Shown here: positions 1-38,866 of the stretch, one piece after another
How the letters are laid out: each line of letters begins with the position of its first letter
Numbering within the stretch: position 1 is the stretch's first letter
The notes under the pieces: generated by a model
What the model saw: only the letters and a program-made list of their open reading frames with translations
What the model was told of the DNA's origin: nothing
Database searches by the model: none
Translations under genes and position numbers: made by a program
Origin: a virus
Taxonomy: Duplodnaviria > Heunggongvirae > Uroviricota > Caudoviricetes
Direction: 5' to 3' (one strand)
IMG/VR virus record: IMGVR_UViG_2695420485_000017
DNA length: 38,866 nt

Positions 1-1167
1 TCAGGCCTTATGGTGGAAATAATCACTCAGGCGGGAAAACATGCCGCCTTCCCCGACAGATTCCAGGGTAACCAGCGGCCAGTGCGCCACCTGTTTATCA
101 CGGTCGTAAAGTTCAATTTCCCCTACCCGCTGATGGGCGCTAATTGGCGCGGTGAGCTCTTTACCATCAAGGGTATATTTGGCTTTGATATGTGGAATTT
201 CGGCTTTCGGTAGCACCATCCAGAACTCTTGTTCCGTTCCCAGGTCGATATTTTCTTTATCGCCATACCAGATGCGTTCCGTTCCGACCTTTTTCCCACG
301 GTGCAAAATTTGCACCGTAGTAAAGTTTTGTTGCCCCCAACGCAGTAATTTTCTTGCCTCTTCCTCACGACCTTTTGCACTGTCAGCCCCCATTACCACT
401 GCAATGAGACGACGCTGCCCATCTACAGCCGAAGCAATGAGATTAAACCCGGCACCAGAAGTATGACCCGTTTTCAGGCCGTCAACATTCATGGTTTTAT
501 CCCACAACAACCCGTTACGGTTTTGCTGGGTGATACCGTTCCAGGTGAGACTTTTCTCACTGTACATATGATAAAACTCGGGCTCGCCGTGGATGATAGC
601 GCGAGAAAGCACAGCTAAATCATAAGCCGAGCTATGCTGGCCAGGTGCATCCAGACCATGCACTGTTTCAAAATGCGTATCCTTGAGATGCAGCTTCTCG
701 GCATAGTTGTTCATCATTTCAACAAACTGCCGTTGCCCACCGGCAATATAGTCAGCCAGAGCAACACAAGCGTCATTTCCGGAATCCACAATTAAACCAC
801 GGCTTAAATCACGTACCGATACGCGATCGCCCTCTTTCAAAAACATCAGTGAAGAACCGACAAACACCGGATTATCTTTCGCCCACGCATCGCGCCCCAC
901 GGTGACAATATCGTCTGGCGTAATGCGATGACTATCGATAGCGCGATCCACGACATAACCCGTCATCAGCTTTGTCAGGCTGGCGGGATTGCGCTGTTGA
1001 TGCTCATTACCCGCGGTGAGGATCTGACCGGTGGTGTAATCCATCAATACCCAGGACCCGGCATGAATCTCTGGAGGCTGAGGTAAAAAAGGAATGTTTT
1101 CCGCCGCAAAACCAGACGATAAGTTAAAAACGAACAAAGAAGCAGCAATAATAAGACGGCGTTTCAA
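1..1167 (-). CDS. dacD: D-alanyl-D-alanine carboxypeptidase DacD (PBP6b)
   Basis: Full-length ORF matching recalled E. coli DacD (MKRRLIIAASLFVFNLSSGFAAEN...); probable TTG start at 1165-1167, ORF track extends to 1173. Confidence 0.9.
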   Translation of the reverse strand: MKRRLIIAASLFVFNLSSGFAAENIPFLPQPPEIHAGSWVLMDYTTGQILTAGNEHQQRNPASLTKLMTGYVVDRAIDSHRITPDDIVTVGRDAWAKDNPVFVGSSLMFLKEGDRVSVRDLSRGLIVDSGNDACVALADYIAGGQRQFVEMMNNYAEKLHLKDTHFETVHGLDAPGQHSSAYDLAVLSRAIIHGEPEFYHMYSEKSLTWNGITQQNRNGLLWDKTMNVDGLKTGHTSGAGFNLIASAVDGQRRLIAVVMGADSAKGREEEARKLLRWGQQNFTTVQILHRGKKVGTERIWYGDKENIDLGTEQEFWMVLPKAEIPHIKAKYTLDGKELTAPISAHQRVGEIELYDRDKQVAHWPLVTLESVGEGGMFSRLSDYFHHKA

Positions 1168-1375
1168 CAGCAAACCCTCAGGAGTTTCAAATAGCTGTTC
1201 TTTTTACGGAAATACTTATGAACTGGCTGGAATAAAGTGCAAGAAAATGTGACTACCCTCTCATTTTTATCTGACATGATCTGTTGCCACTCGCTGCCAA
1301 ATTGTGGCGCTAAAGCTGATTAGCACGGTGATATTTGATACTCTGGCAGACAGCAGAAATAACGGATTTAACCTA

Positions 1376-1438
1376 ATGATGAATGACGGTAAGCAACAAT
1401 CTACCTTTTTGTTTCACGATTACGCGCAACACCCCTGA
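1376..1438 (+). pseudogene. sbcB: 5' fragment of exodeoxyribonuclease I gene sbcB, interrupted by prophage insertion
   Basis: Translates MMNDGKQQSTFLFHDY, matching recalled SbcB N-terminus, then diverges (AQHP-stop); divergent to dacD as in E. coli. Confidence 0.55.
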
Positions 1439-1526
1439 GAACCGCCATGAACAAGGGTTTCATGATTTGTGATTTTAGTTTGGTACGCAATTTGGTACAC
1501 AACACAATTTTCACTTCAGCGGGTAG

Positions 1527-1573
1527 TCATCAAACTCACCATAACGAGCATCGTTGATGATGTATGTGATCAC
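1527..1573. repeat. 47-bp direct repeat copy 1 (possible integrase arm-type/att-arm element)
   Basis: tcatcaaactcaccataacgagcatcgttgatgatgtatgtgatcac; about 42/47 identical to copy at 1835-1881. Confidence 0.6.
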
Positions 1574-1796
1574 CACAAATATCACATCTGGACTAGTTCC
1601 GTCTTCATGCGCAAGTATCTGTTCACGCCTCCCTTTCTGCAAATCCTAAAGATGAGATTTTGGGGTTTTGGGATATCTTTTATCCTCAGTTCTCTATCCA
1701 TTCTTAAAAGCAGCAATGGACCATCACCGTGTGATAGTGAGACATCCGCTACGTTAAGCGCAGAGAAATGATGCAGTGGTGGGCTGATTGGCTTGA

Positions 1797-1819
1797 TGAA
1801 AAGGTGGCATAGCGCCACC
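1797..1819 (-). terminator. Rho-independent terminator candidate downstream of tailspike
   Basis: GGTGGC-atagc-GCCACC hairpin followed by TTTT on minus strand. Confidence 0.45.
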
Positions 1820-1834
1820 TACATAACCGGACAA

Positions 1835-1881
1835 TCATCAACCTCACCAGAACGCACATCGTTGATGATGTATGTAATCAC
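1835..1881. repeat. 47-bp direct repeat copy 2
   Basis: tcatcaacctcaccagaacgcacatcgttgatgatgtatgtaatcac; pairs with 1527-1573. Confidence 0.6.
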
Positions 1882-1932
1882 TCCTAAAACTTGCCGATAA
1901 GTATCAGCGTCCTCATTCACTTGGAATGGCGC

Positions 1933-1965
1933 TATAACCCTGCAGATATGGAGGACAGGGTTATA
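1933..1965. promoter_or_regulatory. Perfect 10-bp inverted repeat (TATAACCCTG / CAGGGTTATA, 13-nt spacer)
   Basis: Seen directly; no flanking T-run, so more likely a protein-binding site or RNA hairpin than a terminator. Confidence 0.35.
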
Positions 1966-2006
1966 ACGGAGGCATTGTTAACCGCCTTCCTTGGTGATGA
2001 CTTATC

Positions 2007-3464
2007 TTAAACAACAATTTTAAGGAAGTTTGAAGCATCCTTATAAATGGTGCCCGCGGGGGCGCCGTTTATCTCCTCAAGCGTTTTTACGTTCTTCAAA
2101 ACCACCTTGCCATCTTCCAGAAATTCAATGCATGGTGCGTCGTTGTTCATGTTTATTTTCAACGAACCAACAGCACTACCTCCGTTTCCGCTTATCCATT
2201 CAAGTGACGCAATAGGAAGTGCATTGCCGTTGTGATCTGTCCCTTGTAGCAAGATCATTCCAGTTCCTACCCCTGGTATTCTGATAGCTGCGCGACCACC
2301 ATCCTCTAAAACTACTTCCAAAATTTCTTTAGGATATTTTGTGTGCACCCCTACACGCGTCAGCGAACCACCACCAGGGACGACGGCAATACCTGGAATA
2401 AGCGATTCTGCAAAAAGCATCACTGAGTCTTTATGTGGATTGATTGCTGGCTTATCGTCATTAGTGCCGCTCCCTATCGCAATCGAACCACCATAAGCCT
2501 GAATATTCTTACCTACAGCAAAAGAGCCATCTCCTGCCGCGCGAGTTCGATATCCAATGGCCGCCGCACCAATGCCATCACTTGCAACCCCGCCGGGGTC
2601 TGTAGTGTATCCCGGTCTGGCTTGCGTAAAATAACCTGTTGTAAAAGCCGCCCTTGAAAGCGCTTCCGTTTCTTCACAGAATGCGGCAGATTTTGCGCCA
2701 AGAGCAATGACATTTTTCCCAAATGCAAAAGAGCAGTACCCTTCAGCATTTGGTGAGGTAATTTGATCTGGGTCGCCAGTAGCAGAACCAGCACCACCGG
2801 CAATAGATGCCACGCCATACGTAACGCAGTCATGCCCGAAAGTTGTGGTGTATACCGCGAATGACGCACCGTTTCTGTTAAAAGATACGGAGTAGTCGCC
2901 AATCATGGCTGGGTTTCCCCATGAGTTTTTTGATGGAAGCCCTCGCCAGTAGTTCTTCTCGTCATCTAGCGGCTCAAGATCAGAGCCACCAACTCTAAGA
3001 GATCCTTTTCCCTTATCAAATAACCACATCACCCCCTGAGTCAGTGATGATCCAGTTGGTCTTCCGTAGTTTACCTTCTGCCCGATCAGCTTCATTCCAT
3101 CGTCCTGAGCCAGCTCATTTCTCAGGGTGTTTGGATTATATTTAAGCACGTCAGAAAAATAGTGCTGCCGTACTCCTTGAGCATCATAAACAGCCATAGA
3201 ATGGCCTTGCACAGTTACGAACTTGGCAATCTGTCCGTTATATACCGGATATCCAGCAGCGTTAATGATGATTGGTTGAGAAACAGGAACGTGAGATCCA
3301 TCTTCGTTCTCCACATAAACCTGAATCTGGTTTTCAGGATTTACCGGGTCAGTGTCAATTTTACCGATATAAATTTTTCCATTGGCTACGGCTTTAAAAG
3401 AACGAGCCATAGTGAAGAGTTGCGAAGGCATCGATACGATCACATTGGCTGTAATGTCTGTCAT
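2007..3464 (-). CDS. Tailspike/tail fiber with P22 gp9-like head-binding N-domain and unrelated Gly-rich C-terminal domain
   Basis: First ~110 aa (MTDITANV...[13 protein letters not shown]...) resemble P22 tailspike N-terminus; ATG with GGAG RBS; last gene of late module. Confidence 0.85.
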
Positions 3465-3521
3465 TTAATTTGCTCCAGATACAATGAATCGCCGCAGCAT
3501 GGCTACGGTGAATTTTGGGCA

Positions 3522-3547
3522 TAAAAAAACCCAGCCGAAGCTGGGTC
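3522..3547 (-). terminator. Rho-independent terminator after ant
   Basis: ACCCAGC-ttcg-GCTGGGT stem followed by T7 on minus strand, 18 nt after ant stop. Confidence 0.7.
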
Positions 3548-3564
3548 GTTGCGTTGGTTATCTG

Positions 3565-4500
3565 TCAGTAGTTATGTACTGAAGGAGGCAATTCTTTATT
3601 CTTAAGTCTCATCCATGCGGAAAGATTCGTTGGTCCGTCTGGCTCATTAATATCAACATCTCGTGTGTGGTTTATTAAAACGTCTCTCGCCATTCCGATA
3701 ACATACGAGAATTCATGACCGTAGTCGTAGCATCTGCCGGAATAGTTCGATTGAATTTGTTTTAGCGCCGGATACAGTTCGCGGAATAATGCCTGTGAGC
3801 GGTTGGCATAATCCCATAACCATACAAGGCTGTTTGCTTCTTTTGCAGAAAGCTCGTTTGCTTTCTTCTCTTGTTTGCCGATTAACTCGCCTTCAAGCGG
3901 AACGCGAGCTGCAAGTGACAGAGCTTCGGTAAACTGCTCATCGCTGATTTCTTTGTATGAACACCCAAAATGAGATTTCAGCGACGACCACATGGTAATC
4001 ATTGCCTTCGCCTGTTTTTCTTTTGGCAGAGACTGACCGCGACTCATGACGAGTTGTTTAATGGCTTCCTGCTGTTCAGTGGTGATTTTACCCGGCAACG
4101 CCTTTTTAGCTTTGCGTGGGTTAACTACATGGCCTTTAGTCCAGTAGTCATGCAGCACGCTAAAGCATTCCTCCTGGTACTGAATCAGTTTATCGCGGAT
4201 GTCAGCTCGAACTTTCTCAGGGTTGATGCTGAACAGCCATCCATTTAACTTCTTCAAAGGAAGGCAGAGTAGCTTACGAAGCTTCCCATCAGCGGCAACC
4301 ATATTCATATGAATACAGTTGAACTTATCTAGTTGTTTCATAAGTTTTTGTTGCTGAGTACCCCAACTCATTCCAAGGTTTTCAACGATTGGCTTCATCG
4401 CAACGTATGCAACTCCGGCAGCCATGGCGGTGATAATTTGCTGACCGTTGAATGGTACGTAAGAGGTGTTCACTGCTTCTAAAATTGCTATACTATTCAT
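3565..4500 (-). CDS. ant: Antirepressor Ant (P22 immI)
   Basis: Follows arc in operon with Oarc/Omnt; N-terminus [10 protein letters not shown]... starting at ATG 4500 (ORF track extends upstream via TTG). Confidence 0.8.
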
Positions 4501-4502
4501 GT

Positions 4503-4570
4503 TGGTTTTTCTCCACGGATTTACTGACAACCGAAGCCCTGACTGTTCCCGCAGTTGGGGCTTCAACTTT
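4503..4570 (+). ncRNA. sar: Candidate sar-like antisense RNA covering ant RBS/start
   Basis: Plus-strand -10 TACTAT (4491-4496) inside ant 5' end; hairpin GAAGCCC...GGGCTTC at 4532-4562; arrangement as described for P22 sar. Confidence 0.35.
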
Positions 4571-4730
4571 ACGCGCCAATGCGCCCTTCCTTCTTAAAGC
4601 TTTCCATTACTCTCTGATAAATCTCAGAGTTAACAGACCGACCATTCTCTTCCGCCACCTTGCGTACCAAATCCAATACTTCTTTAGGCCACCGCAAATT
4701 GAACTGCGGCATTTTGCTCATTCCTTTCAT
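4569..4730 (-). CDS. arc: Arc repressor
   Basis: 53-aa product [53 protein letters not shown], near-identical to recalled P22 Arc. Confidence 0.9.
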
Positions 4731-4744
4731 GTTCACCTCACAAT

Positions 4745-4765
4745 ATAGGTCCACGGTGGACCTAT
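4745..4765. promoter_or_regulatory. Mnt operator (Omnt)
   Basis: Perfect palindrome ATAGGTCCACGGTGGACCTAT matching the known P22 Mnt operator. Confidence 0.85.
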
Positions 4766-4769
4766 TGAG

Positions 4770-4798
4770 AATATAGTAGAGTGCTTCTATCATGTCAA
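4770..4798 (-). promoter_or_regulatory. Pant promoter overlapping Arc operator
   Basis: Minus strand -35 TTGACA, 17-nt spacer, -10 TATATT; Arc operator ATGATAGAAGCACTCTACTAT (4773-4793) lies in the spacer. Confidence 0.75.
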
Positions 4799-4820
4799 TA
4801 CACTAACTTGGAGTGATGGC

Positions 4821-5072
4821 ATGGCTAGAGATGATCCGCACTTTAACTTCCGTATGCCTATGGAAGTAAGGGAGAAATTAAAATTCAGGGCGGAGGCGAA
4901 TGGGAGATCAATGAACTCCGAGTTGTTACAAATCGTCCAAGATGCTCTATCAAAACCATCGCCTGTGACTGGATATCGTGACGATGCAGAACGACTCGCT
5001 GATGAGCAGTCAGATCTTGTTAAGAAGATGGTGTTTGATACGCTGAAGGATTTGTACAAAAAAACCACCTGA
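4821..5072 (+). CDS. mnt: Mnt repressor
   Basis: 83-aa product MARDDPHFNFRMPMEVREKLKFRAEANGRS... matching recalled P22 Mnt; RBS GGAG upstream. Confidence 0.9.
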   Translation: MARDDPHFNFRMPMEVREKLKFRAEANGRSMNSELLQIVQDALSKPSPVTGYRDDAERLADEQSDLVKKMVFDTLKDLYKKTT

Positions 5073-5171
5073 CGGTGAGTTAATTTTTGCATTTACCTGG
5101 GCCATATTGACTAATTATAAAATGAGATCAATATTTAATCGCCCAATAACTGGTGTATGTTGAGGTATATC

Positions 5172-5351
5172 ATGGCGAAAAAACCAGGTGAAAACACAGG
5201 AAAAAACGGCGGAATATACCAAGAAGTTGGCCCACGCGGCGGTAAGAAAGACAATTTTGCCACCGTCAAGGACAACGAAAGGCTTCCACCAACAACAAAG
5301 CCAGGTCATGGCTGGGTATTGGATAAGCGAACTCCAGACAGCAAAAAGTAA
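5172..5351 (+). CDS. Small YjzC-like protein, function unknown
   Basis: ATG with GAGGT RBS; own candidate promoter (TTGACT) upstream and terminator downstream; sequence MAKKPGENTGKNGGIYQEVG...GHGWVL. Confidence 0.6.
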   Translation: MAKKPGENTGKNGGIYQEVGPRGGKKDNFATVKDNERLPPTTKPGHGWVLDKRTPDSKK

Positions 5352-5357
5352 TAATCA

Positions 5358-5380
5358 AGCCGGGTCACTCCGGCTTTTTG
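5358..5380 (+). terminator. Hairpin terminator between convergent accessory genes
   Basis: AGCCGG-gtcact-CCGGCT followed by TTTTT; stop codon of the minus-strand HExxH gene sits in the loop. Confidence 0.5.
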
Positions 5381-5730
5381 ATATGTCGCTCGCAGAACTC
5401 AACAAGCCTGCTCATTAAGTAGCAGTAAGTCTCGTTGGCTCTTCCTGGTTCAACATCAACACCTACCCTTGAGCAGATATCGAATGCCATGTGAGCGCAC
5501 TCATGGGCAATAGTAGATAGTTTGCCATTGAACACGCCTATCACATGCAAAACACCATTCTCGCTACTCATTGTATGAGACGCTCCGTTGGCGTCCGAGT
5601 CATGCACGTCAACGCCAAGTTTTTGATGCAGGCGTTGCCATTCTGGAAAGTCTCTACAAAACACAATTGTACCGCTCTCAAAGAGCGGTACTAGCATCTT
5701 TGGTACGTTTCCAATGTTAACTTTTTTCAT
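5365..5730 (-). CDS. Hypothetical protein with HExxH motif (putative zinc metallopeptidase-like)
   Basis: 121-aa ORF with ATG start and motif IAHECAHMAF; no transmembrane segment apparent; family not assignable from sequence alone. Confidence 0.55.
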   Translation of the reverse strand: MKKVNIGNVPKMLVPLFESGTIVFCRDFPEWQRLHQKLGVDVHDSDANGASHTMSSENGVLHVIGVFNGKLSTIAHECAHMAFDICSRVGVDVEPGRANETYCYLMSRLVEFCERHIKKPE

Positions 5731-5764
5731 GGTATCCTGCGCAAAACTAAGGAGAGTTAATTAT

Positions 5765-6250
5765 ATGAAAAAATCACTGTTAATTATCCCGCTTCTGCTG
5801 GCTGGGTGCGCAAAAGTAAGCGACTATCAGGCAAGTTGCGAGCAACGCTATCCAAAGCTTAGTGATATGGCTAATTGCCTTGATGCCAGCGTGAAGAACG
5901 ACTCACGCATGGCATCAGCACCAACACCTAAGCTGTATGTCCTTGCTGCGAAGATGCTCGGGCAAGGTGTCGATCAAGGCAAGATAAGTGACGCACAGGC
6001 AAGACTTGAGCTTCAGAATCTTTATGTTCAATTACAAAGCCAAGAACAAGCCCAACAAATAGCACAAAGCCAAGCATTCCAGCAGGCTTTATTGAATTAT
6101 CAGGCTGTAAACACAATGCAAGCGATCGAGCAAAAAGCGCGCCAGCCTGTTATAACTCAACCTTACCCAACACGCGTTGACACATATACAAACTGCAATT
6201 CAGGATTTGGAAACACCGTCACATGCAACAGTAGCAGCAACATTAGATAA
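5765..6250 (+). CDS. Predicted lipoprotein (candidate superinfection-exclusion or envelope accessory protein)
   Basis: Strong RBS AAGGAGAG; signal peptide MKKSLLIIPLLLAGC with lipobox LAG-C; Gln-rich middle region. Confidence 0.65.
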   Translation: MKKSLLIIPLLLAGCAKVSDYQASCEQRYPKLSDMANCLDASVKNDSRMASAPTPKLYVLAAKMLGQGVDQGKISDAQARLELQNLYVQLQSQEQAQQIAQSQAFQQALLNYQAVNTMQAIEQKARQPVITQPYPTRVDTYTNCNSGFGNTVTCNSSSNIR

Positions 6251-6337
6251 AGCTATTCATTCATACCGCTTAACGAGGCGACAATACCAGCTCTCGACAA
6301 GCGATTGAATTCATCGCTACCAATAGCATCGCGTGTT

Positions 6338-6415
6338 GCAGACCAACAATCTGATATGGTTAAGAAAATTGTCTTTGATACGCTCAAAGAGCTATATAAA
6401 AAAGACAGCAGCTAA
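6338..6415 (+). pseudogene. Remnant of an mnt-like 3' end
   Basis: Translates ADQQSDMVKKIVFDTLKELYKKDSS-stop, clearly related to the Mnt C-terminus (ADEQSDLVKKMVFDTLKDLYKKTT); no upstream start. Confidence 0.45.
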
Positions 6416-6432
6416 CCATCCGTGGCTTTCCG

Positions 6433-8697
6433 TTACTTCTGGTTATCATCACTGTTCATCCAGTACATGATGCCTAGCCTTGATATGGTTTTCTTATCTG
6501 ATTCTGGAAGTGAGTTGTAAAACGAGCGCCAAGCAGAAGAGCGTCTTACAGTTGTATCAACGATGCTTTCTGGTGCTTGTTTTACTGCCAGCCTTGCTGC
6601 TTTCTGGAATTCTGGTGAGCTAATTAGCTTTTCTGCAGATTCCATTGATGCAGCGCCGCCCATCGCCCTGATTTTGCTGGCGACTTTTGCCCCAATTTCT
6701 GACCCAGCAACAGCACCTACTGCACTGAACGGTCCTGACACAGTTGAACCAACCGCAGTGCCAATGCGTTGGGCATGGTTAGCAACAAATTCATTTGCCG
6801 CAGTGACGCGATTAAACCGTTTGACGAACTCGTTTAGTCTTCCTGTAGTTATCTCGTAAGATTTTGCATCTTTGATAGCCTTTGCGACCTTATATACATC
6901 GTTCAGACCTGACATAGTCTCTTTTGGTAAATGTCGGGCAAGATTGCGCATCTGCCCGTTTGCTAACATGTTTTGATACCAGTCAGCAAACCCTGCAGGA
7001 TTAAAATCAGCGCCACGTTTTCCGTTCGAAAGCATATCCCGAAGACCTGTTCCCAGTAGCTCGGTTCTTAGCTTCCTGGACGGCGTGTTTTGCATCAATT
7101 CACGAAATCCTTTGGCATCGCCTTTCGACATTGCCTGTAGTGCTGTAGTTGCTTTGCGAGAAACATCACCGTTCAGCGTTCTGCCAGTTAGATTAATCAT
7201 TTGCTCTTCCATGCTTTTTCGCATCTGAACAAGCCTCTGAGCAACTTCAAAATCACGTAATGCATTTGTCTCTGACAGCGCCGCCTTTTGATCATCGGCG
7301 AGCGAACCGTAAAGCCTCGATAAAGCAGCGCGATCAGCATCTTTATATGGTCCAGAATTCTTATGAAGTGCATCACCAACAAGTCGTCGTTGCTTATTGA
7401 GATTTGCATAAGTTAATGCGCCGTTCTTGCCTGGATTAACTGCCCGAAAGACTCTCTTTTCAATAGGGTCAAGGTTTTTCATCCCGCCAAGATCTTCTGC
7501 CACCTGTTTGAGCATTGACCTTGTTGATGGCGCATCAATTTTTGCACCTGCAGGCATCGCCTTTTCAACATTGCGATAAAGCTGGTCGCTTCGTTTCATC
7601 AGCGCAGACATTCTTCCATTGATCGTATCAATAAACTTGTCGCTCATACCAAGAGCATCTTTTGCACCGGAAACGCGATCAATTATCTCCCCCGCGCCCT
7701 GTGCTAGTTGCCTGATTGCTTCATTTTCCTGCACCCGTAGAGCAGAACCCGCACGGGACTTGATTGCTTGCTCAACTGCCTTGTATTGCTCGTTCCCGGA
7801 AAAATGTGAAGGGAGTAATGAATCAACATTAAGCCTTTCAGCAGACTCCAGAACTTCAGCCTGAGGATTGATATCTAGTTCATCAAGCGATGAAGCGAGA
7901 TTTGGCCTTTTTTGTGCTGCTACTGTGCGGACGACCTCCTCTGGGTCCCTCGTCGCAGGCGTCATTGGTACACCTTGTGCTGCTCTTGCCTCTGCGGCAT
8001 GAACCGCAGGATTTGTTGCTGCAGCGGCATCACCGGAGAATGGTGATGTTTCTGTTGGCGCAGTACCGGAGAATGGTGATGTTTCTGTTGGCGCAGTGGT
8101 CGCTCTCTGTGCAGATGTTTTATTGCCACTAATTATATTTGATGCACCACGAACACCACGGGTAACGCCATTTATCAGGCCATGCGTAGCAATGTTAAGT
8201 CCGGCATTAATAGCGGCATTTTCGGCAAAATCACCCCGTTGATTCGCCGCGTCAGCGAGAGAACCAATGACCATGTTTCCAGCTACTCCTGCTCCAGGAA
8301 CAAGATAACCGCCTATTGACTCTCCAGCTTGAGCGTAGGGGTCTGTCGGTCTGTCTACTGGGCGATAAACATCATCCAAAACCTTGGGGCCACCAAGCCC
8401 CTGGCTGATTGCATTAATCAGACTTGCGCCACCCTGCAATACGTCAAATGGTATGTTTACCAGACCACGACCAGCCTGCTCTGCAATTTGCCCTGCACTT
8501 TGACCACCTGTGAGCCAATCGCCAGCTTGTTGCATCAATGATGGTTCTTCACGTGCTGGTTCATTATTGGCCTGATTAACTGTTTGTTGCTGAACAGCCT
8601 GACCAGCAAAATACTCATCAATGGCGGTGCCAATATCTTCCGTGCTCGTACCATCAGGGAAGGTAAATGTCTTACCGTTTGCAGTTACTTTCATCAT
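6433..8697 (-). CDS. Ejection/DNA-transfer protein, P22 gp16-like
   Basis: 754-aa ORF in gp7-gp20-gp16 order; start overlaps gp20 stop (GAATGATGA); Gly/Ala-rich. Confidence 0.75.
8053..8118. repeat. Tandem 33-bp in-frame duplication inside gp16-like gene
   Basis: ccggagaatggtgatgtttctgttggcgcagt(a/g) repeated twice, encoding [11 protein letters not shown] twice. Confidence 0.7.
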
Positions 8698-10160
8698 TCC
8701 ACCGTAAATTGAATGCCTGATTTTGAGGTATATGATCCGGATTGACTCTGCTGCTGTTGGGTATTTGTCGGTTGTTGGCTATTGCTCTGTTGTTGACTAT
8801 TTGCAGCACTTGAAACCACCAAAGCATCATAAACGCGACCAGACTGACCACGTAATGAGTTATATTGGCCCTGCATTTTTCGCATTTTTGTTTCAGTAGC
8901 AGCCTTGGAATCACCAGGCTGAGGCAGGTACATTTTGGAATACTCCTGCATCTCTGGCAGAGTAATTGCTGCACCTGTTTCTGGGCGCAAAATTGCATAC
9001 AAGGCGTCTCTCGCATTTACCATATATTGCTGCTCCGCTGGTGATAGGCTTAAATTTGCAATAGTCCCATCGCCAAGAGAGCGATTTATTAATGCAACTC
9101 GCTTTGGATCAATGCTTTTACTAAGCTGATTCATTGAGTCCATTGAGTCTTTTAATCGCAAAGCAAATCCTGCCGCCTTCTTGGAACCCTCATTAGCCTT
9201 ATCTATGATGCTTTGCGCTTGTGGCAAGCTAATTGGTTTAATACCATCACCAGATATAGGTTGGTTTAGTTTTCCGGCTTCCTCGCTTCCATCGGTGTAA
9301 TACTTAGTTACCGAGCCATCAGGATTGGTTTCAACCTTAAGTAATCTCTTAGCGTTGGGATTAATTCCCGCCGCTGCCGCAAATGCCGCTGCCCCCTCTG
9401 GATCCGCCTTTAACATTTGCGCATACTGATTGTAATTCTGCATTGCGGCTGTTGGTGCATATGCTGACGTTAACGCATTTGCTCGGCTAATATCCTGTCC
9501 TCTCACCTGAAGTGCCTCGCCAGCCTGATTGCTGCGGATTGTCTCTGCCAGCCTGCCTCGGTCAATTTCACGACCAGCCATCTTGTCCTGAACATTGAAG
9601 TAATCAATCGGACCAAGCGCAGCCATCCCAAGGTGATCAACAAACTCACTAAATCCTGAAGGATTCTGCTGATACATCTGAGCAACGTTATTAGGGTCAA
9701 CACCGACACGAGTAAGTTCCTTGGCGTTGTTTTGCAGCCATGATTGCATTGCTTCTGGAGACGATGCCGCAAGACGAGCGCCAGCCGATAAGGTTCCGAT
9801 AGAATTGCGCTGGTCTTCATCAATGAATCCCATGCCTTTACGAACGGATTCAATCTGGTCTGGATATTGAGTAGCCAACTGACGCAAAGCACCGCGATCA
9901 CCAGACGCATAAGCATTAGCGTATGCCTGCTGAAATTCTTTCTGCCGCTGAGCCTGCTTTTCCTGCTGAAACACCCCCGCAATACCTGAAAGGCCTTGCA
10001 AAGCAGTCAGCCCAACATTGTTAGCGCCTGAACGCTCAATATCATTGTTCTGCCTGATAAGCTGAAGCGTATTGCCGATGTCATTTACTCTCGGAGCGTT
10101 TGAGTTGATGCCGCCGATACCAGCCAACAATCCGCCATTTGCCCCCTGCCAAGTAGCCAT
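8694..10160 (-). CDS. Ejection/DNA-transfer protein, P22 gp20-like
   Basis: 488-aa ORF, position between gp7-like and gp16-like genes; ATG start. Confidence 0.75.
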
Positions 10161-10169
10161 GATTCCCCC

Positions 10170-10862
10170 TTAAAACAACGAGCCAAGCAATCCGATACCA
10201 GCACCAATGCCAGCGCCCCAAGGTGTTGATGTTCCCAAAAGACTGGCAAGACCTGCACCGGCAATCGCACCAGACGTGCCACCGCTAATTGCAGTCTGAA
10301 GACTTGATGGTTTATTGGCATTAGCAGCGGCAAGTGCTGCGCTTTGCTGTGCAATGCTGCTCATGTTGTTGGCGTATGTCTGCCCGGCGTTCGCCTGACC
10401 TTGCAGCGCACCAAGGCCAATGTTTGCCAGATTGTTGTAGTTGCTCATCTGGTTTGATAACCAAGACTGACCGAGAGTCGGCGCGATCGTAGCCAGTTGA
10501 TTGCTTGTGGCTGTCGAACCAAGTCCTCCCGTAGCCTCCGCAGCAGCAAGACTCTGGTAACGAGCCTGACCTGCAAGGTCTTTATACTGCTGAGAGTTGT
10601 AATACTGATTAAGTGCCTGACCCTGTCCTTCTAAACTGGAAAGGTTCTGAAGCTGGTTAACATACTGCTCCGCAAGCGGCGTGAACGGAGCAAGGTTTTT
10701 CATGATCGTCTGCCACTGCTGATTTTGCAGGTCTGCGGCATACTTCTGAGCTTCTGCTGCATACTTTGCGCTTTTATCAGAGCTGCCACCTTTCCCGCCT
10801 TTTTCAGGGCAATAAGGTTCCTCGCCGCGCAGTTTTCTGCCCAGCTTAAATGCATATAACAT
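10170..10862 (-). CDS. Ejection protein, P22 gp7-like
   Basis: 230-aa ORF, Gly/Ala-rich C-terminus, N-terminus MLYAFKLGRKLRGEEPY; synteny. Confidence 0.75.
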   Translation of the reverse strand: MLYAFKLGRKLRGEEPYCPEKGGKGGSSDKSAKYAAEAQKYAADLQNQQWQTIMKNLAPFTPLAEQYVNQLQNLSSLEGQGQALNQYYNSQQYKDLAGQARYQSLAAAEATGGLGSTATSNQLATIAPTLGQSWLSNQMSNYNNLANIGLGALQGQANAGQTYANNMSSIAQQSAALAAANANKPSSLQTAISGGTSGAIAGAGLASLLGTSTPWGAGIGAGIGLLGSLF

Positions 10863-10864
10863 GG

Positions 10865-11320
10865 CTATCTCCCGTGATTCAGGAAGTCGATTAGTTCTTC
10901 GCGTGTCGCGCTGTAAAACGTCACGTCATCCACGCCTTTGAAGTATTTCTTGATGGTTCCTACACGATTAAGGCCAATCATTGCGCAGTACATCTGACCG
11001 TGGCGGAATTTGCGCGCAGCGAACGATGTGACGCACTGAACGGTGGTGTTAGTCAGAATGTATCGCCAGAACGCCAGCCCGATTTCCTTGCTGAAGCCGC
11101 GAATCTCTGGCAGGTACATGGCGTGGCAATCGAATGTCAGCGGCTGAATCTCCTGATAGTAAACAATGCCGCCAAACTGCCCGTGCACGTTAACCTCAAA
11201 GTAACGGCAATCATGTTTGTAGTCGTATCCATCACCGTTGTTGCTCCCGGCAATAATGTCAGGGTGATTTCCGACTGCTTCGATCAGGTCGATGTTTCGC
11301 GTTGGTTTGAATGTAATCAT
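10865..11320 (-). CDS. gp14-like virion/assembly protein
   Basis: 151-aa ORF between tail needle and gp7-like genes; start overlaps gp26-like stop. Confidence 0.65.
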   Translation of the reverse strand: MITFKPTRNIDLIEAVGNHPDIIAGSNNGDGYDYKHDCRYFEVNVHGQFGGIVYYQEIQPLTFDCHAMYLPEIRGFSKEIGLAFWRYILTNTTVQCVTSFAARKFRHGQMYCAMIGLNRVGTIKKYFKGVDDVTFYSATREELIDFLNHGR

Positions 11321-12021
11321 CAGTCAATCAGCCCATGTAATCTAAGTGCCGTTTCAAGCGCCAGAATACGCTGCCGCGCCTGCTGCAAACCTGTAGCGAG
11401 AGCTGCGACTTCGGATTGTGTGTACGTAGCGCCGACTGTGTATGACTGGTTAGCGTTGAATGAGCCAAGAAGAGGTGTACCTGTGGCTGCAGTCCATCCG
11501 GTATTTCTTGCTCCAACAACCTGAATTCCATCAACTGAAAGTGATGTTTTTACATCCAGTGGTGACGCAAGAGACTGCGATTCTGTTACGGTTTTCGATA
11601 CGTAATCACTCTTAATGCCAGAGACATCGTTTTCTACGTCATCCAGTCTTTGGTCAACAGTGACCAGATGCGCCTGAATATCGATAACCTCATCCAGCAA
11701 GTAATCAACATCGCTACGCAGTACGACTATCTTCCCTTCGGCAGTTGTTAACCTGACCTCAAGGAGATTTATCGCTTTTGTGTTTGCGGAGATTCTTGCA
11801 TCGTGGTCAGCCAGTTCGACATCCTGCTCATCGTTTTTTACCTGGGCATCATAGGCGCCCTGACCAGCCTGATTTGCCTTCCCGGCAATTGCGCCAACAT
11901 CAGCACCCTGATTTATGACATACAGCAGGTAAGACTGGCTGAATATATTGCGTGGCAAAATTGAAGCATCAAGGCGCGTAGCCTGAACCGCGACAGGATT
12001 ATTCAGTGATGAATCCGCCAT
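11320..12021 (-). CDS. Tail needle protein, P22 gp26-like
   Basis: 233 aa; N-terminus [25 protein letters not shown] and C-terminus [21 protein letters not shown] as recalled for P22 gp26. Confidence 0.85.
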
Positions 12022-13439
12022 TACTCAATCCTTATCTGGCAGCCAGACAGAGTGACAGGTGACTTAGTGATAACGCGCAATTTGAAGCCGACATTTTTCC
12101 TTATTCGCCCGACGCGCTTCCACAAAACGCGTTTGTCGTAAACGAACGGTTCATTCTGCTCAATCATCTGCTCACGCCCGTAATTGATGCCGTCAGTGGT
12201 TGCAGAGAGAAAAAGGCGGTCAGCATACTGCGCAACGCCAGTTGAAGATTCAACTTCAAGGTCGAAAACTCTGGCGTTATCCGCTTTGAACAACGGAGTA
12301 AACAGCAGGTGTTCCTGCTGCTTGTCGTACTGGCTGCTGATATCGAACTGCAATTTGCCGGTAACCGATTCCAGCTTATCGCCGCACGTTATCTGATTGC
12401 CTTCGTAAATGAAGTCGATAGCGCGGTACACATCATCATACAGTCCTGTTTTCAGCACACACCATTGCGGACCATTGGCGCTTGAAGATGCGTCGTACAC
12501 GAGAACATGGCGCGGAAGGTGGATAATCAGCAACTCATGAGCATCAAATCTCAGCGATTCCATCACACCATCAGCCAGTTCATCAGCAGTGTAGGAGCGG
12601 AGGATTTTCTCAATGCTCGCGCTGGCGATTGGTGACACCTGACCGGAGCCGATGATGTATACAGACGGCGCACCTGTTGCCGGATTGCTGATGAATGCAT
12701 AAGAATCAGCAAACGGCGTTTTGCAGTAAGTCCCGGCAATGCCTTTCTGCACCATCAGCGATGGTTGTGCAACATACAAAGCGGCACCAACGGTGGTTGC
12801 ACCAGTCAGGGAGAAATATTCAATCGTCGATGAACCAAAGCAGACGATGAAGTCTCGCCATGTCCCGATGCCGATGATGCCGTCCGGCTGCGATTCTGCG
12901 CGATATTGTGCGCTGTAGCGGTCAGGATGCGATTCGTCTTCAAGGTCAGTGATAAACCATGAATCAGTTCCGTCTTTTGACCACGCATAACGCCCACGTA
13001 AGCGCGTAATGTCGCGAACTGAACCTAACTCGTACTGTGTGAATCCGCTGTCTGTAGGCCAGTTTGAGACGGTTTTAACCGTGCCATCATAGCGGTATTC
13101 GACCAGTTGCCCGTTAACGCCTACCGCCTGTGATGTTCGACCATGCGCCATTGATACGCGACCACTTCCGGCAACATCACCGACCTCACTTTCGCCCTTA
13201 TACAGTTTGCCACCACACACGCGATAAACAGCATTCTGCGCCATGTTGTACTCGACGCCTCGCGATACGCCGTTCACATCAGAACGTTTGGCAATGCCCG
13301 GGAATGAGCGAAGATATCCGCTGCTGTTCAGGATTTCTTTGGGTGTAGCCAGCATATTCACTGGCAGATAGTCGATATAGTCGGCGTTTCGAAAGTCTTT
13401 GCCGACACCTTTCATAAGCGGAAGTTGCTGAATCGGCAT
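12021..13439 (-). CDS. Tail hub protein, P22 gp10-like
   Basis: 472 aa; strong similarity to recalled P22 gp10 ([11 protein letters not shown]...SGCQIRIE). Confidence 0.9.
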
Positions 13440-13447
13440 TTATTCAC

Positions 13448-13930
13448 CTATGCGTTTGGGATATCGCCATCAATCATAGGGAGATCGCCTGGATAATATC
13501 GGTCAGATGTAAACACGTCATATTTATTACCCTGTCCTACAGGAAAATCTCCACGTCGTCGCATTGAAGGAACAACCAGAGTGTCGGTCATCAAGGCATC
13601 AAATGAGCGTTGGGCGTTACTGAGAACTTGCGGAGTTGGTTCAAGGCTGTAATCAGATAGCATTCTCAGCAATAACTGATAGCCTACTGCGTGTTTGTAT
13701 TTTCTTGGAAGACCAGACTCATCATCTGGTAATGGCTGCTCATCTCCAGTTGCGAAAGAGTAACCAATGTCGCCGGGGTTAATCATCCACTCGGACATCA
13801 TATCTTCCAGATCATTTACACCATCTTCAATTGATTGCGGCTCAACATCAGTCAGCGATGCATTAGAAGCAATAGCAAACTTACGAAGCGCAAAAAGGAC
13901 GATCTCACCCTTTGTCAGTACTGTTGCCAT
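13448..13930 (-). CDS. Head-tail adaptor, P22 gp4-like
   Basis: 160 aa, conserved LTDVEPQS motif, synteny upstream of gp10. Confidence 0.8.
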   Translation of the reverse strand: MATVLTKGEIVLFALRKFAIASNASLTDVEPQSIEDGVNDLEDMMSEWMINPGDIGYSFATGDEQPLPDDESGLPRKYKHAVGYQLLLRMLSDYSLEPTPQVLSNAQRSFDALMTDTLVVPSMRRRGDFPVGQGNKYDVFTSDRYYPGDLPMIDGDIPNA

Positions 13931-14090
13931 TGTCTGCCGCCTTACGACCTCGCTTACTGGTCGGTTTCAATTCATCAACTGAGGCAACAAAGCCCAACTT
14001 TTCGAAAAACTGGAAGTCTTTTTCTGCGATAACGGCCTGCACATGCCCGGATTCGTTATCTGCGGCAAGGAATACACTCATTCGATCCAT
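13905..14090 (-). CDS. Hypothetical small protein
   Basis: 61-aa ORF with AGGAA RBS starting just after the coat terminator; overlaps gp4-like start by 26 nt. Confidence 0.35.
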   Translation of the reverse strand: MDRMSVFLAADNESGHVQAVIAEKDFQFFEKLGFVASVDELKPTSKRGRKAADNGNSTDKG

Positions 14091-14100
14091 ATTGTTTCCT

Positions 14101-14126
14101 TAAAACAAAAGGGGCGGAAGCCCCTT
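14101..14126 (-). terminator. Rho-independent terminator after coat gene
   Basis: AAGGGGC-ttcc-GCCCCTT followed by TTGTTTTA, immediately after coat stop. Confidence 0.7.
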
Positions 14127-14130
14127 GTTA

Positions 14131-15402
14131 TTACGGATTACCGAAGAACTGACCACCCATGTGAGGGTTAAAGCACACATATGCAGGCAGTAAGTCGAAG
14201 CGCATTTTTTGCACGTTGGCATCGCCATCTGCGTATTTATGTACGCGGATGGAGAAACCTTCATATGTTGCAACAGCAGAATCAATACTGTGCAGTTTCG
14301 GTAGTGGGATAGAGCCAAGGCCACAGAAGAACTTGTTATAGAACAGGTTGGGCTTCATTGTCTGGCTAGCAGTGCCTACCACAGATACGGCATCGCCTGC
14401 CGCTACCTGACGACTTACAGAGTTGTACTGCGGGTTTGTAGTGTCATAAATCGGAACTCCAGAAAGCGTAACCGTCACATCGCCACTGCTGTCTGAATTA
14501 GCATCAGCAGTAACCGTTGCAGTGAAGCTAATTGGTGTGGCTCCGTTATACAACGCCTGTTTGGTCTGCTGTTGCAGCCAGTAGGTATTGGTGAATTTAA
14601 CCTGATCACCAGCTTTCAGAAAACCTGTAACGCTGGCTGTCGCTCCGGTCAATGTTACAGTGAACTGGTATGAGTCTTTAACTGCGTTATAGGTAACAGT
14701 TGGCTGTGTTTTGACTGTCAGTGTTCCGCCAAATGCCCCCTGCGTACGAGAGGCAAGCCCATTAGACATCAGTGCGCGAATGCCGCCAAAATTGGTTGGG
14801 ATCTGCGCATTCTCCCATGCAGTACGAACCAATTGATCTGAAGCGTGCAAACCAGTCTGCGCATCAGCAAGTCGCTGTGCAGACCATGGATCCATTACAG
14901 CATAGTTTTCACCTTCATTAACGCCGAGGTCTTTCAGGAAAGATGCCGTCTGCGCAACATCAGACCATTTGGTGATTGGAGTATTGGGGCTACCAAGTGA
15001 CAACGCACCGTTATTCATCATGAAGTGAGCAAGCTCTGTTTCAAGGTCGGTAACGATTCGCTGGCGAACCGGCGCGAGAATTTCCTCCAGTTGGTTAAGC
15101 TTGATCGCTTCCTCCAGTTGCTGATATTCAACAGCAACAGTGATGTAGTTACCTACACGCCCCGTAGCTTTACCTGAGATCAGGTTGTTTTTATTTTGCC
15201 CTGAAATATCACCAGTGGGAGTACGGAGGGATGAGAATTGATGCGGACGTTTAAAGCTAACGCTATCGCCAGTGCTGGAGTTGATTTCACCTGCCAGCAA
15301 CTGACGGTCTACGGTTTTCGCCAGAACTAAATCTGACATAAAACCCGGAAGGAATTTTTTCAGAACGATTTGACTGACGTTACTGTCGAGATTGTTAGGC
15401 AT
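14131..15402 (-). CDS. Major capsid (coat) protein, Sf6/P22 gp5-like
   Basis: 423 aa, position after scaffold, followed by strong terminator. Confidence 0.85.
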   Translation of the reverse strand: MPNNLDSNVSQIVLKKFLPGFMSDLVLAKTVDRQLLAGEINSSTGDSVSFKRPHQFSSLRTPTGDISGQNKNNLISGKATGRVGNYITVAVEYQQLEEAIKLNQLEEILAPVRQRIVTDLETELAHFMMNNGALSLGSPNTPITKWSDVAQTASFLKDLGVNEGENYAVMDPWSAQRLADAQTGLHASDQLVRTAWENAQIPTNFGGIRALMSNGLASRTQGAFGGTLTVKTQPTVTYNAVKDSYQFTVTLTGATASVTGFLKAGDQVKFTNTYWLQQQTKQALYNGATPISFTATVTADANSDSSGDVTVTLSGVPIYDTTNPQYNSVSRQVAAGDAVSVVGTASQTMKPNLFYNKFFCGLGSIPLPKLHSIDSAVATYEGFSIRVHKYADGDANVQKMRFDLLPAYVCFNPHMGGQFFGNP

Positions 15403-15413
15403 TTATCTTTTCC

Positions 15414-16298
15414 TTATTCGATTTTTGCGCCGGGGCATAATTTGTTGAATTCGTCTTGTTTCGCATCAGCACCGCCACCACGTACTTCCGGCTCTGGCTT
15501 GATGGCTTTCTTTGGTTTTGGAGCAAGGCTTACCTGTTTGCTAATCTGCCCCAAGAGGAATGCTGCGCGAATTGGATCTGTCTCAGCGGCTACACGCTGG
15601 CGTAATTGCTGGCTCTTACCTAAGCCATAGGCGAGTAGTTCAGAGCCTTCGTCTGCACAGTGAATGATGATTTCCTGCTGAATTGGTGGTAGCTCACTAA
15701 GAACAATGGCCTCCATTTCCTGATAATCTTTCACAGGAAGTTTGGCTGCCCGTTGTTTATGCGCTTCTACCCTTTGCTGGAAACGCTGTTGGTATTCCTG
15801 TTGCTGACGTAGTTTTTGTTGCTGCTGCTGTTCGACACGGCCTTTTTTCTCATGCCAATCAGTCAATGCCTGTTCAAACGCCTGTTCGTCATAATCACAC
15901 GACTCAAGAGTCGGTTTTGGTGGAATAGCGTCTGGTTGTGGTTGCTGATGTTCCGCAGGCTTGGCTAATGCTTCCTCAAGCTGGCGGCGCAACTCACGGT
16001 TTTCTTTCTGTGTTTCTTTGAAGCCTTTGCGAAGATCTTTCACCCATTGCGGTGCAGGTTGCCCGTCAATGTGATCATCATCGTCAGCGTTAAGCTGAAT
16101 TTCTTCATCACCAATACGCAAGGCGTAATCTTCTGGTGTCTCTTCGATTTTTTCAGGATCAGTTTCCATCTCTTTTCCGTTGTCATCCTGGCTTTCATTC
16201 TCAGGCTGTGACTCTGTTTGGATGATGGTTTCTTCTGCATTTTCCTGTGTTTCAGACAGGTCAATAACCTGACCGTCGATGATCAGTTCGTTTTCCAT
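15414..16298 (-). CDS. Scaffolding protein
   Basis: 294 aa, highly acidic N-terminus and Gln-rich coiled-coil region; between portal and coat. Confidence 0.75.
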   Translation of the reverse strand: MENELIIDGQVIDLSETQENAEETIIQTESQPENESQDDNGKEMETDPEKIEETPEDYALRIGDEEIQLNADDDDHIDGQPAPQWVKDLRKGFKETQKENRELRRQLEEALAKPAEHQQPQPDAIPPKPTLESCDYDEQAFEQALTDWHEKKGRVEQQQQQKLRQQQEYQQRFQQRVEAHKQRAAKLPVKDYQEMEAIVLSELPPIQQEIIIHCADEGSELLAYGLGKSQQLRQRVAAETDPIRAAFLLGQISKQVSLAPKPKKAIKPEPEVRGGGADAKQDEFNKLCPGAKIE

Positions 16299-16311
16299 TG
16301 ATTACTCCTGG

Positions 16312-18438
16312 TTAACTCGGCATTAAGTCTGCCGGTGACTGTGGTGGTGACTGGAATTGCTGTTGTTGTGACTCGGCGACATCTTTCAGAAGGCGTATTG
16401 CCTCCATCACTGCTTTGTCATCGATGTTTCTGGCTTGAGCCAGTTTATAGACAGTGTTTGCCTGACTCTCCATCGCATCCTGCTGGGCAGTAAATGCTTT
16501 GATTTGAGTTTGAGCAGTTTCGTTAGTTGCTTTTTGCGCTTCTGCCTGCGCTGCTACCATTTGCGCCTGAGCGAGAACCATTTCAGGATTTGGCTGGCTT
16601 TGTGCTGCCATTTGCGCCTGTTGAACAATCTGCTGCTCTTTCTCATTGCGTGGTTTTGCAATACCAGATATCAGCAGTTGGTTTCGGTTGTACTCTTTGA
16701 AGTCATCAAGGCCTTCGCCATCGATATTGTCCAGAATAATACCCTGAATTGCCGGGCGCATTGGGTCTGTTGGAAGCATAGAGCTAAGGACATTTGTCAG
16801 TACAGAAACCGTTGCATCACGTCGTGCTGTGTAGCTTGGTCCAACATCAACCGTCACATCGTATCGCCCGACAGAAAGGTCATTTAACGCAACAACAGCC
16901 CCTGTTTGCCTGTCAACAACCTGTGCGCTCAGGACAGCGATATCATCACTTCCATCTTCGTTAACGATGCGCACTTCACGTTCTGAACCGTACACTTCAC
17001 GCGCCATTGACAGCCATACTTCACCAGCGCGTTTAAGACTTTTCGCCATATTGTCCAGATAGATAAACGAAGCCATATCTGCTCTGTTCATCAAGTTGTT
17101 AACCGTTTCCTGAGCAATATTACTTGGCATCTGCTGCATGGCCTGACTGCCGCCTGTAACCTCCTGAATATCAGCACTGGTTTGCTGTAGTAATGCAGCC
17201 AATGCCTGATTCATAACCGCAGGCTGTGTATATCCTGCCGGGGTAGCTCCAGCGATAATGTTGCCAGATTTATCTCTCACTTCGCGCAACGGCAAGAACG
17301 CTGGGCGTTTCTTGTTGCGAGCCTCCCAGTGCTTCTCAAGTCCACGAATTTGCTCCATGCCAACTATAGGGATCTGACCGGGGTCTTGTGCTGCAGTATC
17401 AGCCAGCATTGAAACCTGAAGGTTGTACAAACGCTGTGGATCCATTGCTTTTGCAATGTGCCCTTCGACACGCTCAATGTCATCAATGAACCAGCGTTTT
17501 CCATAAACCGGGATGAGGGGGATATGCTCACCAGGAATACGTCGAGGTTTCTCAAGGAAACCATCACCATCCACTACTGATACATACACACGACGGCGCT
17601 TCACTGAGCGCCTTGCAACTTCCTGAAATCCAGCTATTGCCAGTTCATCTTCAATATCTTCGACCTGATCACTGTCGTATGTTGCAATCTCTCCAGTGAT
17701 TGGATGTCGATAACTGATAACATCAACAGACTCTTTACGAACTTCGTAATACTTCGCTATGTAAATAACATCTGCATCAAACCAGTCATATTCCCAACTG
17801 GTCATAGACGTTACGTCCAGAGAAGCAGGAGGTTTCTTTCCGTATTCAGCCTCATATTTTTCAGGTGACAACGAATACATACAGAACGCCCACAACGCGT
17901 CAGATTTGTCGTACTTCTTAGCGTCAGGGTCAAACCACACAGAGCGCGACGGGTCGTATATTGGTTCAATAGCAATACGCTGACGATCGTCCATGGGGTC
18001 GTATTCATTGACCAGCATCGACGTCAAACGGAAGCAACCGAAACCACCAGTAGCAGCGTCGTCAAATGCATTATCGCAAGCCTCACCGCCATCAGTTTCT
18101 TCGTAGTCAGCACGGAACAGACCATTTAATTTATTGGCTAACTCTTCGCTTGCCTCTCTGTCACCAGGACGAAACTTAACGGTGATTCTGTTATTGCGGT
18201 ATTCTGCAATGATGCGGTTAAGTTCAGTTGCAACCTTATTGATTTCAAACTTAGGATACTTCTCGAACTGCTCATCAAGCTTAGTTCCAGCCGCCGTTGC
18301 TCCTTCCCATTGACCTCCGGGGACACGAGCAAACCTCGTAGCTTCAATGCACTTTTCGCGCACTTCCTGCTGTGGAGAATAGGCGCGGTCAAACCTGAGC
18401 ATGATCCGCTCATGTTTTTTCTCTAATGTCTCTGCCAT
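16312..18438 (-). CDS. Portal protein, P22 gp1-like
   Basis: Conserved motifs KRRRVY, GEHIPLIPV; start ATG 18438 (MAETLEKK) overlapping terminase stop; ORF track extends further upstream. Confidence 0.9.
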   Translation of the reverse strand: MAETLEKKHERIMLRFDRAYSPQQEVREKCIEATRFARVPGGQWEGATAAGTKLDEQFEKYPKFEINKVATELNRIIAEYRNNRITVKFRPGDREASEELANKLNGLFRADYEETDGGEACDNAFDDAATGGFGCFRLTSMLVNEYDPMDDRQRIAIEPIYDPSRSVWFDPDAKKYDKSDALWAFCMYSLSPEKYEAEYGKKPPASLDVTSMTSWEYDWFDADVIYIAKYYEVRKESVDVISYRHPITGEIATYDSDQVEDIEDELAIAGFQEVARRSVKRRRVYVSVVDGDGFLEKPRRIPGEHIPLIPVYGKRWFIDDIERVEGHIAKAMDPQRLYNLQVSMLADTAAQDPGQIPIVGMEQIRGLEKHWEARNKKRPAFLPLREVRDKSGNIIAGATPAGYTQPAVMNQALAALLQQTSADIQEVTGGSQAMQQMPSNIAQETVNNLMNRADMASFIYLDNMAKSLKRAGEVWLSMAREVYGSEREVRIVNEDGSDDIAVLSAQVVDRQTGAVVALNDLSVGRYDVTVDVGPSYTARRDATVSVLTNVLSSMLPTDPMRPAIQGIILDNIDGEGLDDFKEYNRNQLLISGIAKPRNEKEQQIVQQAQMAAQSQPNPEMVLAQAQMVAAQAEAQKATNETAQTQIKAFTAQQDAMESQANTVYKLAQARNIDDKAVMEAIRLLKDVAESQQQQFQSPPQSPADLMPS

Positions 18439-18440
18439 GT

Positions 18441-19853
18441 TTACCAACCGGAGGATGAGGGAACGTATATTTCTGTTTCTTCGCGGACCAATGCCGGGCA
18501 ATGCATACACATCATCAGAGCATCAGCCAGGTTGGGAGATGGAATACCGAGCTTCTGCTTCATTTCGACCTTAGTCATTAGCTCCAGCTTCCCGTTGTTA
18601 TTGAATTTGCGCTGAATCTGCGTCAGTTCTGCAAACAGCTTCTCCAGCATATTCTCGCCTATCGCTTCTTTATCGAAACTCAGCATGTCGTCGGGGTCTG
18701 CATACTCACCGTGAACAACCGCCCGATATGTCAGATACAGCCTGTCAGCCAGCGCGTAATAGAATTGCGCTCGCTTATTGCGGAATACATCGCCAATAGT
18801 GCGAACATTGTCGCCCTGTACGACTTCATCAGCCCATGCTCCGGCCTGATATGGCGCATCTTCATCGAATGGCGATTCGCTGCCCTTGAACATCGTGGCG
18901 GTGATTTTCTTGCCGGAGAACGCTTCCGTTGTCTGTCTGCGTAGCCCGGCACCAACACCATCACCATCCCACAGGTAATGGTCAGCGCCGTCTTCAATCG
19001 CCAGCGAAGTAGCCCAGTCAGCACCCTCGTTGATGTCCATCAGCAGGCCTTCGGCAATGCGCTTAACAACCGAACCGTGACGCGATGCATAACCTTTAGC
19101 ATCTGGCCCTGTATCTGATGGGTCATGCGCAGAGACAACAGCGCCTTTCGCTTTCCATCCGAGTTTCTTGTGCGCATCGGTTGCGGCTTCAAGCCATTCA
19201 CGTTTGATGATTGCCATATCACTTGCGCTTACTGGCTCACCAAGCCAGATGTGACGATACAGTGTCGGGTTTCTGCGTTTACACTCTTCCATCTCCAGAC
19301 GGAGAACTTCAGGAAAATGCGGGTTGTCGGTGTAGTTCACCGTCAGCAGGCAAATATCATCGGGAGGATTTACGACGAATCGCTGATAGGTATCGTCGAG
19401 GATGTTCTTCGGGTTAAAGCTCACCCATATTTCGGAAAACGGCTTGCGGATGGTTGGTATCAGGATATCCCATGATTCCTTCGTTACCGCTTCCGCTTCT
19501 TCCACCCAGCAGATATCAATGCCTTCGAGCGATTTAATCTTCGTCGGGTTGTTTTTGATGCCATAGAACATGAATTCAGCATTCGTTCCGAGATGACGAA
19601 TCATTGAACGCTGAATTTCAAACTCAGCCGAATACCCTTCACGCTCGATGGTATCTTCAAGCAACCGGATTACCGAATCGCTGATACTGTTTTGCAGTTC
19701 ACGAGCGCAGAGAATACGCACAGGCTGCCGACGTGCCGCCTCAACAAGCAGCCTCGCAATTGCCCATGATTTACCGCTACCTCGACCGCCTTTGGCGACT
19801 TTGTAGCGATGCGCCTCAATGAACGGTTCAAAGATAGGATTAATCGAGGTCAT
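18441..19853 (-). CDS. Terminase large subunit
   Basis: 470 aa, Walker A KGGRGSGKS near N-terminus; Sf6 gp2-like length. Confidence 0.9.
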   Translation of the reverse strand: MTSINPIFEPFIEAHRYKVAKGGRGSGKSWAIARLLVEAARRQPVRILCARELQNSISDSVIRLLEDTIEREGYSAEFEIQRSMIRHLGTNAEFMFYGIKNNPTKIKSLEGIDICWVEEAEAVTKESWDILIPTIRKPFSEIWVSFNPKNILDDTYQRFVVNPPDDICLLTVNYTDNPHFPEVLRLEMEECKRRNPTLYRHIWLGEPVSASDMAIIKREWLEAATDAHKKLGWKAKGAVVSAHDPSDTGPDAKGYASRHGSVVKRIAEGLLMDINEGADWATSLAIEDGADHYLWDGDGVGAGLRRQTTEAFSGKKITATMFKGSESPFDEDAPYQAGAWADEVVQGDNVRTIGDVFRNKRAQFYYALADRLYLTYRAVVHGEYADPDDMLSFDKEAIGENMLEKLFAELTQIQRKFNNNGKLELMTKVEMKQKLGIPSPNLADALMMCMHCPALVREETEIYVPSSSGW

Positions 19854-20290
19854 TTTCCGAATAGAGTACTCATCGGTGATGTTTCAATCTGGATTGCGCC
19901 GCCGTCTTTGCCTGTTAGCTCGTGATCAACCTTGTCGCGCCATTTATCCTTCTGTCGATTCTTAAGCCAGAAGATGGCAGCTGTTGTATCAGGCGGGTAA
20001 TACTTCTCAAGCGGAGTTTCGACAATTCTGTTTTCAATAACACGAATATCGATGTCTGGAGCCACGAAGCCCATAGCGCGTTGATAAAGACGATCACTAA
20101 CTTCTGCATCAGCGACGGCCTTCCCCTTTTTTATGGACTCCGAAAACTTAGGATAATCAATCTTCCACTTGTTAATAGTTGACTCACTGACTTCAAAGAA
20201 ATCAGCAAGTTCTGCATCGGTGTAGCCCAGCAAGCACAGTTTGCGTGCCTGTTCGGCATACGCCTCTTGATACTTTGTTGGGCGCGCCAT
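19850..20290 (-). CDS. Terminase small subunit (Sf6 gp1-like)
   Basis: 146 aa, HTH-like N-terminus, C-terminus GKDGGAIQIETSPMSTLFGK as recalled for Sf6 small terminase; overlaps large subunit start. Confidence 0.8.
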   Translation of the reverse strand: MARPTKYQEAYAEQARKLCLLGYTDAELADFFEVSESTINKWKIDYPKFSESIKKGKAVADAEVSDRLYQRAMGFVAPDIDIRVIENRIVETPLEKYYPPDTTAAIFWLKNRQKDKWRDKVDHELTGKDGGAIQIETSPMSTLFGK

Positions 20291-20292
20291 GT

Positions 20293-20535
20293 TTATGCTC
20301 CGGTGGTGAACAGGTCTAACGCTTCCTTCGATTTACGCACCGCTTCGATAGTGCGGGTCGTGATATCCGAATTAGCGCCGCCTGACTGGAAGTGAATTTT
20401 GAATAGCTCAAGCTTCAGCTCGTCAGTGCCAATGAACTGAAATGCTTCTTCTGCGGCTGCGTTCTGGTTCATGACCAGTTTGTAAATCTCTAACTGGAAT
20501 TTCTGTTCTTCAGTCATGGGAATAATCTCTGCCAT
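20293..20535 (-). CDS. Hypothetical protein upstream of terminase
   Basis: 80-aa ORF with ATG start, 2 nt upstream of terS start. Confidence 0.5.
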   Translation of the reverse strand: MAEIIPMTEEQKFQLEIYKLVMNQNAAAEEAFQFIGTDELKLELFKIHFQSGGANSDITTRTIEAVRKSKEALDLFTTGA

Positions 20536-20889
20536 TGTTGGCTCCGTTTATCCGTTAAAAGGGATATCAGTTAAGTTATCCCGTGTAGGGTATAAGCCAT
20601 TGTCGAGACCACTCATTGAATGGCCTCTGCAATAACCGATGTCTTTCCATCAGTCCGCCACCACAAAGAATCTTTTTTGCCATAAGGCAGGAGGTTCATC
20701 TTTCAGTGGCTGCCAGTGTTATTTCCCCACTTACTGGCTTGGGTTGTTTCGTGGTACTGCCGTTAACTGGTGGCGCACAGATTTAGTTAAATCCGTTCTC
20801 GCATGATCCAGCTTTTACATACCTGGATTGTGAGGGATGTAAATCACGGTTTCATTATCAAGCCCACCTGTAGATGGGCTTTGGAATGG

Positions 20890-21408
20890 TCACTTTGGCA
20901 GTCCGGGGATCGATATTTGCGCCTGCTGCTCAAGCCTTTCGATTCTTGCTATGAGTTGCGGTTTTTTGATCCTGCCCCAGCGGTTCAGCAAGCGTCCTGA
21001 CATACTGGCAACATCCTTTTCCTTCATGAACTCCAGCATTAACTCGTTGTGCTCTCTTTGGTATGAGTGAGCCAACTCCATCAGCCTGTCACGCATCCAA
21101 TTAAATGCTTTGATAAACGCCTCTTTGATGGCGGCAGCTTTTTTGCCGGTAAACGACATGATGATGTACATCGCGCCGTCTTTGGAAATTTCATATTCAA
21201 CATACTGATTACCCTTGTGTTCATAGGTAACCCGCGAAAAGTTGCTGGTTAGAAATTCATCCGAACAGTCTAGCTTTTCGATTTTCTGAATGATGTGGTG
21301 ATGCTGCTTGTCGAAGTAAGCTGCTACCTTGCGGGAGGTTGTGATCACGCGATCACCAGAAACAACCACCATGTCCCGGAAATCGAGATTAGCCAATTGA
21401 TGATTCAT
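20890..21408 (-). CDS. rha: Rha-family phage regulatory protein
   Basis: N-terminus MNHQLANLDFRDMVVVSGDRVITTSRKVAAYFDKQHHHIIQKI typical of Rha family; start taken at internal ATG 21408. Confidence 0.7.
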   Translation of the reverse strand: MNHQLANLDFRDMVVVSGDRVITTSRKVAAYFDKQHHHIIQKIEKLDCSDEFLTSNFSRVTYEHKGNQYVEYEISKDGAMYIIMSFTGKKAAAIKEAFIKAFNWMRDRLMELAHSYQREHNELMLEFMKEKDVASMSGRLLNRWGRIKKPQLIARIERLEQQAQISIPGLPK

Positions 21409-21554
21409 AGCGTCTTTACCTTTTAGAAAGTGAGCCTGTCTCACAGAAAAGCCGCCCCGAGATGGTCGCCACCATATACGGCAGTTCTCAGGCTCAACTT
21501 TCTGAAAGGCTCGGGTGATGTAATATGCGCGTGAGATGCGCTGTGAAATTCAGA

Positions 21555-21582
21555 TGTAAAAAAGCCCCGCGAATGCGAGGCT
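21555..21582 (-). terminator. Rho-independent terminator between Rz and rha
   Basis: AGCCTCGC-attc-GCGGGGCT hairpin followed by TTTTTT on minus strand. Confidence 0.6.
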
Positions 21583-21755
21583 AAATCCTGGTATTTGTAA
21601 TGACTGGCTCTTATCTCAACGCAGCCCCTTACCGCGCGCCAGATGCTCAATATCAAGCATCAGCAATGAGATGTTTAATCTGGATTCACTCCAGAAGTGA
21701 TCATCACCCTGTCTACAGAGCCAGATGTGAAGGATGATGAGTAAAATTATCGCTA

Positions 21756-22223
21756 TCATCGAAGGCATTGCGTCCTGATGTATTCCTGAAGCGTTCTCAG
21801 TGCTGTTTGGTCGCGGATAATTCCGTCCCGGACACCGAGAACGTTTCGTCCAGCAACTGGAGAGAGTTCGACGGTGGCATCATTGCCCATGCCGGAGGCG
21901 CTGGAGGTTTCGTCTGAGGATGGCACAGGGCATTTTCCTTTGACGAGCACCCTGCCACCATTATCAAGCTTGCGCCGAAGAGCATCATTTTCAGCTTTCG
22001 CATCAGCTAACTCCTTCGTGTATTTAGCATCGAGTGCATCAGCATCGCGCTGGCGCTGCTGAATGTCAGTAATGGTGGCGGTCGCCTGCTTCAGCTCACT
22101 GACTTTTTTATCACGCTGTTCTTTGTAGGCGATGGCATTATCACGGTAATGATTAACAGCCCATGACAGGCAAACGATGATGCAGATAACCAGAGCGGAG
22201 ATAATCGCGGTTACTCTGCTCAT
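21756..22223 (-). CDS. Rz: Spanin inner-membrane subunit Rz
   Basis: 155 aa, N-terminal TM segment, lambda Rz-like; follows endolysin. Confidence 0.9.
21797..22003 (-). CDS. Rz1: Spanin outer-membrane lipoprotein Rz1 (embedded in Rz, +1 frame)
   Basis: [19 protein letters not shown] lipobox followed by Pro-rich stretch; nested in Rz as in lambda. Confidence 0.8.
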
Positions 22224-22696
22224 ACCTCAATCTCTCTGACCGCTCCGCCAGCCTCTTTGAATTTTGCAATCAGGCTGTCAGCCTTATGCTCGAACTGACC
22301 ATAACCAGCGCCCGGCAGTGAAGCCCAGATATTGCTGCAACGGTCGATAGCCTGACGGATATCACCGCGATCAATCATCGGCAAAGCGCCACGTTCCTTA
22401 ATCTGCTGCAGCGCAACAGCGTCCTGGCTTTTGGGAGAGAAGTCTTTCAGGCCAAGCTGCTTACGGTAGGCATCCCACCAACGGGAAAGAAGCTGGTAAC
22501 GTCCGGCTGCTGTTGATTTGAGTTTTGGGTTTAGCGTGACAAGTTTGCGAGGGTGATCGGAGTAATCAGTGAATAGCTCTCCGCCTACAATGACGTCATA
22601 ACCATGATTTCTGGTTTTCTGCCGTCCGTTATCAGTTCCCTCCGACCACGCCAGCATATCGAGGAACGCCTTACGTTGATTATTGATTTCCACCAT
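22220..22696 (-). CDS. R: Endolysin R (lytic transglycosylase)
   Basis: 158 aa, near-identical to recalled lambda R ([26 protein letters not shown]...). Confidence 0.95.
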
Positions 22697-23003
22697 CTTC
22701 TACTCCGGCTTTTTTAGCAGCGAAGCGTTTGATAAGCGAACCAATCGAGTCAGTGCCGATGTAGCCGATGAACACGCTCGTTATATAAGCGAGATTGCTA
22801 CTTAGTCCGGCGAAGTCGAGAAGGTCACGAATGAACCAGGCGATAATGGCGCACATCGTTGCGTCGATTACTGTTTTTGTAAACGCACCGCCATTATATC
22901 TGCCGCGAAGGTACGCCATTGCAAACGCAAGGATTGCCCCGATGCCTTGTTCCTTTGCCGCGAGAATGGCGGCTAACAGGTCATGTTTTTCTGGCATCTT
23001 CAT
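22680..23003 (-). CDS. S: Holin S (dual start MKM)
   Basis: 107 aa, near-identical to recalled lambda S holin. Confidence 0.95.
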
Positions 23004-23404
23004 GTCTTACCCCCAATAAGGGGATTTGCTCTATTTAATTAGGAATAAGGTCGATTACTGATAGAACAAATCCAGGCTACTGTGTTTAGTAATCAGATTT
23101 GTTCGTGACCGATATGCACGGGCAAAACGACAGGAGGTTGTTAGCGCGACCTCCTGTCACCCGCTTTCACGAAAATCATGTGTAGAAGGCCGCAGCATAA
23201 CTATCACTGATGAATTCAGGATAGCCAGTGGCTACGGCTCAGTTATGGTGTGCTGTTGCTGGGCGGCGATGACGCCTGTACGCATTTGGTGATCCGGTTC
23301 TGCTTCCGGTATTCGCTTAATTCAGCACAACGGAAAGAGCACTGGCTAACCAGGCGCGCCGACTCTTCACGATTATCGACTCAATGCTCTTACCTGTTGT
23401 GCAA

Positions 23405-23447
23405 ACAAAAAAGCCACCGTTGCAACTTAAGAGTCACTAACGGCAGC
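23405..23447 (-). terminator. Candidate tR'-like terminator of short late leader RNA
   Basis: Imperfect hairpin (GCTGCCGTT...AACGGTGGC) followed by TTTTTTGTTTG about 40 nt downstream of candidate PR'. Confidence 0.45.
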
Positions 23448-23457
23448 TTACCTTCTA

Positions 23458-23487
23458 ATTATGGCTAAATGGATAATTGCATGTCAA
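23458..23487 (-). promoter_or_regulatory. Candidate late promoter PR'
   Basis: Minus strand -35 TTGACA, 18-nt spacer, -10 CATAAT, overlapping the Q stop codon. Confidence 0.5.
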
Positions 23488-23983
23488 GGCTTTTAACAGC
23501 AACATGCTTAACTTTCTCAACACGTTTACGCATTTTGAAAGCATTTTGCATTGGCTGGTACAAAACAAATAACGACGCTTTCAGGATGTCGTCAATTTCG
23601 TTTCTACAGGTTGCCAGTGAAGGTTTTCTCCATCCCTCGCCACCACGTCCACACATCTTGCGTGGCTTTGCAGTCGCGTGATAGTAGGATGCAATTGCTC
23701 GCTTAGATGAACCATGAGCGTAGTAGCTGAGGAGGATGCCAAAGGCTTTCTTGTCAATGTACATGACGGAATCGACGACCTGAGAAATCAACATTCCATC
23801 ATCATCATTACACATTGGCCTTGTAATAACTCTTCCCGGCTCTACGCTCTCCATAAACTTCGCTATTACGCTGCTCATGCGCTTTTCCAGGCGACCTGAA
23901 TAAACCCATGCGCCCCACAGTTCAAGCCAGCCATTCAGCCACTCATGCTGTTCTTTGGTGAGGTTTAGTTCTCTTATGCCCAC
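23465..23983 (-). CDS. Q: Late-gene antiterminator Q-like protein
   Basis: 172-aa ORF between ninI and lysis cassette, with consensus promoter at its 3' end; not lambda-Q type; assignment positional. Confidence 0.6.
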
Positions 23984-24645
23984 GCGCCTTCTCCCTGTAC
24001 TTGAATCAATGTGATGTTTCCGCAGAACACTGCGCCGGTATCGATATACATCTGGTTGGCAAACTTGAGTGGTTTCACTGCTGGCGTATGACCAAAGATG
24101 AACGTGTCCGCTCCTTTGATTTCTTTCACGATCCCGTCTTGTGAGTTGCTGATTCGTTCGCGGTTCCAGATTACCTGCTGATGATCAACTGGCTTTCCAA
24201 ATTCGTATTCGTCACAAGGATAATCGGCGTGGCAGATGACATATTTTTTACCTTTGCTCACCAGTTCGATGATTAACGGAAGTTCTTCTGCTTTATGGGC
24301 AAGAGCTTTAGCCAGAATTTCTTTGTCGTAATCGAGATTAAAGAACCAGCCACCGCCATTAAGCAGCCAGTGATTAACGTTTCCACGCTCTGATAAGCCA
24401 TCAATCATCATTTGCTCATGGTTTCCACGTACAGCTCTGAACCAGGGGAATGTGATTAATTCCATACATTCGACGTTCTCTGTACCGCGATCAACCAAAT
24501 CGCCAACCGAGATAAGCAGGTCTTTTTTGGCGTCGAATCCTATCGTCTCCAGTTTTTTCATCAGGTTCGTGTAGCATCCGTGCAGATCGCCAACTACCCA
24601 AATATTTCGGTATTTGCTGCCATCAATTCTTTCGTAATAGCGCAT
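23974..24645 (-). CDS. ninI: Ser/Thr protein phosphatase NinI
   Basis: GDLHG and GNHE metallophosphatase motifs; matches recalled lambda PPase from MRYYER; start at ATG 24645. Confidence 0.9.
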
Positions 24646-24829
24646 CTCTTTCACTCCATCCGCGATGAACCATAAGAACGTCGTTGACGATGGCGTGCAT
24701 TTTCCCGTCTTTATCATCAACGTATTTTCTGACCGTACCGCGACTACATTTCAGTCTGCGTGCTACTTCTGTCTGGTTTCCGTATGCTTCAACGAGCATG
24801 TCTGGAATGGTTTTTACTGAGAACGTCAT
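24623..24829 (-). CDS. ninH: NinH
   Basis: 68 aa [37 protein letters not shown]..., matches recalled lambda NinH. Confidence 0.9.
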
Positions 24830-25437
24830 GCGGCCTCACTTCTGCTATTTCGCAGGTCTTTGAGTTTCTGTTGGTACTCTGCCTTGATCGCCTTGCACTC
24901 TTCGACAGTCCAGCGATGGCGGCTATGGTTTGATTCGATTTCGTCTACTGCTTCCTGCCCGATGCGGTTAATCAGTTCGACGCGATACGGAACGAGATTT
25001 CCGCTTTTGTGCTGGTTGCACACCACGCATTGCTTGTGAATATTGCGTTCATCAAATCGGAGTTGAGGTGCCGCAGCAGTTGTCCGGTAATGTCCTGCAT
25101 CCCACTGAGCAGACGTGAGCGTTCCGCACGAGATACATGGTAAGTCGCGGTCTCTTTCTCTGATGAAGGCGTTTACGGCTTGTTGGGCTTGTTTAATCCA
25201 GTAACTGCGGGGCTTTAAGGCGAGTTTTCGAATCTTAAGTTTATCTTTCTGTTTCTGCTCCTCTCGTCGCCGTTTCTTCTCTGCTGCTTTTTCCGTTTTT
25301 TCGCGTTCTTTGCTTCGTCGTTCGAGTGCTATCTTGGTTCCACACTCTGGAGAGCACCACCACTGATTAGCGAATGCAGGGTGAAACCATTCCCGACATT
25401 CTTCGTTTTTACATCGTCTTCGCGCTGGTTTAGCCAT
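24826..25437 (-). CDS. ninG: NinG (Rap) recombination protein
   Basis: 203 aa, [33 protein letters not shown]..., matches recalled lambda NinG. Confidence 0.9.
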
Positions 25438-25706
25438 TATGGTTCGCTCCAGTAATTCTCAATTGCAGCAGCCATTCTCTGCATCCACTCTGCCAGCTTT
25501 AACGCGGCTTCTCTTTCAGAACCACATTTAGGGAAATCCTTCATTTCCATGCTGGCCTTATATGTTCTGAATGCCAGGTCTCCGGTAATAACCAGCTCCT
25601 GATCAAGCACCGAGCGTTTATTCCGGTGTTGAACGTAATAGACAGATTCAGTCCGCATTTCTTCTCTGTCTTTTTTGAAGGAAATAAGCTCAGAGAAATC
25701 ACTCAT
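25437..25706 (-). CDS. Hypothetical nin-region protein
   Basis: 89-aa ORF, ATG overlapping ninF stop (ATGA); inserted between ninF and ninG, which are adjacent in lambda. Confidence 0.5.
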
Positions 25707-25875
25707 CGTCTTCTTCCTCGTACATTGAGCTATTCGGATCGCTCATCAGTTCTGCACAGCAGTGCTCACACACGTGAACTTCCAGCACATGCAGCTTCTG
25801 ACCGCAGTTAGCGCACGTTAAAGCCCGCTCGACGCTTTCTTTCTGGTATTGAAGGGATTGGGATGGGCTAAGCAT
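25699..25875 (-). CDS. ninF: NinF
   Basis: 58 aa, below ORF-track cutoff; hand translation gives [58 protein letters not shown], as recalled for lambda NinF. Confidence 0.85.
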   Translation of the reverse strand: MLSPSQSLQYQKESVERALTCANCGQKLHVLEVHVCEHCCAELMSDPNSSMYEEEDDE

Positions 25876-26233
25876 TATTGGCGTCCTGCATCATGAGAAA
25901 GACAATCATGGCAGCGCGGAGTGGGTTTTCATCTTGAGTCATATGATATGGGGTACTATCACTGCCAACTTTTCTATGCGCTGCCTTCCATAATCCATTT
26001 TCTGGCGCTGGAATAATGCCAATTCTGTTCTCTACGATAATCTGCTCTGCGTCTGATGGGCTTTTACAGTAATCAACCGTTTTTATTGCATAACCAGTTT
26101 CGTCATCCCACTCAACACCAACGATTGATGTTCCCAACTTTGCGATTTCGCAATCTTCGGGAGCAAATCCACAGCAAATTGCCACTCGCTTGTTAATTTC
26201 AAAATCACTTAACTGTGAATAATCCATTGTCAT
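25868..26233 (-). CDS. NinX-like hypothetical protein
   Basis: ORF with ATG 26233 overlapping ninE stop; position between ninE and ninF. Confidence 0.55.
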
Positions 26234-26406
26234 TTCCTCGCACGATGTCTTAGCCACCGGATATCCCACAGGTGAGCCGTGTAGTTGAAGGTTTTTACGT
26301 CAGATTCTTTTGGGATTGGCTTGGGTTTATTTCTGGAGCGTTTCGTTGGAAGGTATTTGCAGTTTTCGCAGATGATGTCAGTGATACTTCGTCGCTGTCG
26401 CCTCAT
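26230..26406 (-). CDS. ninE: NinE
   Basis: [52 protein letters not shown]..., matches recalled lambda NinE; start at ATG 26406. Confidence 0.85.
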
Positions 26407-26930
26407 GCCGCCCTCCTGACGACCTGCCCGATCGCCATCAATGCCGCTTTGGATACGGTAGTAAACATCCGTCGAGGACTGATGAACGGTCGCCAAATCA
26501 GCAGCATGGAACCTTTGCTGTTTCCCTTCTTCTCCAGCCCTGTCGATGGTTCGATAAAATTAATCCGTCCATCAGTGATAATGCGAACTTCGTCGACACT
26601 CTCCAGAGCCTTGCTGAACCATCCGACAGACATATCCTCTGGCACAAGCATAACTACCGTCTGTCGCTGTTGTATGCACTGCTCAGCAGCTTTTTCCACC
26701 CACGGCCTGATATTGCTGTACGGTGGGTTATTCCAGATTGCACCGTGGCTTACCCACTCAGAATTGAGCGCGTCGTCGGCCTCAGTTAGCCAGTGAGCAC
26801 ACAGAGCATTTTTGTCGCTCGCTGCCGAATCCAGCCAGAATCCAAACTCAATATCCAGTGCATCAAAAAGCCAAAGCGGCGTTTGCCAGCAGTCCTTGTC
26901 GTGTGCTGGCGTATTTGATTTGATAGTCAT
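26403..26930 (-). CDS. Phage Dam-like DNA N6-adenine methyltransferase
   Basis: NPPY motif (AIWNNPPYS) and [14 protein letters not shown]-terminal region; start ATG 26930 overlapping ninB stop. Confidence 0.75.
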
Positions 26931-27367
26931 GCAGCCCGATCTCCCCATCTCGCTTTCCACTCCAGAGCCAGTCTCGCTTCGTCTGACCACTTAACGCCAC
27001 GCTCTGTACCGAATGCCTGTATAAGCTCTAATAGCTCCGCAAATTCGCCTACACGCATCCTGCTGGTTGACTGGCCTATTACCACAAAGCCATTCCCGGC
27101 AAGGTTAGGAACAACGTCTTGCTGCTTTAATGCTGCGGTAAACACACACTTCCAGCTTTCTGCATCCAGCCAGCGGCCATGCCATTCAACCTGACGAGAG
27201 ACGTCACCAAGGCAAGCCCAAAGCTTTCGGTTTTGGTCTAAGCTACGGTTGCGTTCCTGAATGGTTACTACGATTGGTTTGGTTGGGTCTGGAAGAATTT
27301 GCTGTACTGCGTGAATAGCGTTTTGCTGATGTGCTGGAGATCGAATTTCAAAGGTTAGTTTTTTCAT
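26927..27367 (-). CDS. ninB: NinB recombination protein
   Basis: MKKLTFEIRSPAHQQNAIHAVQQILPDPTKPIVVTIQER..., matches recalled lambda NinB; start at ATG 27367. Confidence 0.9.
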   Translation of the reverse strand: MKKLTFEIRSPAHQQNAIHAVQQILPDPTKPIVVTIQERNRSLDQNRKLWACLGDVSRQVEWHGRWLDAESWKCVFTAALKQQDVVPNLAGNGFVVIGQSTSRMRVGEFAELLELIQAFGTERGVKWSDEARLALEWKARWGDRAA

Positions 27368-27383
27368 GACTTCCCTCTCCCCC

Positions 27384-27415
27384 AAATAAAAAGGCCTGCG
27401 ATTACCAGCAGGCCT
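27384..27415 (-). terminator. tR2-like terminator between helicase and ninB
   Basis: AGGCCTGC-tggtaatc-GCAGGCCT hairpin followed by TTTTTATTT. Confidence 0.55.
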
Positions 27416-27443
27416 GTTATTAGCTCAGTGATGTAGATGGTCA

Positions 27444-28895
27444 TCAGAATCCTCCTTTCTTCTTGGACTGCGGTTCCTCGCGTTCACGGCGGCGCATTTC
27501 AGCAGACTGTTGGTCTGTGTCATAAATAGCGCCATTTGCCTGAATGCAATACACCGTGCCGGTATTGCCATGACGATTGAGACGAAGGATTAGTTCGGTT
27601 TCACCAGGTGGAACACTGTCATCAAAAGCACCTTCACGATGGATCCCCACCCAATAATCGCAATCCTGTTCAATCTGCCCTGTATCTCGTGAGTCACTTG
27701 GTAATGGGCGTTTATTGGTTCGGCTTTCCAGTGCGCGGTTAAGCTGCGTCAGAAGCACAACAACGCAATCAAGCTCTTTGGCAAGGTTCTTCAGTCCTTT
27801 GGTGATCATGCCGTAAGCAAGGTCGTTGCGATCGGCCTTTTCAGCGGTCATTAGTGTCAGGTAATCGACCAGAATCATGCCAACACATCCTTTTTCTCGC
27901 TTGATTCGACGACTTTCGCTGACGATTTGAGCCAGAGATAATCCCGGCGTGTCGTCGATGTAAAGCAGGTCGATTTCACTCAAGCGATTAGCTGTTTCGA
28001 TCGCCCTGTTGAAGTCACCATCGTAATCACCCTGATAGCCGTCATCGGCGTCATTTGTCGCCGGAAGGTAAAAAATATTCGGGTTAACACCTGACTTCTG
28101 TCCTACCAGTTTTTCCAGTATCTGGTCACCTGGCATTTCAAGGCTGAACATCAGAGCGGGCTTTTTCTCATGAACTGCGCAGTTGATTGCCATCTGGCTG
28201 TATAGCGTCGTTTTCCCCATCTTAGGGCGAGCGCCAATGACAAACAGAGAGCCTTTCACCAGACCTTTCGGTGACAGCATCCTGTCCAGCGATGGGATAC
28301 CTGTGCTCATCCCTCGTTGTTCGCCTGACGGGTCAAATCGCTTCTCAAGGTCGCTAACCCAGTCTTCCATGACCTCGCCAAATGAGCGAAGGCCGCGACG
28401 CGATCCGGTTTTTGCATGGTCTGTCAGTTGCGTGAAAATCGCCTGAATAGCTTCGTACTTCTGCGTTGCAGTCATTCCGTTGCGGGAATAGAGCAATTCC
28501 GTCGCTTCAGTCATGCGGTTGATGGCGTAGCGTTCCATTGCGGTTTCGCGAACCTGCATTGCATAGGCAACGATGTTTGCGGCGCTTGGCGTGTTCTTTG
28601 CGATCTCAGCGATATAAGCAAAACCGCCAACAGACACCGTTAACGATTTGCGATCCAGTTCATCGAAAAGCGTCAGGCCATCTACTGGCTTTTGCTCCCG
28701 GTGCATTCTGGTTATTTCTTCGAAAAGGATTTTGTGTGGTCGGCTGTAAAATGAATCAGGCTTCAGCATCGCCAGAACTTTCTGGACGCGCTCACTGCTG
28801 TCATCATCCAGAAGCAATCCACCAATCACCGCCTGCTCTGCCTCGATGCTATGGGGCGGCGCATAAAAATTATCGGTCATCGTGTTCACCCTCAC
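27444..28895 (-). CDS. DnaB-like replicative helicase (P22 gene 12-like)
   Basis: 483 aa, Walker A GARPKMGKT, DnaB N-terminal domain; follows O-like gene; exact start (28895 or 28880) uncertain. Confidence 0.9.
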   Translation of the reverse strand: MRVNTMTDNFYAPPHSIEAEQAVIGGLLLDDDSSERVQKVLAMLKPDSFYSRPHKILFEEITRMHREQKPVDGLTLFDELDRKSLTVSVGGFAYIAEIAKNTPSAANIVAYAMQVRETAMERYAINRMTEATELLYSRNGMTATQKYEAIQAIFTQLTDHAKTGSRRGLRSFGEVMEDWVSDLEKRFDPSGEQRGMSTGIPSLDRMLSPKGLVKGSLFVIGARPKMGKTTLYSQMAINCAVHEKKPALMFSLEMPGDQILEKLVGQKSGVNPNIFYLPATNDADDGYQGDYDGDFNRAIETANRLSEIDLLYIDDTPGLSLAQIVSESRRIKREKGCVGMILVDYLTLMTAEKADRNDLAYGMITKGLKNLAKELDCVVVLLTQLNRALESRTNKRPLPSDSRDTGQIEQDCDYWVGIHREGAFDDSVPPGETELILRLNRHGNTGTVYCIQANGAIYDTDQQSAEMRRREREEPQSKKKGGF

Positions 28896-29760
28896 GAACT
28901 TTCAGGTAGGTATTATCGTTAAGCAGGAAATCAAATCCCTTTTTGTGCCAGACAGTTCCGCGTTGATGGTTTGGGCGCTCTTCGAACATCCATCGGCAAT
29001 TTTCTCCTACGTAGCTCAAATAATTTCTCCAGTCCTGCATCGTGAACCCATGCCCGTCAAGCTGGCGGGTTATCACTCCGGCTTTGCGCCAGAACGTTCG
29101 GATCTGGTTTTTACGCTTGTCATTCAGTGCGCGGATTCTTGGCGCTTCAGGAAGGATTTCGTGGTAAGCATCGACAACATCCTGACAGCTAACGGAAGGT
29201 TTTTTCTTGTCAGACTTTTTGTCTGCTGTGGCACTCTCTAATACGTCAGTATTAGAGATATTATTTATATTATTGTTTATGGACAACCGTTGGACAACCG
29301 TTGGACAATCTCCGCTGAGAGCCGCGCCATTACTGGTGTTTGCGTTGGACAACCGTTGGACAACCGTTGGACAATTTTTTGCCTGAAAATCGTCATATTT
29401 AACGATTGTAAACAGGCTAAATTTCTTCCCCATCGAGCAAATATTAAGCATCCCTTTCGACTCAAAAGTCCGTAATAAGCTCCGAACTTTGTTGTCGGGG
29501 ATGAATGTTTCTCTGACCAGCGACGGGCGTCCAGTTATCATCTGACCGCGATCAACAGTTATCGGACCGATATCCGTATTGACGACAGTAGATTCGTGAT
29601 TAGCCTTGAGGATTAAGTGAAGCCAAAGATGTACTGCCTGAGAGTCCTTATAGAGCCTGCTGTCCATAAACTGGCGGTGTATAGAGACATACCCCATACT
29701 GGATGCCTCCTGATGTTGTACAGGGTTATGCCTGTAATCAGCTAACTTAACGACGCCCAT
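28870..29760 (-). CDS. Replication initiator O-like protein (P22 gene 18-like)
   Basis: Iterons embedded in coding sequence encode repeated CPTVVQRLS; position after c1. Confidence 0.85.
   Translation of the reverse strand: MGVVKLADYRHNPVQHQEASSMGYVSIHRQFMDSRLYKDSQAVHLWLHLILKANHESTVVNTDIGPITVDRGQMITGRPSLVRETFIPDNKVRSLLRTFESKGMLNICSMGKKFSLFTIVKYDDFQAKNCPTVVQRLSNANTSNGAALSGDCPTVVQRLSINNNINNISNTDVLESATADKKSDKKKPSVSCQDVVDAYHEILPEAPRIRALNDKRKNQIRTFWRKAGVITRQLDGHGFTMQDWRNYLSYVGENCRWMFEERPNHQRGTVWHKKGFDFLLNDNTYLKVREGEHDDR
29281..29376. repeat. Replication origin iterons inside O gene
   Basis: Two clusters of TGGACAACCGT x2-3 separated by about 36 bp, flanked by AT-rich DNA at 29241-29280. Confidence 0.75.
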
Positions 29761-29908
29761 GTTTCACTCCTGCTTTGGCTAGTCTGTAAACACCAACAAG
29801 GCGCTCTGCGAACGCCCTGTTATTTGCTGCGGCTACCACTAATCCCTCAGGTGAATCAGGGTGTCGAATCTCTTCTTTTTCCTGGTATTTCTTACGACGT
29901 TTTGTCAT
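29747..29908 (-). CDS. Hypothetical small basic protein
   Basis: 53-aa ORF with GGAG RBS between c1 and O; overlaps O start by 14 nt; not in ORF track. Confidence 0.3.
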   Translation of the reverse strand: MTKRRKKYQEKEEIRHPDSPEGLVVAAANNRAFAERLVGVYRLAKAGVKHGRR

Positions 29909-29942
29909 AATTACTCCTGTGGATTGATCCAGTCTTTCTACA

Positions 29943-30221
29943 TCAGGCCTCGAAGAATTCGCCGTTCTTCGGGGCTTTTTCTTTTGTCAGCATTCTGGCT
30001 ACTTTCTTAGCCAGTTCCGCCAACTCCTCGTCTTCAACACCCCATTCAAGAACAGCAAGAAGCATTCCCATCTTTGGGATAAAGCTGTCTTTCCATCGCG
30101 AAATTTGCGATTCATTAATCCCTAACGCGTCGGCAACCTTTCGCTGACCACGTACAGCAATTCGATTTAGGATGTTGCTTGTAATTGCATTCGCTTTCTT
30201 GCGAGTACTTGTAAGTTGCAT
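29943..30221 (-). CDS. c1: CII-like transcriptional activator (P22 c1)
   Basis: HTH region VADALGINESQISRWK and motif IPKMGMLLAVLEWGV similar to lambda CII; start at ATG 30221 with AAGGAAA RBS. Confidence 0.8.
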   Translation of the reverse strand: MQLTSTRKKANAITSNILNRIAVRGQRKVADALGINESQISRWKDSFIPKMGMLLAVLEWGVEDEELAELAKKVARMLTKEKAPKNGEFFEA

Positions 30222-30279
30222 ATGTAAGTATTTCCTTAACAAATAAGAAGTTATACGCACCAACTGATGCGCGTTGTAT

Positions 30280-30322
30280 TCCCGCATTTCGGCGGGAATG
30301 AGGACCATGACTGTTAAAGAGC
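30280..30322 (-). promoter_or_regulatory. nutR (boxA and boxB)
   Basis: Minus strand boxA GCTCTTTAACA then boxB hairpin CCCGC-cgaaat-GCGGG, identical to the boxB seen at nutL. Confidence 0.6.
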
Positions 30323-30329
30323 AATTTGC

Positions 30330-30515
30330 TTATGCCGCTTTGCGGTAAGCGCTTTCTTGATACTTCAGGGCGCCAGCTGTAACGACTTCCAGTCGATAGG
30401 CGTCTTTCTCTGGGATGACTTCCTTCCACTGAGAGACTGCTGCGTCGCTAATGCCTAACGCTTTAGCTACAGCACGCTGGGTTCCGAAGTGGTCGATAAC
30501 ATCTTTCTTGTACAT
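30330..30515 (-). CDS. cro: Cro repressor
   Basis: 61 aa MYKKDVIDHFGTQRAVAKALGISDAAVSQWKEVIPEKDAYRLE..., matches recalled P22 Cro. Confidence 0.9.
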   Translation of the reverse strand: MYKKDVIDHFGTQRAVAKALGISDAAVSQWKEVIPEKDAYRLEVVTAGALKYQESAYRKAA

Positions 30516-30595
30516 AGACTCGCTCCGAAATTAAAGAACACTTAAATTATCCACTAAAGGAATCTTAAGTCAAGTTTATTTAAGATGTCTTAACT
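30516..30595. promoter_or_regulatory. OR operators with divergent PR/PRM
   Basis: 18-bp palindrome ATTAAAGAACACTTAAAT at 30530-30547 plus two more ATTTAAG/CTTAA operator-like sites; between divergent cro and c2. Confidence 0.8.
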
Positions 30596-31246
30596 ATGAA
30601 AACTCAATTGATGGGAGAGCGCATTCGCGCTCGGAGAAAAGAACTCAAGATCAGGCAGGCCGCACTTGGAAAGATGGTCGGCGTGTCTAATGTTGCCATA
30701 TCTCAGTGGGAACGCTCTGAGACAGAGCCAAATGGAGAGAATCTTCTCGCCCTGGCTAATGCGTTGAAGTGTTCCCCTGACTATCTGATGAAAGGAGAGG
30801 AAAGTCTTTCAAACATTGCCTATCACAGTAGGCATGATCCAAAAGGGTCATTCCCTCTGATTAGCTGGGTGAGCGCAGGATGCTGGATGGAAGCTGTAGA
30901 ACCATATCATAAGCGTGCAATAGATAACTGGTACGATACAACCGTAGACTGTTCAGAAGATTCGTTTTGGTTGGACGTGAAGGGAGACTCAATGACGGCT
31001 CCGGCCGGTCTCAGTATCCCTGAAGGAATGATAATACTCGTCGATCCTGAAGTAGAGCCGCGTAACGGGAAACTGGTAGTTGCAAAGCTCGAAGGAGAAA
31101 ACGAGGCAACTTTCAAGAAGTTAGTTATTGATGCAGGCAGGAAGTTTCTAAAACCACTTAACCCACAATATCCGATGATCGAGATCAACGGAAACTGCAA
31201 AATCATCGGCGTAGTTGTCGATGCAAAACTAGCAAACCTTCCATAA
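30596..31246 (+). CDS. c2: C2 repressor (LexA-like, S24 autopeptidase domain)
   Basis: 216 aa, near-identical to recalled P22 c2 (MKTQLMGERIRARRKELKIRQAALGKMVGVSNVAISQWERSETEP...GDSMTAP...). Confidence 0.95.
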   Translation: MKTQLMGERIRARRKELKIRQAALGKMVGVSNVAISQWERSETEPNGENLLALANALKCSPDYLMKGEESLSNIAYHSRHDPKGSFPLISWVSAGCWMEAVEPYHKRAIDNWYDTTVDCSEDSFWLDVKGDSMTAPAGLSIPEGMIILVDPEVEPRNGKLVVAKLEGENEATFKKLVIDAGRKFLKPLNPQYPMIEINGNCKIIGVVVDAKLANLP

Positions 31247-31268
31247 GGGGCATTCGCCCCTTTTTTTT
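31247..31268 (+). terminator. Rho-independent terminator after c2
   Basis: GGGGC-attc-GCCCC followed by T8, immediately after c2 stop. Confidence 0.75.
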
Positions 31269-31289
31269 ATTTCCTTTAAAAATCAAAGC

Positions 31290-31371
31290 CAAACTTAAGT
31301 TACGAAAGAAAATTTAAGTTTTCTTCAAAAATACTCTTGACCATTAATTAAAGAGATCTTAAATTTAAGCC
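31290..31371 (+). promoter_or_regulatory. OL operators and PL promoter
   Basis: Repeated CTTAAG/TTTAAG operator half-sites; -35 TTGACC (31337-31342), 17-nt spacer, -10 TAAATT. Confidence 0.6.
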
Positions 31372-31410
31372 ATCAGCAGGACGCTGGAAGCCAAACGGAA
31401 CAGATTGGCA

Positions 31411-31451
31411 GGCTCTTTAACATTGATGGGATTGTCCCGCCGAAATGCGGG
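31411..31451 (+). promoter_or_regulatory. nutL (boxA and boxB)
   Basis: boxA GGCTCTTTAAC and hairpin CCCGC-cgaaat-GCGGG. Confidence 0.6.
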
Positions 31452-31810
31452 AACTGAGTTTAACCAAACAGGAGGTGCCGTAATGGTGCACTAACGCGGT
31501 TAGACAGCAGCCGAAAGGCAATGCAGCAGTAATGATGCTGCCCCGAGTCGCGTAATGGCGAGCAGGTTTAGCAGACCGATGTGAGGGTAAATAAGGGAAC
31601 ATGCTCCGGAAAGGCAGCGCGAATGCCAGACGCGCACCGGTTATCAGCGGCTAATAAGCGACAGAGACTCAAGGGCATGAGCGCGCTCACTGCGAGAGTG
31701 TGAGTCAAAGAGTAGTTGGCTTTGGGGTGACGTGAAGTGCAGCTGCACGACGGCAACCGGAAGATAAGCACCCGGCGCGTCACCGCCAAAGTCAATCATC
31801 GGAGGTCAAC

Positions 31811-32083
31811 ATGGCAGTAGTCATTACATATCTGGCTGACGATAACGCCAGAAATCGTCGCAGAGCACGCAGACAGGCTCAACGTGAACAGGCGATGCAA
31901 GAGCAGCGACTGGCGCGAAAAATTGCGCTAAAGCTCTCTGGTTGCGTCAGAGCAGATAAAGCAGCATCACTCGGAAGCCTTCGCTGCAAGAAGGCAGATG
32001 AATGCAGTGGAAGTATTTGCCTGCCAAACGTAGCCATTTACGCGGCAGGCTACCGGAAATCAAAACAACTGACGGCGAGGTAA
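31811..32083 (+). CDS. N-like antiterminator (P22 gene 24-like)
   Basis: 90 aa with arginine-rich motif NARNRRRARRQAQRE near N-terminus; GGAGG RBS; first gene of PL operon. Confidence 0.6.
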   Translation: MAVVITYLADDNARNRRRARRQAQREQAMQEQRLARKIALKLSGCVRADKAASLGSLRCKKADECSGSICLPNVAIYAAGYRKSKQLTAR

Positions 32084-32086
32084 GTG

Positions 32087-32311
32087 ATGAATCAGACATA
32101 CATTCCATCATGCTTGAGAAATCTGCCAAAGCAGAAAGCAAAGCCCCGCAAGCAAGCCATAAAGGACGCTAAGGCAGAGGTTATTGATCAAGCAATACAA
32201 TTGCTCAGGGAGGAGTTAAGAAGTGGCAAGCTCGAAGGAATGATGATGCCATATCAGCGCGGATATCTATCGGCGATTAGTAAGTTGGAAGTATTGAAGA
32301 GTGAATTATGA
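32087..32311 (+). CDS. Hypothetical early protein
   Basis: 74-aa ORF starting 4 nt after N-like stop; basic N-terminus. Confidence 0.45.
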   Translation: MNQTYIPSCLRNLPKQKAKPRKQAIKDAKAEVIDQAIQLLREELRSGKLEGMMMPYQRGYLSAISKLEVLKSEL

Positions 32312-32373
32312 ACTATCTGGAATTTCCGGATGGTTCATTGTTTTGGCAGCAAACCACTTATTTGAGGTGAGAT

Positions 32374-32697
32374 ATGGAAGCATTAGTAGTAGAGCGAAGC
32401 GAGGATGGCTACTGGACGCACCCAGAATACGCCAACCTGTTTGGGGATAGAGAGGTAATTTCAGCTGATGAGTTCAGATCTTTCTGCAAGCAGCATGGCA
32501 TTGAATCATCAATTGTTGAAATGGAAAACGACAACAATCAAACGGTAATTGACGCGTATTTTGAAGATGGGAATCAAAACATCAGTGGATGGGAGCCAAG
32601 CATGCCAGATGGAGAAGGATGGTTTGTCGGTTCGATTCACGATACAGAAGACGGTCCGATCTGCGTTTGGTTCAGGAATGTAGATAAGGCCGAATAG
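32374..32697 (+). CDS. Hypothetical strongly acidic early protein
   Basis: 107 aa, about 24 Asp/Glu versus about 6 Lys/Arg; followed by terminator hairpin. Confidence 0.55.
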   Translation: MEALVVERSEDGYWTHPEYANLFGDREVISADEFRSFCKQHGIESSIVEMENDNNQTVIDAYFEDGNQNISGWEPSMPDGEGWFVGSIHDTEDGPICVWFRNVDKAE

Positions 32698-32712
32698 TCG
32701 GCCTTTATTTTT
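32688..32712 (+). terminator. Terminator candidate in PL operon
   Basis: GGCCGA-atag-TCGGCC followed by TTTATTTTT; stop codon lies in loop. Confidence 0.5.
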
Positions 32713-32734
32713 GGCATAAACAACAGAGGCTAAC

Positions 32735-33031
32735 ATGGAATTTAAAGGTACTGAAGGTAAGTGGGAAATAATGATGGATGGCGATGAGATTAAAATCATC
32801 CAGGCAGACTCACTTGAAAATGGCGCAGGCTGGCGTTCGTATATTGCAATCTGTGAGGAAGTTCAATGCATTGAAGATGCCAATCTAATAGCGGCAGCAC
32901 CTGACCTTCTCGAAGCACTTCAGTTATTACTTAAGCAAATCAAAAATAGAACAACGACAACATATCCAGAATGGTATGGAGCTGTTAATAAAGGTATCGC
33001 AGCAATCAGAAAAGCTCTTGGGGATAAGTAA
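32735..33031 (+). CDS. Hypothetical early protein
   Basis: 98-aa ORF, ATG start; next gene start overlaps its stop. Confidence 0.5.
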   Translation: MEFKGTEGKWEIMMDGDEIKIIQADSLENGAGWRSYIAICEEVQCIEDANLIAAAPDLLEALQLLLKQIKNRTTTTYPEWYGAVNKGIAAIRKALGDK

Positions 33032-33219
33032 TGAAAGTAAAAATAACTGCTTCTAATACCAGTTTTGTTAGTGTTGGTGATATTACAGAAGTAATAACAA
33101 ACCATGATGGAACACAAGTTATGTGGTCTGATTTTTGTAAAAGATATGAGCGAGTTAGTTGGTGTAAAAACGTATGGGGAGTCGAATACGAAGAATTACC
33201 TGAAATGCATGACGAATAA
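33031..33219 (+). CDS. Hypothetical early protein
   Basis: 62-aa ORF translationally coupled to upstream gene. Confidence 0.45.
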   Translation: MKVKITASNTSFVSVGDITEVITNHDGTQVMWSDFCKRYERVSWCKNVWGVEYEELPEMHDE

Positions 33220-33314
33220 GCACTGTGTATTCATTCCAACGAGTGAATACACGGAGCAATGTCGCTCTTAACTAAACAGGAGCCGACTTGTTCTGATTAT
33301 TGGAAATCTTCTTT

Positions 33315-33338
33315 GCCCTCCAGTGTGAGGGCTTTTTT
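33315..33338 (+). terminator. Terminator candidate (tL-like)
   Basis: GCCCTC-cagtgt-GAGGGC followed by TTTTTTAT; preceded by a 9-bp hairpin at 33225-33252. Confidence 0.6.
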
Positions 33339-33404
33339 ATATGCATACCAATAACGCTTCACTCGAGGCGTTTTCGTTATGCAATCAAATATAAGGAGTT
33401 ACCC

Positions 33405-33539
33405 ATGATGCACTTTCAGCTCGCGGGTAGCGGCGTCATGTCCGCTTTCTACCCGCACGAATCTGAATTATCACGCCGAGTTAAACAATTAATCAGAGCA
33501 GCAAAGAAACAACTGGAGGCGTTATGCGCAATGAAATAG
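33405..33539 (+). CDS. CIII-like small protein
   Basis: 44 aa MMHFQLAGSGVMSAFYPHESELSRRVKQLIRAAKKQLEALCAMK with AAGGAG RBS; amphipathic helix resembling lambda CIII core; ORF track extends upstream. Confidence 0.5.
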   Translation: MMHFQLAGSGVMSAFYPHESELSRRVKQLIRAAKKQLEALCAMK

Positions 33540-33676
33540 CCATCAATCACCAGATGCTTCGTGCAGCACAAAACAAAGCAGTAATAGCCAGATTTATTGG
33601 TGATTCCAAAATGTGGCTTGAAGCAAATAAAGCGATGAAATCAGCGATCAACATTCCGTGGTATCGCAGGAAATGA
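33524..33676 (+). CDS. Kil-like small protein
   Basis: 50-aa ORF MRNEIAINHQMLRAAQNKAVIARFIGDSKMWLEANKAMK... with GGAGG RBS; positional and weak recalled similarity to lambda Kil. Confidence 0.45.
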   Translation: MRNEIAINHQMLRAAQNKAVIARFIGDSKMWLEANKAMKSAINIPWYRRK

Positions 33677-33843
33677 GTTTTACAGATAACTGGTCAGACG
33701 AAGAATTCATTCGTCAGATGAAAGATTTAATCGGTAACGAAGGAGATATTCATGTCACTTGCAACCACAGTGAAGGAGAGCAAGTTACAGAGGCGCATGT
33801 ACACGCAGCAGGCGTTAATGTATCGCCAGAAGGGAGATCGTGA
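33673..33843 (+). CDS. Hypothetical small protein
   Basis: 56-aa ORF, ATG overlapping kil-like stop (ATGA). Confidence 0.4.
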   Translation: MSFTDNWSDEEFIRQMKDLIGNEGDIHVTCNHSEGEQVTEAHVHAAGVNVSPEGRS

Positions 33844-33932
33844 AGGTGTTCGCGTATTTTTAAATGCGGCAAAGACTGAAGTATTAAATCAGCGTTATTT
33901 CCTTGGGCCATGTCCATTCTGAGAACAATCAT

Positions 33933-34547
33933 ATGAGCAAAGAATTTTACGCAAGACTGGCAGCTATTCAGGAGAATCTGAACGCGCCAAAGAATCAGTA
34001 CAACTCATTCGGTAAATATAAATACAGAAGCTGCGAAGACATTCTTGAAGGCGTTAAGCCGTTACTGAATGGCCTGTTTTTATCAATCAGCGATGAAGTT
34101 GTGTTGATTGGTGATCGGTATTATGTGAAAGCCACGGCAACTATTACCGATGGCGAAAACAGTCATACGGCAACCGCTCTTGCACGAGAGGAAGAAAGCA
34201 AGAAAGGAATGGATTCTGCACAAGTTACTGGAGCTACAAGCTCTTATGCACGCAAGTATTGCCTCAATGGTTTATTCGGCATTGATGATGCGAAAGATGC
34301 AGATACCGACGAGCATAAACATCAGCAGAACGCAGCAGCAAAGCAATCAAAACCATCAAAACCATCACCTACACCTGAACAGGTTCTAAAAGCATTCACT
34401 GACGCAGCATTGCAGAAAAACACCGTGGAAGAGCTTAAACAGGCGTTCGCCAAAGCGTGGAAGATGCTCGAAGGCACACCGGAGCAGCACAAAGCGCAGG
34501 ACGTTTACAACATCAGACGAGACGAATTAGAAGGAGCTGCTGCTTAA
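33933..34547 (+). CDS. erf: Erf single-strand annealing recombinase
   Basis: N-terminal half (MSKEFYARLAAIQENLNAPKNQYNSFGKYKYRSCEDILEG...) matches recalled P22 Erf; ATG 33933. Confidence 0.75.
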   Translation: MSKEFYARLAAIQENLNAPKNQYNSFGKYKYRSCEDILEGVKPLLNGLFLSISDEVVLIGDRYYVKATATITDGENSHTATALAREEESKKGMDSAQVTGATSSYARKYCLNGLFGIDDAKDADTDEHKHQQNAAAKQSKPSKPSPTPEQVLKAFTDAALQKNTVEELKQAFAKAWKMLEGTPEQHKAQDVYNIRRDELEGAAA

Positions 34548-34930
34548 TGGCACATTCTATTACTGTAAGACTAAACAAGCCCGCAAGAGAGTTTCAGGCC
34601 GGGGAAAATATCGGATTCAACATCCGTGCTGGCGTTCAGTATTACGATCGCCAGACAAAAAAGAAAGAATGGACAAACTACAGCGCCGTTGTATTTGCCA
34701 AGCCGGGAGCGCAAGCGGATTACTACCGTAGTGTTCTTGTTGAAGGTGGCATTGTAGAAATTACCGGAGAAAACATCAGGGTTGATGTTTATCAGGGGCA
34801 AAATGGTCAATCAATCACTCTTGAATTACTGAATGCAAAGATTGGATTTGCAACTTCAGGAAACAGCCCGCAGCAGCAAAGTAGTAACCAGCAGAACACT
34901 CCTGTATACGACGATTCCATCCCATTCTGA
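34547..34930 (+). CDS. SSB-like single-stranded DNA-binding protein
   Basis: 127 aa, Gln-rich linker and acidic C-terminal tail YDDSIPF typical of SSB; start overlaps erf stop. Confidence 0.65.
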   Translation: MAHSITVRLNKPAREFQAGENIGFNIRAGVQYYDRQTKKKEWTNYSAVVFAKPGAQADYYRSVLVEGGIVEITGENIRVDVYQGQNGQSITLELLNAKIGFATSGNSPQQQSSNQQNTPVYDDSIPF

Positions 34931-34953
34931 TTTAGAAAAATAAGGATTTAATT

Positions 34954-35247
34954 ATGCCAGCGCCTCTGTATGGTGCGGATGACCCGCGCCGCTGTTCCGG
35001 CAATTCCGTATCGGAGGTGCTGGATAAATTCAGAAAAAACTACGATCGAATAATGTCGCTACCGCAGGAAACGAAAGAGGAAAAGGAATTTCGCCATTGT
35101 ATATGGCTTGCAGAGAAAGAAGAACGCGAGCGAATTTACCAGACATCAATCCGACCATTCCGCAAAGCCACATATACCCACTTCCCTGAAATTGACCCGC
35201 GCCTGCGTAATTACCGCTCACGCTATGGCGCTATCAGTAATGACTGA
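34954..35247 (+). CDS. Hypothetical protein (position of abc-type anti-RecBCD genes in P22)
   Basis: 97-aa ORF downstream of erf/ssb; function not assignable from sequence. Confidence 0.5.
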   Translation: MPAPLYGADDPRRCSGNSVSEVLDKFRKNYDRIMSLPQETKEEKEFRHCIWLAEKEERERIYQTSIRPFRKATYTHFPEIDPRLRNYRSRYGAISND

Positions 35248-35257
35248 GGAACTAACA

Positions 35258-35548
35258 ATGAAAACAATGAAGCTAAACATCGACCTCGGCAAATACGTTA
35301 TTACCGGAACAAAACACGACCTGATTCTTAGTGAAAGAGGAATTATCAAAGAAGGTGAGAATGCAGGGAAAGAAACACTAAGCCGTATCGGTTATTACAG
35401 CAAGTTTGAGCATCTGGTTAAAGAATTATGCAACCGTGAAATCCTGTTATCTCAGGCGCAGACGCTACAGGATATTCAGCAACATATCGAGACTTTAGGT
35501 GTGTCACTTAGCATGGCCGTTGACCAGTTCGTGGAGAGTAAATCATGA
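35258..35548 (+). CDS. Hypothetical protein
   Basis: 96-aa ORF with GAGGA RBS; ORF track shows longer overlapping frame. Confidence 0.5.
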
Positions 35549-35709
35549 GAGGACTTGCATACAATCCCGGCATTCTTCCGGCAGAAATGATTATTCGCCA
35601 ACGCGTAAAGCCAATGCCATCGAGAAAGGAATTACTTAAGAGAAAGAGTTTCGGTTCTGTTAATGACAACAAATATCTGAATGCGATGTTGCGGAGTGGG
35701 AAGAAATGA
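35545..35709 (+). CDS. Hypothetical small basic protein
   Basis: 54-aa ORF, ATG overlapping upstream stop and its own stop overlapping next start (translational coupling). Confidence 0.35.
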
Positions 35710-36041
35710 AACAAATGTCACTAATTGAGATGGATGGATTTCTGAAAGGTAAATGCATCCCACGAGATTTAAAGGTGAACGAAACAAACACTGAATATCT
35801 GGTGCGTAAATTTGCTGAACTTGAAGCTAAATGCGCGGCGCTGGCTGCGGAGAATGCGGGGCTGAAGGATTACCTGGCCCCTATAGGGCTGAAGGTTGAA
35901 GGGACTCCAACCACCGACGCTTTCCTGGCTGAAGTACGAGCGCAGGGCGTGGAGATGTTTGCTGAGTGCGCATACACACTTGAACATCATGATCACGCAG
36001 TAGCCTTCGCCGCTGAGCTTCGCAAAGGAGGCAACCAGTGA
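35706..36041 (+). CDS. Hypothetical protein
   Basis: 111-aa ORF; C-terminus GGNQ-stop encoded by repeat AAGGAGGCAACCAGTGA. Confidence 0.5.
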
Positions 36042-36523
36042 CTGGACATGCAGCAATTCTCGACATGTGCTGTGGCAGTCGCATGTTCTGGTTCGATAAG
36101 AAGGACGGCCGGGCGATATTTAGCGATATCAGAAAGGAAGAGCACACATTGTGTGATGGACGACGGCTGATAATTAGCCCTGACCTGATAGCAGATTTTC
36201 GTGCATTACCATTTGCAGACGCATCGTTTCCGGTTGTTGTATTCGACCCTCCGCATCTTGAGCGTGTTGGTGATAACGCCTGGATGGGAAAGAAATATGG
36301 ACGGCTGAATAAAGATACCTGGCGTGATGATTTGCGGCAGGGATTTAAAGAAGCCTTTCGTGTGTTGCGGCCATACGGCGTTCTGATTTTTAAATGGAAT
36401 GAAACGCAAATACCTGTTCGCCAGATATTGGCACTGACCGACAGAAAGCCTGTTATCGGTCAACGAACAGGAAAGGGTGACAAGACCCACTGGATTATTT
36501 TTATGAAGGAGGGCAACCAGTGA
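36038..36523 (+). CDS. Putative SAM-dependent (DNA) methyltransferase
   Basis: Motif I-like ILDMCCGSR and motif IV-like FDPPH; GTG start 6 nt after AAGGAGG. Confidence 0.65.
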   Translation: MTGHAAILDMCCGSRMFWFDKKDGRAIFSDIRKEEHTLCDGRRLIISPDLIADFRALPFADASFPVVVFDPPHLERVGDNAWMGKKYGRLNKDTWRDDLRQGFKEAFRVLRPYGVLIFKWNETQIPVRQILALTDRKPVIGQRTGKGDKTHWIIFMKEGNQ

Positions 36524-37290
36524 GCCAGATTGATTATCAAAAGCTTCGTGAAATCGCTGAAAAAACAAAAATTGCCGGTGAAGCACCTGTAATGCCTTTC
36601 GATCAGCGAATTAATGCGCTTAACGATTTTATGAAGCACTTTTCGCCAGATATCGCGCTGGCATTGCTGGATGAACGGGAAAGAAACCAGCAATACATCA
36701 AATCCCGCGATCAGGAGAACGAGGATATTGCGCTAACGGTAGGGAAGCTGCGTGTTGAGCTGGAAGGCAAAGACAGCAAAATAGCCAATCTTACCGCCGA
36801 ACGCGATGCTCTTCGTGAAGGTGAGATGGGCGACGCTAGGCATAGCAACACACGGGCCGCAGCTGATATCTACTTCCAACTGGTCGAGGAGTGCGAAATT
36901 CCTGCTGGCGGTTCTCTGGTCGAGTACGTTGACGATATGCGCGAGAAGCTGGAAGCCGCAGAGAAGCGCAACGCAAAATTACAAAGAGAGAATGCATACA
37001 TCCGCAACCGGTACAAAGAACTGGACCTATTAATCGGGAAAAACATTCTGGTCATGCAGGCTGCGATTATCGAATGGCAATCGACTGGCGACGCTAAAAG
37101 CGGACTGGCATGGATTTATAACACACTGTTTGGCCCAGGCGAATTACCGGACGAATCTGAGAAAGATGCTCAGGCCTACTTTAATCGCAAATATGCACCG
37201 ATTGACGAAAAGCTTATGGAGCTTCACAAGTGGTTTTGGGAACAAAGTGAAGCCGAGCGCGCCGCTGGCATTCGCATCAAAGGAGAGTGA
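36520..37290 (+). CDS. Hypothetical coiled-coil protein (Ea22-like position)
   Basis: 256-aa ORF with GTG start after AAGGAGGG RBS; charged helical sequence. Confidence 0.5.
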   Translation: MSQIDYQKLREIAEKTKIAGEAPVMPFDQRINALNDFMKHFSPDIALALLDERERNQQYIKSRDQENEDIALTVGKLRVELEGKDSKIANLTAERDALREGEMGDARHSNTRAAADIYFQLVEECEIPAGGSLVEYVDDMREKLEAAEKRNAKLQRENAYIRNRYKELDLLIGKNILVMQAAIIEWQSTGDAKSGLAWIYNTLFGPGELPDESEKDAQAYFNRKYAPIDEKLMELHKWFWEQSEAERAAGIRIKGE

Positions 37291-37291
37291 T

Positions 37292-37441
37292 ATGGCTAAG
37301 TACATCGTGACTATCGAAGGATTTAATGATTGCAAGGTTGTTGAGTTTGAAGCAGACACGCCAGAGGATGCCGAAGAAATAGGCAGAGACATATTCTATG
37401 AAGAATGCAACTACGGCGTATCACCTGCTACAGAGGACTAA
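37292..37441 (+). CDS. Hypothetical small acidic protein
   Basis: 49-aa ORF MAKYIVTIEGFNDCKVVEFEADTPEDAEEIG... with AAGGAGAG RBS. Confidence 0.45.
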   Translation: MAKYIVTIEGFNDCKVVEFEADTPEDAEEIGRDIFYEECNYGVSPATED

Positions 37442-37444
37442 CAC

Positions 37445-38065
37445 ATGACCACTTTAACCGACAAAGAACTGATTAAAGAAATCAAAGAGCGCATAGGCAG
37501 CTTGGACGTTCGAGACAATATTGAGCGCCGTGCTTATGAAATTGCACTGGCATCACTGGAACGCGAACAGATTCGCCACGAGCATGCCAAATGGTCTGAC
37601 TCCACATTTGGCTGCGTTGGCCCCATTGGTCCACTGAAACACCTCTCAAAAGAGGCACTGGAAGCCGCAGCCGAACCAGACGATCTTAGCGAGTGGGCTG
37701 ATATGCAGTTTCTGTTGTGGGATGCACAGCGCCGTGCTGGCATCAGCGATGCTGAAATTACCGCTGCTATGAAAGATAAATTGAAGATCAACATGGAGCG
37801 CCAGTGGCCTGAGCCAAAAGATGGTGAGCCTCGCTTGCACATTAAAGAACCCGGCAACTCTCCGGTAACTCCGGATGGCTGGATAAGCTGTAGTGAGCGA
37901 ATGCCGGACGACGCGCAGTGGTGCGTAGTTGACGCCGCAGACGGGTATTACGTGCAATGCTGGTCTGAAGGTCAAGGATGGCTTGGAGATGACATCAGCC
38001 TACGTAATTGCGATGTAATCAGATGGATGGCGATTCCTGAACCGCCGGAGCAGGATGGTGAATGA
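37445..38065 (+). CDS. Hypothetical protein (DUF550/DUF551-like)
   Basis: 206 aa; C-terminal WISCSERMPDD...YVQCW...VIRWMAIPEPP resembles the recurrent prophage DUF551 pattern. Confidence 0.55.
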   Translation: MTTLTDKELIKEIKERIGSLDVRDNIERRAYEIALASLEREQIRHEHAKWSDSTFGCVGPIGPLKHLSKEALEAAAEPDDLSEWADMQFLLWDAQRRAGISDAEITAAMKDKLKINMERQWPEPKDGEPRLHIKEPGNSPVTPDGWISCSERMPDDAQWCVVDAADGYYVQCWSEGQGWLGDDISLRNCDVIRWMAIPEPPEQDGE

Positions 38066-38151
38066 TGCCGCCAGTTAAAGTTGTGATTATCACTTTGGTG
38101 ATGATAGTGATTGCGAGAATCATGTCTGGTGAAGTTTGGTGGATATGGTAA
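38062..38151 (+). CDS. Candidate 29-aa hydrophobic mini-protein
   Basis: MMPPVKVVIITLVMIVIARIMSGEVWWIW, single predicted TM helix; ATG overlaps upstream stop; below ORF-track cutoff. Confidence 0.3.
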   Translation: MMPPVKVVIITLVMIVIARIMSGEVWWIW

Positions 38152-38252
38152 TGACCAAGGAAGCAGCAGAGCGCAACTAACAATCCTCGCACTGACGGTG
38201 ATTTCTTTTATCTGAACTCGCTACGGCGAGTTTTGTTTTATGGAGACAAGAA

Positions 38253-38597
38253 ATGTCAGATTTGGCTATGAAGATTTTGAAATGGCAATCGACTGGCGAT
38301 GTCGGCATCAGTAGCGCAACTCTTGCCTCAATCGCGTGTGGACTGAAAAAGAATATCTATGGTCATCACTTCGGCGCTCCACATGACGCAGCCGATTTCC
38401 GACGATGCGTTGCACTTGTTGAGCAGATTCCAGAAATCAGATACTCATTCGACAAGGTTGCAAAGCGCGTTCCGGCATTCAAAGGAATCCTCAACGAATG
38501 GGATTCTCTCGTTGCTCTGTTGAAGTCTGAAATGAAGATACACGGAAACAAAGCACCAGAGACTTACAGAAGAATCAGCGAGCTACGCAAGGACTAA
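38253..38597 (+). CDS. Hypothetical protein
   Basis: 114-aa ORF with GGAGA RBS; shares WQSTGD motif and 19-bp DNA identity with the Ea22-like gene. Confidence 0.5.
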   Translation: MSDLAMKILKWQSTGDVGISSATLASIACGLKKNIYGHHFGAPHDAADFRRCVALVEQIPEIRYSFDKVAKRVPAFKGILNEWDSLVALLKSEMKIHGNKAPETYRRISELRKD

Positions 38598-38635
38598 CGC
38601 CTCACACTCGATGAGGCCTGTACATATCTGATAGA

Positions 38636-38659
38636 GCCGCTATATGGCGGTTTCTTTTT
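38636..38659 (+). terminator. Weak terminator-like hairpin before xis
   Basis: CCGC-tatat-GCGG followed by TTTCTTTTT. Confidence 0.35.
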
Positions 38660-38674
38660 GCCTGGAGAATTAAG

Positions 38675-38866
38675 ATGACCGATACCAGCCTGATTCCTGA
38701 GAAAGAAGTGATGAACAAGCTCGGTGTTTCATCACGTCAGACAATCTGGAACTATACCAAACGGCACGGATTTCCGAAGCCAGTCAGAACCCACCCCAAA
38801 TCATACCTTCGTGAAGCTGTTGAAGGGTGGATTCTTAACGGTGGCGTTAATCAGAAATGCTCCTGA
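38675..38866 (+). CDS. xis: Excisionase-like DNA-binding protein
   Basis: 63 aa with HTH-like core, GGAGA RBS; last gene of PL operon, where int-xis is expected; stop at window end. Confidence 0.6.
   Translation: MTDTSLIPEKEVMNKLGVSSRQTIWNYTKRHGFPKPVRTHPKSYLREAVEGWILNGGVNQKCS

Follow-up and report, generated by a model that had tools for sequence, protein, structure and literature searches.

A P22-type prophage at the 2851-type site in sbcB, where a phage-borne gene start most probably rebuilds full-length exonuclease I

When a prophage lies in the 5' end of sbcB, the gene for exonuclease I (ExoI), does the lysogen lose the enzyme, or does the far end of the prophage give the gene a new start? 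The question arises from a stretch of viral DNA of 38,866 nt (IMG/VR record IMGVR_UViG_2695420485_000017; the whole stretch is referred to here as the window), in which a sequence-only reading had placed such an insertion at 1376-1438 and had named both outcomes. Our answer, given with high confidence, is that these positions are the int-distal junction of a P22-type prophage at the 2851-type sbcB site, and that a start carried by the phage rebuilds a full-length ExoI.

The dacD-side junction

The left end of the window passes from host to phage DNA through four features.

1-1173, minus strand: dacD (penicillin-binding protein 6b), host flank; a 390-aa ORF; in every E. coli hit, the matched segment is annotated as dacD
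1174-1375, plus strand: native dacD-sbcB intergenic region (202 bp), 100% identical to uninterrupted loci
1376-1424, plus strand: stranded start of host sbcB, comprising 16 codons and one further base (MMNDGKQQSTFLFHDY)
1425-1438, plus strand: phage-derived tail of the orphan ORF, AQHP and then TGA; the same sequence follows the core in the attP of free phages

Positions 1376-1438 read ATGATGAATGACGGTAAGCAACAATCTACCTTTTTGTTTCACGATTACG followed by CGCAACACCCCTGA, with the translation MMNDGKQQSTFLFHDY followed by AQHP and a stop. The first 16 residues are those of wild-type SbcB (MMNDGKQQSTFLFHDYETFG...; reference L002:2777-4204), and the TGA at 1436-1438 closes the frame, leaving an orphan ORF of 20 codons. 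We searched 5,426 complete E. coli genomes by megablast with window positions 1100-1900 as the query. Among the matches listed, all uninterrupted dacD-sbcB loci span query positions 1-325 (i.e., window 1100-1424), at up to 100% identity (E = 2e-168). Because the matches to uninterrupted loci stop at this point, host DNA ends at 1424, after codon 16 and one further base, and phage sequence begins at 1425. The match also takes in the 5' end of dacD and the whole intergenic region in the correct synteny, which excludes a coincidental likeness to the SbcB N terminus. The earlier description of this strand, as 16 SbcB residues that diverge into phage DNA with an early stop, was thus accurate, as was the placement of a prophage in the 5' end of sbcB. 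The junction is the int-distal one, hence attR by the convention used for lambda and Sf101. The 20-codon ORF beside dacD is the discarded native start of sbcB; the native promoter presumably lies within 1174-1375 and is now severed from the body of the gene.

The att core

1412-1424, plus strand: att core TTTCACGATTACG, in which the crossover falls, covering codons Phe13-His14-Asp15-Tyr16 plus the first Glu17 base

When attB, attP, and the two junctions were aligned four ways, TTTCACGATTACG was the sole stretch identical in all of them. The alignment with uninterrupted E. coli sbcB, which had been proposed as a check, showed a clean reciprocal exchange of the arms on either side of this 13-bp core. 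The core has a single exact occurrence in the window, at the host-phage boundary. In the Sf101 paper (PMC4159516), which is also our source for the phage 2851 site that it cites, the attP of both phages is given as the 13-bp 5'-CGTAATCGTGAAA-3', of which TTTCACGATTACG is the reverse complement. The same 13 bp are annotated in the mEp234 record as "prophage attachment site (type 2851)" and in the phage 1717 record as "duplication due to insertion of stx2c phage." Within the codons spanned by the core, Asp15 and Glu17 belong to the set of conserved residues with which ExoI binds metal (PMC3675492). That sbcB is a known site of prophage integration had been stated in the sequence-only reading, and the literature bears this out for phages 2851 and Sf101 (PMC4159516) and for the Stx2c phages of O157 (PMC3519850, PMC8309913); sbcB is among the four standard Stx-prophage insertion sites used in O157:H7 genotyping (PMC3519850, PMC8309913).

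The phage arm between the core and the tailspike gene

1425-2006, strand not assigned: right (P') arm of attP and noncoding prophage end; matches the attP regions of mEp234, E212, Sf101, and 2851
1480-1488 and 1492-1500: pair of direct TTGGTAC(G/A)C repeats, 56-76 bp past the host-phage boundary
1513-1573 and 1821-1881, minus strand: two 3'-terminal fragments of humD/umuD-like (S24 peptidase) genes

The DNA beyond 1424 is 91-96% identical to the P' arm of attP in mEp234, E212, Sf101, 2851, and 1717. The motif TTGGTAC(G/A)C is enriched, with four matches in the window versus 0.4 expected; two of the four lie in the P' arm, and another three, oriented alike, occupy the P arm, between the core and int. 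Because the motif is enriched there and the integrase has a domain that binds arm DNA, we regard the repeats as candidate arm-type Int sites. The two humD-like fragments, which are leftover cargo between attP and the tailspike gene, form a 61-nt direct repeat (82% identical, 308 nt apart); in other genomes, PGAP labels their equivalents as incomplete "HumD family" or "S24 family peptidase" pseudogenes. At 1803-1821 lies a GC-rich hairpin with a perfect 7-bp stem (AGGTGGC-ATAGC-GCCACCT), followed on the minus strand by TTTCATC; it falls under the T-run threshold of our scan but may be a terminator of leftward (tailspike/late) transcription.

The int-side junction

The window stops short of the other junction, its last gene being the following.

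38675-38866, plus strand: xis-like HTH gene; the window ends at its stop codon

We therefore read the int-side junction from a matching contig beyond the window. An exact-protein match to the 206-aa product of 37445-38065 returned one contig, CYGS01000015.1 of assembly GCA_001277635.1 (L004 below), which contains the last 11,422 nt of the window with no mismatches. Judged by this identity, GCA_001277635.1 is the source assembly or that of an identical strain. It is a short-read draft, with a scaffold N and a repeat in the region concerned. Two genes on this contig are needed here.

L004:11403-12581, minus strand: int, 392-aa tyrosine integrase (PF13356 and PF00589; arm-binding and catalytic domains)
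L004:13689-15113, plus strand: hybrid sbcB (RNase_T, ExoI_SH3, and ExoI_C domains)

Past the end of the window, the order is int, a 181-bp P arm, a substitute sbcB start, the 13-bp core, and the remainder of sbcB. The inspection of the int-proximal junction that the sequence-only reading had called for thus yielded both the rest of sbcB and the duplicated core. The integrase is identical to that of mEp234 at 388 of 392 positions and to that of Sf101 at 387 (99% in both cases). Its gene is transcribed away from sbcB, divergently across the P arm and opposite in direction to xis and the PL operon; the final 20 nt of the xis-like gene (38847-38866) overlap the 3' end of int, which lies on the minus strand.

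The contig also holds a complete attP junction alongside the two host junctions (L004:12371-13734). This attP consists of int, the P arm, the substitute ATG (12763), the core (12796-12808), and then 487 nt identical to window 1425-1911; a single N at 13296 is followed by an exact 392-nt repeat of 12371-12762 and then by the sbcB junction. The attP copy is 98.8% identical over 341 nt to those of HK544, HK140, mEp234, and E212 and 95.6% identical to that of Sf101. The extra copy is either a tandem dilysogen collapsed by the short-read assembly or the product of excised-circle reads threaded into the scaffold. The presence of attP and both host junctions in one assembly would imply working Int recombination under either origin.

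A phage-borne start completes sbcB

Immediately to the left of the core in attP, the phage carries a start codon and 10 further codons, ATG ACA GAC ACA GAT AAA CAA CCT ACC TTC CTC. Joined to the host body of the gene, they give an open ExoI reading frame of 474 aa (475 aa in the wild type) that is identical to a wild-type allele at 466 of 474 positions, with the differences attributable to the phage confined to residues 1-9. The hybrid N terminus MTDTDKQP replaces MMNDGKQQS and is one residue shorter; the Asp15-x-Glu17 metal ligands are retained, and the ORF aligns over its full length with the sequences of ExoI crystal structures. Of the two outcomes named at the outset, the second, in which the other junction restores a 5' end, is the one that holds as far as the reading frame can tell, with an uninterrupted 474-aa ORF in the source assembly and in four RefSeq lysogens.

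A codon-wise comparison beginning at native Met2 gives 10 of 15 residues in common between the substitute and native starts, with synonymous differences at Phe11 (TTT/TTC) and Leu12 (TTG/CTC). The shared residues together with the synonymous differences mark it as diverged coding sequence rather than random DNA. Across phages, the substitute codons vary by one synonymous change (AAA/AAG) and one nonsynonymous change (Asp3Gly, in Sf101); with the att/int module 95-100% identical across phages, there are too few changes to test for purifying selection on these codons. A scan of 185,579 species-representative genomes for DNA encoding DKQPTFLFHDYETFG returned one E. coli contig only. Since this sole match is from E. 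coli, the substitute start is not a recognizable copy of the native sbcB start of another represented species.

These features fit a mechanism in which a tyrosine recombinase integrates the phage site specifically at the "2851-type" site, with its 13-bp core in sbcB codons 13-17. Integration strands the native promoter and the first 16 codons beside dacD as the 20-codon orphan ORF and joins the phage-borne start to the sbcB body next to int, giving the full-length 474-aa ExoI. Transcription and translation of the hybrid gene, which points away from int, would then depend on signals within the phage P arm (181 bp).

The prophage

Inside the dacD-side junction, the phage genes begin with a tailspike and a P22-type immunity region.

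2007-3464, minus strand: tailspike gene, first of the prophage genes past the junction (PF09008 Head_binding, E = 3.4e-63)
3565-4566, minus strand: P22-type antirepressor gene ant (P22_AR_N/C)
4501-4568, plus strand: sar antisense RNA (Rfam RF00262, 95.6 bits; gathering score, 43), which overlaps ant at its 5' end

Small arc/mnt-like ORFs (4569-4793, minus strand; 4821-5072, plus strand) together with ant and sar make the P22-type immI region complete. The sar RNA was the only family matched in the Rfam scan, and no tRNA genes were found in the scan of the window. Genes diagnostic of the P22 type were found throughout, i.e., the head-binding tailspike, ant with sar RNA, portal, terminase, coat, and ejection proteins. 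Of window positions 3500-28000, 58-61% match HK620 and its P22-like podovirus relatives; the identity is about 96%, as it is between the morphogenesis genes and those of HK620. By this gene content, the element is an HK620/Sf6-like prophage of the P22 type (Lederbergvirus type), of which the window holds nearly all, from the int-distal junction to xis. Its genes further include those for an anti-RecBCD protein and an Erf recombinase.

At 485 aa, the tailspike is short, and its receptor-binding part, beyond the conserved head-binding domain, is uncommon; the best matches to the tailspike part are P22-like prophages at other sites, e.g., by intS/argW in strain GPEC1446. At a coverage of 80% or more, neither window 1100-3600 nor window 36500-38866 was matched by any of the 5,426 complete E. 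coli genomes.

The element might instead be a decayed, immobile remnant and its junction a fixed scar in place of a working att site. The two humD-like fragments beside the junction do indicate local decay, and many prophages at the sbcB site in other strains are mosaic or bear pseudogenes. Against this, the P22-like gene set here is uninterrupted from tailspike to xis, the integrase is full length, and a complete attP alongside both host junctions needs an excised circle or a tandem integration, i.e., working Int recombination. We consider the remnant reading unlikely, although it is the best placed of the alternatives weighed here, and favor a prophage with a functional att site.

Distribution in E. 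coli

The int-side junction was found in 582 and the dacD-side junction in 565 of the 5,426 complete E. coli genomes (about 10%). For comparison of the hybrid gene, we used unrelated lineages, namely, a goose isolate, an ST131 blood isolate, an O157:H7 strain, and the source strain. The same layout recurs in BR1220, ST131 p11A, and O157:H7 strain 9234, where sbcB is annotated as an intact, ordinary gene of 1,425 nt; in RefSeq, sbcB is intact and without a pseudogene flag in the four lysogens inspected. About one in ten E. coli genomes (565-582 of 5,426) would thus carry sbcB behind expression signals supplied by a phage.

Strain BR1220 (NZ_CP093068.1, 1900784-1942709) has the same sbcB int/attP module on an entirely different phage body, with baseplate J/gp47 and tail-fiber genes and with tRNA-Asn and tRNA-Thr. 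Because the module sits there on a different body, the att/int cassette moves between unrelated phage backbones.

These data bear on the reading of genotypes. In the literature on Shiga toxin-producing E. coli (STEC), the sbcB site is mostly termed "occupied" or "disrupted" (PMC3519850, PMC8309913). Such a call in O157 prophage-insertion genotyping should not be equated with an ExoI-null genotype, because the coding sequence is rebuilt with a phage-encoded N terminus.

Expression of the hybrid gene

We infer that the hybrid sbcB is expressed from the P arm and that its product is active, since unrelated lineages all have the ORF intact and an sbcB-like start has been kept in frame by the phage. 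Direct inspection of the upstream DNA added little. A strict sigma-70 scan upstream of the substitute ATG gave no promoter, and no convincing Shine-Dalgarno match was seen there; a lenient scan of the P arm gave only two weak candidates, TGGACA-19-TATATT and CAGACA-17-GACAAT. The native dacD-sbcB intergenic region likewise had no strong sigma-70 consensus in the strict scan and only weak candidates in the lenient one. Strict terminator scans of the two regions likewise yielded nothing relevant. Because the native upstream region scores no better than the P arm, the promoter scans are uninformative either way. Our literature search found no report on the expression or activity of hybrid ExoI in such lysogens. 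Any PL read-through beyond xis would run antisense to int and in the sense direction into sbcB.

A reading frame that is formally rebuilt may still be silent or poorly expressed from phage DNA, in which case lysogens would be ExoI deficient. The unrecognizable promoter and ribosome-binding site upstream of the substitute ATG would fit such a loss, as would the treatment of the locus as "disrupted" in the STEC literature (PMC3519850). The gene layout points the same way, in that the only codirectional transcription from upstream is PL/xis read-through antisense to int, which is repressed in the lysogen. However, the hybrid ORF is intact in all lysogens examined (the goose isolate, ST131, O157:H7, and the source strain), and an in-frame ATG with 10 sbcB-like codons that differ synonymously from the native ones would be purposeless if untranslated. 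The negative scan itself weighs little, given that the same scans gave no consensus promoter for the native upstream DNA either. An ExoI-deficient lysogen is accordingly improbable in our estimate, a little more so than the remnant considered above, and an expressed hybrid gene remains the preferred reading.

Slightly less probable again is that the replacement of the promoter, the leader, and the first nine residues is not neutral, so that, in about 10% of E. coli strains, ExoI levels are retuned or become responsive to Int, Xis, or induction. In the P-arm DNA that takes the place of the sbcB signals lie, in addition, the candidate Int arm sites and the promoter of the divergent int gene. Because ExoI degrades single-stranded 3' ends and the phage additionally encodes an anti-RecBCD protein and Erf, a nonneutral replacement could shift the lysogen toward a partial "recBC sbcB-like" state that favors phage recombination; defense systems that sense or depend on ExoI could also be altered.

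The least credible alternative, that the SbcB match is coincidental or the locus an assembly chimera with no real insertion in sbcB, draws on the short-read draft source and on the N and 392-nt repeat of its int-side region, but we reject it with near certainty because the 325-nt match (up to 100% identity) is syntenic with dacD and ends exactly at the published core, and because the identical junction recurs in 565 complete, largely long-read genomes and the reciprocal one in 582.

Comparison with known systems

The site, the core, and the integrase have all been published and annotated, and the feature is not new in kind. All testable defining features of the 2851-type int/attP module (the Stx2c phages 2851 and 1717, plus Sf101, mEp234, HK544, and HK140) were found here: (i) an identical 13-bp core, (ii) the same position between dacD and sbcB, (iii) an integrase that shares 99% identity with its mEp234 and Sf101 counterparts, and (iv) homologous attP arms, 95.6-98.8% identical over 341 nt. 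In att and int, the present prophage shows no difference from this module; only the rest of the phage differs. In contrast to the 2851-type phages, it has an HK620/Sf6-like podovirus backbone and a different, 485-aa tailspike and is without stx and oacB. Among described phages of the same virus type, the nearest is Sf101, a P22-like Lederbergvirus of Shigella that integrates in sbcB (PMC4159516). Between attP and its tailspike gene, Sf101 has the O-acetyltransferase gene oacB, where the window has humD-like fragments only, and the substitute codon 3 of Sf101 is GGC (Gly) rather than the GAC (Asp) found here.

The arrangement belongs with a wider class of insertions. Gene-preserving integration, in which attP bears a substitute copy of the displaced gene end, is reportedly treated in Campbell's reviews of insertion sites. 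Examples are the lambdoid phage 21 and the element e14 at the 3' end of icd, as well as phages in tRNA genes. The sbcB locus conforms to this pattern, with a diverged in-frame copy of the displaced end in attP and a full-length ORF in the lysogen, and because the gene stays whole, the finding is an ordinary one. As with phage 21 and e14 at icd, the phage brings a diverged copy of the displaced segment, so that the ORF of the lysogen is complete and its terminal residues are phage encoded. Unlike those elements, which replace a 3' end, this prophage replaces the 5' end, a less common twist; the phage must therefore supply the start codon, the translation signals, and the promoter, and the regulation of a host gene passes to phage DNA.

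Follow-up and report, generated by a model that had tools for sequence, protein, structure and literature searches.

A predicted lipoprotein gene occupies the sieA position in the ant moron of a P22-like prophage

Results

A modular P22-like interval with a lipoprotein gene in place of sieA

The interval between mnt and the gp16-type ejection protein gene in the phage DNA analysed here (38,866 nt, in the following called the window) consisted of independently exchanging modules rather than of a single cassette. Only positions 5759–6432, comprising a lipoprotein gene and a 182-nt spacer, were not P22-like. As the best explanation for the whole, including the modules and a role of the lipoprotein in superinfection exclusion, we regard the interval as the half of an "ant moron" (immI region) next to gp16, carried by an integrated P22-like E. 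coli prophage, a reading to which we give a slightly better than even chance. The ant-moron locus itself is already published and known to be highly variable, and the region is a recognised moron that is independently expressed (PMC2629481). The gene order in the window (gp16, slot, hkcC, orf59a, mnt, arc, sar, ant, tailspike), with the sar RNA being present, fits the definition of the ant moron in PMC2629481.

Positions 4500–5758 were 97.5% identical to P22 and spanned mnt, orf59a, the terminator, the HExxH gene hkcC and the putative sieA promoter. Homology to P22 stopped directly after AAGGAG, the Shine-Dalgarno sequence of sieA. An initial annotation of this DNA had described a block of three genes at about the positions that we confirmed, namely a 59-aa gene (5172–5351, plus strand), a 121-aa HExxH gene (5365–5730, minus strand) and a lipoprotein gene (5765–6250, plus strand). 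It had also taken this block to be absent from P22, which proved incorrect, since orf59a is annotated in P22 and the HExxH ORF is intact there.

The resident genes mnt, orf59a and hkcC

The mnt gene (4821–5072, plus strand) was full length and of P22 type. Its 83-aa product, the Mnt repressor, showed 97.6% aa identity to P22 Mnt and matched the Pfam families Arc (E = 4.6e-30) and Repressor_Mnt (E = 1.2e-17). The orf59a homologue (5172–5351, plus strand), with its start ATG at 5172 and not at 5173, encodes a basic, hydrophilic protein of 59 aa with 98% aa identity to the annotated P22 orf59a and a match to phrog_3202 (7e-31, PHROGs). The score against the YjzC-like Pfam family PF14168 was 19.4 bits (E = 1.3e-3, profile positions 8–54 of 55) at a gathering cut-off of 25 bits. 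The two genes, mnt and orf59a, are encoded on the strand expressed in the prophage and share a hairpin (5357–5376) at their end. This terminator-like site on both strands is located between the convergent genes orf59a and hkcC and is annotated as the mnt terminator in P22 and as the bidirectional terminator tORF59A in HK620. A promoter and a terminator had initially been assigned to the small gene as its own. The terminator was confirmed, as the hairpin known from mnt of P22, and the promoter was not: a site at 5107–5135 matched only 9 of 12 consensus positions, and the scan returned 4 promoter-like sites while 3.3 were expected from shuffled sequences.

The hkcC homologue (5365–5730, on the minus strand, which is the late-operon strand) is convergent with orf59a. 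Its 121-aa product had 99.2% aa identity to HK620 hkcC and to the intact but unannotated P22 ORF, matched phrog_1365 (1.7e-39) and showed a dN/dS of 0.036 versus P22. Among 89 diverse relatives (23–44% identity), H76, E77 and E100 were invariant and H80 was conserved in at least 90%. Zincins are recognised in sequence by a conserved HExxH together with a third ligand or a Glu on the next helix, and hkcC has the motif and the Glu. There was no Pfam match and no PADLOC defence model at E ≤ 0.1, and a Foldseek search with the predicted structure (pLDDT 74) against PDB gave no match at E ≤ 1e-3. A broad hkcC profile weakly matched myroilysin (E = 2e-3). The predicted fold has strands, an active-site helix and a Glu helix, and by its BFVD neighbours the model resembles viral models labelled SprT-like, PolyVal metallopeptidase or Metalloprotease. 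The hkcC product is probably a late-expressed metallopeptidase, putatively a small zincin-like one.

The genes orf59a and hkcC were paired in 5 of 5 divergent contexts (three siphovirus tail operons, one P22-like contig and one short contig), and orf59a is a frequent partner of hkcC. An obligate pairing was rejected, since orf59a was replaced in 10 of 80 P22-like loci and was missing beside the distant hkcC relatives of phage L and mEp021. The 10 loci have a 74-aa ORF with two membrane helices in place of orf59a. A functional study of orf59a, hkcC or the slot lipoprotein was not found in the literature.

The cargo slot behind the putative sieA promoter

The equivalent of the putative P22 promoter PsieA (5700–5730, plus strand) overlaps the first hkcC codons and was identical in 31 of 31 nt to the promoter annotated in BK000583. 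PsieA is called "putative" in the literature, and it is from the sequence identity that we infer that it may drive the lipoprotein gene. Downstream of it lies a conserved 25-nt linker with the Shine-Dalgarno sequence (GGTATCCTGCGCAAAACTAAGGAG, 5733–5757, plus strand), which represents the 5' joint of cargo exchange, as judged from the end of the P22 homology and from its presence at other loci. The same linker was found upstream of at least 11 unrelated families of cargo ORFs (71 loci), and all 11 linker-associated families carry an N-terminal signal peptide, lipobox or membrane segment. Among 80 P22-like loci from IMG/VR, the slot held the lipoprotein gene in 18 cases, P22-type sieA in 13 and both in none; this mutual exclusion holds for the P22-type (type A) SieA, with types B and C lying outside the screen. 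The initial annotation had proposed to align the interval across P22-like prophages, and the loci compared here show that it is variable. The gp16-to-tailspike interval had also been named correctly as a variable superinfection-exclusion locus, in agreement with the published sieA locus (PMC2629481, PMC10883804) and with our cargo comparison.

SieA is the sole characterised cargo of the slot; it confers exclusion by itself, acting on gp16/gp20 (PMC10883804). At locus L031, the slot holds a Rap1a/Tai-type secretion-system immunity gene, so that not every cargo has to act against phages. A Pfam scan of the other cargos returned one YobH-like match and one sub-threshold DivIC-like match, and nothing else. 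Since the same hkcC is adjoined by sieA, the lipoprotein gene or other ORFs at the 80 loci, orf59a and hkcC swap independently of the slot cargo.

Sequence, distribution and conservation of the lipoprotein

The lipoprotein gene (5765–6250, plus strand) takes precisely the place of sieA and follows the same promoter and ribosome-binding region. It encodes 161 aa and matched phrog_6067 (1e-109). The protein starts with a signal peptide and the lipobox LLAGC (MKKSLLIIPLLLAGC|AKV), which agrees with the pattern L-x-[GA]-C of bacterial lipoproteins. In 22 diverse members, G14 and C15 were invariant, L12 was nearly invariant and Asp was absent at +2. Four Cys are conserved in the family. A hydropathy scan detected several membrane segments in SieA and no membrane helix in the lipoprotein. 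According to the structure model (pLDDT 63, moderate confidence, C-terminal third disordered), the protein would have a helical core with one disulfide, a long Gln-rich helix and a Cys-loop tail.

No credible match to the lipoprotein was present in Pfam, NCBIfam or PADLOC, the sole match being sub-threshold to NCBIfam GspK in the Gln-rich helix. No PADLOC-DB defence model matched at E ≤ 0.1, and sequence and fold searches against PDB gave nothing significant. Homology to SieA was rejected, as BLASTP against P22 SieA (type A) produced no alignment at E ≤ 100. The profile and structure searches suggested in the initial annotation showed zincin-like traits for hkcC and no known relative for the lipoprotein.

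The lipoprotein gene lies between the tailspike gene and gp16, is convergent with gp16 and always adjoins ejection-protein genes; the position was the same in all 17 lipoprotein loci that were long enough to judge. It occurs in phages or prophages of many Enterobacterales, including E. coli, Salmonella, Serratia, Yersinia, Morganella, Proteus, Providencia and Tatumella. It is carried by 186 of 5426 complete E. coli genomes (~3%) and is common in pathogenic E. coli, e.g., LF82, whose prophage is Gally, O104:H4 and B7A. The dN/dS of 0.03–0.06 indicates that the lipoprotein is under purifying selection. Such selection, combined with a helical core that varies little, is not what would be expected of a protein in an arms race and counts against an exclusion role.

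Two gene fossils at the right-hand joint

The gp16-type gene (6433–8697, minus strand, 754 aa, phrog_770 and phrog_21143) has a 3' part of Sf101 type, and positions 6331–7400 of the window aligned without a break to the mnt-like gene and the gp16 3' part of Sf101. The spacer contains an mnt 3'-end fossil (6338–6415, plus strand; Repressor_Mnt, E = 5e-13) with the last 24 codons and the stop codon of an Sf101-type allele. Its DNA was 95.5% identical to the Sf101 mnt-like gene, and the last 23 residues were 100% identical. Identity to the 3' end of the window's own mnt was 74% (49/66 nt, 6338–6403 against 4998–5063), close to the 75% initially reported. The fossil has the C-terminal Repressor_Mnt domain only and lacks the ribbon-helix-helix (Arc) domain and a start codon of its own. 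In E. coli WCHEC050613 and CFSAN064035, this fragment carries a pseudogene label in RefSeq. Judged by its sequence, the fragment is a truncated foreign allele, a pseudogene fragment, and not a decayed second copy of the resident gene as had been assumed.

A further fossil had been missed by the initial annotation. It is located at 6253–6339 on the minus strand and comprises the last 27 codons and the stop codon of a different gp16 allele, which DNA and C-terminus identity assign to the Bas106 / E. coli 1344_LBHALD type. DNA identity to the gp16 3' ends of Bas106, Dewey, Huey and Louie was 99.1%, and the encoded end (...RDAIGSDEFNRLSRAGIVASLSGMNE*) was identical to the C-terminus of gp16 in these phages. 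The recombination joint lies in a 14-nt microhomology patch (6326–6339, GCATCGCGTGTTGC in the window). In a three-way alignment with both parental sequences, the joint falls in the microhomology; the scar arose when the gp16 3' end of one phage was joined illegitimately to the 3' part of mnt from another. The mnt fragment was thus rightly seen as a recombination scar, but mnt–mnt recombination as the event that inserted the block did not hold. One parental arrangement is represented by L021 (lipoprotein gene, 2 nt, intact Bas106-type gp16) and the other by Sf101 (mnt', 17 nt, gp16); the same fossil joint was present in L002, L022 and L037. The two fossils are the trace of this illegitimate joining of a lipoprotein/gp16 phage with an Sf101-like gp16/mnt phage.

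Of the gp16 alleles scanned with Pfam, those of Serratia alone have an SLT domain; it was absent from the window gp16 and from six further alleles, five of which belong to lipoprotein loci. The lipoprotein as an inhibitor of a lytic-transglycosylase domain of gp16 was therefore dropped as a candidate function.

Discussion

The lipoprotein is a plausible candidate for an exclusion factor. It would be expressed in the lysogen, here from the sieA promoter and from the mnt promoter in relatives in which it lies 17 nt after mnt. The protein is predicted to be lipidated at Cys15 and, since all family members lack Asp at +2, to end up on the periplasmic side of the outer membrane; disulfides would stabilise it. 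There it may guard the lysogen at the envelope, the likeliest route being a post-adsorption block of P22-like DNA delivery, possibly at the assembly of the needle or of the ejection-protein conduit across the outer membrane and periplasm. The lipoprotein would then be a non-homologous functional alternative to the inner-membrane protein SieA. We tentatively propose that it may represent a new class of superinfection exclusion, which stops P22-like conduit building from the outer membrane or periplasm, with the linker marking a cassette-like slot beside the ejection-protein genes in which at least 11 unrelated envelope proteins are swapped as alternative solutions.

We consider it unlikely that the lipoprotein instead masks an outer-membrane receptor of unrelated phages, like T5 Llp or phi80/HK022 Cor on FhuA, and does not act on P22-like delivery. 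Llp and Cor are receptor-masking outer-membrane lipoproteins with disulfides, and the predicted location and disulfides of our protein as well as its place in a prophage slot behind the sieA promoter region would agree with such a function. However, it exceeds Llp and Cor considerably in size, our searches gave no sequence or fold similarity to known proteins, and the position beside ejection-protein genes suggests a link to the ejection machinery. The position, with the gene always adjoining and converging with the ejection-protein genes, also argues against a lysogenic-conversion factor with a host benefit unrelated to phages, such as serum or complement resistance (lambda Bor), protection against peptidoglycan-targeting effectors (Rap1a/Tai) or envelope stress tolerance. 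We regard such a factor as conceivable but rather doubtful. It would fit the Rap1a-family gene in the same slot of L031, another Rap1a/Tai gene just downstream of mnt in E. coli WCHEC050613, the strong conservation of the family, its frequency in pathogenic E. coli and the failure to match a defence model, but the lipoprotein resembles neither Bor nor Rap1a nor any Pfam family, and the sole characterised slot cargo is an exclusion protein (PMC10883804).

The initial annotation had combined orf59a, the HExxH gene and the lipoprotein gene into one exclusion or defence cassette, imported by mnt–mnt recombination. The three genes are indeed neighbours in the window, in E. coli LR-60 and in 18 of 80 IMG/VR loci, and the flanking mnt 3' ends resemble each other. 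Nevertheless, this model is very improbable: P22 has orf59a and hkcC with sieA instead of the lipoprotein gene, the latter occurs without the other two in Gally, VSe13, Brookers and in Serratia, Yersinia and Morganella prophages, the hkcC–orf59a pair occurs without it in siphovirus tail operons, and the right-hand joint is of the gp16–mnt and not of the mnt–mnt type. The window has the lipoprotein gene at the sieA position, next to the resident P22/HK620 genes orf59a and hkcC.

If the lipoprotein acts in exclusion, as we propose, it would provide a second, independent handle on envelope crossing by short-tailed phages. Of the products of this locus, only P22 SieA has been studied, and exactly the same slot is filled by a non-homologous protein with a predicted outer-membrane anchor. 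One conserved promoter and ribosome-binding linker serving at least 11 unrelated envelope-targeted cargos also supplies a set of candidates for exclusion or conversion. Should the lipoprotein turn out to lack a phage phenotype, what is left is a neat example of mosaic recombination in a region known as hypervariable.

With the SprT-like and PolyVal-type phage zincins, hkcC shares the HExxH motif and an invariant Glu 20 residues downstream, and its predicted fold resembles viral models with these labels. Unlike these, it is a stand-alone protein of 121 aa, and only 1 of 89 hkcC relatives matched SprT-like.

Precedents for exclusion by phage lipoproteins, which mask receptors or block injection, are T5 Llp, phi80/HK022 Cor and Ltp of the Streptococcus phage TP-J34 (PMC3952083). 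Like the slot lipoprotein, these are phage-encoded; they are anchored at the cell surface or in the periplasm, as is predicted for the slot lipoprotein, and Cor and Ltp are expressed from prophages; size and architecture differ, and homology was not detectable. P22 SieA (types A to C; Leavitt et al. 2024, PMC10883804) occupies the same slot between genes 16 and 9, is convergent with gene 16, and has an upstream promoter and ribosome-binding linker that are identical or nearly identical to those of the lipoprotein gene. Both are envelope proteins of P22-like prophages, the lipoprotein by prediction, and they are of similar size (161 aa versus 164 aa for SieA). SieA spans the inner membrane several times, whereas the lipoprotein shows no more than a signal peptide and a lipobox, with a predicted outer-membrane anchor, and it lacks sequence similarity and the SieA motif FxRYPxEAxxFNK (compared for type A).

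The window shares mnt, arc, sar RNA, ant, orf59a and hkcC with the ant moron/immI region (Villafane et al. 2008, PMC2629481; HK620 annotation), and for HK620, high variability and truncated mnt/ant remnants have been reported before. It differs from the known ant morons by the lipoprotein gene that replaces sieA or hkcB, and by a gp16 3' fossil that is fused to an Sf101-type mnt fossil.

Organization of the locus and replacement of sieA

The late operon of a P22-like (Lederbergvirus) prophage lies on the minus strand of the window. The left window end (1-1805) belongs to the E. coli dacD region, which makes the element an integrated prophage whose tailspike end lies at the junction. The tailspike gene (2007-3464, -) is followed by ant (3565-4566, -), the sar antisense RNA between arc and ant (4501-4568, +; Rfam RF00262, 95.6 bits), arc (about 4569-4730, -), mnt (4821-5072, +), the block in question (5100-6415, both strands), the gene for a gp16-type ejection protein (6433-8697, -) and gp20 (8694-10160, -). 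In RefSeq phage records the label "partition protein ATPase" is given to mnt or its Sf101 homologue. What lies between genes 16 and 9 has been described as the "ant moron" or immI region, a hypervariable, independently expressed insertion with "ten types in sixteen genomes" (PMC2629481).

The initial annotation described the block as a three-gene cassette absent from P22. All four listed features were present: the 59-aa gene orf59a (5172-5351, +), the convergent gene hkcC for a 121-aa protein with the HExxH motif HECAH (5365-5730, -), a lipoprotein gene (5765-6250, +) and a 3' fragment of mnt. The identity of this fragment to the window's own mnt 3' end, estimated at about 75%, was 74% (49/66 nt). 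The absence from P22 was not borne out, as window 4500-5758 matched P22 in one piece with 97.5% identity. This match includes three annotated features of the P22 record, namely orf59a, the "mnt terminator" and the sieA promoter; hkcC is intact in P22 and has no CDS feature in BK000583 and NC_002371. An ORF of HK620 with 99.2% identity to the HExxH gene of the window is annotated as "hkcC", and the hairpin between it and the orf59a homologue as "bidirectional terminator tORF59A". The promoter ascribed to the small gene was not supported: it amounted to a 9/12 consensus match (5107-5135), and promoter-like sites were no commoner in the region than in shuffles (four compared to 3.3 expected).

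The P22 homology ended directly after the Shine-Dalgarno sequence of sieA (break point marked by a slash: window ...GCGCAAAACTAAGGAG/AGTTAATTATATG, P22 ...GCACAAAACTAAGGAG/GTTGGTGTGTCTGATTCTATG), and the annotated PsieA promoter was identical at 31/31 positions. The lipoprotein gene therefore stands in exactly for the sieA coding sequence, with the same control region upstream. The first codons of hkcC overlap the annotated sieA promoter (window 5365-5730, -; compared locus L001, 4366-4731).

A linker of roughly 25 nt (GGTATCCTGCNCAAAACTAAGGAG, window 5733-5757) was kept in front of any gene occupying this slot, also when the upstream neighbour was mnt or another gene and not hkcC. The ORFs that we extracted behind the linker in 71 P22-like loci (drawn from L001, L002, L005, L013, L014, L021 and L032-L111) fell into 11 unrelated cargo families. 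The lipoprotein accounted for 23 loci, a secreted protein of 129 aa for 11 and P22-type SieA for 10, whereas a 109-aa membrane-anchored coiled-coil protein, probably the HK620 hkcB family, and a protein of 75 aa with two membrane helices accounted for 7 each; the other six families were rarer. By inspection, all 11 have an N-terminal signal peptide, lipobox or membrane segment. A credible Pfam match (YobH-like) was obtained for just one.

orf59a and hkcC as a separate module

As seen in a census of 80 IMG/VR P22-like loci with near-identical hkcC, 18 carried the lipoprotein gene, 13 a P22-type sieA and 49 other cargo or none detected; lipoprotein and P22-type sieA together occurred in none of the 80. 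orf59a was present in 70 of these loci, and in 10 its exact position was taken by an unrelated ORF of 74 aa with two predicted membrane helices (seen in L036, L034, L080 and L097, 4380-4604, -). Phages Gally, VSe13 and Brookers, and prophages of Serratia, Yersinia and Morganella, carried the lipoprotein but neither hkcC nor orf59a. Because orf59a and hkcC adjoin sieA in P22, and the lipoprotein occurs elsewhere without either, the three genes do not form one cassette.

Relatives of hkcC with 43-63% identity were followed after 4-30 nt by a convergent 59-aa gene in all five contexts examined (L023 5001-5556; L024 5001-5563; L026 5001-5526; L028 544-1131; L031 598-1189), three of which were siphovirus tail operons, with the pair between the tail tube and tape-measure genes. 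The three 59-aa genes aligned were 76-81% identical to orf59a, and hkcC in those pairs just 57-63%. We concluded from this pairing that orf59a and hkcC often make up a two-gene module of their own. The pairing is not obligate: besides the 10 loci with the 74-aa ORF, distant hkcC relatives in phages L and mEp021 lack orf59a.

Two fossils between the lipoprotein gene and gp16

Two fossils lie within the spacer (6251-6432). Window 6233-6339 agreed at 99.1% identity with the 3' end of another gp16 allele, named "DNA transfer protein", from phages Bas106, Dewey, Huey and Louie; its minus strand codes for the C-terminus of that protein (...RDAIGSDEFNRLSRAGIVASLSGMNE and stop). Window 6331-6440 had 95.5% identity to phage Sf101, in which 17 nt separate the end of a 97-aa Mnt-like gene from the gp16 stop, and the match ran unbroken into gp16, to at least window 7400. 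The mnt fragment matched Pfam Repressor_Mnt (E=5e-13), and its last 23 encoded residues were those of the Sf101 gene. The fossils meet at 6326-6339 in a 14-nt patch in which the parents are alike at 11/14 bases (GCATCGCGTATTGC vs GCAGAGCGTATGGC). Both parental arrangements are extant: E. coli 1344_LBHALD has mnt, lipoprotein gene, 2 nt and an intact Bas106-type gp16, and Sf101 has the Mnt-like gene, 17 nt and gp16. An identical joint was present in E. coli WCHEC050613, CFSAN064035 and one IMG/VR contig, and RefSeq flags the mnt fragment of the two strains as an incomplete Arc-family pseudogene. The fragment is thus a genuine recombination scar, as initially proposed. It is, however, a truncated foreign allele and not a decayed duplicate, and the joint is illegitimate, between a gp16 tail and mnt and not between two mnt copies.

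In CFSAN064035 (L022, 2617-3516) an extra gp16 pseudogene fragment of the lytic transglycosylase type, lacking its N-terminus, lies between tailspike and lipoprotein gene. Its occurrence together with the mnt fossil in one prophage shows repeated illegitimate joins at the locus.

Properties of the encoded proteins

The lipoprotein (161 aa, beginning MKKSLLIIPLLLAGC) matched phrog_6067 over its full length (1e-109). Pfam and PADLOC gave no matches, and NCBIfam only a sub-threshold match to GspK. Its 97 homologue clusters (about 153-162 aa) stem from E. coli, Citrobacter, Serratia, Klebsiella aerogenes, Yersinia, Pectobacterium, Morganella, Xenorhabdus, Providencia and Tatumella, and 186 of 5426 complete E. 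coli genomes harbor the gene. In all 17 loci long enough to judge it lay opposite to the late-operon strand, between tailspike and gp16/gp20. The protein is conserved (dN/dS 0.03-0.06 against five E. coli or Salmonella-phage copies) and predicted to be targeted to the envelope: lipobox G14 and C15 (L12 nearly), Cys25, Cys38 and a C-terminal Cys pair are invariant. In E. coli the +2 residue determines lipoprotein sorting, and no family member has Asp at +2. The lipobox, the lack of this Asp and the conserved Cys residues predict an outer-membrane lipoprotein with disulfides, facing the periplasm or the surface. The AlphaFold model (pLDDT 63) has a helical core (18-105, pLDDT about 77-87), a long Gln-rich helix and a disordered tail; no PDB neighbour was found by sequence or fold.

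HkcC matched phrog_1365 (1.7e-39), and its profile was matched by 554 clusters (50% identity). Among 89 relatives (23-44% identity) H76, E77 and E100 were invariant and H80 nearly so. The model (pLDDT 74) shows strands, the HExxH helix and a second helix with E100. A broad profile weakly matched myroilysin (E=2e-3), and viral structure neighbours included entries labelled SprT-like, PolyVal metallopeptidase and Metalloprotease. Foldseek against PDB and a Pfam search gave no match for HkcC, and just 1/89 relatives matched SprT-like. The dN/dS compared to P22 was 0.036. No promoter-like site was found on the hkcC strand from gp16 to its start codon. Since hkcC has the orientation of late transcription both in the window and in the siphovirus tail operons, late expression would be the simplest inference. 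A strong terminator-like hairpin with a 10-bp stem (5669-5691, -) lies within hkcC, toward the 5' end and on the same strand as the gene; two stem positions differ in P22. Distant hkcC-like putative zincin genes (35-40% identity) follow directly after the lysis cassette, in late-transcription sense, in phages L (orf129, L112 2001-2390), ST64T, epsilon34 and mEp phages (mEp021 gp49, L113 2477-3061), and some P22-like phages have both hkcC and such a distant copy.

The orf59a product matched phrog_3202 (7e-31). Its match to Pfam YjzC covered nearly the whole profile with 19.4 bits, under the 25-bit cut-off, so that "YjzC-like" is a plausible label; we found no function of YjzC in the literature. 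A +1-frame ORF overlapping orf59a (5188-5418, +) has database entries; one of them, from Salmonella phage 22, is named "tubulin/FtsZ family GTPase domain protein", probably in error.

Possible role of the lipoprotein

In P22 immI, mnt is expressed in lysogens. In Serratia, Yersinia and Proteus the lipoprotein gene follows mnt after 17 nt, and the presumed co-transcription there, together with the identity of PsieA, suggests that the lipoprotein may be made in lysogens. It would act at the outer membrane or in the periplasm, and its most likely role would be to protect the lysogen from incoming P22-like phages by acting on a step of their DNA delivery after adsorption.

The argument for an anti-phage role is purely positional: SieA, the sole studied cargo of the slot, suffices for exclusion and acts on gp16/gp20 (PMC10883804), the lipoprotein was never found with P22-type sieA, and the slot always abuts ejection-protein genes. 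Against such a role, the lipoprotein has no homology to any exclusion protein and is under strongly purifying selection, and a Rap1a/Tai-type immunity gene in the slot of one relative shows that the slot can hold non-phage functions. Anti-phage exclusion of some kind is a tentative assignment, with the odds slightly against it, and a block of P22-like DNA delivery in particular is somewhat less likely again.

The widespread, uncharacterised lipoprotein family is newly recognized as the most frequent occupant of the sieA slot other than sieA itself. Also new are the precise description of how the lipoprotein gene took the place of sieA, with its double fossil, and the conserved linker that feeds many envelope-targeted cargo genes. 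Overall, the finding will not surprise a specialist. The sequence anatomy is real but belongs to a locus whose hypervariability was known before, and two of the three genes are known-unknown genes of P22 and HK620.

Follow-up and report, generated by a model that had tools for sequence, protein, structure and literature searches.

Gluzincins (clan MA(E)) are recognised by a conserved HExxH motif carried on a helix and by a third ligand, a glutamate, on the next helix, 18 to 25 or more residues downstream. In thermolysin (MEROPS family M4) the arrangement is H142/E143/H146/E166, with an 'NEA' context. Enzymes of the thermolysin type (M4, M3, M9) comprise several hundred amino acids. Much smaller zincins have been described, such as the minigluzincins proabylysin, projannalysin and selecase of about 110 residues and the zincin 3e11 of 114 residues. 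The SprT-like, Wss1 and Spartan proteins (PF10263), whose third ligand is a histidine, are likewise small zincins with a patchy occurrence in phages, and those of jumbo phages were proposed to target host proteins (Iyer et al., 2021, PMC7824862). ImmA/IrrE (M78, COG2856), another group of HExxH proteins on mobile elements, sit beside their cognate HTH repressor.

The gene hkcC of phages HK620 and P22 was recorded without known function (PMC2629481), and it has had neither a function nor a family assignment since 2001, although P22 is among the best-studied phages. The window analysed here, the whole stretch of 38,866 nucleotides (IMG/VR record IMGVR_UViG_2695420485_000017), is by its sequence a P22-like (Lederbergvirus-type) phage or prophage. 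In this study, sequence comparison and a predicted structure led us to assign its hkcC to a large, phage-restricted and undescribed family of apparently gluzincin-like proteins of about 120 residues.

The hkcC locus

The features needed for the comparison are as follows (positions are those of the window).

2007-3464, minus strand: tailspike gene with the P22 N-terminal domain
3565-4566, minus strand: ant
near ant and mnt, minus strand: arc
4821-5072, plus strand: mnt
5065-5078, minus strand: second terminator-like hairpin with a T7 run in the hkcC direction, at the mnt 3' end
5172-5351, plus strand: orf59a, 59 aa, YjzC-like, 3' of mnt ('HkcD' in HK620)
5357-5376, no strand assigned: GC-rich hairpin AAGCCGG-n6-CCGGCTT, overlapping the last four hkcC codons
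5365-5730, minus strand: hkcC coding sequence, ATG start, 121 aa, PHROG 1365 member
5419-5436, minus strand: codons N99-E100-T-Y-C103-Y104, at the start of predicted helix 100-116
5491-5505, minus strand: HECAH codons (H76-E77-C78-A79-H80), on predicted helix 71-88
5700-5730, plus strand: equivalent of the P22 sieA promoter, facing outward, inside the first ~10 hkcC codons
5735-5738, minus strand: AGGA Shine-Dalgarno-like motif read from the sequence, 4 nt 5' of the ATG
5765-6250, plus strand: lipoprotein gene
6433-8697, minus strand: gene-16-type ejection protein gene

The sequence-only reading had pointed out a 121-residue ORF on the minus strand at 5365-5730 with one HExxH motif, HECAH at residues 76-80. 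This ORF is present and, judged by identity, it is hkcC of HK620 and P22, a gene already known and named. The HK620 HkcC and the unannotated P22 ORF are each 99.2% identical to the window protein, and the DNA at 5100-5758 is 97.6-97.7% identical to P22, SE1, ST160 and other Salmonella phages. The neighbours in HK620 and P22 match those of the window as well, with the gene 16 side, orf59a and the bidirectional terminator. The flanks differ from P22 in that the window has a lipoprotein gene (phrog_6067) where P22 has sieA, and also carries a further mnt 3' end, which is truncated. The P22 reference records contain the hkcC ORF without annotating it, and the P22 RNA-seq paper gives no gene-level value for it. 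The same DNA was found as prophage DNA in 446 of 5,426 complete E. coli genomes, where the annotation is hypothetical throughout. Even if the activity of HkcC were mundane or undetectable, the assignment would improve the annotation of about 8% of complete E. coli genomes and of most P22-like phages.

Two results show that hkcC is not a chance ORF: the family has 546 representatives (E<=1e-3), and the 80 near-identical loci show a synonymous excess, with 26 synonymous-variant codons against 3 nonsynonymous sites. This pattern indicates purifying selection on the gene. The AGGA motif is a plausible ribosome-binding site. A search of the window for a second hkcC copy found none. HkcC has no hydrophobic segment (maximal Kyte-Doolittle 19-residue mean 1.07) and is therefore soluble, as had been claimed; its computed GRAVY is -0.16 and its computed pI 6.4.

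Family and conserved signature

Scans of HkcC against Pfam, NCBIfam and PADLOC returned no family and just chance lantibiotic-like matches on 'HECAH'. In contrast to these scans, HkcC matched phrog_1365 (E=1.7e-39; residues 1-121 aligned to profile positions 3-120 of 127), and all 117 tested relatives matched it too. PHROG 1365 carries no assigned function; a literature search on 'phrog_1365' gave no paper, and one on 'hkcC' gave unrelated acronyms. The word-indexed search retrieved 32 HkcC relatives, while at E<=1e-3 the exhaustive profile search retrieved 546, each representing a cluster at 50% identity; almost all have 100-190 aa.

The family alignment comprised 117 diverse members with identities to the window protein down to 23%. 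Only four columns, H76, E77, H80 and E100, are invariant in all 117. G49 and Y104 (113/117) are nearly invariant, C103 (95/117, 81%) and N99 (86/117, 74%) are common, and C25, C78 and C86 are also kept in the close relatives of HkcC. Because H76, E77 and H80 are invariant in these 117 homologues, the objection that the sequence-only reading had raised against itself, an HExxH motif not conserved in homologues, does not hold. E100 lies 20 residues past H80, which gives the pattern HExxH-x19-E, and it is the presumed third zinc ligand. Both the spacing of H80 and E100 and the 'NE' context are those of H146/E166 and 'NEA' in thermolysin. In such an enzyme, H76, H80 and E100 would bind zinc and E77 would serve as general base; Y104, which shares a face of the predicted helix with C103, would probably help to stabilise the reaction intermediate. 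Across at least 546 clusters at 50% identity, from temperate and virulent phages, the family thus keeps a thermolysin-like catalytic tetrad and nothing else.

Several longer members of 173-189 aa (P0063, P0067, P0116, P0133, P0150) have Lys/Glu-rich C-terminal tails with basic ends, two of which finish alike (VPRIARYKRG and VPRVMSFKRW). These tails may be docking or nucleic-acid-binding segments; HkcC itself lacks such a tail. In an Arsenophonus MAG (L016, 4001-4308) the hkcC homologue is interrupted by an in-frame stop codon, which probably makes it a pseudogene.

Predicted fold and comparison with known metallopeptidases

An AlphaFold2 model of HkcC was built from an 18-sequence alignment and reached a pLDDT of 89 and a pTM of 0.83. 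Its elements are strands 11-13 and 21-25, helix 28-37, strands 49-56 and 59-66, and helices 71-88 and 100-116. The HExxH motif lies on helix 71-88 and E100 opens helix 100-116. The structure prediction thereby gives the order of a minimal zincin, that is, a sheet, a backing helix, an active-site helix and a 'glutamate helix'. Similarity to solved zincins was weak. Foldseek of the model against the PDB gave no significant match, nor did a PDB sequence search with the close alignment give any, while the deep profile gave weak matches at E 0.016-1.3. Among these, myroilysin, BMP1 and an M35 peptidase (E 0.016-0.5) aligned over the HExxH helix and the preceding strands. In BFVD, 26 matches were found at E<=1e-3 with TM up to 0.83; nearly all of them are uncharacterised phage proteins (N4-like, T7-like, jumbo and crAss-like), and a few are labelled SprT-like or Metalloprotease. 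The suggestion that this protein could be a minimal zinc metallopeptidase is supported by two results, the invariance of H76, E77, H80 and E100 in 117 members and the predicted zincin order of elements, with a weak likeness to solved zincins.

The HkcC family agrees with the gluzincins in its helix-borne HExxH motif, conserved in 117/117 members, and E100 fits the position of their third ligand. However, HkcC differs from the thermolysin-type enzymes in its length, in the lack of a significant sequence or Foldseek match and in having no signal peptide or pro-domain; the minigluzincins and 3e11 are its neighbours in size. It was likewise different from the SprT/Wss1/Spartan group. Two of the 117 members match Pfam SprT-like at E~1e-4, but HkcC itself does not, and the family profile aligned with E. 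coli SprT at an hhalign probability of 4.6%, so SprT family membership was rejected on this value. Moreover, the family has the invariant Glu and no third conserved His, and it lacks a zinc ribbon, whereas E. coli SprT shows Zn_ribbon_SprT. Given the weak SprT alignment and the Glu in place of His, we treat HkcC as a separate, undescribed family within the zincins.

Like ImmA/IrrE, HkcC is an HExxH protein encoded on a mobile element, and its gene lies near a repressor gene. However, Peptidase_M78 was not matched by HkcC at E<=1 nor by any of the 117 members at E<=0.01, and hkcC adjoins orf59a and a lipoprotein or sieA gene instead of a cognate HTH repressor gene. Neither of the two peptidase families that the sequence-only reading named for a profile search, M78/ImmA and SprT-like, was recovered for HkcC itself.

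Distribution and genomic context

Homologues of hkcC are almost phage-only in the sequences searched: just 8 of 72,556 plasmid records match the family, and several of these are phage-sized. To map the mosaic boundaries, but not diversity, we used 80 IMG/VR loci whose HkcC is at least 99% identical; the scan of genomes gave 11 loci. In 61 of the 80 loci the similarity to the window stops about 25 bp 5' of the hkcC ATG, and in 10 of the 80 it stops on the other side of hkcC, at the hairpin. The mobile unit therefore consists of the gene and its terminator. The 5' neighbour of hkcC varies; it can be sieA, hkcB, the lipoprotein gene of the window (18 of 80 loci) or gene 16 directly.

Other members of the family occupy different positions. 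Those of temperate phages belong to the late operon, and many are placed between lysis and terminase genes. The orf129-type lineage, 38-39% identical to HkcC, is found in ST64T, L, ST104 and epsilon34, flanked by the Rz lysis gene on one side and by the small terminase gene on the other; both types are found together in SE1, ST160 and UAB_Phi20. In mEp044 and L020 the homologue is 3' of the lysis genes and 5' of the terminase genes, and in L025 and L026 it is directly 5' of the large terminase gene. In L021-L023 it belongs to a ParB_N-ParB_N-ATPase cluster 5' of terminase, and in L022 it comes right after a Tad2-like gene. Virulent N4-like phages (KP8, Bp4, U1G, phCDa and Pectobacterium Possum) are carriers too. 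Their homologues belong to a group of small rightward genes that begins next to the terminase genes, and we infer from the genome organisation of N4 that this group would be the early region.

Convergent arrangement with orf59a

The small YjzC-like gene convergent with hkcC and the hairpin between them are as described in the sequence-only reading, and 13 nt separate the two stop codons. The product of orf59a matched Pfam YjzC (PF14168) at E=0.0013 and 19.4 bits, below the 25-bit cut-off; for its tblastn relative in Clostridium phage phiCT9441A, NCBI uses the name 'YjzC family protein'. The hairpin at 5357-5376 carries the annotation t_mnt in P22-pbi, and HK620 lists it as 'bidirectional terminator tORF59A'. 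In the orf59a direction it has a T5 run, in the hkcC direction only a weak T tract. Proteus (L009) and Pasteurellaceae (L010) also have the hairpin, but with other stem bases, and the Proteus hairpin shows the same asymmetry of T tracts as the window. The hairpin at 5065-5078 is located at the position of 'tMNT' in HK620. The T-tract asymmetry and this second hairpin indicate that the hairpin at 5357-5376 chiefly ends the mnt-orf59a transcript. Between mnt and orf59a, a sigma-70-like site (5107-5135, plus strand; TTGACT-17-AATATT, 9/12 matches) was observed, so orf59a may have its own promoter besides Pmnt.

The shared hairpin had been taken as a sign that the two genes are regulated together. 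This is not supported. The genes are on opposite strands and therefore belong to different transcripts, in P22 the orf59a gene comes after mnt and ends at t_mnt while hkcC points in the late-operon direction, and 10 of the 80 hkcC loci have no orf59a. The other 70 loci do have it; the 10 have a 74-aa membrane ORF instead. An obligate toxin-antitoxin-like pairing with orf59a is ruled out by the same 10 loci. It seems that the cargo of the slot convergent with hkcC can be exchanged and is expressed in the lysogen. The 74-aa predicted membrane protein (MISAILSVLLASLF...) is encoded 3' of an mnt-like gene (L032, L034, L072, L076 at 4380-4604, minus strand).

Expression of hkcC

The orientation of hkcC is that of genes 16, ant and 9, which is the late-operon direction. 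The late transcript of P22 must traverse the hkcC region to reach gene 9. A simple sigma-70 scan found no promoter on the hkcC strand between gene 16 and hkcC, and the module that moves contains none either. From the orientation and the known path of the P22 late transcript we infer that hkcC is expressed late, and it would be read by read-through from gene 16 in lytic growth. The sieA promoter equivalent at 5700-5730, which was mapped from the P22-pbi annotation via the 97.6% DNA match and was not picked up by the sigma-70 scan, would serve the lipoprotein gene.

Possible role of HkcC

Our preferred reading, to which we give a probability of roughly 0.5, is that HkcC would be a minimal cytoplasmic gluzincin-type metallopeptidase, accessory in lytic growth, that cuts a specific host protein. 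We consider the enzymatic part quite likely; the part concerning a host target is more tentative, and we hold it at somewhat under even odds. The gene would be a non-essential accessory gene in a compact mosaic module of gene and terminator, and its product would cut one host protein, possibly of an immune or stress pathway, in favour of phage multiplication. Its presence in virulent N4-like phages argues that the function serves lytic growth. Iyer et al. (2021) came to a like conclusion on the patchily distributed SprT-like metallopeptidases of jumbo phages. The word effector, which had been offered for this protein, may apply if it is taken broadly, for any protein with an action on the host.

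A role in the lysogen is the main rival, given the genomic neighbourhood. In this reading HkcC would be, like Lit of e14, a defence or exclusion protease that the prophage expresses in the lysogen, and it would cleave a protein of the host or of an incoming phage and so abort or block superinfection. The hkcC gene does lie in the 'ant moron', which is rich in prophage-expressed genes (sieA, mnt/orf59a), its divergent neighbour in the window encodes a lipoprotein with a faint Cor-like match, and the module is resident as prophage DNA in the 446 E. coli genomes. However, PADLOC-DB, which includes Lit-type proteases, was matched at E<=1 by neither HkcC nor Orf59a nor the lipoprotein. Virulent N4-like phages, moreover, have no lysogen to protect. 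The late-operon orientation of a module without its own promoter and the paralogues within late operons, in the lysis-terminase interval, also speak for lytic growth, and we therefore regard a defence role as unlikely. Much the same weight is given to a two-gene module in which the YjzC-like Orf59a would be an inhibitor, cofactor or substrate of HkcC and the shared terminator would balance both, a reading that we find rather improbable. The convergent pair recurs in Xenorhabdus, Proteus and one Pasteurellaceae genome with its hairpin, at 46-63% HkcC identity and in other prophage surroundings, and this recurrence exceeds our chance expectation; the 70 of 80 loci with orf59a point in the same direction. 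But hkcC is unchanged in the loci where the membrane ORF replaces orf59a, all examined orf129-type paralogues and distant members lack this neighbour, and YjzC-like genes are found alone in Gram-positive phages. That both genes are inherited together can follow from their common terminator and from how small the module is.

Three further activities were considered for HkcC. A SprT/Wss1-like protease associated with DNA would clear DNA-bound or cross-linked proteins, for example near replication or packaging. The two members with a SprT-like match, the BFVD neighbours of that name, the basic-ended tails of several longer members and the frequent position near terminase genes would suit such an activity, while HkcC itself has neither the SprT-like match nor the basic tail (its pI is 6.4), its family has Glu as third residue and no zinc ribbon, and the alignment with E. 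coli SprT is poor, which makes this quite unlikely for HkcC. A processing protease for a phage protein of ejection or the head, instead of a host target, is very unlikely in our opinion. It would agree with the place of hkcC beside ejection gene 16, with the place of homologues near terminase, portal and head genes, and with the probably late expression. However, the gene is accessory, since closely related P22-like phages carry hkcC, the orf129 type or both. In phage L just 836 bp separate genes 16 and 9, and P22/L hybrids are viable (PMC10883804). In N4-like phages, the location is a cluster of small non-structural genes. An ImmA/IrrE-like protease, which would switch immunity by cleaving one of the repressors Mnt, Arc or C2 of the phage, was suggested by the sequence-only reading, and the distance of less than 300 bp between hkcC and mnt of the immI region would be in its favour. 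It is nonetheless effectively excluded, with a probability that we consider minimal: besides the missing M78 match and the missing adjacent HTH gene, HK620, which keeps mere remnants of mnt and ant, has an intact hkcC of 99% identity, homologues occur in virulent phages without repressors, paralogues lie far from any immunity region, and the neighbours on both sides are freely swapped while hkcC is constant.

If the target of the proposed host-directed protease is considered further, the HkcC family might be phage-specific counter-defence gluzincins that cut a host immune sensor or effector in the lytic cycle. We put this forward as a speculative extension that is probably not correct in full. 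P22-like and lambdoid phages would make such proteins late, N4-like phages from their small-gene cluster on the terminase side, and the target could be, for example, a sensor or effector that responds to late proteins (terminase, portal or capsid, for instance). If this were true, hkcC and the orf129 type, which are 38% identical and paired in one genome, would have different targets. Proteolytic counter-defence by phages is little documented, and our search of the literature on phage anti-defence metalloproteases found no characterised relative of HkcC. A minimal protease of 13.6 kDa would also be a useful object for structure and engineering.

Other features of the window

Within hkcC codons 14-21 (VPLFESGT), two perfect inverted arms of 10 bp enclose a loop of 3 nt, GTACCGCTCT-TTG-AGAGCGGTAC (5669-5691), just upstream of the sieA promoter equivalent. 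The homologues of Xenorhabdus and Proteus code for the same VPLFESG peptide without this repeat, so that it could be due to chance or be a lineage-specific operator. By our estimate about 0.2 such palindromes are expected by chance per window, and with this and its absence from Xenorhabdus and Proteus it was set aside as a regulatory element.

The lipoprotein gene encodes 161 aa with a signal peptide ending in LAGC and, besides the Cor-like match, a faint spanin-like one. In the slot of P22 sieA, it is a candidate superinfection-exclusion gene. The truncated mnt 3' end at 6305-6415 (plus strand) lies between this gene and gene 16. Over its last ~26 codons it matches Mnt, with 71% identity at the aligned positions. 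It marks an old recombination joint, and the lipoprotein gene was probably acquired from a phage that had it 3' of mnt.

In the gene-16-type gene, a perfect 33-bp tandem duplication was observed at 8032-8097, and the 11-residue peptide that it encodes occurs twice in the 754-aa product. The tailspike of 485 aa (2007-3464, minus strand) has a P22-like head-binding N-terminus, 70-77% identical to P22 and HK620 over ~120-140 residues, and the remainder is unrelated, which suggests a different O-antigen specificity.

What the first reader, a model, noticed from the sequence alone, without database searches (positions are those of the whole stretch)
8053..8118. Recent in-frame 33-bp tandem duplication in gp16-like ejection protein
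A 33-bp unit is repeated with 32/33 identity, duplicating the peptide [11 protein letters not shown]. The protein (754 aa) is longer than the roughly 600 aa I recall for P22 gp16, so the repeat region may be a variable linker.
Basis: seen in the sequence. Interest (0 to 1): 0.35.

Follow-up and report, generated by a model that had tools for sequence, protein, structure and literature searches.

The report
Duplicated linker in phage ejection protein
A perfect in-frame 33-bp tandem duplication lengthens by 11 residues a probably floppy, naturally length-variable linker in a P22-like prophage DNA-ejection protein; it is a real, shared population variant found in about one in seven related prophages, and otherwise ordinary.

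Summary
It lies at window 8032-8097 (not 8053-8118) and is 33/33 identical (not 32/33). It encodes [11 protein letters not shown] twice, at aa 201-222 of the minus-strand 754-aa ORF 6433-8697.

The protein is the third ejection protein of a P22-like prophage, by synteny (gp26-gp14-gp7-gp20-this). Only its first 185 aa resemble P22 gp16 (76% identity). The other roughly 500 aa are a different helical module shared with Sf101 gp13, and this module accounts for most of the extra length.

The duplication sits in the joint between the two modules. This linker is rich in Ala/Pro/Thr/Ser, is predicted as coil (pLDDT about 30), and spans 47-127 aa in homologues with no sequence conservation.

It is not an assembly artefact. 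The same two-copy allele occurs in 6 of 50 E. coli complete genomes, 4 of 23 IMG/VR contigs and 2 of 10 metagenome contigs that carry the unit.

All two-copy alleles share two tightly linked downstream SNPs, yet sit behind four different N-terminal modules. That points to one mutational origin followed by spread through recombination.

An adjacent 30-bp unit ([10 protein letters not shown]) is independently present in 2 or 3 copies in other alleles.

Verdict: an ordinary, probably near-neutral linker-length polymorphism. Low interest.

The parts
8065..8097 (-). Copy 1 of the 33-bp unit (coding strand ACTGCGCCAACAGAAACATCACCATTCTCCGGT, giving [11 protein letters not shown], aa 201-211)
8032..8064 (-). 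Copy 2 of the 33-bp unit, 33/33 identical to copy 1 (aa 212-222). This copy is absent from about 86% of related alleles.
7999..8028 (-). Adjacent 30-bp unit B (GCCGCTGCAGCAACAAATCCTGCGGTTCAT, giving [10 protein letters not shown]). It is single-copy here, but has 2 copies in L010, L011, L012 and L014 and 3 copies in L013, P0012 and P0015. It is bounded by a 5-nt GCCGC direct repeat.
7933..8142 (-). Interdomain linker, aa 186-255. A+P+T+S+G+Q make up 67% of it and hydrophobic residues 11%. The core of the segment is predicted as coil with pLDDT 27-32. Length and sequence are hypervariable in homologues.
8143..8697 (-). N-terminal P22-gp16-type module (aa 1-185), 76% identical to P22 gp16. The block aa 51-173 is nearly invariant among P22, SE1 and epsilon34.
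6433..7932 (-). C-terminal all-helical module (aa 256-754 plus stop). It is unrelated by BLASTP to the P22 gp16 C-terminus and 96-99% identical to Sf101 gp13 and APC_JM3.2 gp29. From about aa 275 to 630 it is modelled with pLDDT 77-94. No solved structural relative was found.
7936..7947 (-). Two SNPs that mark the two-copy haplotype: gene nt 751 G (Asp251; window 7947) and nt 762 G (synonymous; window 7936).
8694..10160 (-). gp20-type ejection protein gene (PF16928 Inj_translocase), the upstream neighbour. Its stop overlaps the start of the gene that carries the repeat.
10170..10862 (-). gp7-type ejection protein gene (PF25688 P22_gp7)

Best explanation
The feature is a single, historical, in-frame tandem duplication of 33 bp. 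It most likely arose by replication slippage or template switching, or by unequal exchange.

It lies in the predicted-unstructured, low-complexity linker that joins the conserved gp16-type N-terminal module to a swapped-in C-terminal helical module of the third ejection ('DNA transfer') protein of a P22-like E. coli/Shigella prophage.

The duplication adds 11 residues to a spacer that tolerates large changes of length and sequence. It is therefore probably neutral or nearly so for virion assembly and DNA delivery.

It arose once on one haplotype. Homologous recombination among P22-like prophages has since carried it behind at least four alternative N-terminal modules. It now segregates at roughly 10-20% among prophages that carry this C-terminal module.

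Shown here: the anatomy, copy-number polymorphism, haplotype linkage, linker variability, and predicted lack of structure. Inferred: the mutational mechanism, neutrality, and the role of the protein in the trans-envelope DNA conduit (taken from work on P22 gp16).
For: - Exact 2.0-copy repeat in frame.
- Phages Sf101 and APC_JM3.2 are 99% identical across the gene but exactly 33 nt shorter.
- In E. coli complete genomes, 6 of 50 hits have the full-length (two-copy) form. Most others are 33 nt shorter. Some carry +30 or +60 nt from the neighbouring unit B instead.
- The duplication junction occurs in 4 of 23 IMG/VR contigs and 2 of 10 metagenome contigs, and never twice in one contig.
- All 12 two-copy alleles carry Ala239 and Asp251. 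In the first 200 nt downstream they differ from each other by 0.5 nt on average, against 4.8 nt from one-copy alleles. The differentiation fades beyond about 800 nt.
- Two-copy alleles sit behind the [11 protein letters not shown]-transglycosylase, MAYSREQL and MAKAWKDV N-terminal modules.
- The linker is 67% A/P/T/S/G/Q. Its identity to 33 distant homologues is 6-15%, against 40-80% in the C-module, and the corresponding segment ranges from 47 to 127 aa.
- AlphaFold2 gives coil with pLDDT 27-32 for aa 172-229, against 77-94 for the C-module.
- The ORF is intact in every two-copy allele that is complete.
Against: - No functional data exist for any allele.
- No cultured, plaque-forming phage in the phage collection carries two copies; only Sf101 and APC_JM3.2 match, and both have one. 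Full function of the two-copy protein is therefore assumed from intact ORFs, not shown.
- The unit-A junction has no microhomology, which is unusual for simple slippage.
- Spread of one allele across four N-terminal backgrounds could also reflect selection rather than drift.
- AlphaFold confidence is also low for the highly conserved N-module (aa 35-171), so low pLDDT alone does not prove disorder.
- Many E. coli hits are clonally related ETEC isolates, so the frequencies are rough.
Confidence: 0.82

Rival explanations
1. Adaptive spacer tuning. The extra 11 residues change the reach or flexibility between the membrane-associated N-module and the C-terminal module. The allele has been favoured, for example to fit envelope geometry or to escape a SieA-like injection block, and this is why it has spread onto several backgrounds.
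For: - One allele is found behind four N-terminal modules at about 14% frequency.
- A second, independent length polymorphism lies 3 nt away.
- Changes in gp16 and gp20 are known to determine escape from SieA exclusion (PMC10883804).
Against: - The known SieA escape changes map to the C-terminal regions of gp16 and gp20, not to a linker.
- Distant homologues tolerate linkers of 47-127 aa with no conserved motif.
- Recombination alone explains the spread in this highly mosaic region.
Confidence: 0.1
2. Assembly or sequencing artefact. A single 33-bp unit was spuriously doubled in this assembly.
For: Reads for the window are not available. Short tandem duplications can arise from mis-assembly.
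Against: - The identical 66-nt array is present in independent records: E. coli 203740 (Mali), WCHEC050613 (China), PK8217 (Pakistan), IMG/VR contigs L023 and L024, and metagenome contigs L048 and L049.
- The window also carries the two linked downstream SNPs typical of two-copy alleles.
- A 66-nt array is shorter than a sequencing read, so it is easily resolved.
Confidence: 0.03
3. Hypermutable contingency (VNTR-type) locus. Copy number changes frequently and reversibly, giving programmed variation of the ejection protein.
For: - Copy number varies for two adjacent units: unit A at 1-2 copies and unit B at 1-3 copies.
- One one-copy allele (L053) sits on the two-copy haplotype and could be a reversion.
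Against: - All 12 two-copy alleles share one flanking haplotype. There is no three-copy unit-A allele among 83 sequences.
- Only two identical units is a poor substrate for frequent slippage.
- L053 is equally well explained as the ancestral haplotype.
Confidence: 0.03
4. The repeat acts at the DNA or RNA level, as a protein-binding site, promoter, terminator or structured RNA, rather than through the protein.
For: None beyond the presence of a direct repeat.
Against: - No promoter-like or terminator-like site overlaps the repeat, and there are no inverted repeats.
- The unit is absent from homologues at 70% identity or below.
- The repeat lies in the middle of a long, conserved, translated ORF.
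Confidence: 0.02

Closest known systems
Salmonella phage P22 gp16 (ejection / 'DNA transfer' protein, 609 aa)
   Same: It holds the same position after the gp7 and gp20 homologues. The N-terminal 185 aa are 76% identical. PHROG 770 'DNA transfer protein' matches aa 1-707. By inference it shares the role of a virion-borne protein released before the DNA that helps form the inner-membrane end of the conduit (PMC10883804).
   Different: The C-terminal ~530 aa show no significant BLASTP similarity to the P22 gp16 C-terminus. The protein is 145 aa longer. P22 gp16 has neither unit A nor unit B.
Shigella phage Sf101 gp13 / Escherichia phage APC_JM3.2 gp29 (911 aa; annotated transglycosylase, lytic tail fiber protein or hypothetical)
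   Same: 99% DNA identity over gene nt 101-2265, covering the conserved N-block, the linker and the whole C-module.
   Different: They carry a ~200-aa N-terminal SLT lytic-transglycosylase domain in place of the window's first 33 aa. They have a single copy of the unit, reading [11 protein letters not shown].
Phage T7 gp16 (internal core / ejection protein)
   Same: Functional analogue in a podovirus ejectosome. It is a modular protein with periplasmic, membrane and cytoplasmic parts joined by extended segments, and its domains are swapped mosaically among phages (PMC8954989).
   Different: No sequence relationship was tested or seen here. T7 gp16 is 1318 aa with an N-terminal transglycosylase, which the window protein lacks.
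In-frame tandem-duplication length polymorphisms in low-complexity interdomain linkers (general class; from general knowledge, not tested against a named family)
   Same: Unit length is a multiple of three, composition is low-complexity, copy number varies among close relatives, and homologues tolerate length change.
   Different: There are only one or two copies and a single origin, so it is not a multi-copy hypervariable array.

Membership tests
P22 gp16-type ejection protein | Gene lies immediately downstream of the gp7 and gp20 homologues in the late operon | tested here: met
   ORFs 10170-10862 (PF25688 P22_gp7, E 1.7e-134) and 8694-10160 (PF16928 Inj_translocase, E 2e-78) precede ORF 6433-8697 on the same strand.
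P22 gp16-type ejection protein | Homology to the gp16 N-terminal conserved module | tested here: met
   76% identity over aa 2-185, E 3e-89. Nearly invariant block at aa 51-173. Homologues carry the precomputed domain PF26808.
P22 gp16-type ejection protein | Homology to P22 gp16 over the C-terminal two-thirds | tested here: not met
   No BLASTP segment with E below 0.7 beyond aa 185. tblastn against P22-group phages stops at about aa 203.
P22 gp16-type ejection protein | Packaged in the virion, ejected before the DNA, associates with the membrane | not testable with these tools
   Known for P22 gp16 only from the literature (PMC10883804, PMC8402733).
Sf101 gp13-type SLT-fused ejection protein | Shared C-terminal helical module | tested here: met
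   99% DNA identity and 96.6% protein identity over aa 46-754. PHROG 21143 E 4.8e-249.
Sf101 gp13-type SLT-fused ejection protein | N-terminal lytic transglycosylase (SLT, PF01464) domain | tested here: not met
   No Pfam or NCBIfam hits for the window protein. The Sf101 protein hits transglycosylase models at aa 3-106. The window N-terminus is MMKVTANGK, as in P22.
Intrinsically disordered interdomain linker | Low-complexity composition, poor in hydrophobic residues | tested here: met
   aa 186-255: A+P+T+S+G+Q 0.67 and hydrophobic 0.11, against 0.40-0.51 and 0.26-0.27 in the flanking modules.
Intrinsically disordered interdomain linker | No predicted secondary structure and low model confidence | tested here: met
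   AlphaFold2: aa 172-229 coil with pLDDT 27-32; C-module 77-94. Caveat: the conserved N-module is also below 50.
Intrinsically disordered interdomain linker | Length and sequence not conserved among homologues | tested here: met
   The segment is 47-127 aa in 33 homologues at 70% identity or below. Identity to the window is 6-15% there.
Intrinsically disordered interdomain linker | Experimentally disordered or protease-sensitive | not testable with these tools
   Needs limited proteolysis, HDX or NMR.
Hypermutable tandem-repeat (contingency / VNTR) locus | Copy number differs among close relatives | tested here: met
   One versus two copies of unit A and one to three copies of unit B.
Hypermutable tandem-repeat (contingency / VNTR) locus | Recurrent, independent copy-number changes | tested here: not met
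   All 12 two-copy alleles share one flanking haplotype. No three-copy allele of unit A was found.

The most novel reading that the evidence does not exclude
The junction between the gp16 N-module and its interchangeable C-modules may be a selected, length-tunable spacer. On this reading, repeated in-frame duplications (unit A at 2 copies, unit B at 2-3 copies) adjust the reach of the ejection protein in the trans-envelope DNA conduit, or help it evade prophage-encoded injection blocks. The two-copy allele would then have spread across four N-terminal backgrounds because it is advantageous.
Probability: 0.1. Interest if true: 0.45.

Novelty: new member of a known kind. Interest (0 to 1): 0.15.

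Why it matters
The duplication itself matters little. It is one more in-frame length polymorphism in a floppy linker.

Its modest value is as a marker:
- It pinpoints the joint at which gp16-type ejection proteins exchange modules.
- It shows that this spacer tolerates insertions of 10 to 22 residues, and much larger differences in distant homologues.
- It gives a clean example of one mutation being carried by recombination onto several N-terminal modules in P22-like prophages.

For people who engineer or study ejection proteins, it marks aa ~186-255 as a permissive site for insertions or tags. For annotators, it shows that several intact copies of this gene are mislabelled as pseudogenes.

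Tried and rejected
- Older 33-nt periodicity in the linker: neighbouring in-frame 33-mers match unit A at 7-14 of 33, no better than the best unrelated matches in the gene (17-18 of 33). Rejected.
- DNA-level function: the promoter, terminator and inverted-repeat scans of 7400-8800 found nothing that overlaps the repeat. Rejected.
- Solved structures: the sequence search of the PDB gave no meaningful hit. A Foldseek search with the AlphaFold model gave no hit with E at or below 0.001. The C-module fold remains unassigned.
- Pfam-A and NCBIfam gave no family for the window protein. Only PHROGs and the precomputed PF26808 label on homologues were informative.
- Source of the window: no E. coli complete genome or phage record covers more than 67% of it. 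The exact 754-aa protein is not in the 15-billion-protein collection. The source was not identified.
- Literature: no paper combines 'ejection protein', 'tandem duplication' and 'P22'. A 2026 preprint on the in-situ P22 channel was listed but could not be opened.
- The plus-strand ORF 7890-8132 (80 aa) that overlaps the repeat was treated as spurious because it is antisense to a gene with strong homology support. It was not tested further.
- A hypermutable repeat locus was considered and rejected on the haplotype evidence.

Full report
**Observation**

Reading the sequence and running Tandem Repeats Finder show one exact tandem duplication of 33 bp at window 8032-8097: period 33, 2.0 copies, 100% matches, score 132.

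It overlaps 45 of the 66 repeat bases, and its own halves are only 18/33 identical. The copies are 33/33 identical, not 32/33. The bases on both sides break the period, so the array is exactly two units with no microhomology at the junction.

In five shuffles of the window the longest period-matched run was 9-10 bases, against 33 observed. The chance expectation for an exact adjacent 33-mer in 38.9 kb is about 5e-16.

On the minus strand the array is in frame in ORF 6433-8697 (754 aa). It encodes [11 protein letters not shown] twice: aa 201-211 from 8097-8065 and aa 212-222 from 8064-8032. If the second ATG is the true start, as NCBI annotators chose in a close relative, the protein is 753 aa and these numbers shift by one.

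**What the gene is**

The neighbouring minus-strand ORFs are, in order:
- a tail needle gene (PHROG 1219), 
- a gp14-type gene (DUF2824), 
- a gp7-type gene (PF25688, E 1.7e-134), 
- a gp20-type gene (PF16928, E 2e-78), 
- then the ORF that carries the repeat.

This is the P22 order 26-14-7-20-16. Beyond it lie an Mnt/Arc repressor, an antirepressor and a tailspike with a P22 head-binding domain, followed by a host penicillin-binding-protein gene. The rest of the window resembles Sf6 and HK620. The window is therefore a mosaic P22-like prophage with one chromosomal flank.

The ORF matches PHROG 770 'DNA transfer protein' over aa 1-707 (E 3.8e-162) and PHROG 21143 (E 4.8e-249).

Comparison with P22 gp16 (609 aa) gives 76% identity over aa 2-185 (E 3e-89) and nothing significant afterwards. 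tblastn against phage genomes shows P22-group phages stopping at about aa 203. Residues ~255-750 instead match Sf101 and APC_JM3.2 at 96-97% identity. They also match 'transglycosylase/DNA transfer' proteins of Ralstonia, Klebsiella, Kosakonia, Pseudomonas and E. coli podophages at 26-32%.

So the protein is a chimera: a gp16-type N-module joined to a different, longer C-module. That C-module, not the repeat, explains most of the 145 extra residues relative to P22 gp16.

**Where the repeat sits**

The repeat lies in the joint between the two modules.

- Composition: the segment aa 186-255 is 67% A/P/T/S/G/Q and 11% hydrophobic. The flanking modules are 40-51% and 26-27% respectively.
- Conservation: in an alignment with 33 homologues of 32-70% identity, identity to the window drops to 6-15% across aa 196-240, against 40-80% in the C-module. 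The corresponding segment ranges from 47 to 127 residues and has no conserved motif.
- Structure: AlphaFold2 with that alignment (mean pLDDT 64.7) models aa 1-30 and aa ~275-630 confidently, at 85-90 and 77-94. It gives coil with pLDDT 27-32 for aa 172-229.

One caveat applies. The strongly conserved N-module (aa 35-171) is also modelled below 50. This fits the view that ejection proteins refold on release (PMC8954989), but it weakens pLDDT as a stand-alone disorder test.

Several natural joints fall just upstream of the repeat. P0016 switches sequence at [14 protein letters not shown], and P0017 is a fusion at SGNKTSAQ. One homologue, P0023 (seen on 9 contigs), lacks the whole linker.

**Copy number among relatives**

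Phages Sf101 and APC_JM3.2 are 99% identical over gene nt 101-2265 but exactly 33 nt shorter. They carry one unit.

A 531-nt query around the repeat hit 51 of 5,426 complete E. coli genomes, and 50 of these hits cover at least 80% of the query. Six have the full length. Most of the others are 33 nt shorter. A few are 528 or 558 nt long.

Extracting 16 of these loci showed three things:
- Two identical copies in L003, L004 and L005.
- Two copies differing at one base in L006 and L007 ([11 protein letters not shown] then [11 protein letters not shown]).
- The 528-nt and 558-nt forms have one unit A but two or three copies of an adjacent 30-bp unit B ([10 protein letters not shown]). Unit B is bounded by a 5-nt GCCGC direct repeat.

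A scan of IMG/VR found the duplication junction in 4 of 23 contigs that carry the unit. A metagenome scan with a degenerate pattern found two matches 33 nt apart in 2 of 10 contigs. No sequence had three copies of unit A.

Overall, 12 of 83 sequences carry two copies. Many of the E. coli hits are related ETEC isolates, so this frequency is approximate.

The 90%-identity protein cluster around the closest database relative holds 404 members. Their lengths include 754 and 922 aa (two-copy forms), 753 aa (unit B doubled) and 911 aa.

These independent records, from Mali, China, Pakistan, the UK, the USA and from gut metagenomes, make an assembly artefact very unlikely.

**One origin or several**

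All 12 two-copy alleles carry Ala239 and Asp251. Two sites, gene nt 751 and nt 762, are fixed in the nine complete two-copy alleles examined and absent from 23 one-copy alleles.

In the first 200 nt after the array, two-copy alleles differ from each other by 0.5 nt on average, but by 4.8 nt from one-copy alleles. Beyond about 800 nt the two groups are no longer distinct.

Upstream, the two-copy alleles fall into several haplotype groups. They sit behind four different N-terminal modules: MKVTANGK, the SLT transglycosylase, MAYSREQL and MAKAWKDV.

One one-copy metagenome allele, L053, has the Ala/Asp haplotype. It is either the ancestral background or a secondary loss of one copy.

This pattern fits one mutational event followed by recombination. 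It does not fit a hypermutable repeat. 'Recent' therefore holds only in the sense that the copies have not diverged in this window.

**Mechanism and function**

Shown here:
- an in-frame duplication in a non-conserved, low-complexity, predicted-unstructured spacer; 
- intact ORFs in all complete two-copy alleles; 
- a neighbouring unit with independent duplications; 
- wide natural variation in linker length.

Inferred:
- The event arose by slippage, template switching or unequal exchange. The absence of junction microhomology for unit A is noted; unit B has 5 nt.
- The extra 11 residues are neutral or nearly so.
- The protein, like P22 gp16, is released from the virion and works with gp20 at the inner-membrane end of the DNA conduit (PMC10883804).

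The main rival is that linker length is selected. This cannot be excluded. However, the known SieA escape changes map to the C-terminal regions of gp16 and gp20, and recombination alone accounts for the spread.

A DNA-level role is not supported.

**Comparison with what is known, and novelty**

This particular duplication was not found described in the literature, but the allele is present, unremarked, in public records.

It is a new instance of a familiar kind of variation. I score interest at 0.15.

Noticed in passing
L001 2397-5132 (Sf101 gp13); also L002, L006, L007, L016, L022, L048: Many P22-like prophages and phages carry a ~200-aa SLT lytic-transglycosylase domain fused to the N-terminus of this gp16-type ejection protein (911-927 aa). 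The arrangement is analogous to T7 gp16. [quoted passage not shown]
   Followed up: partly
window 7999-8028; L010-L014, P0003-P0012, P0015: A second duplication-prone unit of 30 bp ([10 protein letters not shown]), bounded by a GCCGC microhomology, lies 3 nt downstream of the reported repeat. It occurs in 2 or 3 copies in other alleles. Some copies have diverged (AVHS, AVHAS, AIH), which suggests older events than the 33-bp duplication.
   Followed up: yes
L003 2649-3881, L004, L007, L008, L009, L010, L011, L013-L016 (RefSeq annotation): RefSeq/PGAP labels this gene as a pseudogene ('incomplete; partial in the middle of a contig'). The reading frame is nevertheless open to the normal stop about 1 kb further on. 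This is probably an annotation artefact of the mosaic protein.
   Followed up: partly
window 29280-29308 and 29343-29374: Two clusters of an exact 11-bp repeat (TTGGACAACCG; 2.6 and 2.9 copies) lie 35 bp apart inside the 296-aa ORF 28870-29760. Related phages annotate replication protein O in this part of the genome. They look like origin iterons.
   Followed up: no
window 1-1173 (minus strand): The ORF that runs to the left end of the window is a host-type D-alanyl-D-alanine carboxypeptidase (PF00768 plus PBP5_C). The window therefore includes a chromosomal flank. This explains why every E. coli genome matched part of the window.
   Followed up: partly
window 2007-3464 (minus strand): The tailspike ORF with a P22 head-binding domain is only 485 aa, which seems short to me for a tailspike, and is followed by ~830 nt without a long ORF before the host gene. 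It may be truncated or of an unusual type.
   Followed up: no
L015, L016, L019 (epsilon34 gp13), P0002: A 16-aa Ala/Gly/Lys-rich insertion (IGTAAKVAGAPAKLAG) lies within the otherwise near-invariant N-module, between YLLP and the GxAGNM motif. It is another in-frame indel polymorphism in this protein.
   Followed up: no
P0023 (635 aa, 9 contigs); P0017 (730 aa): P0023 is a natural homologue that lacks the whole linker and the adjoining ends of both modules. P0017 fuses an unrelated N-terminal protein to the C-module at SGNKTSAQ, just upstream of the repeat. Both point to the linker as a breakpoint hot spot.
   Followed up: no
window 8143-8697 (aa 35-171 of the protein): The most conserved part of the protein is nearly invariant between P22, SE1, epsilon34 and this prophage, yet AlphaFold2 models it with pLDDT 33-47. 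This may mean it folds only in the membrane or in complex with other proteins.
   Followed up: no

Follow-up and report, generated by a model that had tools for sequence, protein, structure and literature searches.

Why should a leader of several hundred nucleotides separate the nutL antitermination site from the N-like gene of this tailed phage, when a close relative manages with far less, and what does the additional RNA do? A preliminary description of the window (the whole 38,866-nt stretch of DNA analysed) had put the distance between nutL and the N-like start at about 360 nt. With the N-like ATG at 31811 the distance from boxB to the start codon is 356 nt, and the region is indeed GC-rich, as had been claimed (55%, against 47% for the window as a whole). 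The elements that make up the locus are arranged as follows.

31245-31270: cI terminator, upstream of the pL-type promoter
31337-31365, + strand: pL-type early-left promoter (TTGACC, 17 nt, TAAATT), found by consensus scan at the position of the pL annotated in HK620
31412-31454, + strand: nutL, with boxA GCTCTTTAACA (31412-31422) and the boxB hairpin GTCCCGCCGAAATGCGGGAAC (31434-31454)
31455-31705, + strand: RNA-module insertion, 251 nt extra relative to HK620
31706-31810: HK620-type N leader, 105 nt common to HK620
31716-31795, + strand: long N-leader hairpin TTGGCTTTGGGGTGACG ... CGTCACCGCCAAAGTCAA with the palindrome GTGCAGCTGCAC inside it, outside the insert and common to HK620
31801-32083, + strand: N-like antiterminator gene (90 aa, coding part 31811-32083) including its Shine-Dalgarno sequence GGAGG (31801-31805)

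The N-like product matches the Pfam family N_peptide (E = 2.1e-15), and sequence comparison finds boxA and boxB of the window identical to the nutL annotated in HK620. That phage shares its N leader with the window, has an N gene that is closely similar, and at the corresponding point reads ...GCGGGAAC followed immediately by CAAAGAGTAG, a junction at which the window carries 251 additional nucleotides. Set side by side, the two phages show the 356-nt leader to be composite, a leader of the HK620 type that has received a 251-nt RNA module as an insertion. A profile built for the module family (nhmmer) scores 190 bits at 31466-31703, the sole copy in the window, which lies roughly 100 nt from the predicted start of pL.

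The same module recurs well beyond this locus. Members of the family were found in at least 120 IMG/VR contigs, in 37 Enterobacterales species, in 113 of 5426 complete E. coli genomes (about 2%) and on 19 plasmids. Across Enterobacterales the carriers are lambdoid and P22-like prophages, Stx2c phages, phage-plasmids and conjugative plasmids. It always lies in sense orientation inside long phage or plasmid operons, most often in their leaders: after pL/nutL, after Q and tR', between the lysis and the packaging/terminase genes, and ahead of plasmid pilus (pil/T4SS) operons. Either nutL or a tR'-like terminator is often its close upstream neighbour; a hairpin or terminator just upstream of the Shine-Dalgarno sequence amounts to a weak trend (mean MFE -10.2 versus -7.6 kcal/mol, a U-tract in 17 of 96). 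Genes upstream include 27 cI-type repressors (and five CI HTH-domain matches, which may overlap with these), 13 Q proteins and a few lysis proteins of the Rz/Rz1 type, while those downstream are unrelated to each other, encoding N, holins, DUF2560/HNH/terminase or TcpQ/Pil proteins. Some copies sit in mid-operon rather than at a 5' end (between lysis and terminase genes, and in mEp213), and the RothC copy occupies the site between Q and the lysis genes, beside tRNAs, with two hypothetical proteins annotated over it on the minus strand. No fixed order relative to nut holds, since in one locus (L089) the module precedes boxA and starts about 25 nt from the pL start. A NusG paralogue is encoded two genes upstream in one plasmid group, from Pectobacterium; the idea that plasmid copies always have one was rejected, as the genes upstream in Pantoea bear no relation to those in Pectobacterium, and the upstream genes inspected in Pantoea and Rahnella plasmids contained neither a NusG paralogue nor a Pfam match. 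Judged by this distribution the module is an accessory, mobile element that close relatives such as HK620 do without.

The family fold, compact and comprising about ten helices and a pseudoknot, takes up some 210 nt after the minigene described below, the whole module measuring about 250 nt. Helices H1-H4 are followed by P5 and the pseudoknot, P6 with H7, the variable H8, Hc and H9, and the nucleotides joining them are highly conserved. In the copy of the window these parts, together with the minigene and its ribosome-binding site as read directly from the sequence, are placed as follows.

31470-31475, + strand: Shine-Dalgarno sequence AGGAGG of the minigene, with a 7-nt spacer to its ATG
31483-31494, + strand: minigene ATG GTG CAC TAA (M-V-H-stop)
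31496-31508, + strand: H1 hairpin GCGG-TTAGA-CAGC, with a G·A mismatch in the window copy (the consensus 3' arm is CCGC)
31510-31519, + strand: H2, a variable peripheral hairpin GCC-GAAA-GGC, from the family alignment and direct reading
31523-31541, + strand: H3 hairpin GCAGCA-GTAATGA-TGCTGC, six of six pairs changed on both sides among homologues
31548-31561, + strand: H4 hairpin TCGC-GTAATG-GCGA, preceded by conserved CCCGAG, three of four pairs changed on both sides
31562-31605, + strand: P5 region, conserved joiner (G)AGGGT(A/T)AAT and pseudoknot 3' strand
31606-31640, + strand: P6 (CCGG/CCGG) around H7 (GCGCG-AATGCCAGA-CGCGC), loop GCCA conserved
31641-31667, + strand: variable H8 region, in at least three alternative versions across the family alignments, without confident pairing
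31668-31704, + strand: 3' domain, with Hc CTCA-AGGGCA-TGAG, CGCG, then H9 CTCAC(T)GC-GAGA-GTGTGAG

That the leader is highly structured, with several strong palindromes, had been proposed from the window sequence itself, and the palindromes are where they were said to be: GCAGCA...TGCTGC at 31523-31541 is H3, while GTGCAGCTGCAC (31737-31748) and GGTGACG/CGTCACC (31726-31732 and 31778-31784) belong to the N-leader hairpin. The claim of high structure holds for the two parts of the leader on different grounds. For the 3' 105 nt it is borne out by thermodynamics (MFE -46 kcal/mol, z = -3.59, none of 200 shuffles as good), whereas the 5' 250 nt are thermodynamically unremarkable on either strand (z = -1.0 for plus, -0.2 for minus) and owe the claim to covariation among homologues. 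Members were gathered with the nhmmer profile and base pairs were counted manually in the alignments, where 97.3% of cells are paired and 27 of 50 pairs, or 259 cells, have changed on both sides. The covariation score is 0.29, compared with about 0.03 for slid partners, none of 500 shuffles was as good, and the result was repeated with the plasmid members included. A conserved RNA structure in 31455-31705, preserved far beyond chance, is thus strongly supported by the pattern of substitution. Invariant G·U pairs assign the RNA to the plus strand.

Individual elements differ in how they vary. All five pairs of H7 have changed on both sides, in P6 G-C pairs have turned into G·U and a single pair has both sides changed, and the H9 stem covaries around a loop that may be GAGA, GAAA, CGG or CCGGGA. 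Hc was invariant in the first set of members and goes from U-A to C-G in Pantoea plasmids, and H2, which in other members is longer, different or missing, was left out of the pair counts. In long variants both P5 and a 6-bp pseudoknot covary (one pair, for instance, is C-G in 13 and U-A in 12), and in short variants with a 3-bp pseudoknot a pair is C-G in 26, A-U in 13 and U-A in four. The window belongs to a sub-variant in which P5 is degenerate and the pseudoknot is formed by loop AGC (31570-31572) with GCT (31603-31605). A conserved alternative pairing was not found in the family alignments, H7 covarying freely while the look-alike GAGCGCG stays constant.

The mini-ORF with its perfect AGGAGG, singled out in the preliminary description, was confirmed and acquires its meaning from the family. 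An AUG precedes H1 in 111 of 122 distinct members, and in 108 of these 111 it does so at a distance of 12-14 nt; a GGAGG, AGGAG or GAGG motif accompanies it in 95, and in 106 it is followed by zero to two sense codons and a stop. The peptide itself is not conserved, at least 24 different 'peptides' being represented, a bare start-stop among them, and the minigene is retained in plasmid copies. Taking the aligned members together, the mini-ORF is a hallmark of the RNA family, about 9% of which have no AUG or H1 and some no 5' part at all. Its ribosome-binding site is predicted to be only averagely accessible (pairing probability 0.47, compared with 0.58 for the rest of the module).

The remainder of the leader is of a more familiar kind. 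In lambda a long hairpin lies between nutL and the N ribosome-binding site and is a site of RNase III action involved in N autoregulation. A long, stable and conserved hairpin likewise stands between nutL and the N Shine-Dalgarno sequence here, at 31716-31795, and its basal stem covaries among N leaders; by this analogy it is probably an RNase III-type site. The likeness to lambda is confined to the HK620-type part, the inserted module being unrelated and occurring also in places where there is no N gene. The earlier proposal of an RNase III-processed leader consequently fits the 3' 105 nt, and does not extend to the mobile module at 31455-31705.

Searches against known families returned little. 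Against Rfam 15 at the gathering threshold, the only match in the whole window was sar RNA at 4501-4568; a scan of 31200-32100 at E <= 10 placed only isolated, chance-level matches to eukaryotic families on the module (a snoRNA model at E = 8.5, for example), and nine loci with diverse members scanned at E <= 5 gave no match over it. Literature searches by exact sequence strings and by concept retrieved no description of the module, which therefore appears to be an undescribed RNA family, absent from Rfam 15 and from the literature searched. Prophage sRNAs of the Pas, AgvB and AsxR type were rejected as candidates, being different, small and already in Rfam, with no match here. Mimicry of or complementarity to rRNA was likewise set aside, a 10-nt complement to 16S rRNA 837-846 and a 9-nt identity to 5S rRNA being at chance level for the size of the search. 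In the whole genome of HK022, the family profile (nhmmer --max) found two chance matches (E = 2.2 and 7.4), neither of them in the early-promoter regions that hold put.

What the module might do is suggested by its setting and by its minigene, and the reading that we tentatively prefer, as possible rather than probable, is that of a cis-acting ribosome-loading leader element for long antiterminated transcripts. Acting within the very operon transcript that carries it, the module would be bound by a ribosome at its Shine-Dalgarno sequence and AUG as it leaves RNA polymerase. Because the spacing from AUG to H1 is fixed, the folded domain may be positioned at the mRNA entry site of that ribosome, and the minimal length of the minigene would ensure that the ribosome never unwinds it. 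The particle that RNA and ribosome would thus form at the transcript's head could then shield or insulate the long RNA behind it, made by an antiterminated, fast polymerase that outruns the ribosomes, from Rho loading and from 5'-end entry by RNase E. In the window the module would exert this effect on the pL transcript, after N has loaded at nutL and ahead of the N gene, and the hairpin at 31716-31795 would remain an N-specific control element, probably sensitive to RNase III. Several observations sit uneasily with this proposal. A passive shield needs no conserved, tertiary-type structure of some 210 nt, and its benefit is not obvious since a polymerase modified by N or Q is already Rho-resistant. 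Copies in mid-operon, the members devoid of AUG or H1 and the merely average predicted accessibility of the ribosome-binding site also count against it, as do the mismatched H1 and degenerate P5 of the window copy; and an accessory distribution in which HK620 lacks the module would suit a cargo gene equally well. A bolder variant, in our estimation quite unlikely, would have the folded domain hold the elongating polymerase (modified by N, Q or a NusG paralogue) in the manner of put while the minigene holds the ribosome, so that a protein-independent 'pseudo-expressome' would block Rho and take the ribosome along an operon of 10-25 kb; or, in more general terms, the module might represent a naturally occurring bacterial RNA whose structured domain is docked at the mRNA entry site of the ribosome.

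The main rival to the cis-acting leader element, in our view a doubtful but substantial one, regards the module as a stable cargo RNA (a 'moron') cut from early or late transcripts and acting in trans on the host, be it as a ribosome-docking pseudo-mRNA, a decoy or an anti-defence RNA, with a bound ribosome at the 5' end and H9 at the 3' end as its stabilisers. Its patchy, accessory spread speaks for such a role, and the early-left operon, the interval from Q to lysis beside tRNAs (RothC) and that from lysis to terminase are classical moron sites; moreover, the module belongs to the earliest RNA transcribed from pL, and a specific partner is suggested by how complex it is and by the invariance of its junction nucleotides. 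Against this, neither a promoter nor a terminator belonging to the module was seen and it is always in sense within an operon, it strongly favours leaders, at positions immediately following the sites where antiterminators load, and its presence in the leaders of plasmid pilus operons is hard to square with an RNA for phage take-over. The genomic logic would also accommodate an RNA processive antiterminator akin to HK022 put, Bacillus EAR or conAn2, whose folded domain binds polymerase and makes it resist pausing and termination: the module lies just downstream of early promoters, or else at the head or in the interior of very long mobile-element operons, conjugation operons included (PMC9378689; PMC8191782), its length of about 250 nt is close to the 260-600 bp of conAn2 and is counted here as within range, and the Pantoea and Rahnella plasmids offer no NusG paralogue among the upstream genes inspected that might do this work instead. 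Nevertheless, nhmmer detects no similarity to HK022 putL or putR, and put has only about 70 nt and two stems; the function would be redundant because most carriers already encode N or Q, and a conserved ribosome-binding site and minigene would be left without a role. On balance an antiterminator of this kind seems unlikely.

A sensor leader, whether a riboswitch or a leader-ORF attenuator of the mgtA/mgtL or corA/corL type, that sets Rho-dependent termination or N translation according to ribosome availability or a ligand would share its architecture of long leader, upstream ORF and conserved structure with enterobacterial attenuators, and would be well placed before N, the level of which decides phage development. 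We hold it to be improbable: sensing of an amino acid is impossible with zero to two variable sense codons, the family has neither a conserved alternative pairing nor a conserved tie to a downstream ribosome-binding site or terminator (the downstream genes being unrelated), and Rfam yields no riboswitch match. Very little likelihood attaches to the idea that the whole 360 nt constitute an N-specific, RNase III-processed leader or a small sRNA gene. The long conserved hairpin that immediately precedes the ribosome-binding site of N reproduces the lambda arrangement, yet HK620 has the same N leader and no module, and the module occurs with unrelated downstream genes and has no promoter or terminator of the sRNA type. 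The distribution of the module accordingly refutes an N-specific reading for 31455-31705, and the classical short sRNA that had also been suggested is unlikely because no promoter or terminator of its own was seen. Lastly, the chance that there is no RNA feature at all, and that the region is explained by a small coding sequence on one strand or the other, by a site acting at the DNA level or by palindromes that arose by chance, is next to nil. Both strands do admit open reading frames of 40-75 aa, and hypothetical proteins have been annotated on the minus strand in RothC, but insertions and deletions are located in helices, the compensatory changes and the invariant G·U pairs are specific to one strand, and all six frames, anchored on the conserved block, average at least 2.4 stops across 51 members, with no Pfam match over the module and no gene annotated there by PGAP.

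An apparently undescribed pseudoknotted RNA of about 250 nt, equipped with a minigene of one to three codons, would thus have been sitting in the phages and plasmids of E. coli, which are among the most thoroughly studied genetic elements. It is found at or near the engagement sites of three unrelated antitermination systems, namely N/nut, Q and, in one plasmid group, a NusG paralogue, and this location raises the possibility that it is a missing piece in the expression of very long mobile-element operons when transcription outruns translation. Should it instead act in trans on ribosomes, it would represent a new type of phage and plasmid effector RNA. An Rfam entry is merited in any case and would better annotate thousands of prophage regions that are now blank or called spurious ORFs. 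The module is also short and portable.

Among known systems the closest parallel to the minigene is provided by barI and barII of lambda, which lie on the pL transcript and run from a Shine-Dalgarno sequence and AUG through one or two sense codons to UAA, with no meaningful peptide. These bar minigenes, reportedly the work of the Guarneros laboratory, depend on a specific AUA (Ile) codon in an AT-rich context and have no fused conserved structured domain; known from their toxicity in pth mutants, they have to our knowledge no positive role. The minigene of the window matches this architecture, whereas codons within the family vary (K, V, H, Q, L or none) with no AUA seen, the distance from AUG to H1 is held at 12-14 nt, and some 210 nt of covarying structure follow. 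The puzzle of the bar minigenes thereby gains a conserved natural setting. The mgtA-mgtL and corA-corL leader-ORF/Rho attenuators have in common with the module a long structured leader with a short ORF, but their ORFs run from 8 to more than 17 codons, contain sensing codons and toggle alternative structures, where the module offers zero to two arbitrary sense codons and lacks a conserved alternative fold.

Large and folded RNAs embedded in mobile operons offer further points of comparison. Like HK022 putL and putR, the module is a folded, cis-embedded RNA just downstream of lambdoid early promoters that would serve long operons and require no dedicated protein gene. However, put is an RNA of about 70 nt with two stems that binds the zinc-binding domain of the RNA polymerase beta' subunit in a phage that has no N (PMC9378689), while the module, at about 250 nt and about ten helices, bears a minigene, has no sequence similarity to put and is carried by phages with N or Q. 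In position and size it resembles conAn2 and the Bacillus EAR element, large RNAs that occupy the beginning or the interior of very long mobile-element or accessory-cluster operons, though these belong to another phylum and both lack a conserved ribosome-binding site and minigene. The Rfam scans, in which EAR is one of the families, placed no EAR match on the module; conAn2 (260-600 bp), which shows little conservation and acts together with the ConAn1 protein, heads the conjugation operons of Gram-positive conjugative plasmids (PMC8191782), much as the module precedes pil operons. GOLLD and ROOL, finally, are prophage-associated orphan large RNAs of about 580-800 nt from other phyla, present in Rfam and devoid of a minigene (10.1101/2024.12.08.627333). 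No match to either was found here, and what the module shares with them is the character of a complex, covarying phage RNA that sometimes lies beside tRNA genes, as does the copy in RothC.

The window belongs to a P22/HK620-like temperate phage, in which a full-length sar antisense RNA (RF00262, 95.6 bits) at 4501–4568 (+) marks the P22-type immI (ant) region. The interval from the repressor to the N-like gene contains the following elements.

30596–31246: cI-type repressor gene, followed by a terminator
31245–31270: strong intrinsic terminator directly after cI (GGGGCATTCGCCCC, then T8)
31337–31365: pL-like promoter
31412–31422: nutL boxA, identical to the annotated HK620 nutL
31434–31454: nutL boxB, identical to the annotated HK620 nutL
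31470–31475: AGGAGG Shine-Dalgarno sequence
31483–31494: minigene ATG GTG CAC TAA
31523–31541: palindrome GCAGCA...TGCTGC
31726–31732 and 31778–31784: GGTGACG pairing with CGTCACC
31737–31748: palindrome GTGCAGCTGCAC
31811: start of the N-like gene (90 aa; Pfam N_peptide match, E = 2e-15)

The terminator is the counterpart of HK620 tIMM, and sets the repressor transcript apart from pL. The AGGAGG, mini-ORF and three palindromes reported in a preliminary description all stand where it had placed them, and the leader is indeed GC-rich (55%, vs. 47% for the window).

HK620 shares pL, nutL and the N leader with the window, and its N gene is closely similar, but its boxB and N start codon are only 107 nt apart. 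Exactly at the HK620 junction (...GCGGGAAC|CAAAGAGTAGTTGG...) the window carries 251 additional nucleotides, 31455–31705. On this sequence comparison the window leader is a composite, an HK620-type N leader interrupted by a 251-nt insertion (the module), and the remaining 105 nt (31706–31810) are a normal HK620-type N leader. The latter folds into a long hairpin spanning 31716–31795 (z = −3.59, with 0/200 shuffles as good), whose basal stem covaries among divergent N leaders: GUGACG/CGUCAC in the window, GAUUGGAUG/CAUCCAAUC in Stx2c phages, GUGUGGUG/CACCACAC in Hafnia phage yong1 and AUGUGGUG/CACCACAU at another locus (L142). By analogy with lambda, this hairpin is a plausible candidate for an RNase III-sensitive element controlling N translation. 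The earlier proposal of an RNase III-processed, N-specific leader survives for 31716–31795 only, and does not extend to the inserted module. Phage mEp213 (L002, 91–1848) has two N genes, the second of which lies with a module and an HK620-type leader in a block three small genes beyond the first; the left junction of this block is half a boxB, suggesting that module, leader and N moved together by recombination inside nutL.

A blastn search with the insert alone identified copies at 77–99% identity in mEp213, two Stx2c phages, yong1, Klebsiella phages RothC and RothD, phiKO2, mEp237, E. coli phages 733R5 and 716R3, and Providencia phage PSTCR7lys. At least 120 IMG/VR contigs match an exact 23-base pattern taken from the module 3′ block, and a degenerate 3′-block pattern matches 38 DNA stretches in a species-genome collection, including Citrobacter, Enterobacter, Klebsiella, Kluyvera, Pectobacterium, Erwinia, Proteus, Chimaeribacter and many Xenorhabdus; 37 of these were upheld by profile search. 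A pattern match in Bifidobacterium catulorum (L153) drew no profile match and is due to chance. Since members were gathered by 3′-block patterns, variation in that block is under-sampled, and came to light only through blastn matches on plasmids and 733R5-type phages. The module occurs in 113 of 5426 complete E. coli genomes, always on the chromosome, and in 19 PLSDB plasmids from Pantoea, Rahnella, Pectobacterium, Yersinia, Klebsiella, Providencia, Enterobacter and Erwinia. Xenorhabdus yunnanensis XENO-10 has at least four copies on separate contigs (L135, L149, L163, L167); as in some other Xenorhabdus genomes, the matches at L135 and L149 and the stronger of two partial matches at L163 cover only the 3′ half of the profile, suggesting a divergent 5′ domain in this genus. 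A full-length copy (177 bits) on a contig labelled Vagococcus sp. WN89Y, a Firmicute (L151, 389–635), probably reflects contamination or mis-binning. Klebsiella phage vB_VIPKPNMC05 (L009, 1475–1571) retains only the Shine-Dalgarno sequence through hairpin H4, with minus-strand ORFs annotated across this truncated copy and just downstream, and its copy looks like a decayed remnant. The Rfam scan proposed in the preliminary description yielded sar elsewhere in the window, and no Rfam 15 family matched any module member examined; literature searches, run both on sequence strings and on concepts, turned up no account of the module.

The module structure was assigned from 52 aligned non-redundant members (alignment A3), and in window coordinates comprises the following helices and hairpins.

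31496–31508: hairpin H1
31510–31519: variable hairpin H2
31523–31541: hairpin H3
31548–31561: hairpin H4, preceded by the conserved joiner CCCGAG
31562–31580: P5, with an optional inserted hairpin P5a
31570–31572 with 31603–31605: pseudoknot between the P5 loop and the strand just 5′ of P6
31606–31640: P6 enclosing H7
31641–31667: variable region H8
31668–31681: hairpin Hc
31686–31704: terminal hairpin H9

The pseudoknot has 6 bp in long variants and 3 bp in short ones. The window copy belongs to a sub-variant with a degenerate P5 that also occurs in mEp213 and PSTCR7lys; its H1 has one G·A mismatch of its own. Standard pairs occupy 97.3% of cells in A3, and both partners have changed in 27 of 50 pairs (259 cells), bearing out the structured character claimed for this region over 31455–31705. 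The covariation score is 0.292, compared with 0.014–0.057 when partners are slid by 1–3 columns, and none of 500 shuffles reached the observed pairing values, a statistic that overstates independence because module sequences are phylogenetically related; the control with slid partners and the large number of independent pair types nevertheless argue that the signal is real. Addition of plasmid copies (alignment A4) gave the same pairing result; here Hc shows a compensatory replacement of U-A by C-G, and the stem of H9 is retained beneath different loops. Several invariant G·U pairs identify the plus (sense) RNA as the functional strand. The joining segments CCCGAG, (G)GUNAGGGUUAAU, UAAAGCAG, GCCA in the H7 loop, CACCGGUUA and CUCAAGGGCAUGAGCGCG are almost invariant in both alignments, as is typically seen where an RNA adopts a specific tertiary fold or binds a specific partner. 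In invariant stretches of the module, CUCAAGGGCA (31668–31677, the Hc 5′ arm and loop) is a perfect 10-nt complement to 16S rRNA 837–846 and UGCGAGAGU (31691–31699, in H9) is identical to 5S rRNA 95–103, both matches that would be expected by chance for the search size (E about 1–4).

The hallmark of the family is its minigene. An AUG lies no more than 20 nt upstream of H1 in 111 of 122 distinct full-length members, and in 108 of these at 12–14 nt; GGAGG, AGGAG or GAGG lies at Shine-Dalgarno distance in 95 of the 111, and 106 encode 0–2 sense codons before the stop (UAA in 88). Plasmid copies retain the minigene, and its 'peptides' (M, MK, MV, MKH, MKQ, MVH, MHQ, MLK and others) are unconserved. 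Selection thus acts on ribosome binding, early termination and AUG-to-H1 spacing, and not on stop-to-H1 spacing or the product. As for a protein-coding gene supported by homology, which would have spoken against an RNA element, none of the six reading frames remains open throughout the members compared, Pfam has no match in the module, and PGAP leaves the 565-nt cI-to-N interval without any gene; by these measures the module is non-coding.

In annotated loci with a complete copy the genes on both sides share the module strand, the sole exception being the oppositely oriented upstream gene on a Rahnella megaplasmid. A Pfam scan of the ORFs nearest the module on either side, at about 130 distinct loci, found 27 S24/HTH cI-type repressors upstream (and a further 5 CI HTH-domain matches, which may overlap), 13 Q antiterminators and a few Rz/Rz1-type lysis proteins, and downstream 13 N proteins, holins, and DUF2560/HNH proteins, which precede terminase. 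Phage copies occupy the pL leader, usually about 20 nt after boxB; the pR′ late leader, directly after a tR′-like terminator (RothC, mEp237, several UViGs); or the junction of lysis and packaging genes (733R5, phiKO2, pVA126-339). At one locus (L089, 1874–2116, minus strand) the module follows the pL transcription start region and precedes boxA, which puts it upstream of nutL, so its order relative to nut is not fixed. In RothC (L004, 1468–1948) the module comes after Q/tR′ and before a tRNA-Ile/tRNA-Arg pair, beyond which is an HNH endonuclease; the two 'hypothetical proteins' annotated across the module on the minus strand are almost certainly spurious. At three loci of a further alignment (A5) the ORF immediately upstream contains an Acb2/Tad1 hairpin domain (anti-CBASS/Thoeris sponge family), placing the module beside anti-defence cargo in some phages. 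MPF_I/MOBP conjugative plasmids carry the module in their type IVb pilus (pil) operon leader. In Pectobacterium plasmids a NusG paralogue (Pfam NusG, E = 2.7e-6), possibly a specialised antiterminator, is encoded two genes upstream of the module, the order in pLPa1526 (L176, 3431–3940; also L173) being traA, NusG paralogue, hypothetical gene, module, pil operon. The module is preceded by unrelated genes in Pantoea and Rahnella plasmids, and stands ahead of a cluster including an SLT transglycosylase in a Yersinia plasmid. What these settings share is a place at the start of a long polycistronic mobile-element operon, or at a junction within one, with leaders preferred; in most phage cases the operon is read by antiterminated polymerase. 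No promoter or terminator of the module's own was seen in the window or the other loci inspected.

A ribosome would bind the module 5′ end, and with the AUG in the P site the hairpin starting 12–14 nt downstream would stand at the mRNA entry channel, so that the folded domain would be docked on the small subunit; the minigene may be kept this short to spare the domain from being unwound by the ribosome. Position and orientation favour a cis role. Antiterminated polymerase outruns ribosomes and leaves long naked stretches of RNA, hence the tentative proposal that the RNA–ribosome particle may shield the transcript head from Rho loading and RNase E 5′-end entry. A cargo RNA that docks on ribosomes and acts in trans is a somewhat less probable alternative. 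The genomic logic is shared with the processive antitermination RNAs put, EAR and conAn2 (PMC9378689, PMC8191782). A similar activity of the module is nonetheless improbable, since the module has no similarity to HK022, N or Q would make the function redundant, and the minigene would be left without a role. As for the proposed shield, conservation exceeds what a passive one would need, so that a specific partner (ribosome, RNA polymerase or host factor) is likely.

The module lacks at least one defining feature of each known family compared, and is therefore not filed under any of them. The put, EAR and conAn2 elements follow the same operon-head logic, but have no minigene, and no homology to the module was seen in HK022 or, through Rfam, for EAR. 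Leader-ORF attenuators depend on sensing codons and alternative folds; the module has neither, and a sensor-type leader seems very improbable. Lambda bar minigenes reside on pL transcripts and share the minigene design, but without an attached structure. These, together with orphan prophage RNAs such as GOLLD and ROOL, are the closest functional analogues.

Follow-up and report, generated by a model that had tools for sequence, protein, structure and literature searches.

A strongly acidic protein encoded downstream of N in a lambdoid prophage is an ortholog of mEp213 orf184 and the product of a cassette that alternates with ral

What does a small and strongly acidic protein, encoded shortly after the N antiterminator gene of a lambdoid prophage, do for the phage? 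The question is raised by an open reading frame (ORF) at 32374..32697 (+ strand) of a 38,866-nucleotide stretch of Caudoviricetes DNA (IMG/VR record IMGVR_UViG_2695420485_000017; the whole of this stretch is referred to here as the window). Its product resembles Ocr and ArdA in belonging with the small, very acidic, early-expressed proteins of phages or plasmids, and a role as a DNA mimic antagonising restriction or another host defence had originally been predicted for it. The ORF runs uninterrupted through 107 codons from ATG to TAG, with a GAGG Shine-Dalgarno sequence (32364..32367, +, read from the sequence) 6 nt 5' of the ATG, and encodes 24 Asp and Glu residues (22.4%, in good agreement with the 22% first estimated) and six Lys and Arg residues, giving a net charge of -18 and a calculated pI of 4.1. 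Its acidic fraction is the highest among the 65 ATG-initiated ORFs of at least 80 amino acids in the window, and its basic fraction (5.6%), which had rightly been described as very low, is below that of the 14 next most acidic ORFs listed.

The layout upstream is that of a lambdoid immunity region, with a cro-like gene (30330-30515, - strand), a cII-like gene on the minus strand upstream of N and a LexA/CI-type repressor gene (30596-31246, +), all recognised by position and sequence. These are followed by the N antiterminator gene (31811..32083, +; Pfam N_peptide, E 2e-15; phrog_271), a 75-amino acid gene assigned to phrog_5305 of the PHROGs database (32084..32311, +) which abuts the N stop codon, and then the acidic ORF, which is thus the second gene after N, as had been noted. 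To its right lie a 98-amino acid gene (32735..33031, +; phrog_1273 by PHROGs), which is the right-hand flank in common with a ral-carrying prophage, and a 62-amino acid gene (33031..33219, +; phrog_10407 by PHROGs), the final gene of the accessory region before cIII. As the repressor and cro-like genes lie upstream, the acidic ORF belongs to a pL-type early operon, which upholds the early position originally ascribed to it. Terminator-like hairpins, recognised by consensus match only, are found at both of its ends: one with a T-rich tail at the junction with the 75-amino acid gene (32308..32348, +; hairpin 32308-32338), where N-mediated read-through would be required, and one which overlaps the stop codon of the acidic ORF (32686..32715, +; hairpin 32686-32705), formed by AAGGCCGAATAGTCGGCCTT and a T run. 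Both would fit with N-dependent delayed-early expression. The GTG/ATG start of the 75-amino acid gene, abutting the N stop codon, suggests translational coupling.

The wider neighbourhood of the acidic ORF is rich in host-modulating genes (kil, cIII, erf, ssb and abc2). Within it, the segment at 34954-35548 (+) encodes the Abc2 anti-RecBCD protein (PF11043, E 6e-64) and, directly after it, a DUF5405 protein (35258-35548); the accessory-gene library of Silas et al. likewise includes a DUF5405 protein (UDP0003). A 161-amino acid ORF of the pL accessory region at 36038-36523 (+) gave weak matches to methyltransferase domains (Methyltransf_11, E 2e-4, near threshold) and may possibly encode a small DNA methyltransferase that serves self-protection. 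A 206-amino acid protein encoded late in the pL operon (37445-38065, +) has a C-terminal DUF551 in addition to a dATP/dGTP pyrophosphohydrolase domain (PF04447, E 2e-42) and is also acidic (20% Asp/Glu). A W-x-P...G-W pattern hinted at kinship between DUF551 and the protein studied here, but hhalign against this DUF551 protein of the window gave a probability of 0.6% and the lead was dropped.

Searches of Pfam, NCBIfam, PADLOC and PDB sequences with the single acidic protein returned nothing significant, the best Pfam match being a sub-threshold one to DUF2303 (E 0.12), and a 68-sequence family profile found no sequence relative in the PDB, in keeping with the original remark that no sequence match to Ocr or ArdA was evident. 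The protein was, however, assigned to phrog_1372 (E 1.2e-43), a family labelled “unknown function” in PHROGs. A scan of 1.8 billion cluster representatives with a family HMM yielded 1005 relatives at E<=1e-3 (492 at E<=1e-10), and an identical protein is encoded on 295 public E. coli contigs; because of these three results we regard the acidic ORF as a real gene. Only the absence of annotation speaks for a chance ORF or a decaying, functionless gene; set against it are some 1000 representatives with near-invariant motifs, a confident fold prediction, a good ribosome binding site and a phenotype of the ortholog, so this reading is next to impossible and is refuted by the conservation of the family. 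By tblastn against phage genomes the protein was detected in 80 records, coliphage mEp213 being the closest (97.2% identity), while distant matches (30-46%), all annotated as hypothetical, came from phages of Pectobacterium, Yersinia, Erwinia, Klebsiella, Vibrio, Pseudomonas, Ralstonia and Burkholderia. Overall, the family comprises about 1,000 representatives at 50% identity in beta- and gamma-proteobacterial phages. Among 5426 complete E. coli genomes the gene is present in 41, always on the chromosome and always as “hypothetical protein”.

The window protein contains both family signatures, V-x-R-[DS]-x-x-G-x-W-x-H-P and W-x-P-x-x-P-x-G-x-G-W-F-x-x-S-I-H-D-T-E-D-G-P-x-C-x-W-x-R, its subgroup having Ser at position D9 and Phe at position W37. 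Acidity is itself a family trait, with medians per domain of 20.6% Asp/Glu, pI 4.2 and net charge -15. Members lie in early or accessory gene clusters, between N and cIII in the window and likewise in such clusters of mEp213, phi1026b, PY54 and D6-like plasmid prophages. A 46%-identical member (P0020, 937 index blocks) is found in D6/P1-like plasmid prophages within a highly variable run of genes, and the family therefore extends beyond lambdoid pL operons. The surroundings of that member include Ead/Ea22, DUF4752, zf-C4_ClpX and metallophosphatase genes, with a ppp-like phosphatase gene adjoining.

The mEp213 protein (AFM76385.1) is UDP0184, or “orf184”, in Supplementary File 3 of Silas et al., and since the gene studied here is a near-identical ortholog of that published accessory gene, it is as an object already known. 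The two proteins have the same length, are 97% identical over 106 of 107 residues, both belong to phrog_1372 and are encoded in the same place, after N and the 75-amino acid gene. They differ, from window to mEp213, by the four substitutions V28A, S36Y, Q68P and E107A, and the genes downstream also differ, being the 98- and 62-amino acid genes in the window but a 322-amino acid gene in mEp213. In mEp213 two different annotated N antiterminator genes are arranged in tandem (1953-2285 and 3438-3710) with three small ORFs between them, the second of which N genes matches the N region of the window. What our analysis adds as new is the exact allelism with ral, the fusions to Lar, Tad2-like, DHH and exoribonuclease domains, a conserved and exposed acidic hairpin and the family-wide acidity.

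The allelism with ral emerged from a megablast comparison of the accessory region with complete E. coli genomes, in which the flanks of the acidic ORF were found in 719 genomes but the ORF itself in only 41. In E. coli BL12, the homologous stretch extends up to window position 32380, 7 nt inside the ORF, and resumes from 32700, 3 nt past its stop codon, the interval 32381-32699 being replaced by a ral cassette (annotated “antirestriction Ral family protein”) flanked by the same 75- and 98-amino acid genes. In another E. coli genome the 75-amino acid gene is missing and homology begins at 32341, and in mEp213 the homology ends at 32727, so that the maximal extent of the exchangeable cassette, given by the positions at which prophage homology starts or stops (32341, 32380, 32700 and 32727), is 32341..32727 (+). 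Together, these breakpoints and the BL12 ral gene indicate that the acidic ORF is a discrete cassette which alternates with ral at one locus, and the “same accessory region” of Silas et al. is now sharpened to an exact positional equivalence with ral. The acidic gene has in common with Ral of lambda and P22, and with Lar of Rac, a slot downstream of N in the pL operon with the same flanking genes, as seen in BL12, and probably delayed-early expression. It differs from them in sequence (no Pfam match); Ral has 66 amino acids, and Lar domains occur only as separate entities that are fused to the orf184-type domain in three relatives. Depending on the prophage, the 75-amino acid gene precedes a ral cassette or one of the orf184 type, and in NZ_OZ040950.1 it is absent.

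Sharing a slot with ral is evidence of counter-defence by association, and so are the domain fusions described below. Lambdoid accessory slots also house unrelated genes, for example one for an Nmad5 family protein. This gene, annotated “Nmad5 family putative nucleotide modification protein”, lies beneath the accessory-region match in an E. coli prophage (NZ_CP109924.1) and may represent a third type of cassette for the ral/orf184 slot or its close vicinity.

Among the 175 best-scoring family domains, 87 are stand-alone proteins, 46 are N-terminal parts and 42 C-terminal parts of longer proteins. Counting partners that scored above Pfam gathering thresholds, the orf184-type domain is fused to Lar_restr_allev in three proteins (Lar being N-terminal in two and C-terminal in one), to a C-terminal Tad2-like domain in one (P0075), to an Rv2179c-like 3'-5' exoribonuclease in two, to DHHA1 (inside a phrog DHH phosphoesterase) in one and to KTSC in one. 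The cluster of Lar fusions has members from three independent datasets, one of them on a 15-kb contig, and the Tad2-like fusion was called as a gene on a contig of 1.7 kb; in PY54 a Lar-like protein and a phrog_1372 member are encoded as separate proteins in one operon. Tad2 (Thoeris anti-defence 2, DUF2829) is like the acidic protein a small phage accessory domain, but the two are unrelated in sequence and the Tad2-like domain enters as a fusion partner only. The commonest partner is a domain of about 95 amino acids with the motif AERxRQ..EGWT.EHDD...LVKAGALILAEIERLDR (more fully AERxRQ..EGWT.EHDD.H..GELA.AA.Y...WPW..WKPS..RRDLVKAGALILAEIERLDR), seen in P0048, P0063, P0083, P0084, P0090, P0095, P0097, P0128 and P0162, which appears to be an uncharacterised phage domain family; by eye it looked MazG-like, but as it had no Pfam or PDB match this was rejected and nothing was inferred from it. 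Most of the remaining partners are PHROGs of unknown function, and PADLOC gave only weak, scattered matches on the fusion proteins. One relative (P0034, 305 amino acids) carries two orf184-type domains in tandem with a linker between them, and the domain may thus act as a repeat or dimer. The repeated fusions indicate that the orf184-type domain is a mobile module which has been combined with anti-defence and with nucleotide-acting modules.

Ocr has an elongated helical fold in which carboxylates trace the backbone of bent B-DNA. AlphaFold2, given a 25-sequence alignment, predicted for the acidic protein (pLDDT 88.3, pTM 0.78) a short helix at residues 17-23, a helix at 31-40, a strand at 43-49, a helix at 56-63 and a C-terminal beta-hairpin (83-91/94-102), that is, a compact alpha/beta domain with a predicted fold for which a solved relative is lacking. 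A Foldseek search of BFVD matched uncharacterised family members only, and this, with the want of a sequence relative in the PDB, argues that there is no relation to Ocr, ArdA or other solved mimics. The distribution of charge was analysed on the predicted AlphaFold model of ORF184 from Supplementary File 7 of Silas et al., with C-alpha and charge-centre coordinates transcribed by hand; consecutive C-alpha distances of 3.66-3.95 A confirmed the transcription. In this model, which measures approximately 41x33x23 A, high neighbour counts were obtained for the invariant residues W14, H16, W73, P75, W83, F84, S87, I88, C97, W99 and R101, and the invariant Trp, His, Pro, Gly, Cys and Arg residues would therefore mostly build the core. 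The directions of the carboxylates are nearly isotropic (resultant length 0.17). The sole strongly conserved exposed element is the tip of the hairpin, T91-E92-D93, with 5-10 neighbours, around which lies the single larger acidic cluster of the model (E27, E49, E51, D90, E92 and D93), five of its six positions being acidic in more than 80% of representatives. The codons for D90-T91-E92-D93-G94 (32641..32655, +) thus specify an exposed, family-conserved acidic tip which is a candidate contact site.

The nucleotide-acting fusion partners invite the reading that the domain binds or sponges nucleotide-derived immune signals, or recruits substrates for nucleotide-acting enzymes, and the Tad2-like, DHH/DHHA1 phosphoesterase and Rv2179c-like 3'-5' exoribonuclease fusions would all agree with this. 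Only 1 to 2 such fusions of each kind occur among 79, and the model shows no evident open basic or aromatic pocket. It does contain the salt bridges R26-E33, E44-R101 and E2-K105, and by inspection of the coordinates the guanidinium of R8 lies near the 70-75 loop, so that both conserved arginines look structural; as the domain is in addition strongly anionic (net charge around -15), we rank a nucleotide sponge low and consider it very improbable.

The published behaviour of orf184 comes from a library of 200 accessory genes, in which the curator's comment on this gene was “???” (checked, nothing meaningful found) (bioRxiv 10.1101/2023.04.06.535777). In strain ECOR59 orf184 was conditionally lethal, transposon suppressors of this lethality led to the genes beta and gop, and orf184-dependent cell death was reconstituted in a lab strain by cloned gop-beta-cII (bioRxiv 10.1101/2023.04.06.535777). 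Gop-beta-cII is an abortive-infection (suicide) system of P4-like satellites. We infer that the triggering property would be carried over to the allele in the window, on the assumption that the four substitutions are neutral for it. Given that the ortholog activates Gop-beta-cII, a phage carrying the acidic gene would be exposed to that defence. In a literature search on the mEp213 protein, phrog_1372, Gop_beta_cII and the gop trigger, the only relevant papers were those of Silas et al. 2023 and Rousset et al. 2022 (PMC9122126), and the supplements of the later Silas paper do not contain the orf184 sequence.

In the infection arm of the same study, wild hosts became sensitive through Ocr, Ral and ArdA and also through six novel genes and IpII, whereas orf184 was given only as a trigger of cell death and not among the named counter-defence or anti-restriction factors, across 45 restricted phage-host combinations (bioRxiv 10.1101/2023.04.06.535777). 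Ral thus relieved restriction in this screen, and orf184 was not named as doing the same. Ocr and ArdA (with Aop1) do trigger cell death, but via a different locus, in ECOR55, and Ocr does so also via a type III R-M system in ECOR22 (bioRxiv 10.1101/2023.04.06.535777). Eight model phages were used in the screen, and its authors showed that intracellular phenotypes are hidden by barrier defences (bioRxiv 10.1101/2023.04.06.535777).

How does the original proposal of a DNA mimic stand in the light of this? An Ocr/ArdA-type mimic, in which acidic residues at the surface would stand in for the backbone of DNA and titrate type I restriction-modification enzymes or those of BREX type, would account for the strong acidity kept across the family, for the early operon and the slot in common with ral, for the Lar fusion of some relatives and for the patch of about six carboxylates around the conserved hairpin. 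The family signature, however, consists mostly of core aromatics with Gly and Pro and not of surface charge, the predicted fold is compact with isotropic charge, and the ortholog behaved unlike Ocr, ArdA and Ral in the one screen and acted through a different death system, so we consider such a mimic quite improbable. The acidic protein also lacks Pfam Ocr membership and, in the predicted model, the elongated DNA-shaped array of carboxylates of Ocr, and has neither sequence similarity to ArdA nor its three-domain fold. The expectation of a mimic-like fold and surface was hence not borne out by structure prediction, and the mimic idea is weakened rather than abandoned, since the local acidic patch on the conserved hairpin leaves room for a small mimic-like contact. 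The broader suggestion of an anti-defence factor has fared better, gaining a context by association from the ral slot, the Lar and Tad2-like fusions and the sensing of the ortholog by an abortive-infection system.

The reading that we prefer, at a probability of roughly 0.55, is that the acidic protein is a stoichiometric, protein-binding inhibitor serving counter-defence or host takeover, with the Gop-beta-cII trigger property carried over from its ortholog. This accessory gene of a lambdoid prophage is orthologous to mEp213 orf184, is probably expressed delayed-early under the control of N, and forms a self-contained exchangeable cassette of the N-to-cIII accessory region in the slot used by ral in sister prophages. 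The data support a product that is a small, rigid and anionic binding module. Its acidic surface may bind, stoichiometrically, to a conserved protein of the host or of a defence system at a basic site, the D90-T-E-D-G hairpin tip at the centre of the patch of about six carboxylates being the best candidate for the contact surface; expression of the 97%-identical ortholog is published to activate Gop-beta-cII of P4-like satellites and to kill the cell. The identity and family of the gene, its exchange with ral, the domain fusions, the novelty of the fold and the trigger phenotype published for the ortholog are the results on which this proposal builds, while protein binding and the counter-defence role would be its inferred part. 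Counting against it, no counter-defence phenotype was reported for orf184 in the Silas screen in which Ocr, Ral and ArdA scored, the commonest fusion partners are functionally uncharacterised, and the acidic patch was read from a hand-transcribed predicted model.

The same result of the screen would be expected of a factor that acts on host physiology or phage competition outside immune evasion, such as a modulator of a host protein of replication, recombination or proteolysis or a prophage-encoded exclusion factor, in which case Gop-beta-cII would use it as a marker of infection. This would also suit the host-modulating neighbourhood of the gene, its prophage location in 41 of the 5426 complete E. 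coli genomes and the many uncharacterised fusion partners. The exact exchange with ral and the fusions, each independent, to Lar and to a Tad2-like domain point instead to an arms race over defence, and the position downstream of N and of terminator-like hairpins to expression in the lytic phase rather than in lysogens. We therefore think a host-physiology factor unlikely, while giving it serious weight.

A more far-reaching version of the preferred protein-binding inhibitor, tentative and one we would not yet back, is that the orf184-type domain founds a widespread and structurally novel class of counter-defence proteins, in which an acidic hairpin would plug a basic, possibly nucleic acid-binding site of a defence or host protein, which would be interchangeable with ral and combinable with Lar- and Tad2-type modules, and for which Gop-beta-cII would serve as second-line detector. 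The phrog_1372 family is large, has a predicted fold without solved relative, trades places exactly with ral and occurs in fusions with Lar and Tad2-like domains, and identification of its target could reveal a new class of counter-defence protein. What Gop-beta-cII senses could also be explained in this way, and this system would then exemplify a defence directed at a variable accessory protein of the phage and not at a conserved structural one.

Follow-up and report, generated by a model that had tools for sequence, protein, structure and literature searches.

The methyltransferase (MTase) gene studied here lies between two copies of what is probably a lineage-wide gene-junction module, hereafter linker A, at which single-gene cassettes would be exchanged between phages by homology. 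The window, that is, the whole stretch of 38,866 nucleotides that we analyzed, is a P22-like (Lederbergvirus-type) E. coli prophage, and the repeat is located on the + strand of its early-left operon (Table 1). The feature at this locus belongs to a known kind, of which it is a well-marked case, and is not a new kind; for the study of linker-mediated mosaicism in phages, it offers a test case of unusual clarity and abundance that is also experimentally tractable.

Since 1978 there has been debate on how temperate phages came to be mosaic gene by gene, homology at linkers being opposed to random illegitimate joining followed by selection. To our knowledge, linkers have been hard to find at most gene boundaries. 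The locus described here is a clear example of the long-proposed linker route for single-gene swaps in temperate phages. Because a single 15-18-nt junction recurs in hundreds of genomes with dozens of unrelated partners, the old question becomes testable by crosses, for which the locus offers natural filled and empty alleles, a recombinase in the same operon and a parallel junction in another lineage. It also points to a defined hotspot in which to seek new phage accessory or counter-defense genes.

Two copies of a gene junction bracket a methyltransferase ORF

The first-pass annotation described 17-bp direct repeats bracketing the MTase ORF, and direct reading of the sequence bears this out. 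The left copy, AAGGAGGCAACCAGTGA, is 17 nt long and the right copy, AAGGAGGGCAACCAGTGA, is 18 nt long, with one G more than the left. Their exact common core, GGCAACCAGTGA, spans 12 nt and has no other occurrence in the window. Stop and start overlap as GTGA at both junctions, with AAGGAGG placed 6 nt 5' of each GTG. Exact 12-mer repeats are not rare in 39 kb (tens of pairs are expected from an arithmetic estimate), and it is the placement of the repeat, rather than the recurrence of a 12-mer, that is exceptional. Among the 38 RTGA-overlap junctions of the window (703 pairs), this pair is the sole outlier, with 11/16 ungapped matches compared with at most 9/16 for every other pair, and it reaches 16/16 once a 1-nt gap is allowed. 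Related genomes, presented below, indicate that the likeness of the two copies is due to descent and not to chance.

Table 1. Features at and around the bracketed methyltransferase gene (positions in the window)
Feature	Position	Strand	Evidence and remarks
CI-type repressor gene	30596-31246		Upstream of the repeat
Erf-family single-strand annealing recombinase gene	33933..34547	+	Pfam PF04404 ERF, E 1.2e-44
Abc2 anti-RecBCD gene	34954-35247		Adjoins the Erf gene
DUF2737 gene	35545..35709	+	Pfam PF10930, E 4.4e-29; conserved anchor upstream of the variable region
hkaH-like gene, 111 aa, ending ...RKGGNQ-stop	35706..36041	+	ORF list; PHROG 614, E 9.6e-42; PHROGs 492 and 368
Linker A, left copy, AAAGGAGGCAACCAGTGA	36024..36041	+	Sequence; exact 18-mer in at least 120 IMG/VR contigs
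Left repeat copy, 17 nt	36025-36041		Direct reading
Left copy, SD AAGGAGG	36025-36031		Followed by spacer CAACCA
Left copy, GTG start	36038-36040
Left copy, TGA of the upstream gene	36039-36041
MTase ORF, 161 aa, GTG start, ending ...MKEGNQ-stop	36038..36523	+	ORF list, family scans
MTase motif I, LDMCCGS (residues 8-14)	36059-36079
MTase motif IV, FDPPH (residues 69-73)	36242-36256
Linker A, right copy with +1 G	36506..36523	+	Sequence
Right copy, SD	36506-36512
Right copy, GTG start of the Ea22-like gene	36520-36522
Right copy, TGA stop of the MTase gene	36521-36523
Ead/Ea22-like gene, 256 aa, GTG start	36520..37290	+	Pfam PF13935, E 1.2e-19; PHROG 250

The gene upstream of the MTase encodes a homologue of HK620 hkaH, whose middle is variable while its N-terminus and its tail are both conserved. 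The Ead/Ea22-like gene on the other side is the usual right-hand partner of the linker, and the ea/hka genes lie downstream in the same early-left operon.

Each copy had also been said to encode the C-terminus (GGNQ or EGNQ) of one gene together with the RBS and GTG start of the next. This is true of the window, but the peptide is not a conserved entity, since relatives without the extra G in the right copy (AAGGAGGCGGCCAGTGA, AAGGAGGCGACCAGTGA, AAAGAGGCAACCAGTGA) read the same DNA in another frame. MTase homologues are alike up to ...HW(I/V)(I/S)F(V/M)K157, and what each tail reads beyond K157 depends on its context (EGNQ, EATSG, GGAA, GAAV, D and others). Right copies read KEGNQ, KEAASEQD, KEATSE or KQEATSEQD before the stop, according to a 1-nt indel; the MTase of L002 ends in KEAASEQD and overlaps Ea22 by 14 nt, and that of L026 ends in KEATSE. 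A second cassette, SNSARL, is likewise frame-shifted (KQEATSEQD), and in L121 an extra base recreates a ...GGNQ end and the TGA/GTG overlap. These comparisons indicate that the conserved thing at the junction is DNA, not peptide. Independent frame-restoring +1 changes in two cassettes suggest selection for the 4-nt overlap, and hence for translational coupling.

Linker A recurs at one early-left position in related phages

We then compared the junction across phage genomes. The consensus of linker A, (CTTCGC)AAAGGAGGCA[A/G]CCAGTGA, was found in P22-like and lambdoid Escherichia phages. There, in the early-left (pL, ea/hka) operon, it is the usual junction linking an hkaH-like (or DUF2737) gene to an Ea22-like gene. 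The exact 18-mer AAAGGAGGCA[AG]CCAGTGA is present in at least 120 IMG/VR contigs. Among the 124 sites listed, linker A joins ~41 upstream tail variants to 16 downstream classes. Upstream partners include many hkaH-like genes ending in ...AAQLRKGG[SN]Q, DUF2737 genes fused directly to the linker and others; downstream classes include Ea22-like genes, the MTase and unrelated small ORFs (TVCLID, SGKRMT, SNSARL, NNRFYM, SESKCQ, SVTVEK, SNYLYW and others). The spacer and the wobble positions of the linker are far more uniform than RBS function needs.

A sample selected by the 18-mer is biased by construction, and the conservation profile around its sites was used qualitatively only. Three other comparisons are independent of linker selection: DUF2737-anchored regions, the comparison of MTase-bearing loci, and a 61-nt probe. 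For the DUF2737-anchored sample, we took 61 distinct regions and sought a linker-like site within 4.5 kb downstream. Such a site was present in 53 of the 61 regions; exactly one was found in 52, and two only in L149, which is window-like. This shows that one copy is the normal state and that two-copy bracketing is exceptional. As a specificity control, the 18-mer was scanned in 185,579 species genomes (one each), giving 46 hits against ~35 expected by arithmetic; the biologically related hits were in Escherichia only.

The first-pass annotation had considered that a repeat ubiquitous at unrelated gene junctions would speak against insertion at a conserved linker. As it turns out, the repeat is ubiquitous where unrelated genes meet, but it is confined to one early-left position in related phages. 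Its presence there rules out a target-site duplication specific to the insertion, but not the linker idea, and unrelated-gene junctions that share the repeat are what a linker predicts.

Empty sites carry a single linker

Empty sites, in which the upstream gene directly precedes the Ea22-like gene, had been proposed as a check and were found in HK620, HK97 and ~250 phage records. HK620 carries a single linker and no MTase (hkaH...CTTCGCAAAGGAGGCAGCCAGTGAGCAAGATTGAC...hkaG), its hkaH and Ea22-like hkaG genes being adjacent over one copy (...CTTCGCAAAGGAGGCAGCCAGTGAGCAAGATTGACTATCAGG...). A 61-nt empty-junction probe, consisting of the upstream tail, the linker and the Ea22 start, matched 359 phage records, 250 of them at ≥80% coverage. 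The matches include HK97, HK544, HK75, HK542, HK446, HK633, mEpX1 and many Stx phages, including Stx2a.

Both neighbors of the MTase were also found without it. The window's own upstream tail is followed directly by an Ea22-like gene in L017, L019, L049 and L115, whereas in L067 another cassette takes that place. Conversely, the window's Ea22 variant (VSKIDYQKLREIAEKTK...) occurs right after a single linker behind four other upstream genes; its N-terminal variant was found in this position in L015, L017, L040, L044, L058 and L086.

Sequence identity breaks at the linker copies

Alignments of MTase-bearing loci place the breakpoints at the copies. Compared with L130 and L213, identity is ~35% up to 36024, 97-100% from 36025 to ~36530, and ~35-40% thereafter. 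This island of ~500 bp, which comprises the MTase and both copies at 97-100% identity between unrelated flanks, locates the breakpoints. In L216, identity to the window begins at the left copy and runs on into Ea22, while in L131 it extends from the upstream gene through the right copy and stops there.

Across ~30 MTase-bearing loci with many partners, the MTase is 93-99% identical. It has at least seven left partners (six hkaH-like tails, DUF2737 directly and a DUF977 gene) and at least six right partners (five Ea22 N-terminal variants, the SNYLYW cassette and non-coding DNA). To see if the copy found in the DUF977 (Rac-like) context had an ea-region donor, we searched downstream of the MTase for traces of the Ea22 5' end, and local alignment scored no better than shuffles. 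We found nothing on breakpoints in PMC9836094. Together, the empty sites, the single-linker neighbors and the breakpoints at the copies lend good support to the earlier proposal that the MTase ORF was inserted by recombination at a conserved linker.

Other cassettes and a parallel junction in Klebsiella-type phages

The MTase is not the only cassette followed by the junction, as the SNSARL and SESKCQ cassettes also end in a 3' linker copy. Tandem arrays were observed as well: linker-SESKCQ-linker-NNRFYM, linker-MTase-linker-SNYLYW, and hkaH-like-linker-hkaH-like-linker-SNTARL. The TVCLID, NNRFYM and SVTVEK cassettes occur without a 3' copy, showing that a second copy of the junction is not a requirement.

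In Klebsiella/Enterobacter-type phages, the orthologous upstream genes end in ...QLREGAK and the junction takes another form (linker B, ...GCGAGGGGGCCAAATGA), which joins at least 14 upstream genes ending in ...REGAK to at least nine unrelated downstream genes. The same MTase is present in the Klebsiella-type L259, where it is bracketed by the local junction GGGGGCCAAATGA (left side, GAGGGGGCCAAATGAcc; right side, AAGGGGGCCAAATGAgc); empty sites matching this locus were found in L294, L296, L298, L301 and L302. In L257, an exact 18-nt repeat flanks the MTase on both sides, and the empty site predicted for this repeat, GAGGCCAGCAATGACTAA, has no exact match in IMG/VR. The use of a different local junction in Klebsiella-type phages indicates that the right copy derives from the local junction and is not a set end that travels with the MTase. 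In both the linker A and the linker B lineages, the MTase 3' joint lies at the AAGG/AGG shared by the last conserved codon and the SD.

A model for cassette exchange at the linker and its alternatives

Linker A is a module in which a strong SD and a 6-nt spacer lead to the next gene's GTG, which overlaps the TGA of the gene before it. With these elements in the module, the following gene would be translated by coupling and would not need signals of its own. In the window, a promoterless cassette consisting of the MTase ORF and a second, 3' copy of the junction lies between the hkaH-like and Ea22-like genes, one copy serving the MTase and the other still serving Ea22. Since the junction is nearly identical between unrelated flanks, it could offer a short homology patch for exchange by co-infecting phages or prophages. 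Such exchange would probably involve phage annealing recombinases such as Erf, a candidate catalyst of short-homology exchange that is encoded 1.5 kb upstream, outside the cassette. The second crossover might occur in a neighboring conserved stretch, e.g., ~45 nt of the conserved Ea22 N-terminus. Alternatively, exchange may be rare and visible only over evolutionary time. The 3' copy probably dates from a joining event between the MTase end (...F-V/M-K, AAGG) and the purine-rich SD of the local junction. A precise deletion of the cassette is predicted to read ...AAAGGAGGCAACCAGTGAGCCAGATT.

Phage recombinases of the Rad52-like group, Erf among them, work more efficiently than RecA on short or diverged homology (PMC3945230; PMC2327257), and the MEPS (minimal efficient pairing segment) is 23-27 bp for Red-beta and 31-34 bp for RecA (PMC3945230). 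The strictly identical block spans 15-18 nt, and up to ~27 nt with its upstream shoulder. A block of this size does not exceed the quoted MEPS, so that the linker by itself would be an inefficient place of exchange. Conservation of the left copy may also come in part from selection on the protein tail FAxQLR(K/E)G, which the E. coli and Klebsiella lineages have in common.

In the main alternative, illegitimate or microhomology joining happens anywhere and selection keeps whole ORFs with two RBSs, the linker not being a preferred crossover. The same breakpoints could result if joining were illegitimate and selection favored intact ORFs and a working RBS, and several observations fit this: the limits of the repeat coincide with those of the functional unit that runs from the SD to the stop/start overlap; the MTase 3' joint falls at an AAGG/AGG microhomology in both linker lineages; the core is below published MEPS; some cassettes have no 3' copy; and the independent +1 indels restoring the TGA/GTG overlap in two cassettes point to selection on the junction. 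We nevertheless consider this scenario unlikely, because an MTase that is 95-99% identical, with at least seven left and at least six right partners, is always broken at the same 15-18 nt. Repeated independent events would not reuse the spacer CA[AG]CCA each time, and the uniformity of the spacer and wobble positions goes beyond RBS need. Illegitimate joining explains the first 3' copy, but not the reuse of the spacer with so many partners.

It is far less probable that the repeat is a target-site duplication, or the site of a dedicated mobile element (transposon-, integron attC- or homing-type) with the MTase as cargo. The direct repeats flank a single ORF exactly, the flanking repeat follows the local junction of each lineage as a target duplication would, and the tandem cassettes recall integron arrays. 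Against this, the insert consists of the MTase ORF only, with 464 nt between the copies and no room for a transposase or endonuclease, and terminal inverted repeats are absent around the cassette, the single inverted-repeat pair found being unrelated. The duplication has no fixed length (17 versus 18 nt in the window, variable among relatives), other cassettes sit at the site without a second copy, and the single copy is the ancestral, dominant state. Neither copy forms a stable hairpin compared with shuffled controls (z = +0.85 and +0.40). On these grounds, a transposon or IS insertion is unlikely. Chance or convergence of two strong RBS and GTGA junctions is barely credible: AAGGAGG and RTGA overlaps are common signals and a repeated 12-mer is no rarity at this length, but the pair stands alone among all junction pairs of the window, its spacer is identical in hundreds of related genomes, and identity islands end at the copies.

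Exchange by homology at linker A thus remains our preferred reading. As a more ambitious and rather doubtful extension, the hkaH/Ea22 junction (linkers A and B) might be more than a passive homology patch, namely a selected plug-and-play cassette site, an integron-like hotspot operated by the phage's own annealing recombinase. The promoterless MTase and at least nine other small ORFs, possibly with counter-defense functions, would then be swapped without a dedicated recombinase. Since the crossover site itself would hold the RBS and the start codon, arriving genes would be translated at once.

Comparison with known modular systems

Susskind and Botstein (1978) reportedly put forward the linker model of modular phage evolution. 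The HK620 genome report of Clark, Inwood, Cloutier and Dhillon in 2001 (J Mol Biol 311:657) reportedly lists seven boundary sequences separating functional modules. A passage of PMC3029335 presents the boundary-sequence, or linker, concept and cites it to 2001 work and to that of Susskind and Botstein in 1978. Like lambdoid boundary sequences, linker A is short and conserved at a gene boundary with unrelated flanks; such sequences are a proposed focus of recombination and possibly take part in expression control. The phage group is also the same, and HK620 carries linker A between hkaH and hkaG. We found at linker A three features of boundary sequences, namely varying flanks, breakpoints at the site and overlap with an RBS and a stop/start. 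Unlike the boundary sequences reported in 2001, linker A brackets single-gene cassettes, is duplicated and has a lineage-specific Klebsiella-type counterpart.

Exchange between lambdoid phages via short or diverged homology has been shown experimentally (Martinsohn et al., 2008, PMC2327257; De Paepe et al., 2014, PMC3945230). The locus resembles this relaxed, homeologous recombination by Rad52-like enzymes, which include those of the Erf type, in that the window encodes Erf. Those studies, however, concern homologies of hundreds of bp with short identical blocks, while the linker block is 15-27 nt only.

The cassette also recalls a moron, as the MTase is a single accessory gene present in some relatives only, between two conserved genes. 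Morons, the extra genes of the Hendrix type, carry their own promoter and terminator. No promoter-like site was found between 35400 and 37400, no terminator-like site was found at the cassette borders and there is no intergenic space; the missing promoter and terminator rule out a moron identity. Unlike a moron, the cassette is fused into the translational chain of the operon by 4-nt overlaps. Similarly, integron cassettes are promoterless single-gene units that occur in tandem, with a repeated site after each and an upstream promoter. Here, in contrast, we found neither an imperfect palindrome nor a structure of the attC type, and the repeat also serves as RBS and start. The window ORF list contains no IntI-type integrase, neither copy folds better than shuffled controls, and an integron cassette identity is unlikely.

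The cassette encodes a putative orphan methyltransferase

The first-pass annotation raised the possibility of an orphan anti-restriction methylase. This reading is supported in part: the ORF is intact and encodes a predicted class I SAM MTase with motifs I and IV, and no restriction nuclease gene lies beside it, its neighbors being the hkaH-like and Ea22-like genes with 4-nt overlaps. "Orphan" here means that there is no adjacent nuclease gene. In an alignment of 27 MTase homologues, D70, P71 and H73 are invariant and P72 nearly so, and the MTase keeps 71/71 invariant columns of the family. The conserved core ends at ...HWIIFMK157, the last four residues being encoded by the linker.

The MTase matched PHROG 954 "DNA methyltransferase" (E 2e-87) and two PADLOC models, MTase_II (E 4.9e-74) and orphan-MTase (oMTase, E 1.3e-50). 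Pfam gave no DNA-MTase family match, only weak Methyltransf_11/25 hits, sequence searches found no PDB relative, and no relative with measured specificity was found. A predicted structural model of moderate confidence (pLDDT 72) resembles class I MTases in general, with Foldseek returning E ≥ 0.017 and a mixture of RNA, protein and DNA amino-MTases. We take the protein to be a putative orphan N-methylating nucleic-acid MTase that would most likely modify phage DNA; it may plausibly act on DNA and have an anti-restriction role. Since the gene belongs to the early-left operon, it would be expressed early after infection or induction, and not from the repressed prophage.

By its description, the MTase resembles PamA, a 141-aa GATC-specific orphan MTase of the S. 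aureus prophage mPhi11 (PMC12435837): both are very small and prophage-encoded, have no partner nuclease and carry a (D/N)PP(Y/H) motif ~65-70 residues from the N-terminus. The two differ in that the MTase family has DPPH rather than NPPY. A literature search for the DPPH motif with a phage MTase returned no match.

We further investigated how widespread the gene is. Across phages of five bacterial phyla, the MTase is 45-65% identical, and in a more speculative reading it might have a target more universal than a DNA motif. Of 5,426 complete E. coli genomes, 945 matched the MTase DNA, and in 855 the match covered ≥80% of the gene. The gene is often decayed in E. coli, and the O157:H7 and DUF977-context loci that we inspected are annotated pseudogenes.

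Linkers at gene junctions

The linker that joins the hkaH-like gene, the 161-aa methyltransferase (MTase) ORF and the Ea22-like gene, a ribosome-binding site with a TGA/GTG stop/start overlap, carries a one-base gain in its right-hand copy in two different cassettes. For the SNSARL cassette, another small ORF found after this linker, the gain is seen in L121 compared with L069 (related phage or prophage regions); for the MTase cassette, it is seen in the window in comparison with L002 and L131. These gains turn the read-through tails ...EATSEQD and ...EAASEQD into ...GGNQ and ...EGNQ (each followed by a stop codon), and both restore the four-base TGA/GTG overlap. The gains in the two cassettes are independent.

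A second conserved junction, GCTGGCATTCGCATCAAAGGAGAGTGAtATG, ends the Ea22-like gene (...AAGIRIKGE, then stop) and is also found in HK620 and Stx2c phages; in the Salmonella phages Oslo, ST-35, L277, L281 and L286, the MTase instead lies directly 3' of a junction of this Ea22-end type. Klebsiella/Enterobacter-type phages (L259, L266-L268, L271-L276, L282 and L292-L312) have their own linker, ...CTGCGCGAGGGGGCCAAATGA, which joins many unrelated genes both upstream and downstream. It comes after genes ending in ...QLREGAK, which show clear homology to the ...QLRKGGNQ tails seen in E. coli phages.

Positions of features in the window
Feature	Position	Description
hkaH-like gene	35706-36041	mosaic; homologues in L008-L127
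One-base gain	36511-36513	right-hand linker copy of the MTase cassette
DpdH model match	36952-37248	Ea22-like protein residues 145-243
27-nt direct repeat	37065-37091 and 38273-38299	89% identical copies
Second conserved junction	37261-37294	end of Ea22-like gene
206-aa ORF	37445-38065	dATP/dGTP pyrophosphohydrolase domain (PF04447, E 2.1e-42) and DUF551 domain
114-aa ORF	38253-38597	unannotated

Variation and spread of the MTase

Many E. coli chromosomes contain decayed MTase copies (L003, L128, L129, L227-L238 and further E. coli genomes). In a Rac-like prophage, one decayed version follows a DUF977 gene; it is ~86% identical and interrupted by frameshifts or stops. Another decayed version, from O157:H7, is a hybrid, with an ea-type left junction but a 3' end and downstream DNA of the DUF977 type, a structure implying recombination within the MTase gene between these two contexts.

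Within a 27-sequence family alignment, the homologues P0008, P0047, P0107 and P0120 are 248-251 aa long and add to the MTase core a conserved C-terminal extension of ~90 aa, which reads ...LELESLLL...LPAHHQRRLKHHINRMWLEK... and may be a read-through fusion with the downstream gene. When compared with phage records, the small MTase family shows 65% identity to Gordonia phage proteins, 45-60% to proteins from phages of Acinetobacter, Vibrio, Listeria, Enterococcus, Streptococcus, Staphylococcus, Bacteroides, Porphyromonas and Akkermansia, and 38% to a Halorubrum tailed virus 28 protein. This is unusually high conservation across very distant phages. Database labels for the homologues conflict (N4-cytosine, cytosine or plain "methyltransferase"), and no characterised member was found among the matching phage records.

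Neighbouring genes

The hkaH-like genes are themselves mosaic: a conserved N-terminus and a conserved tail flank a hypervariable middle that differs greatly in length between homologues. Overall, they range from 111 to ~250 aa. PHROGs 368 and 492 are common to hkaH-like and Ea22-like proteins. The Ea22-like protein matches the PADLOC model DpdH in its C-terminal region (E 1.5e-35). The 27-nt repeat encodes I(I/L)(E/K)WQSTGD in both the Ea22-like protein and the 114-aa ORF, which thus have a short module in common.
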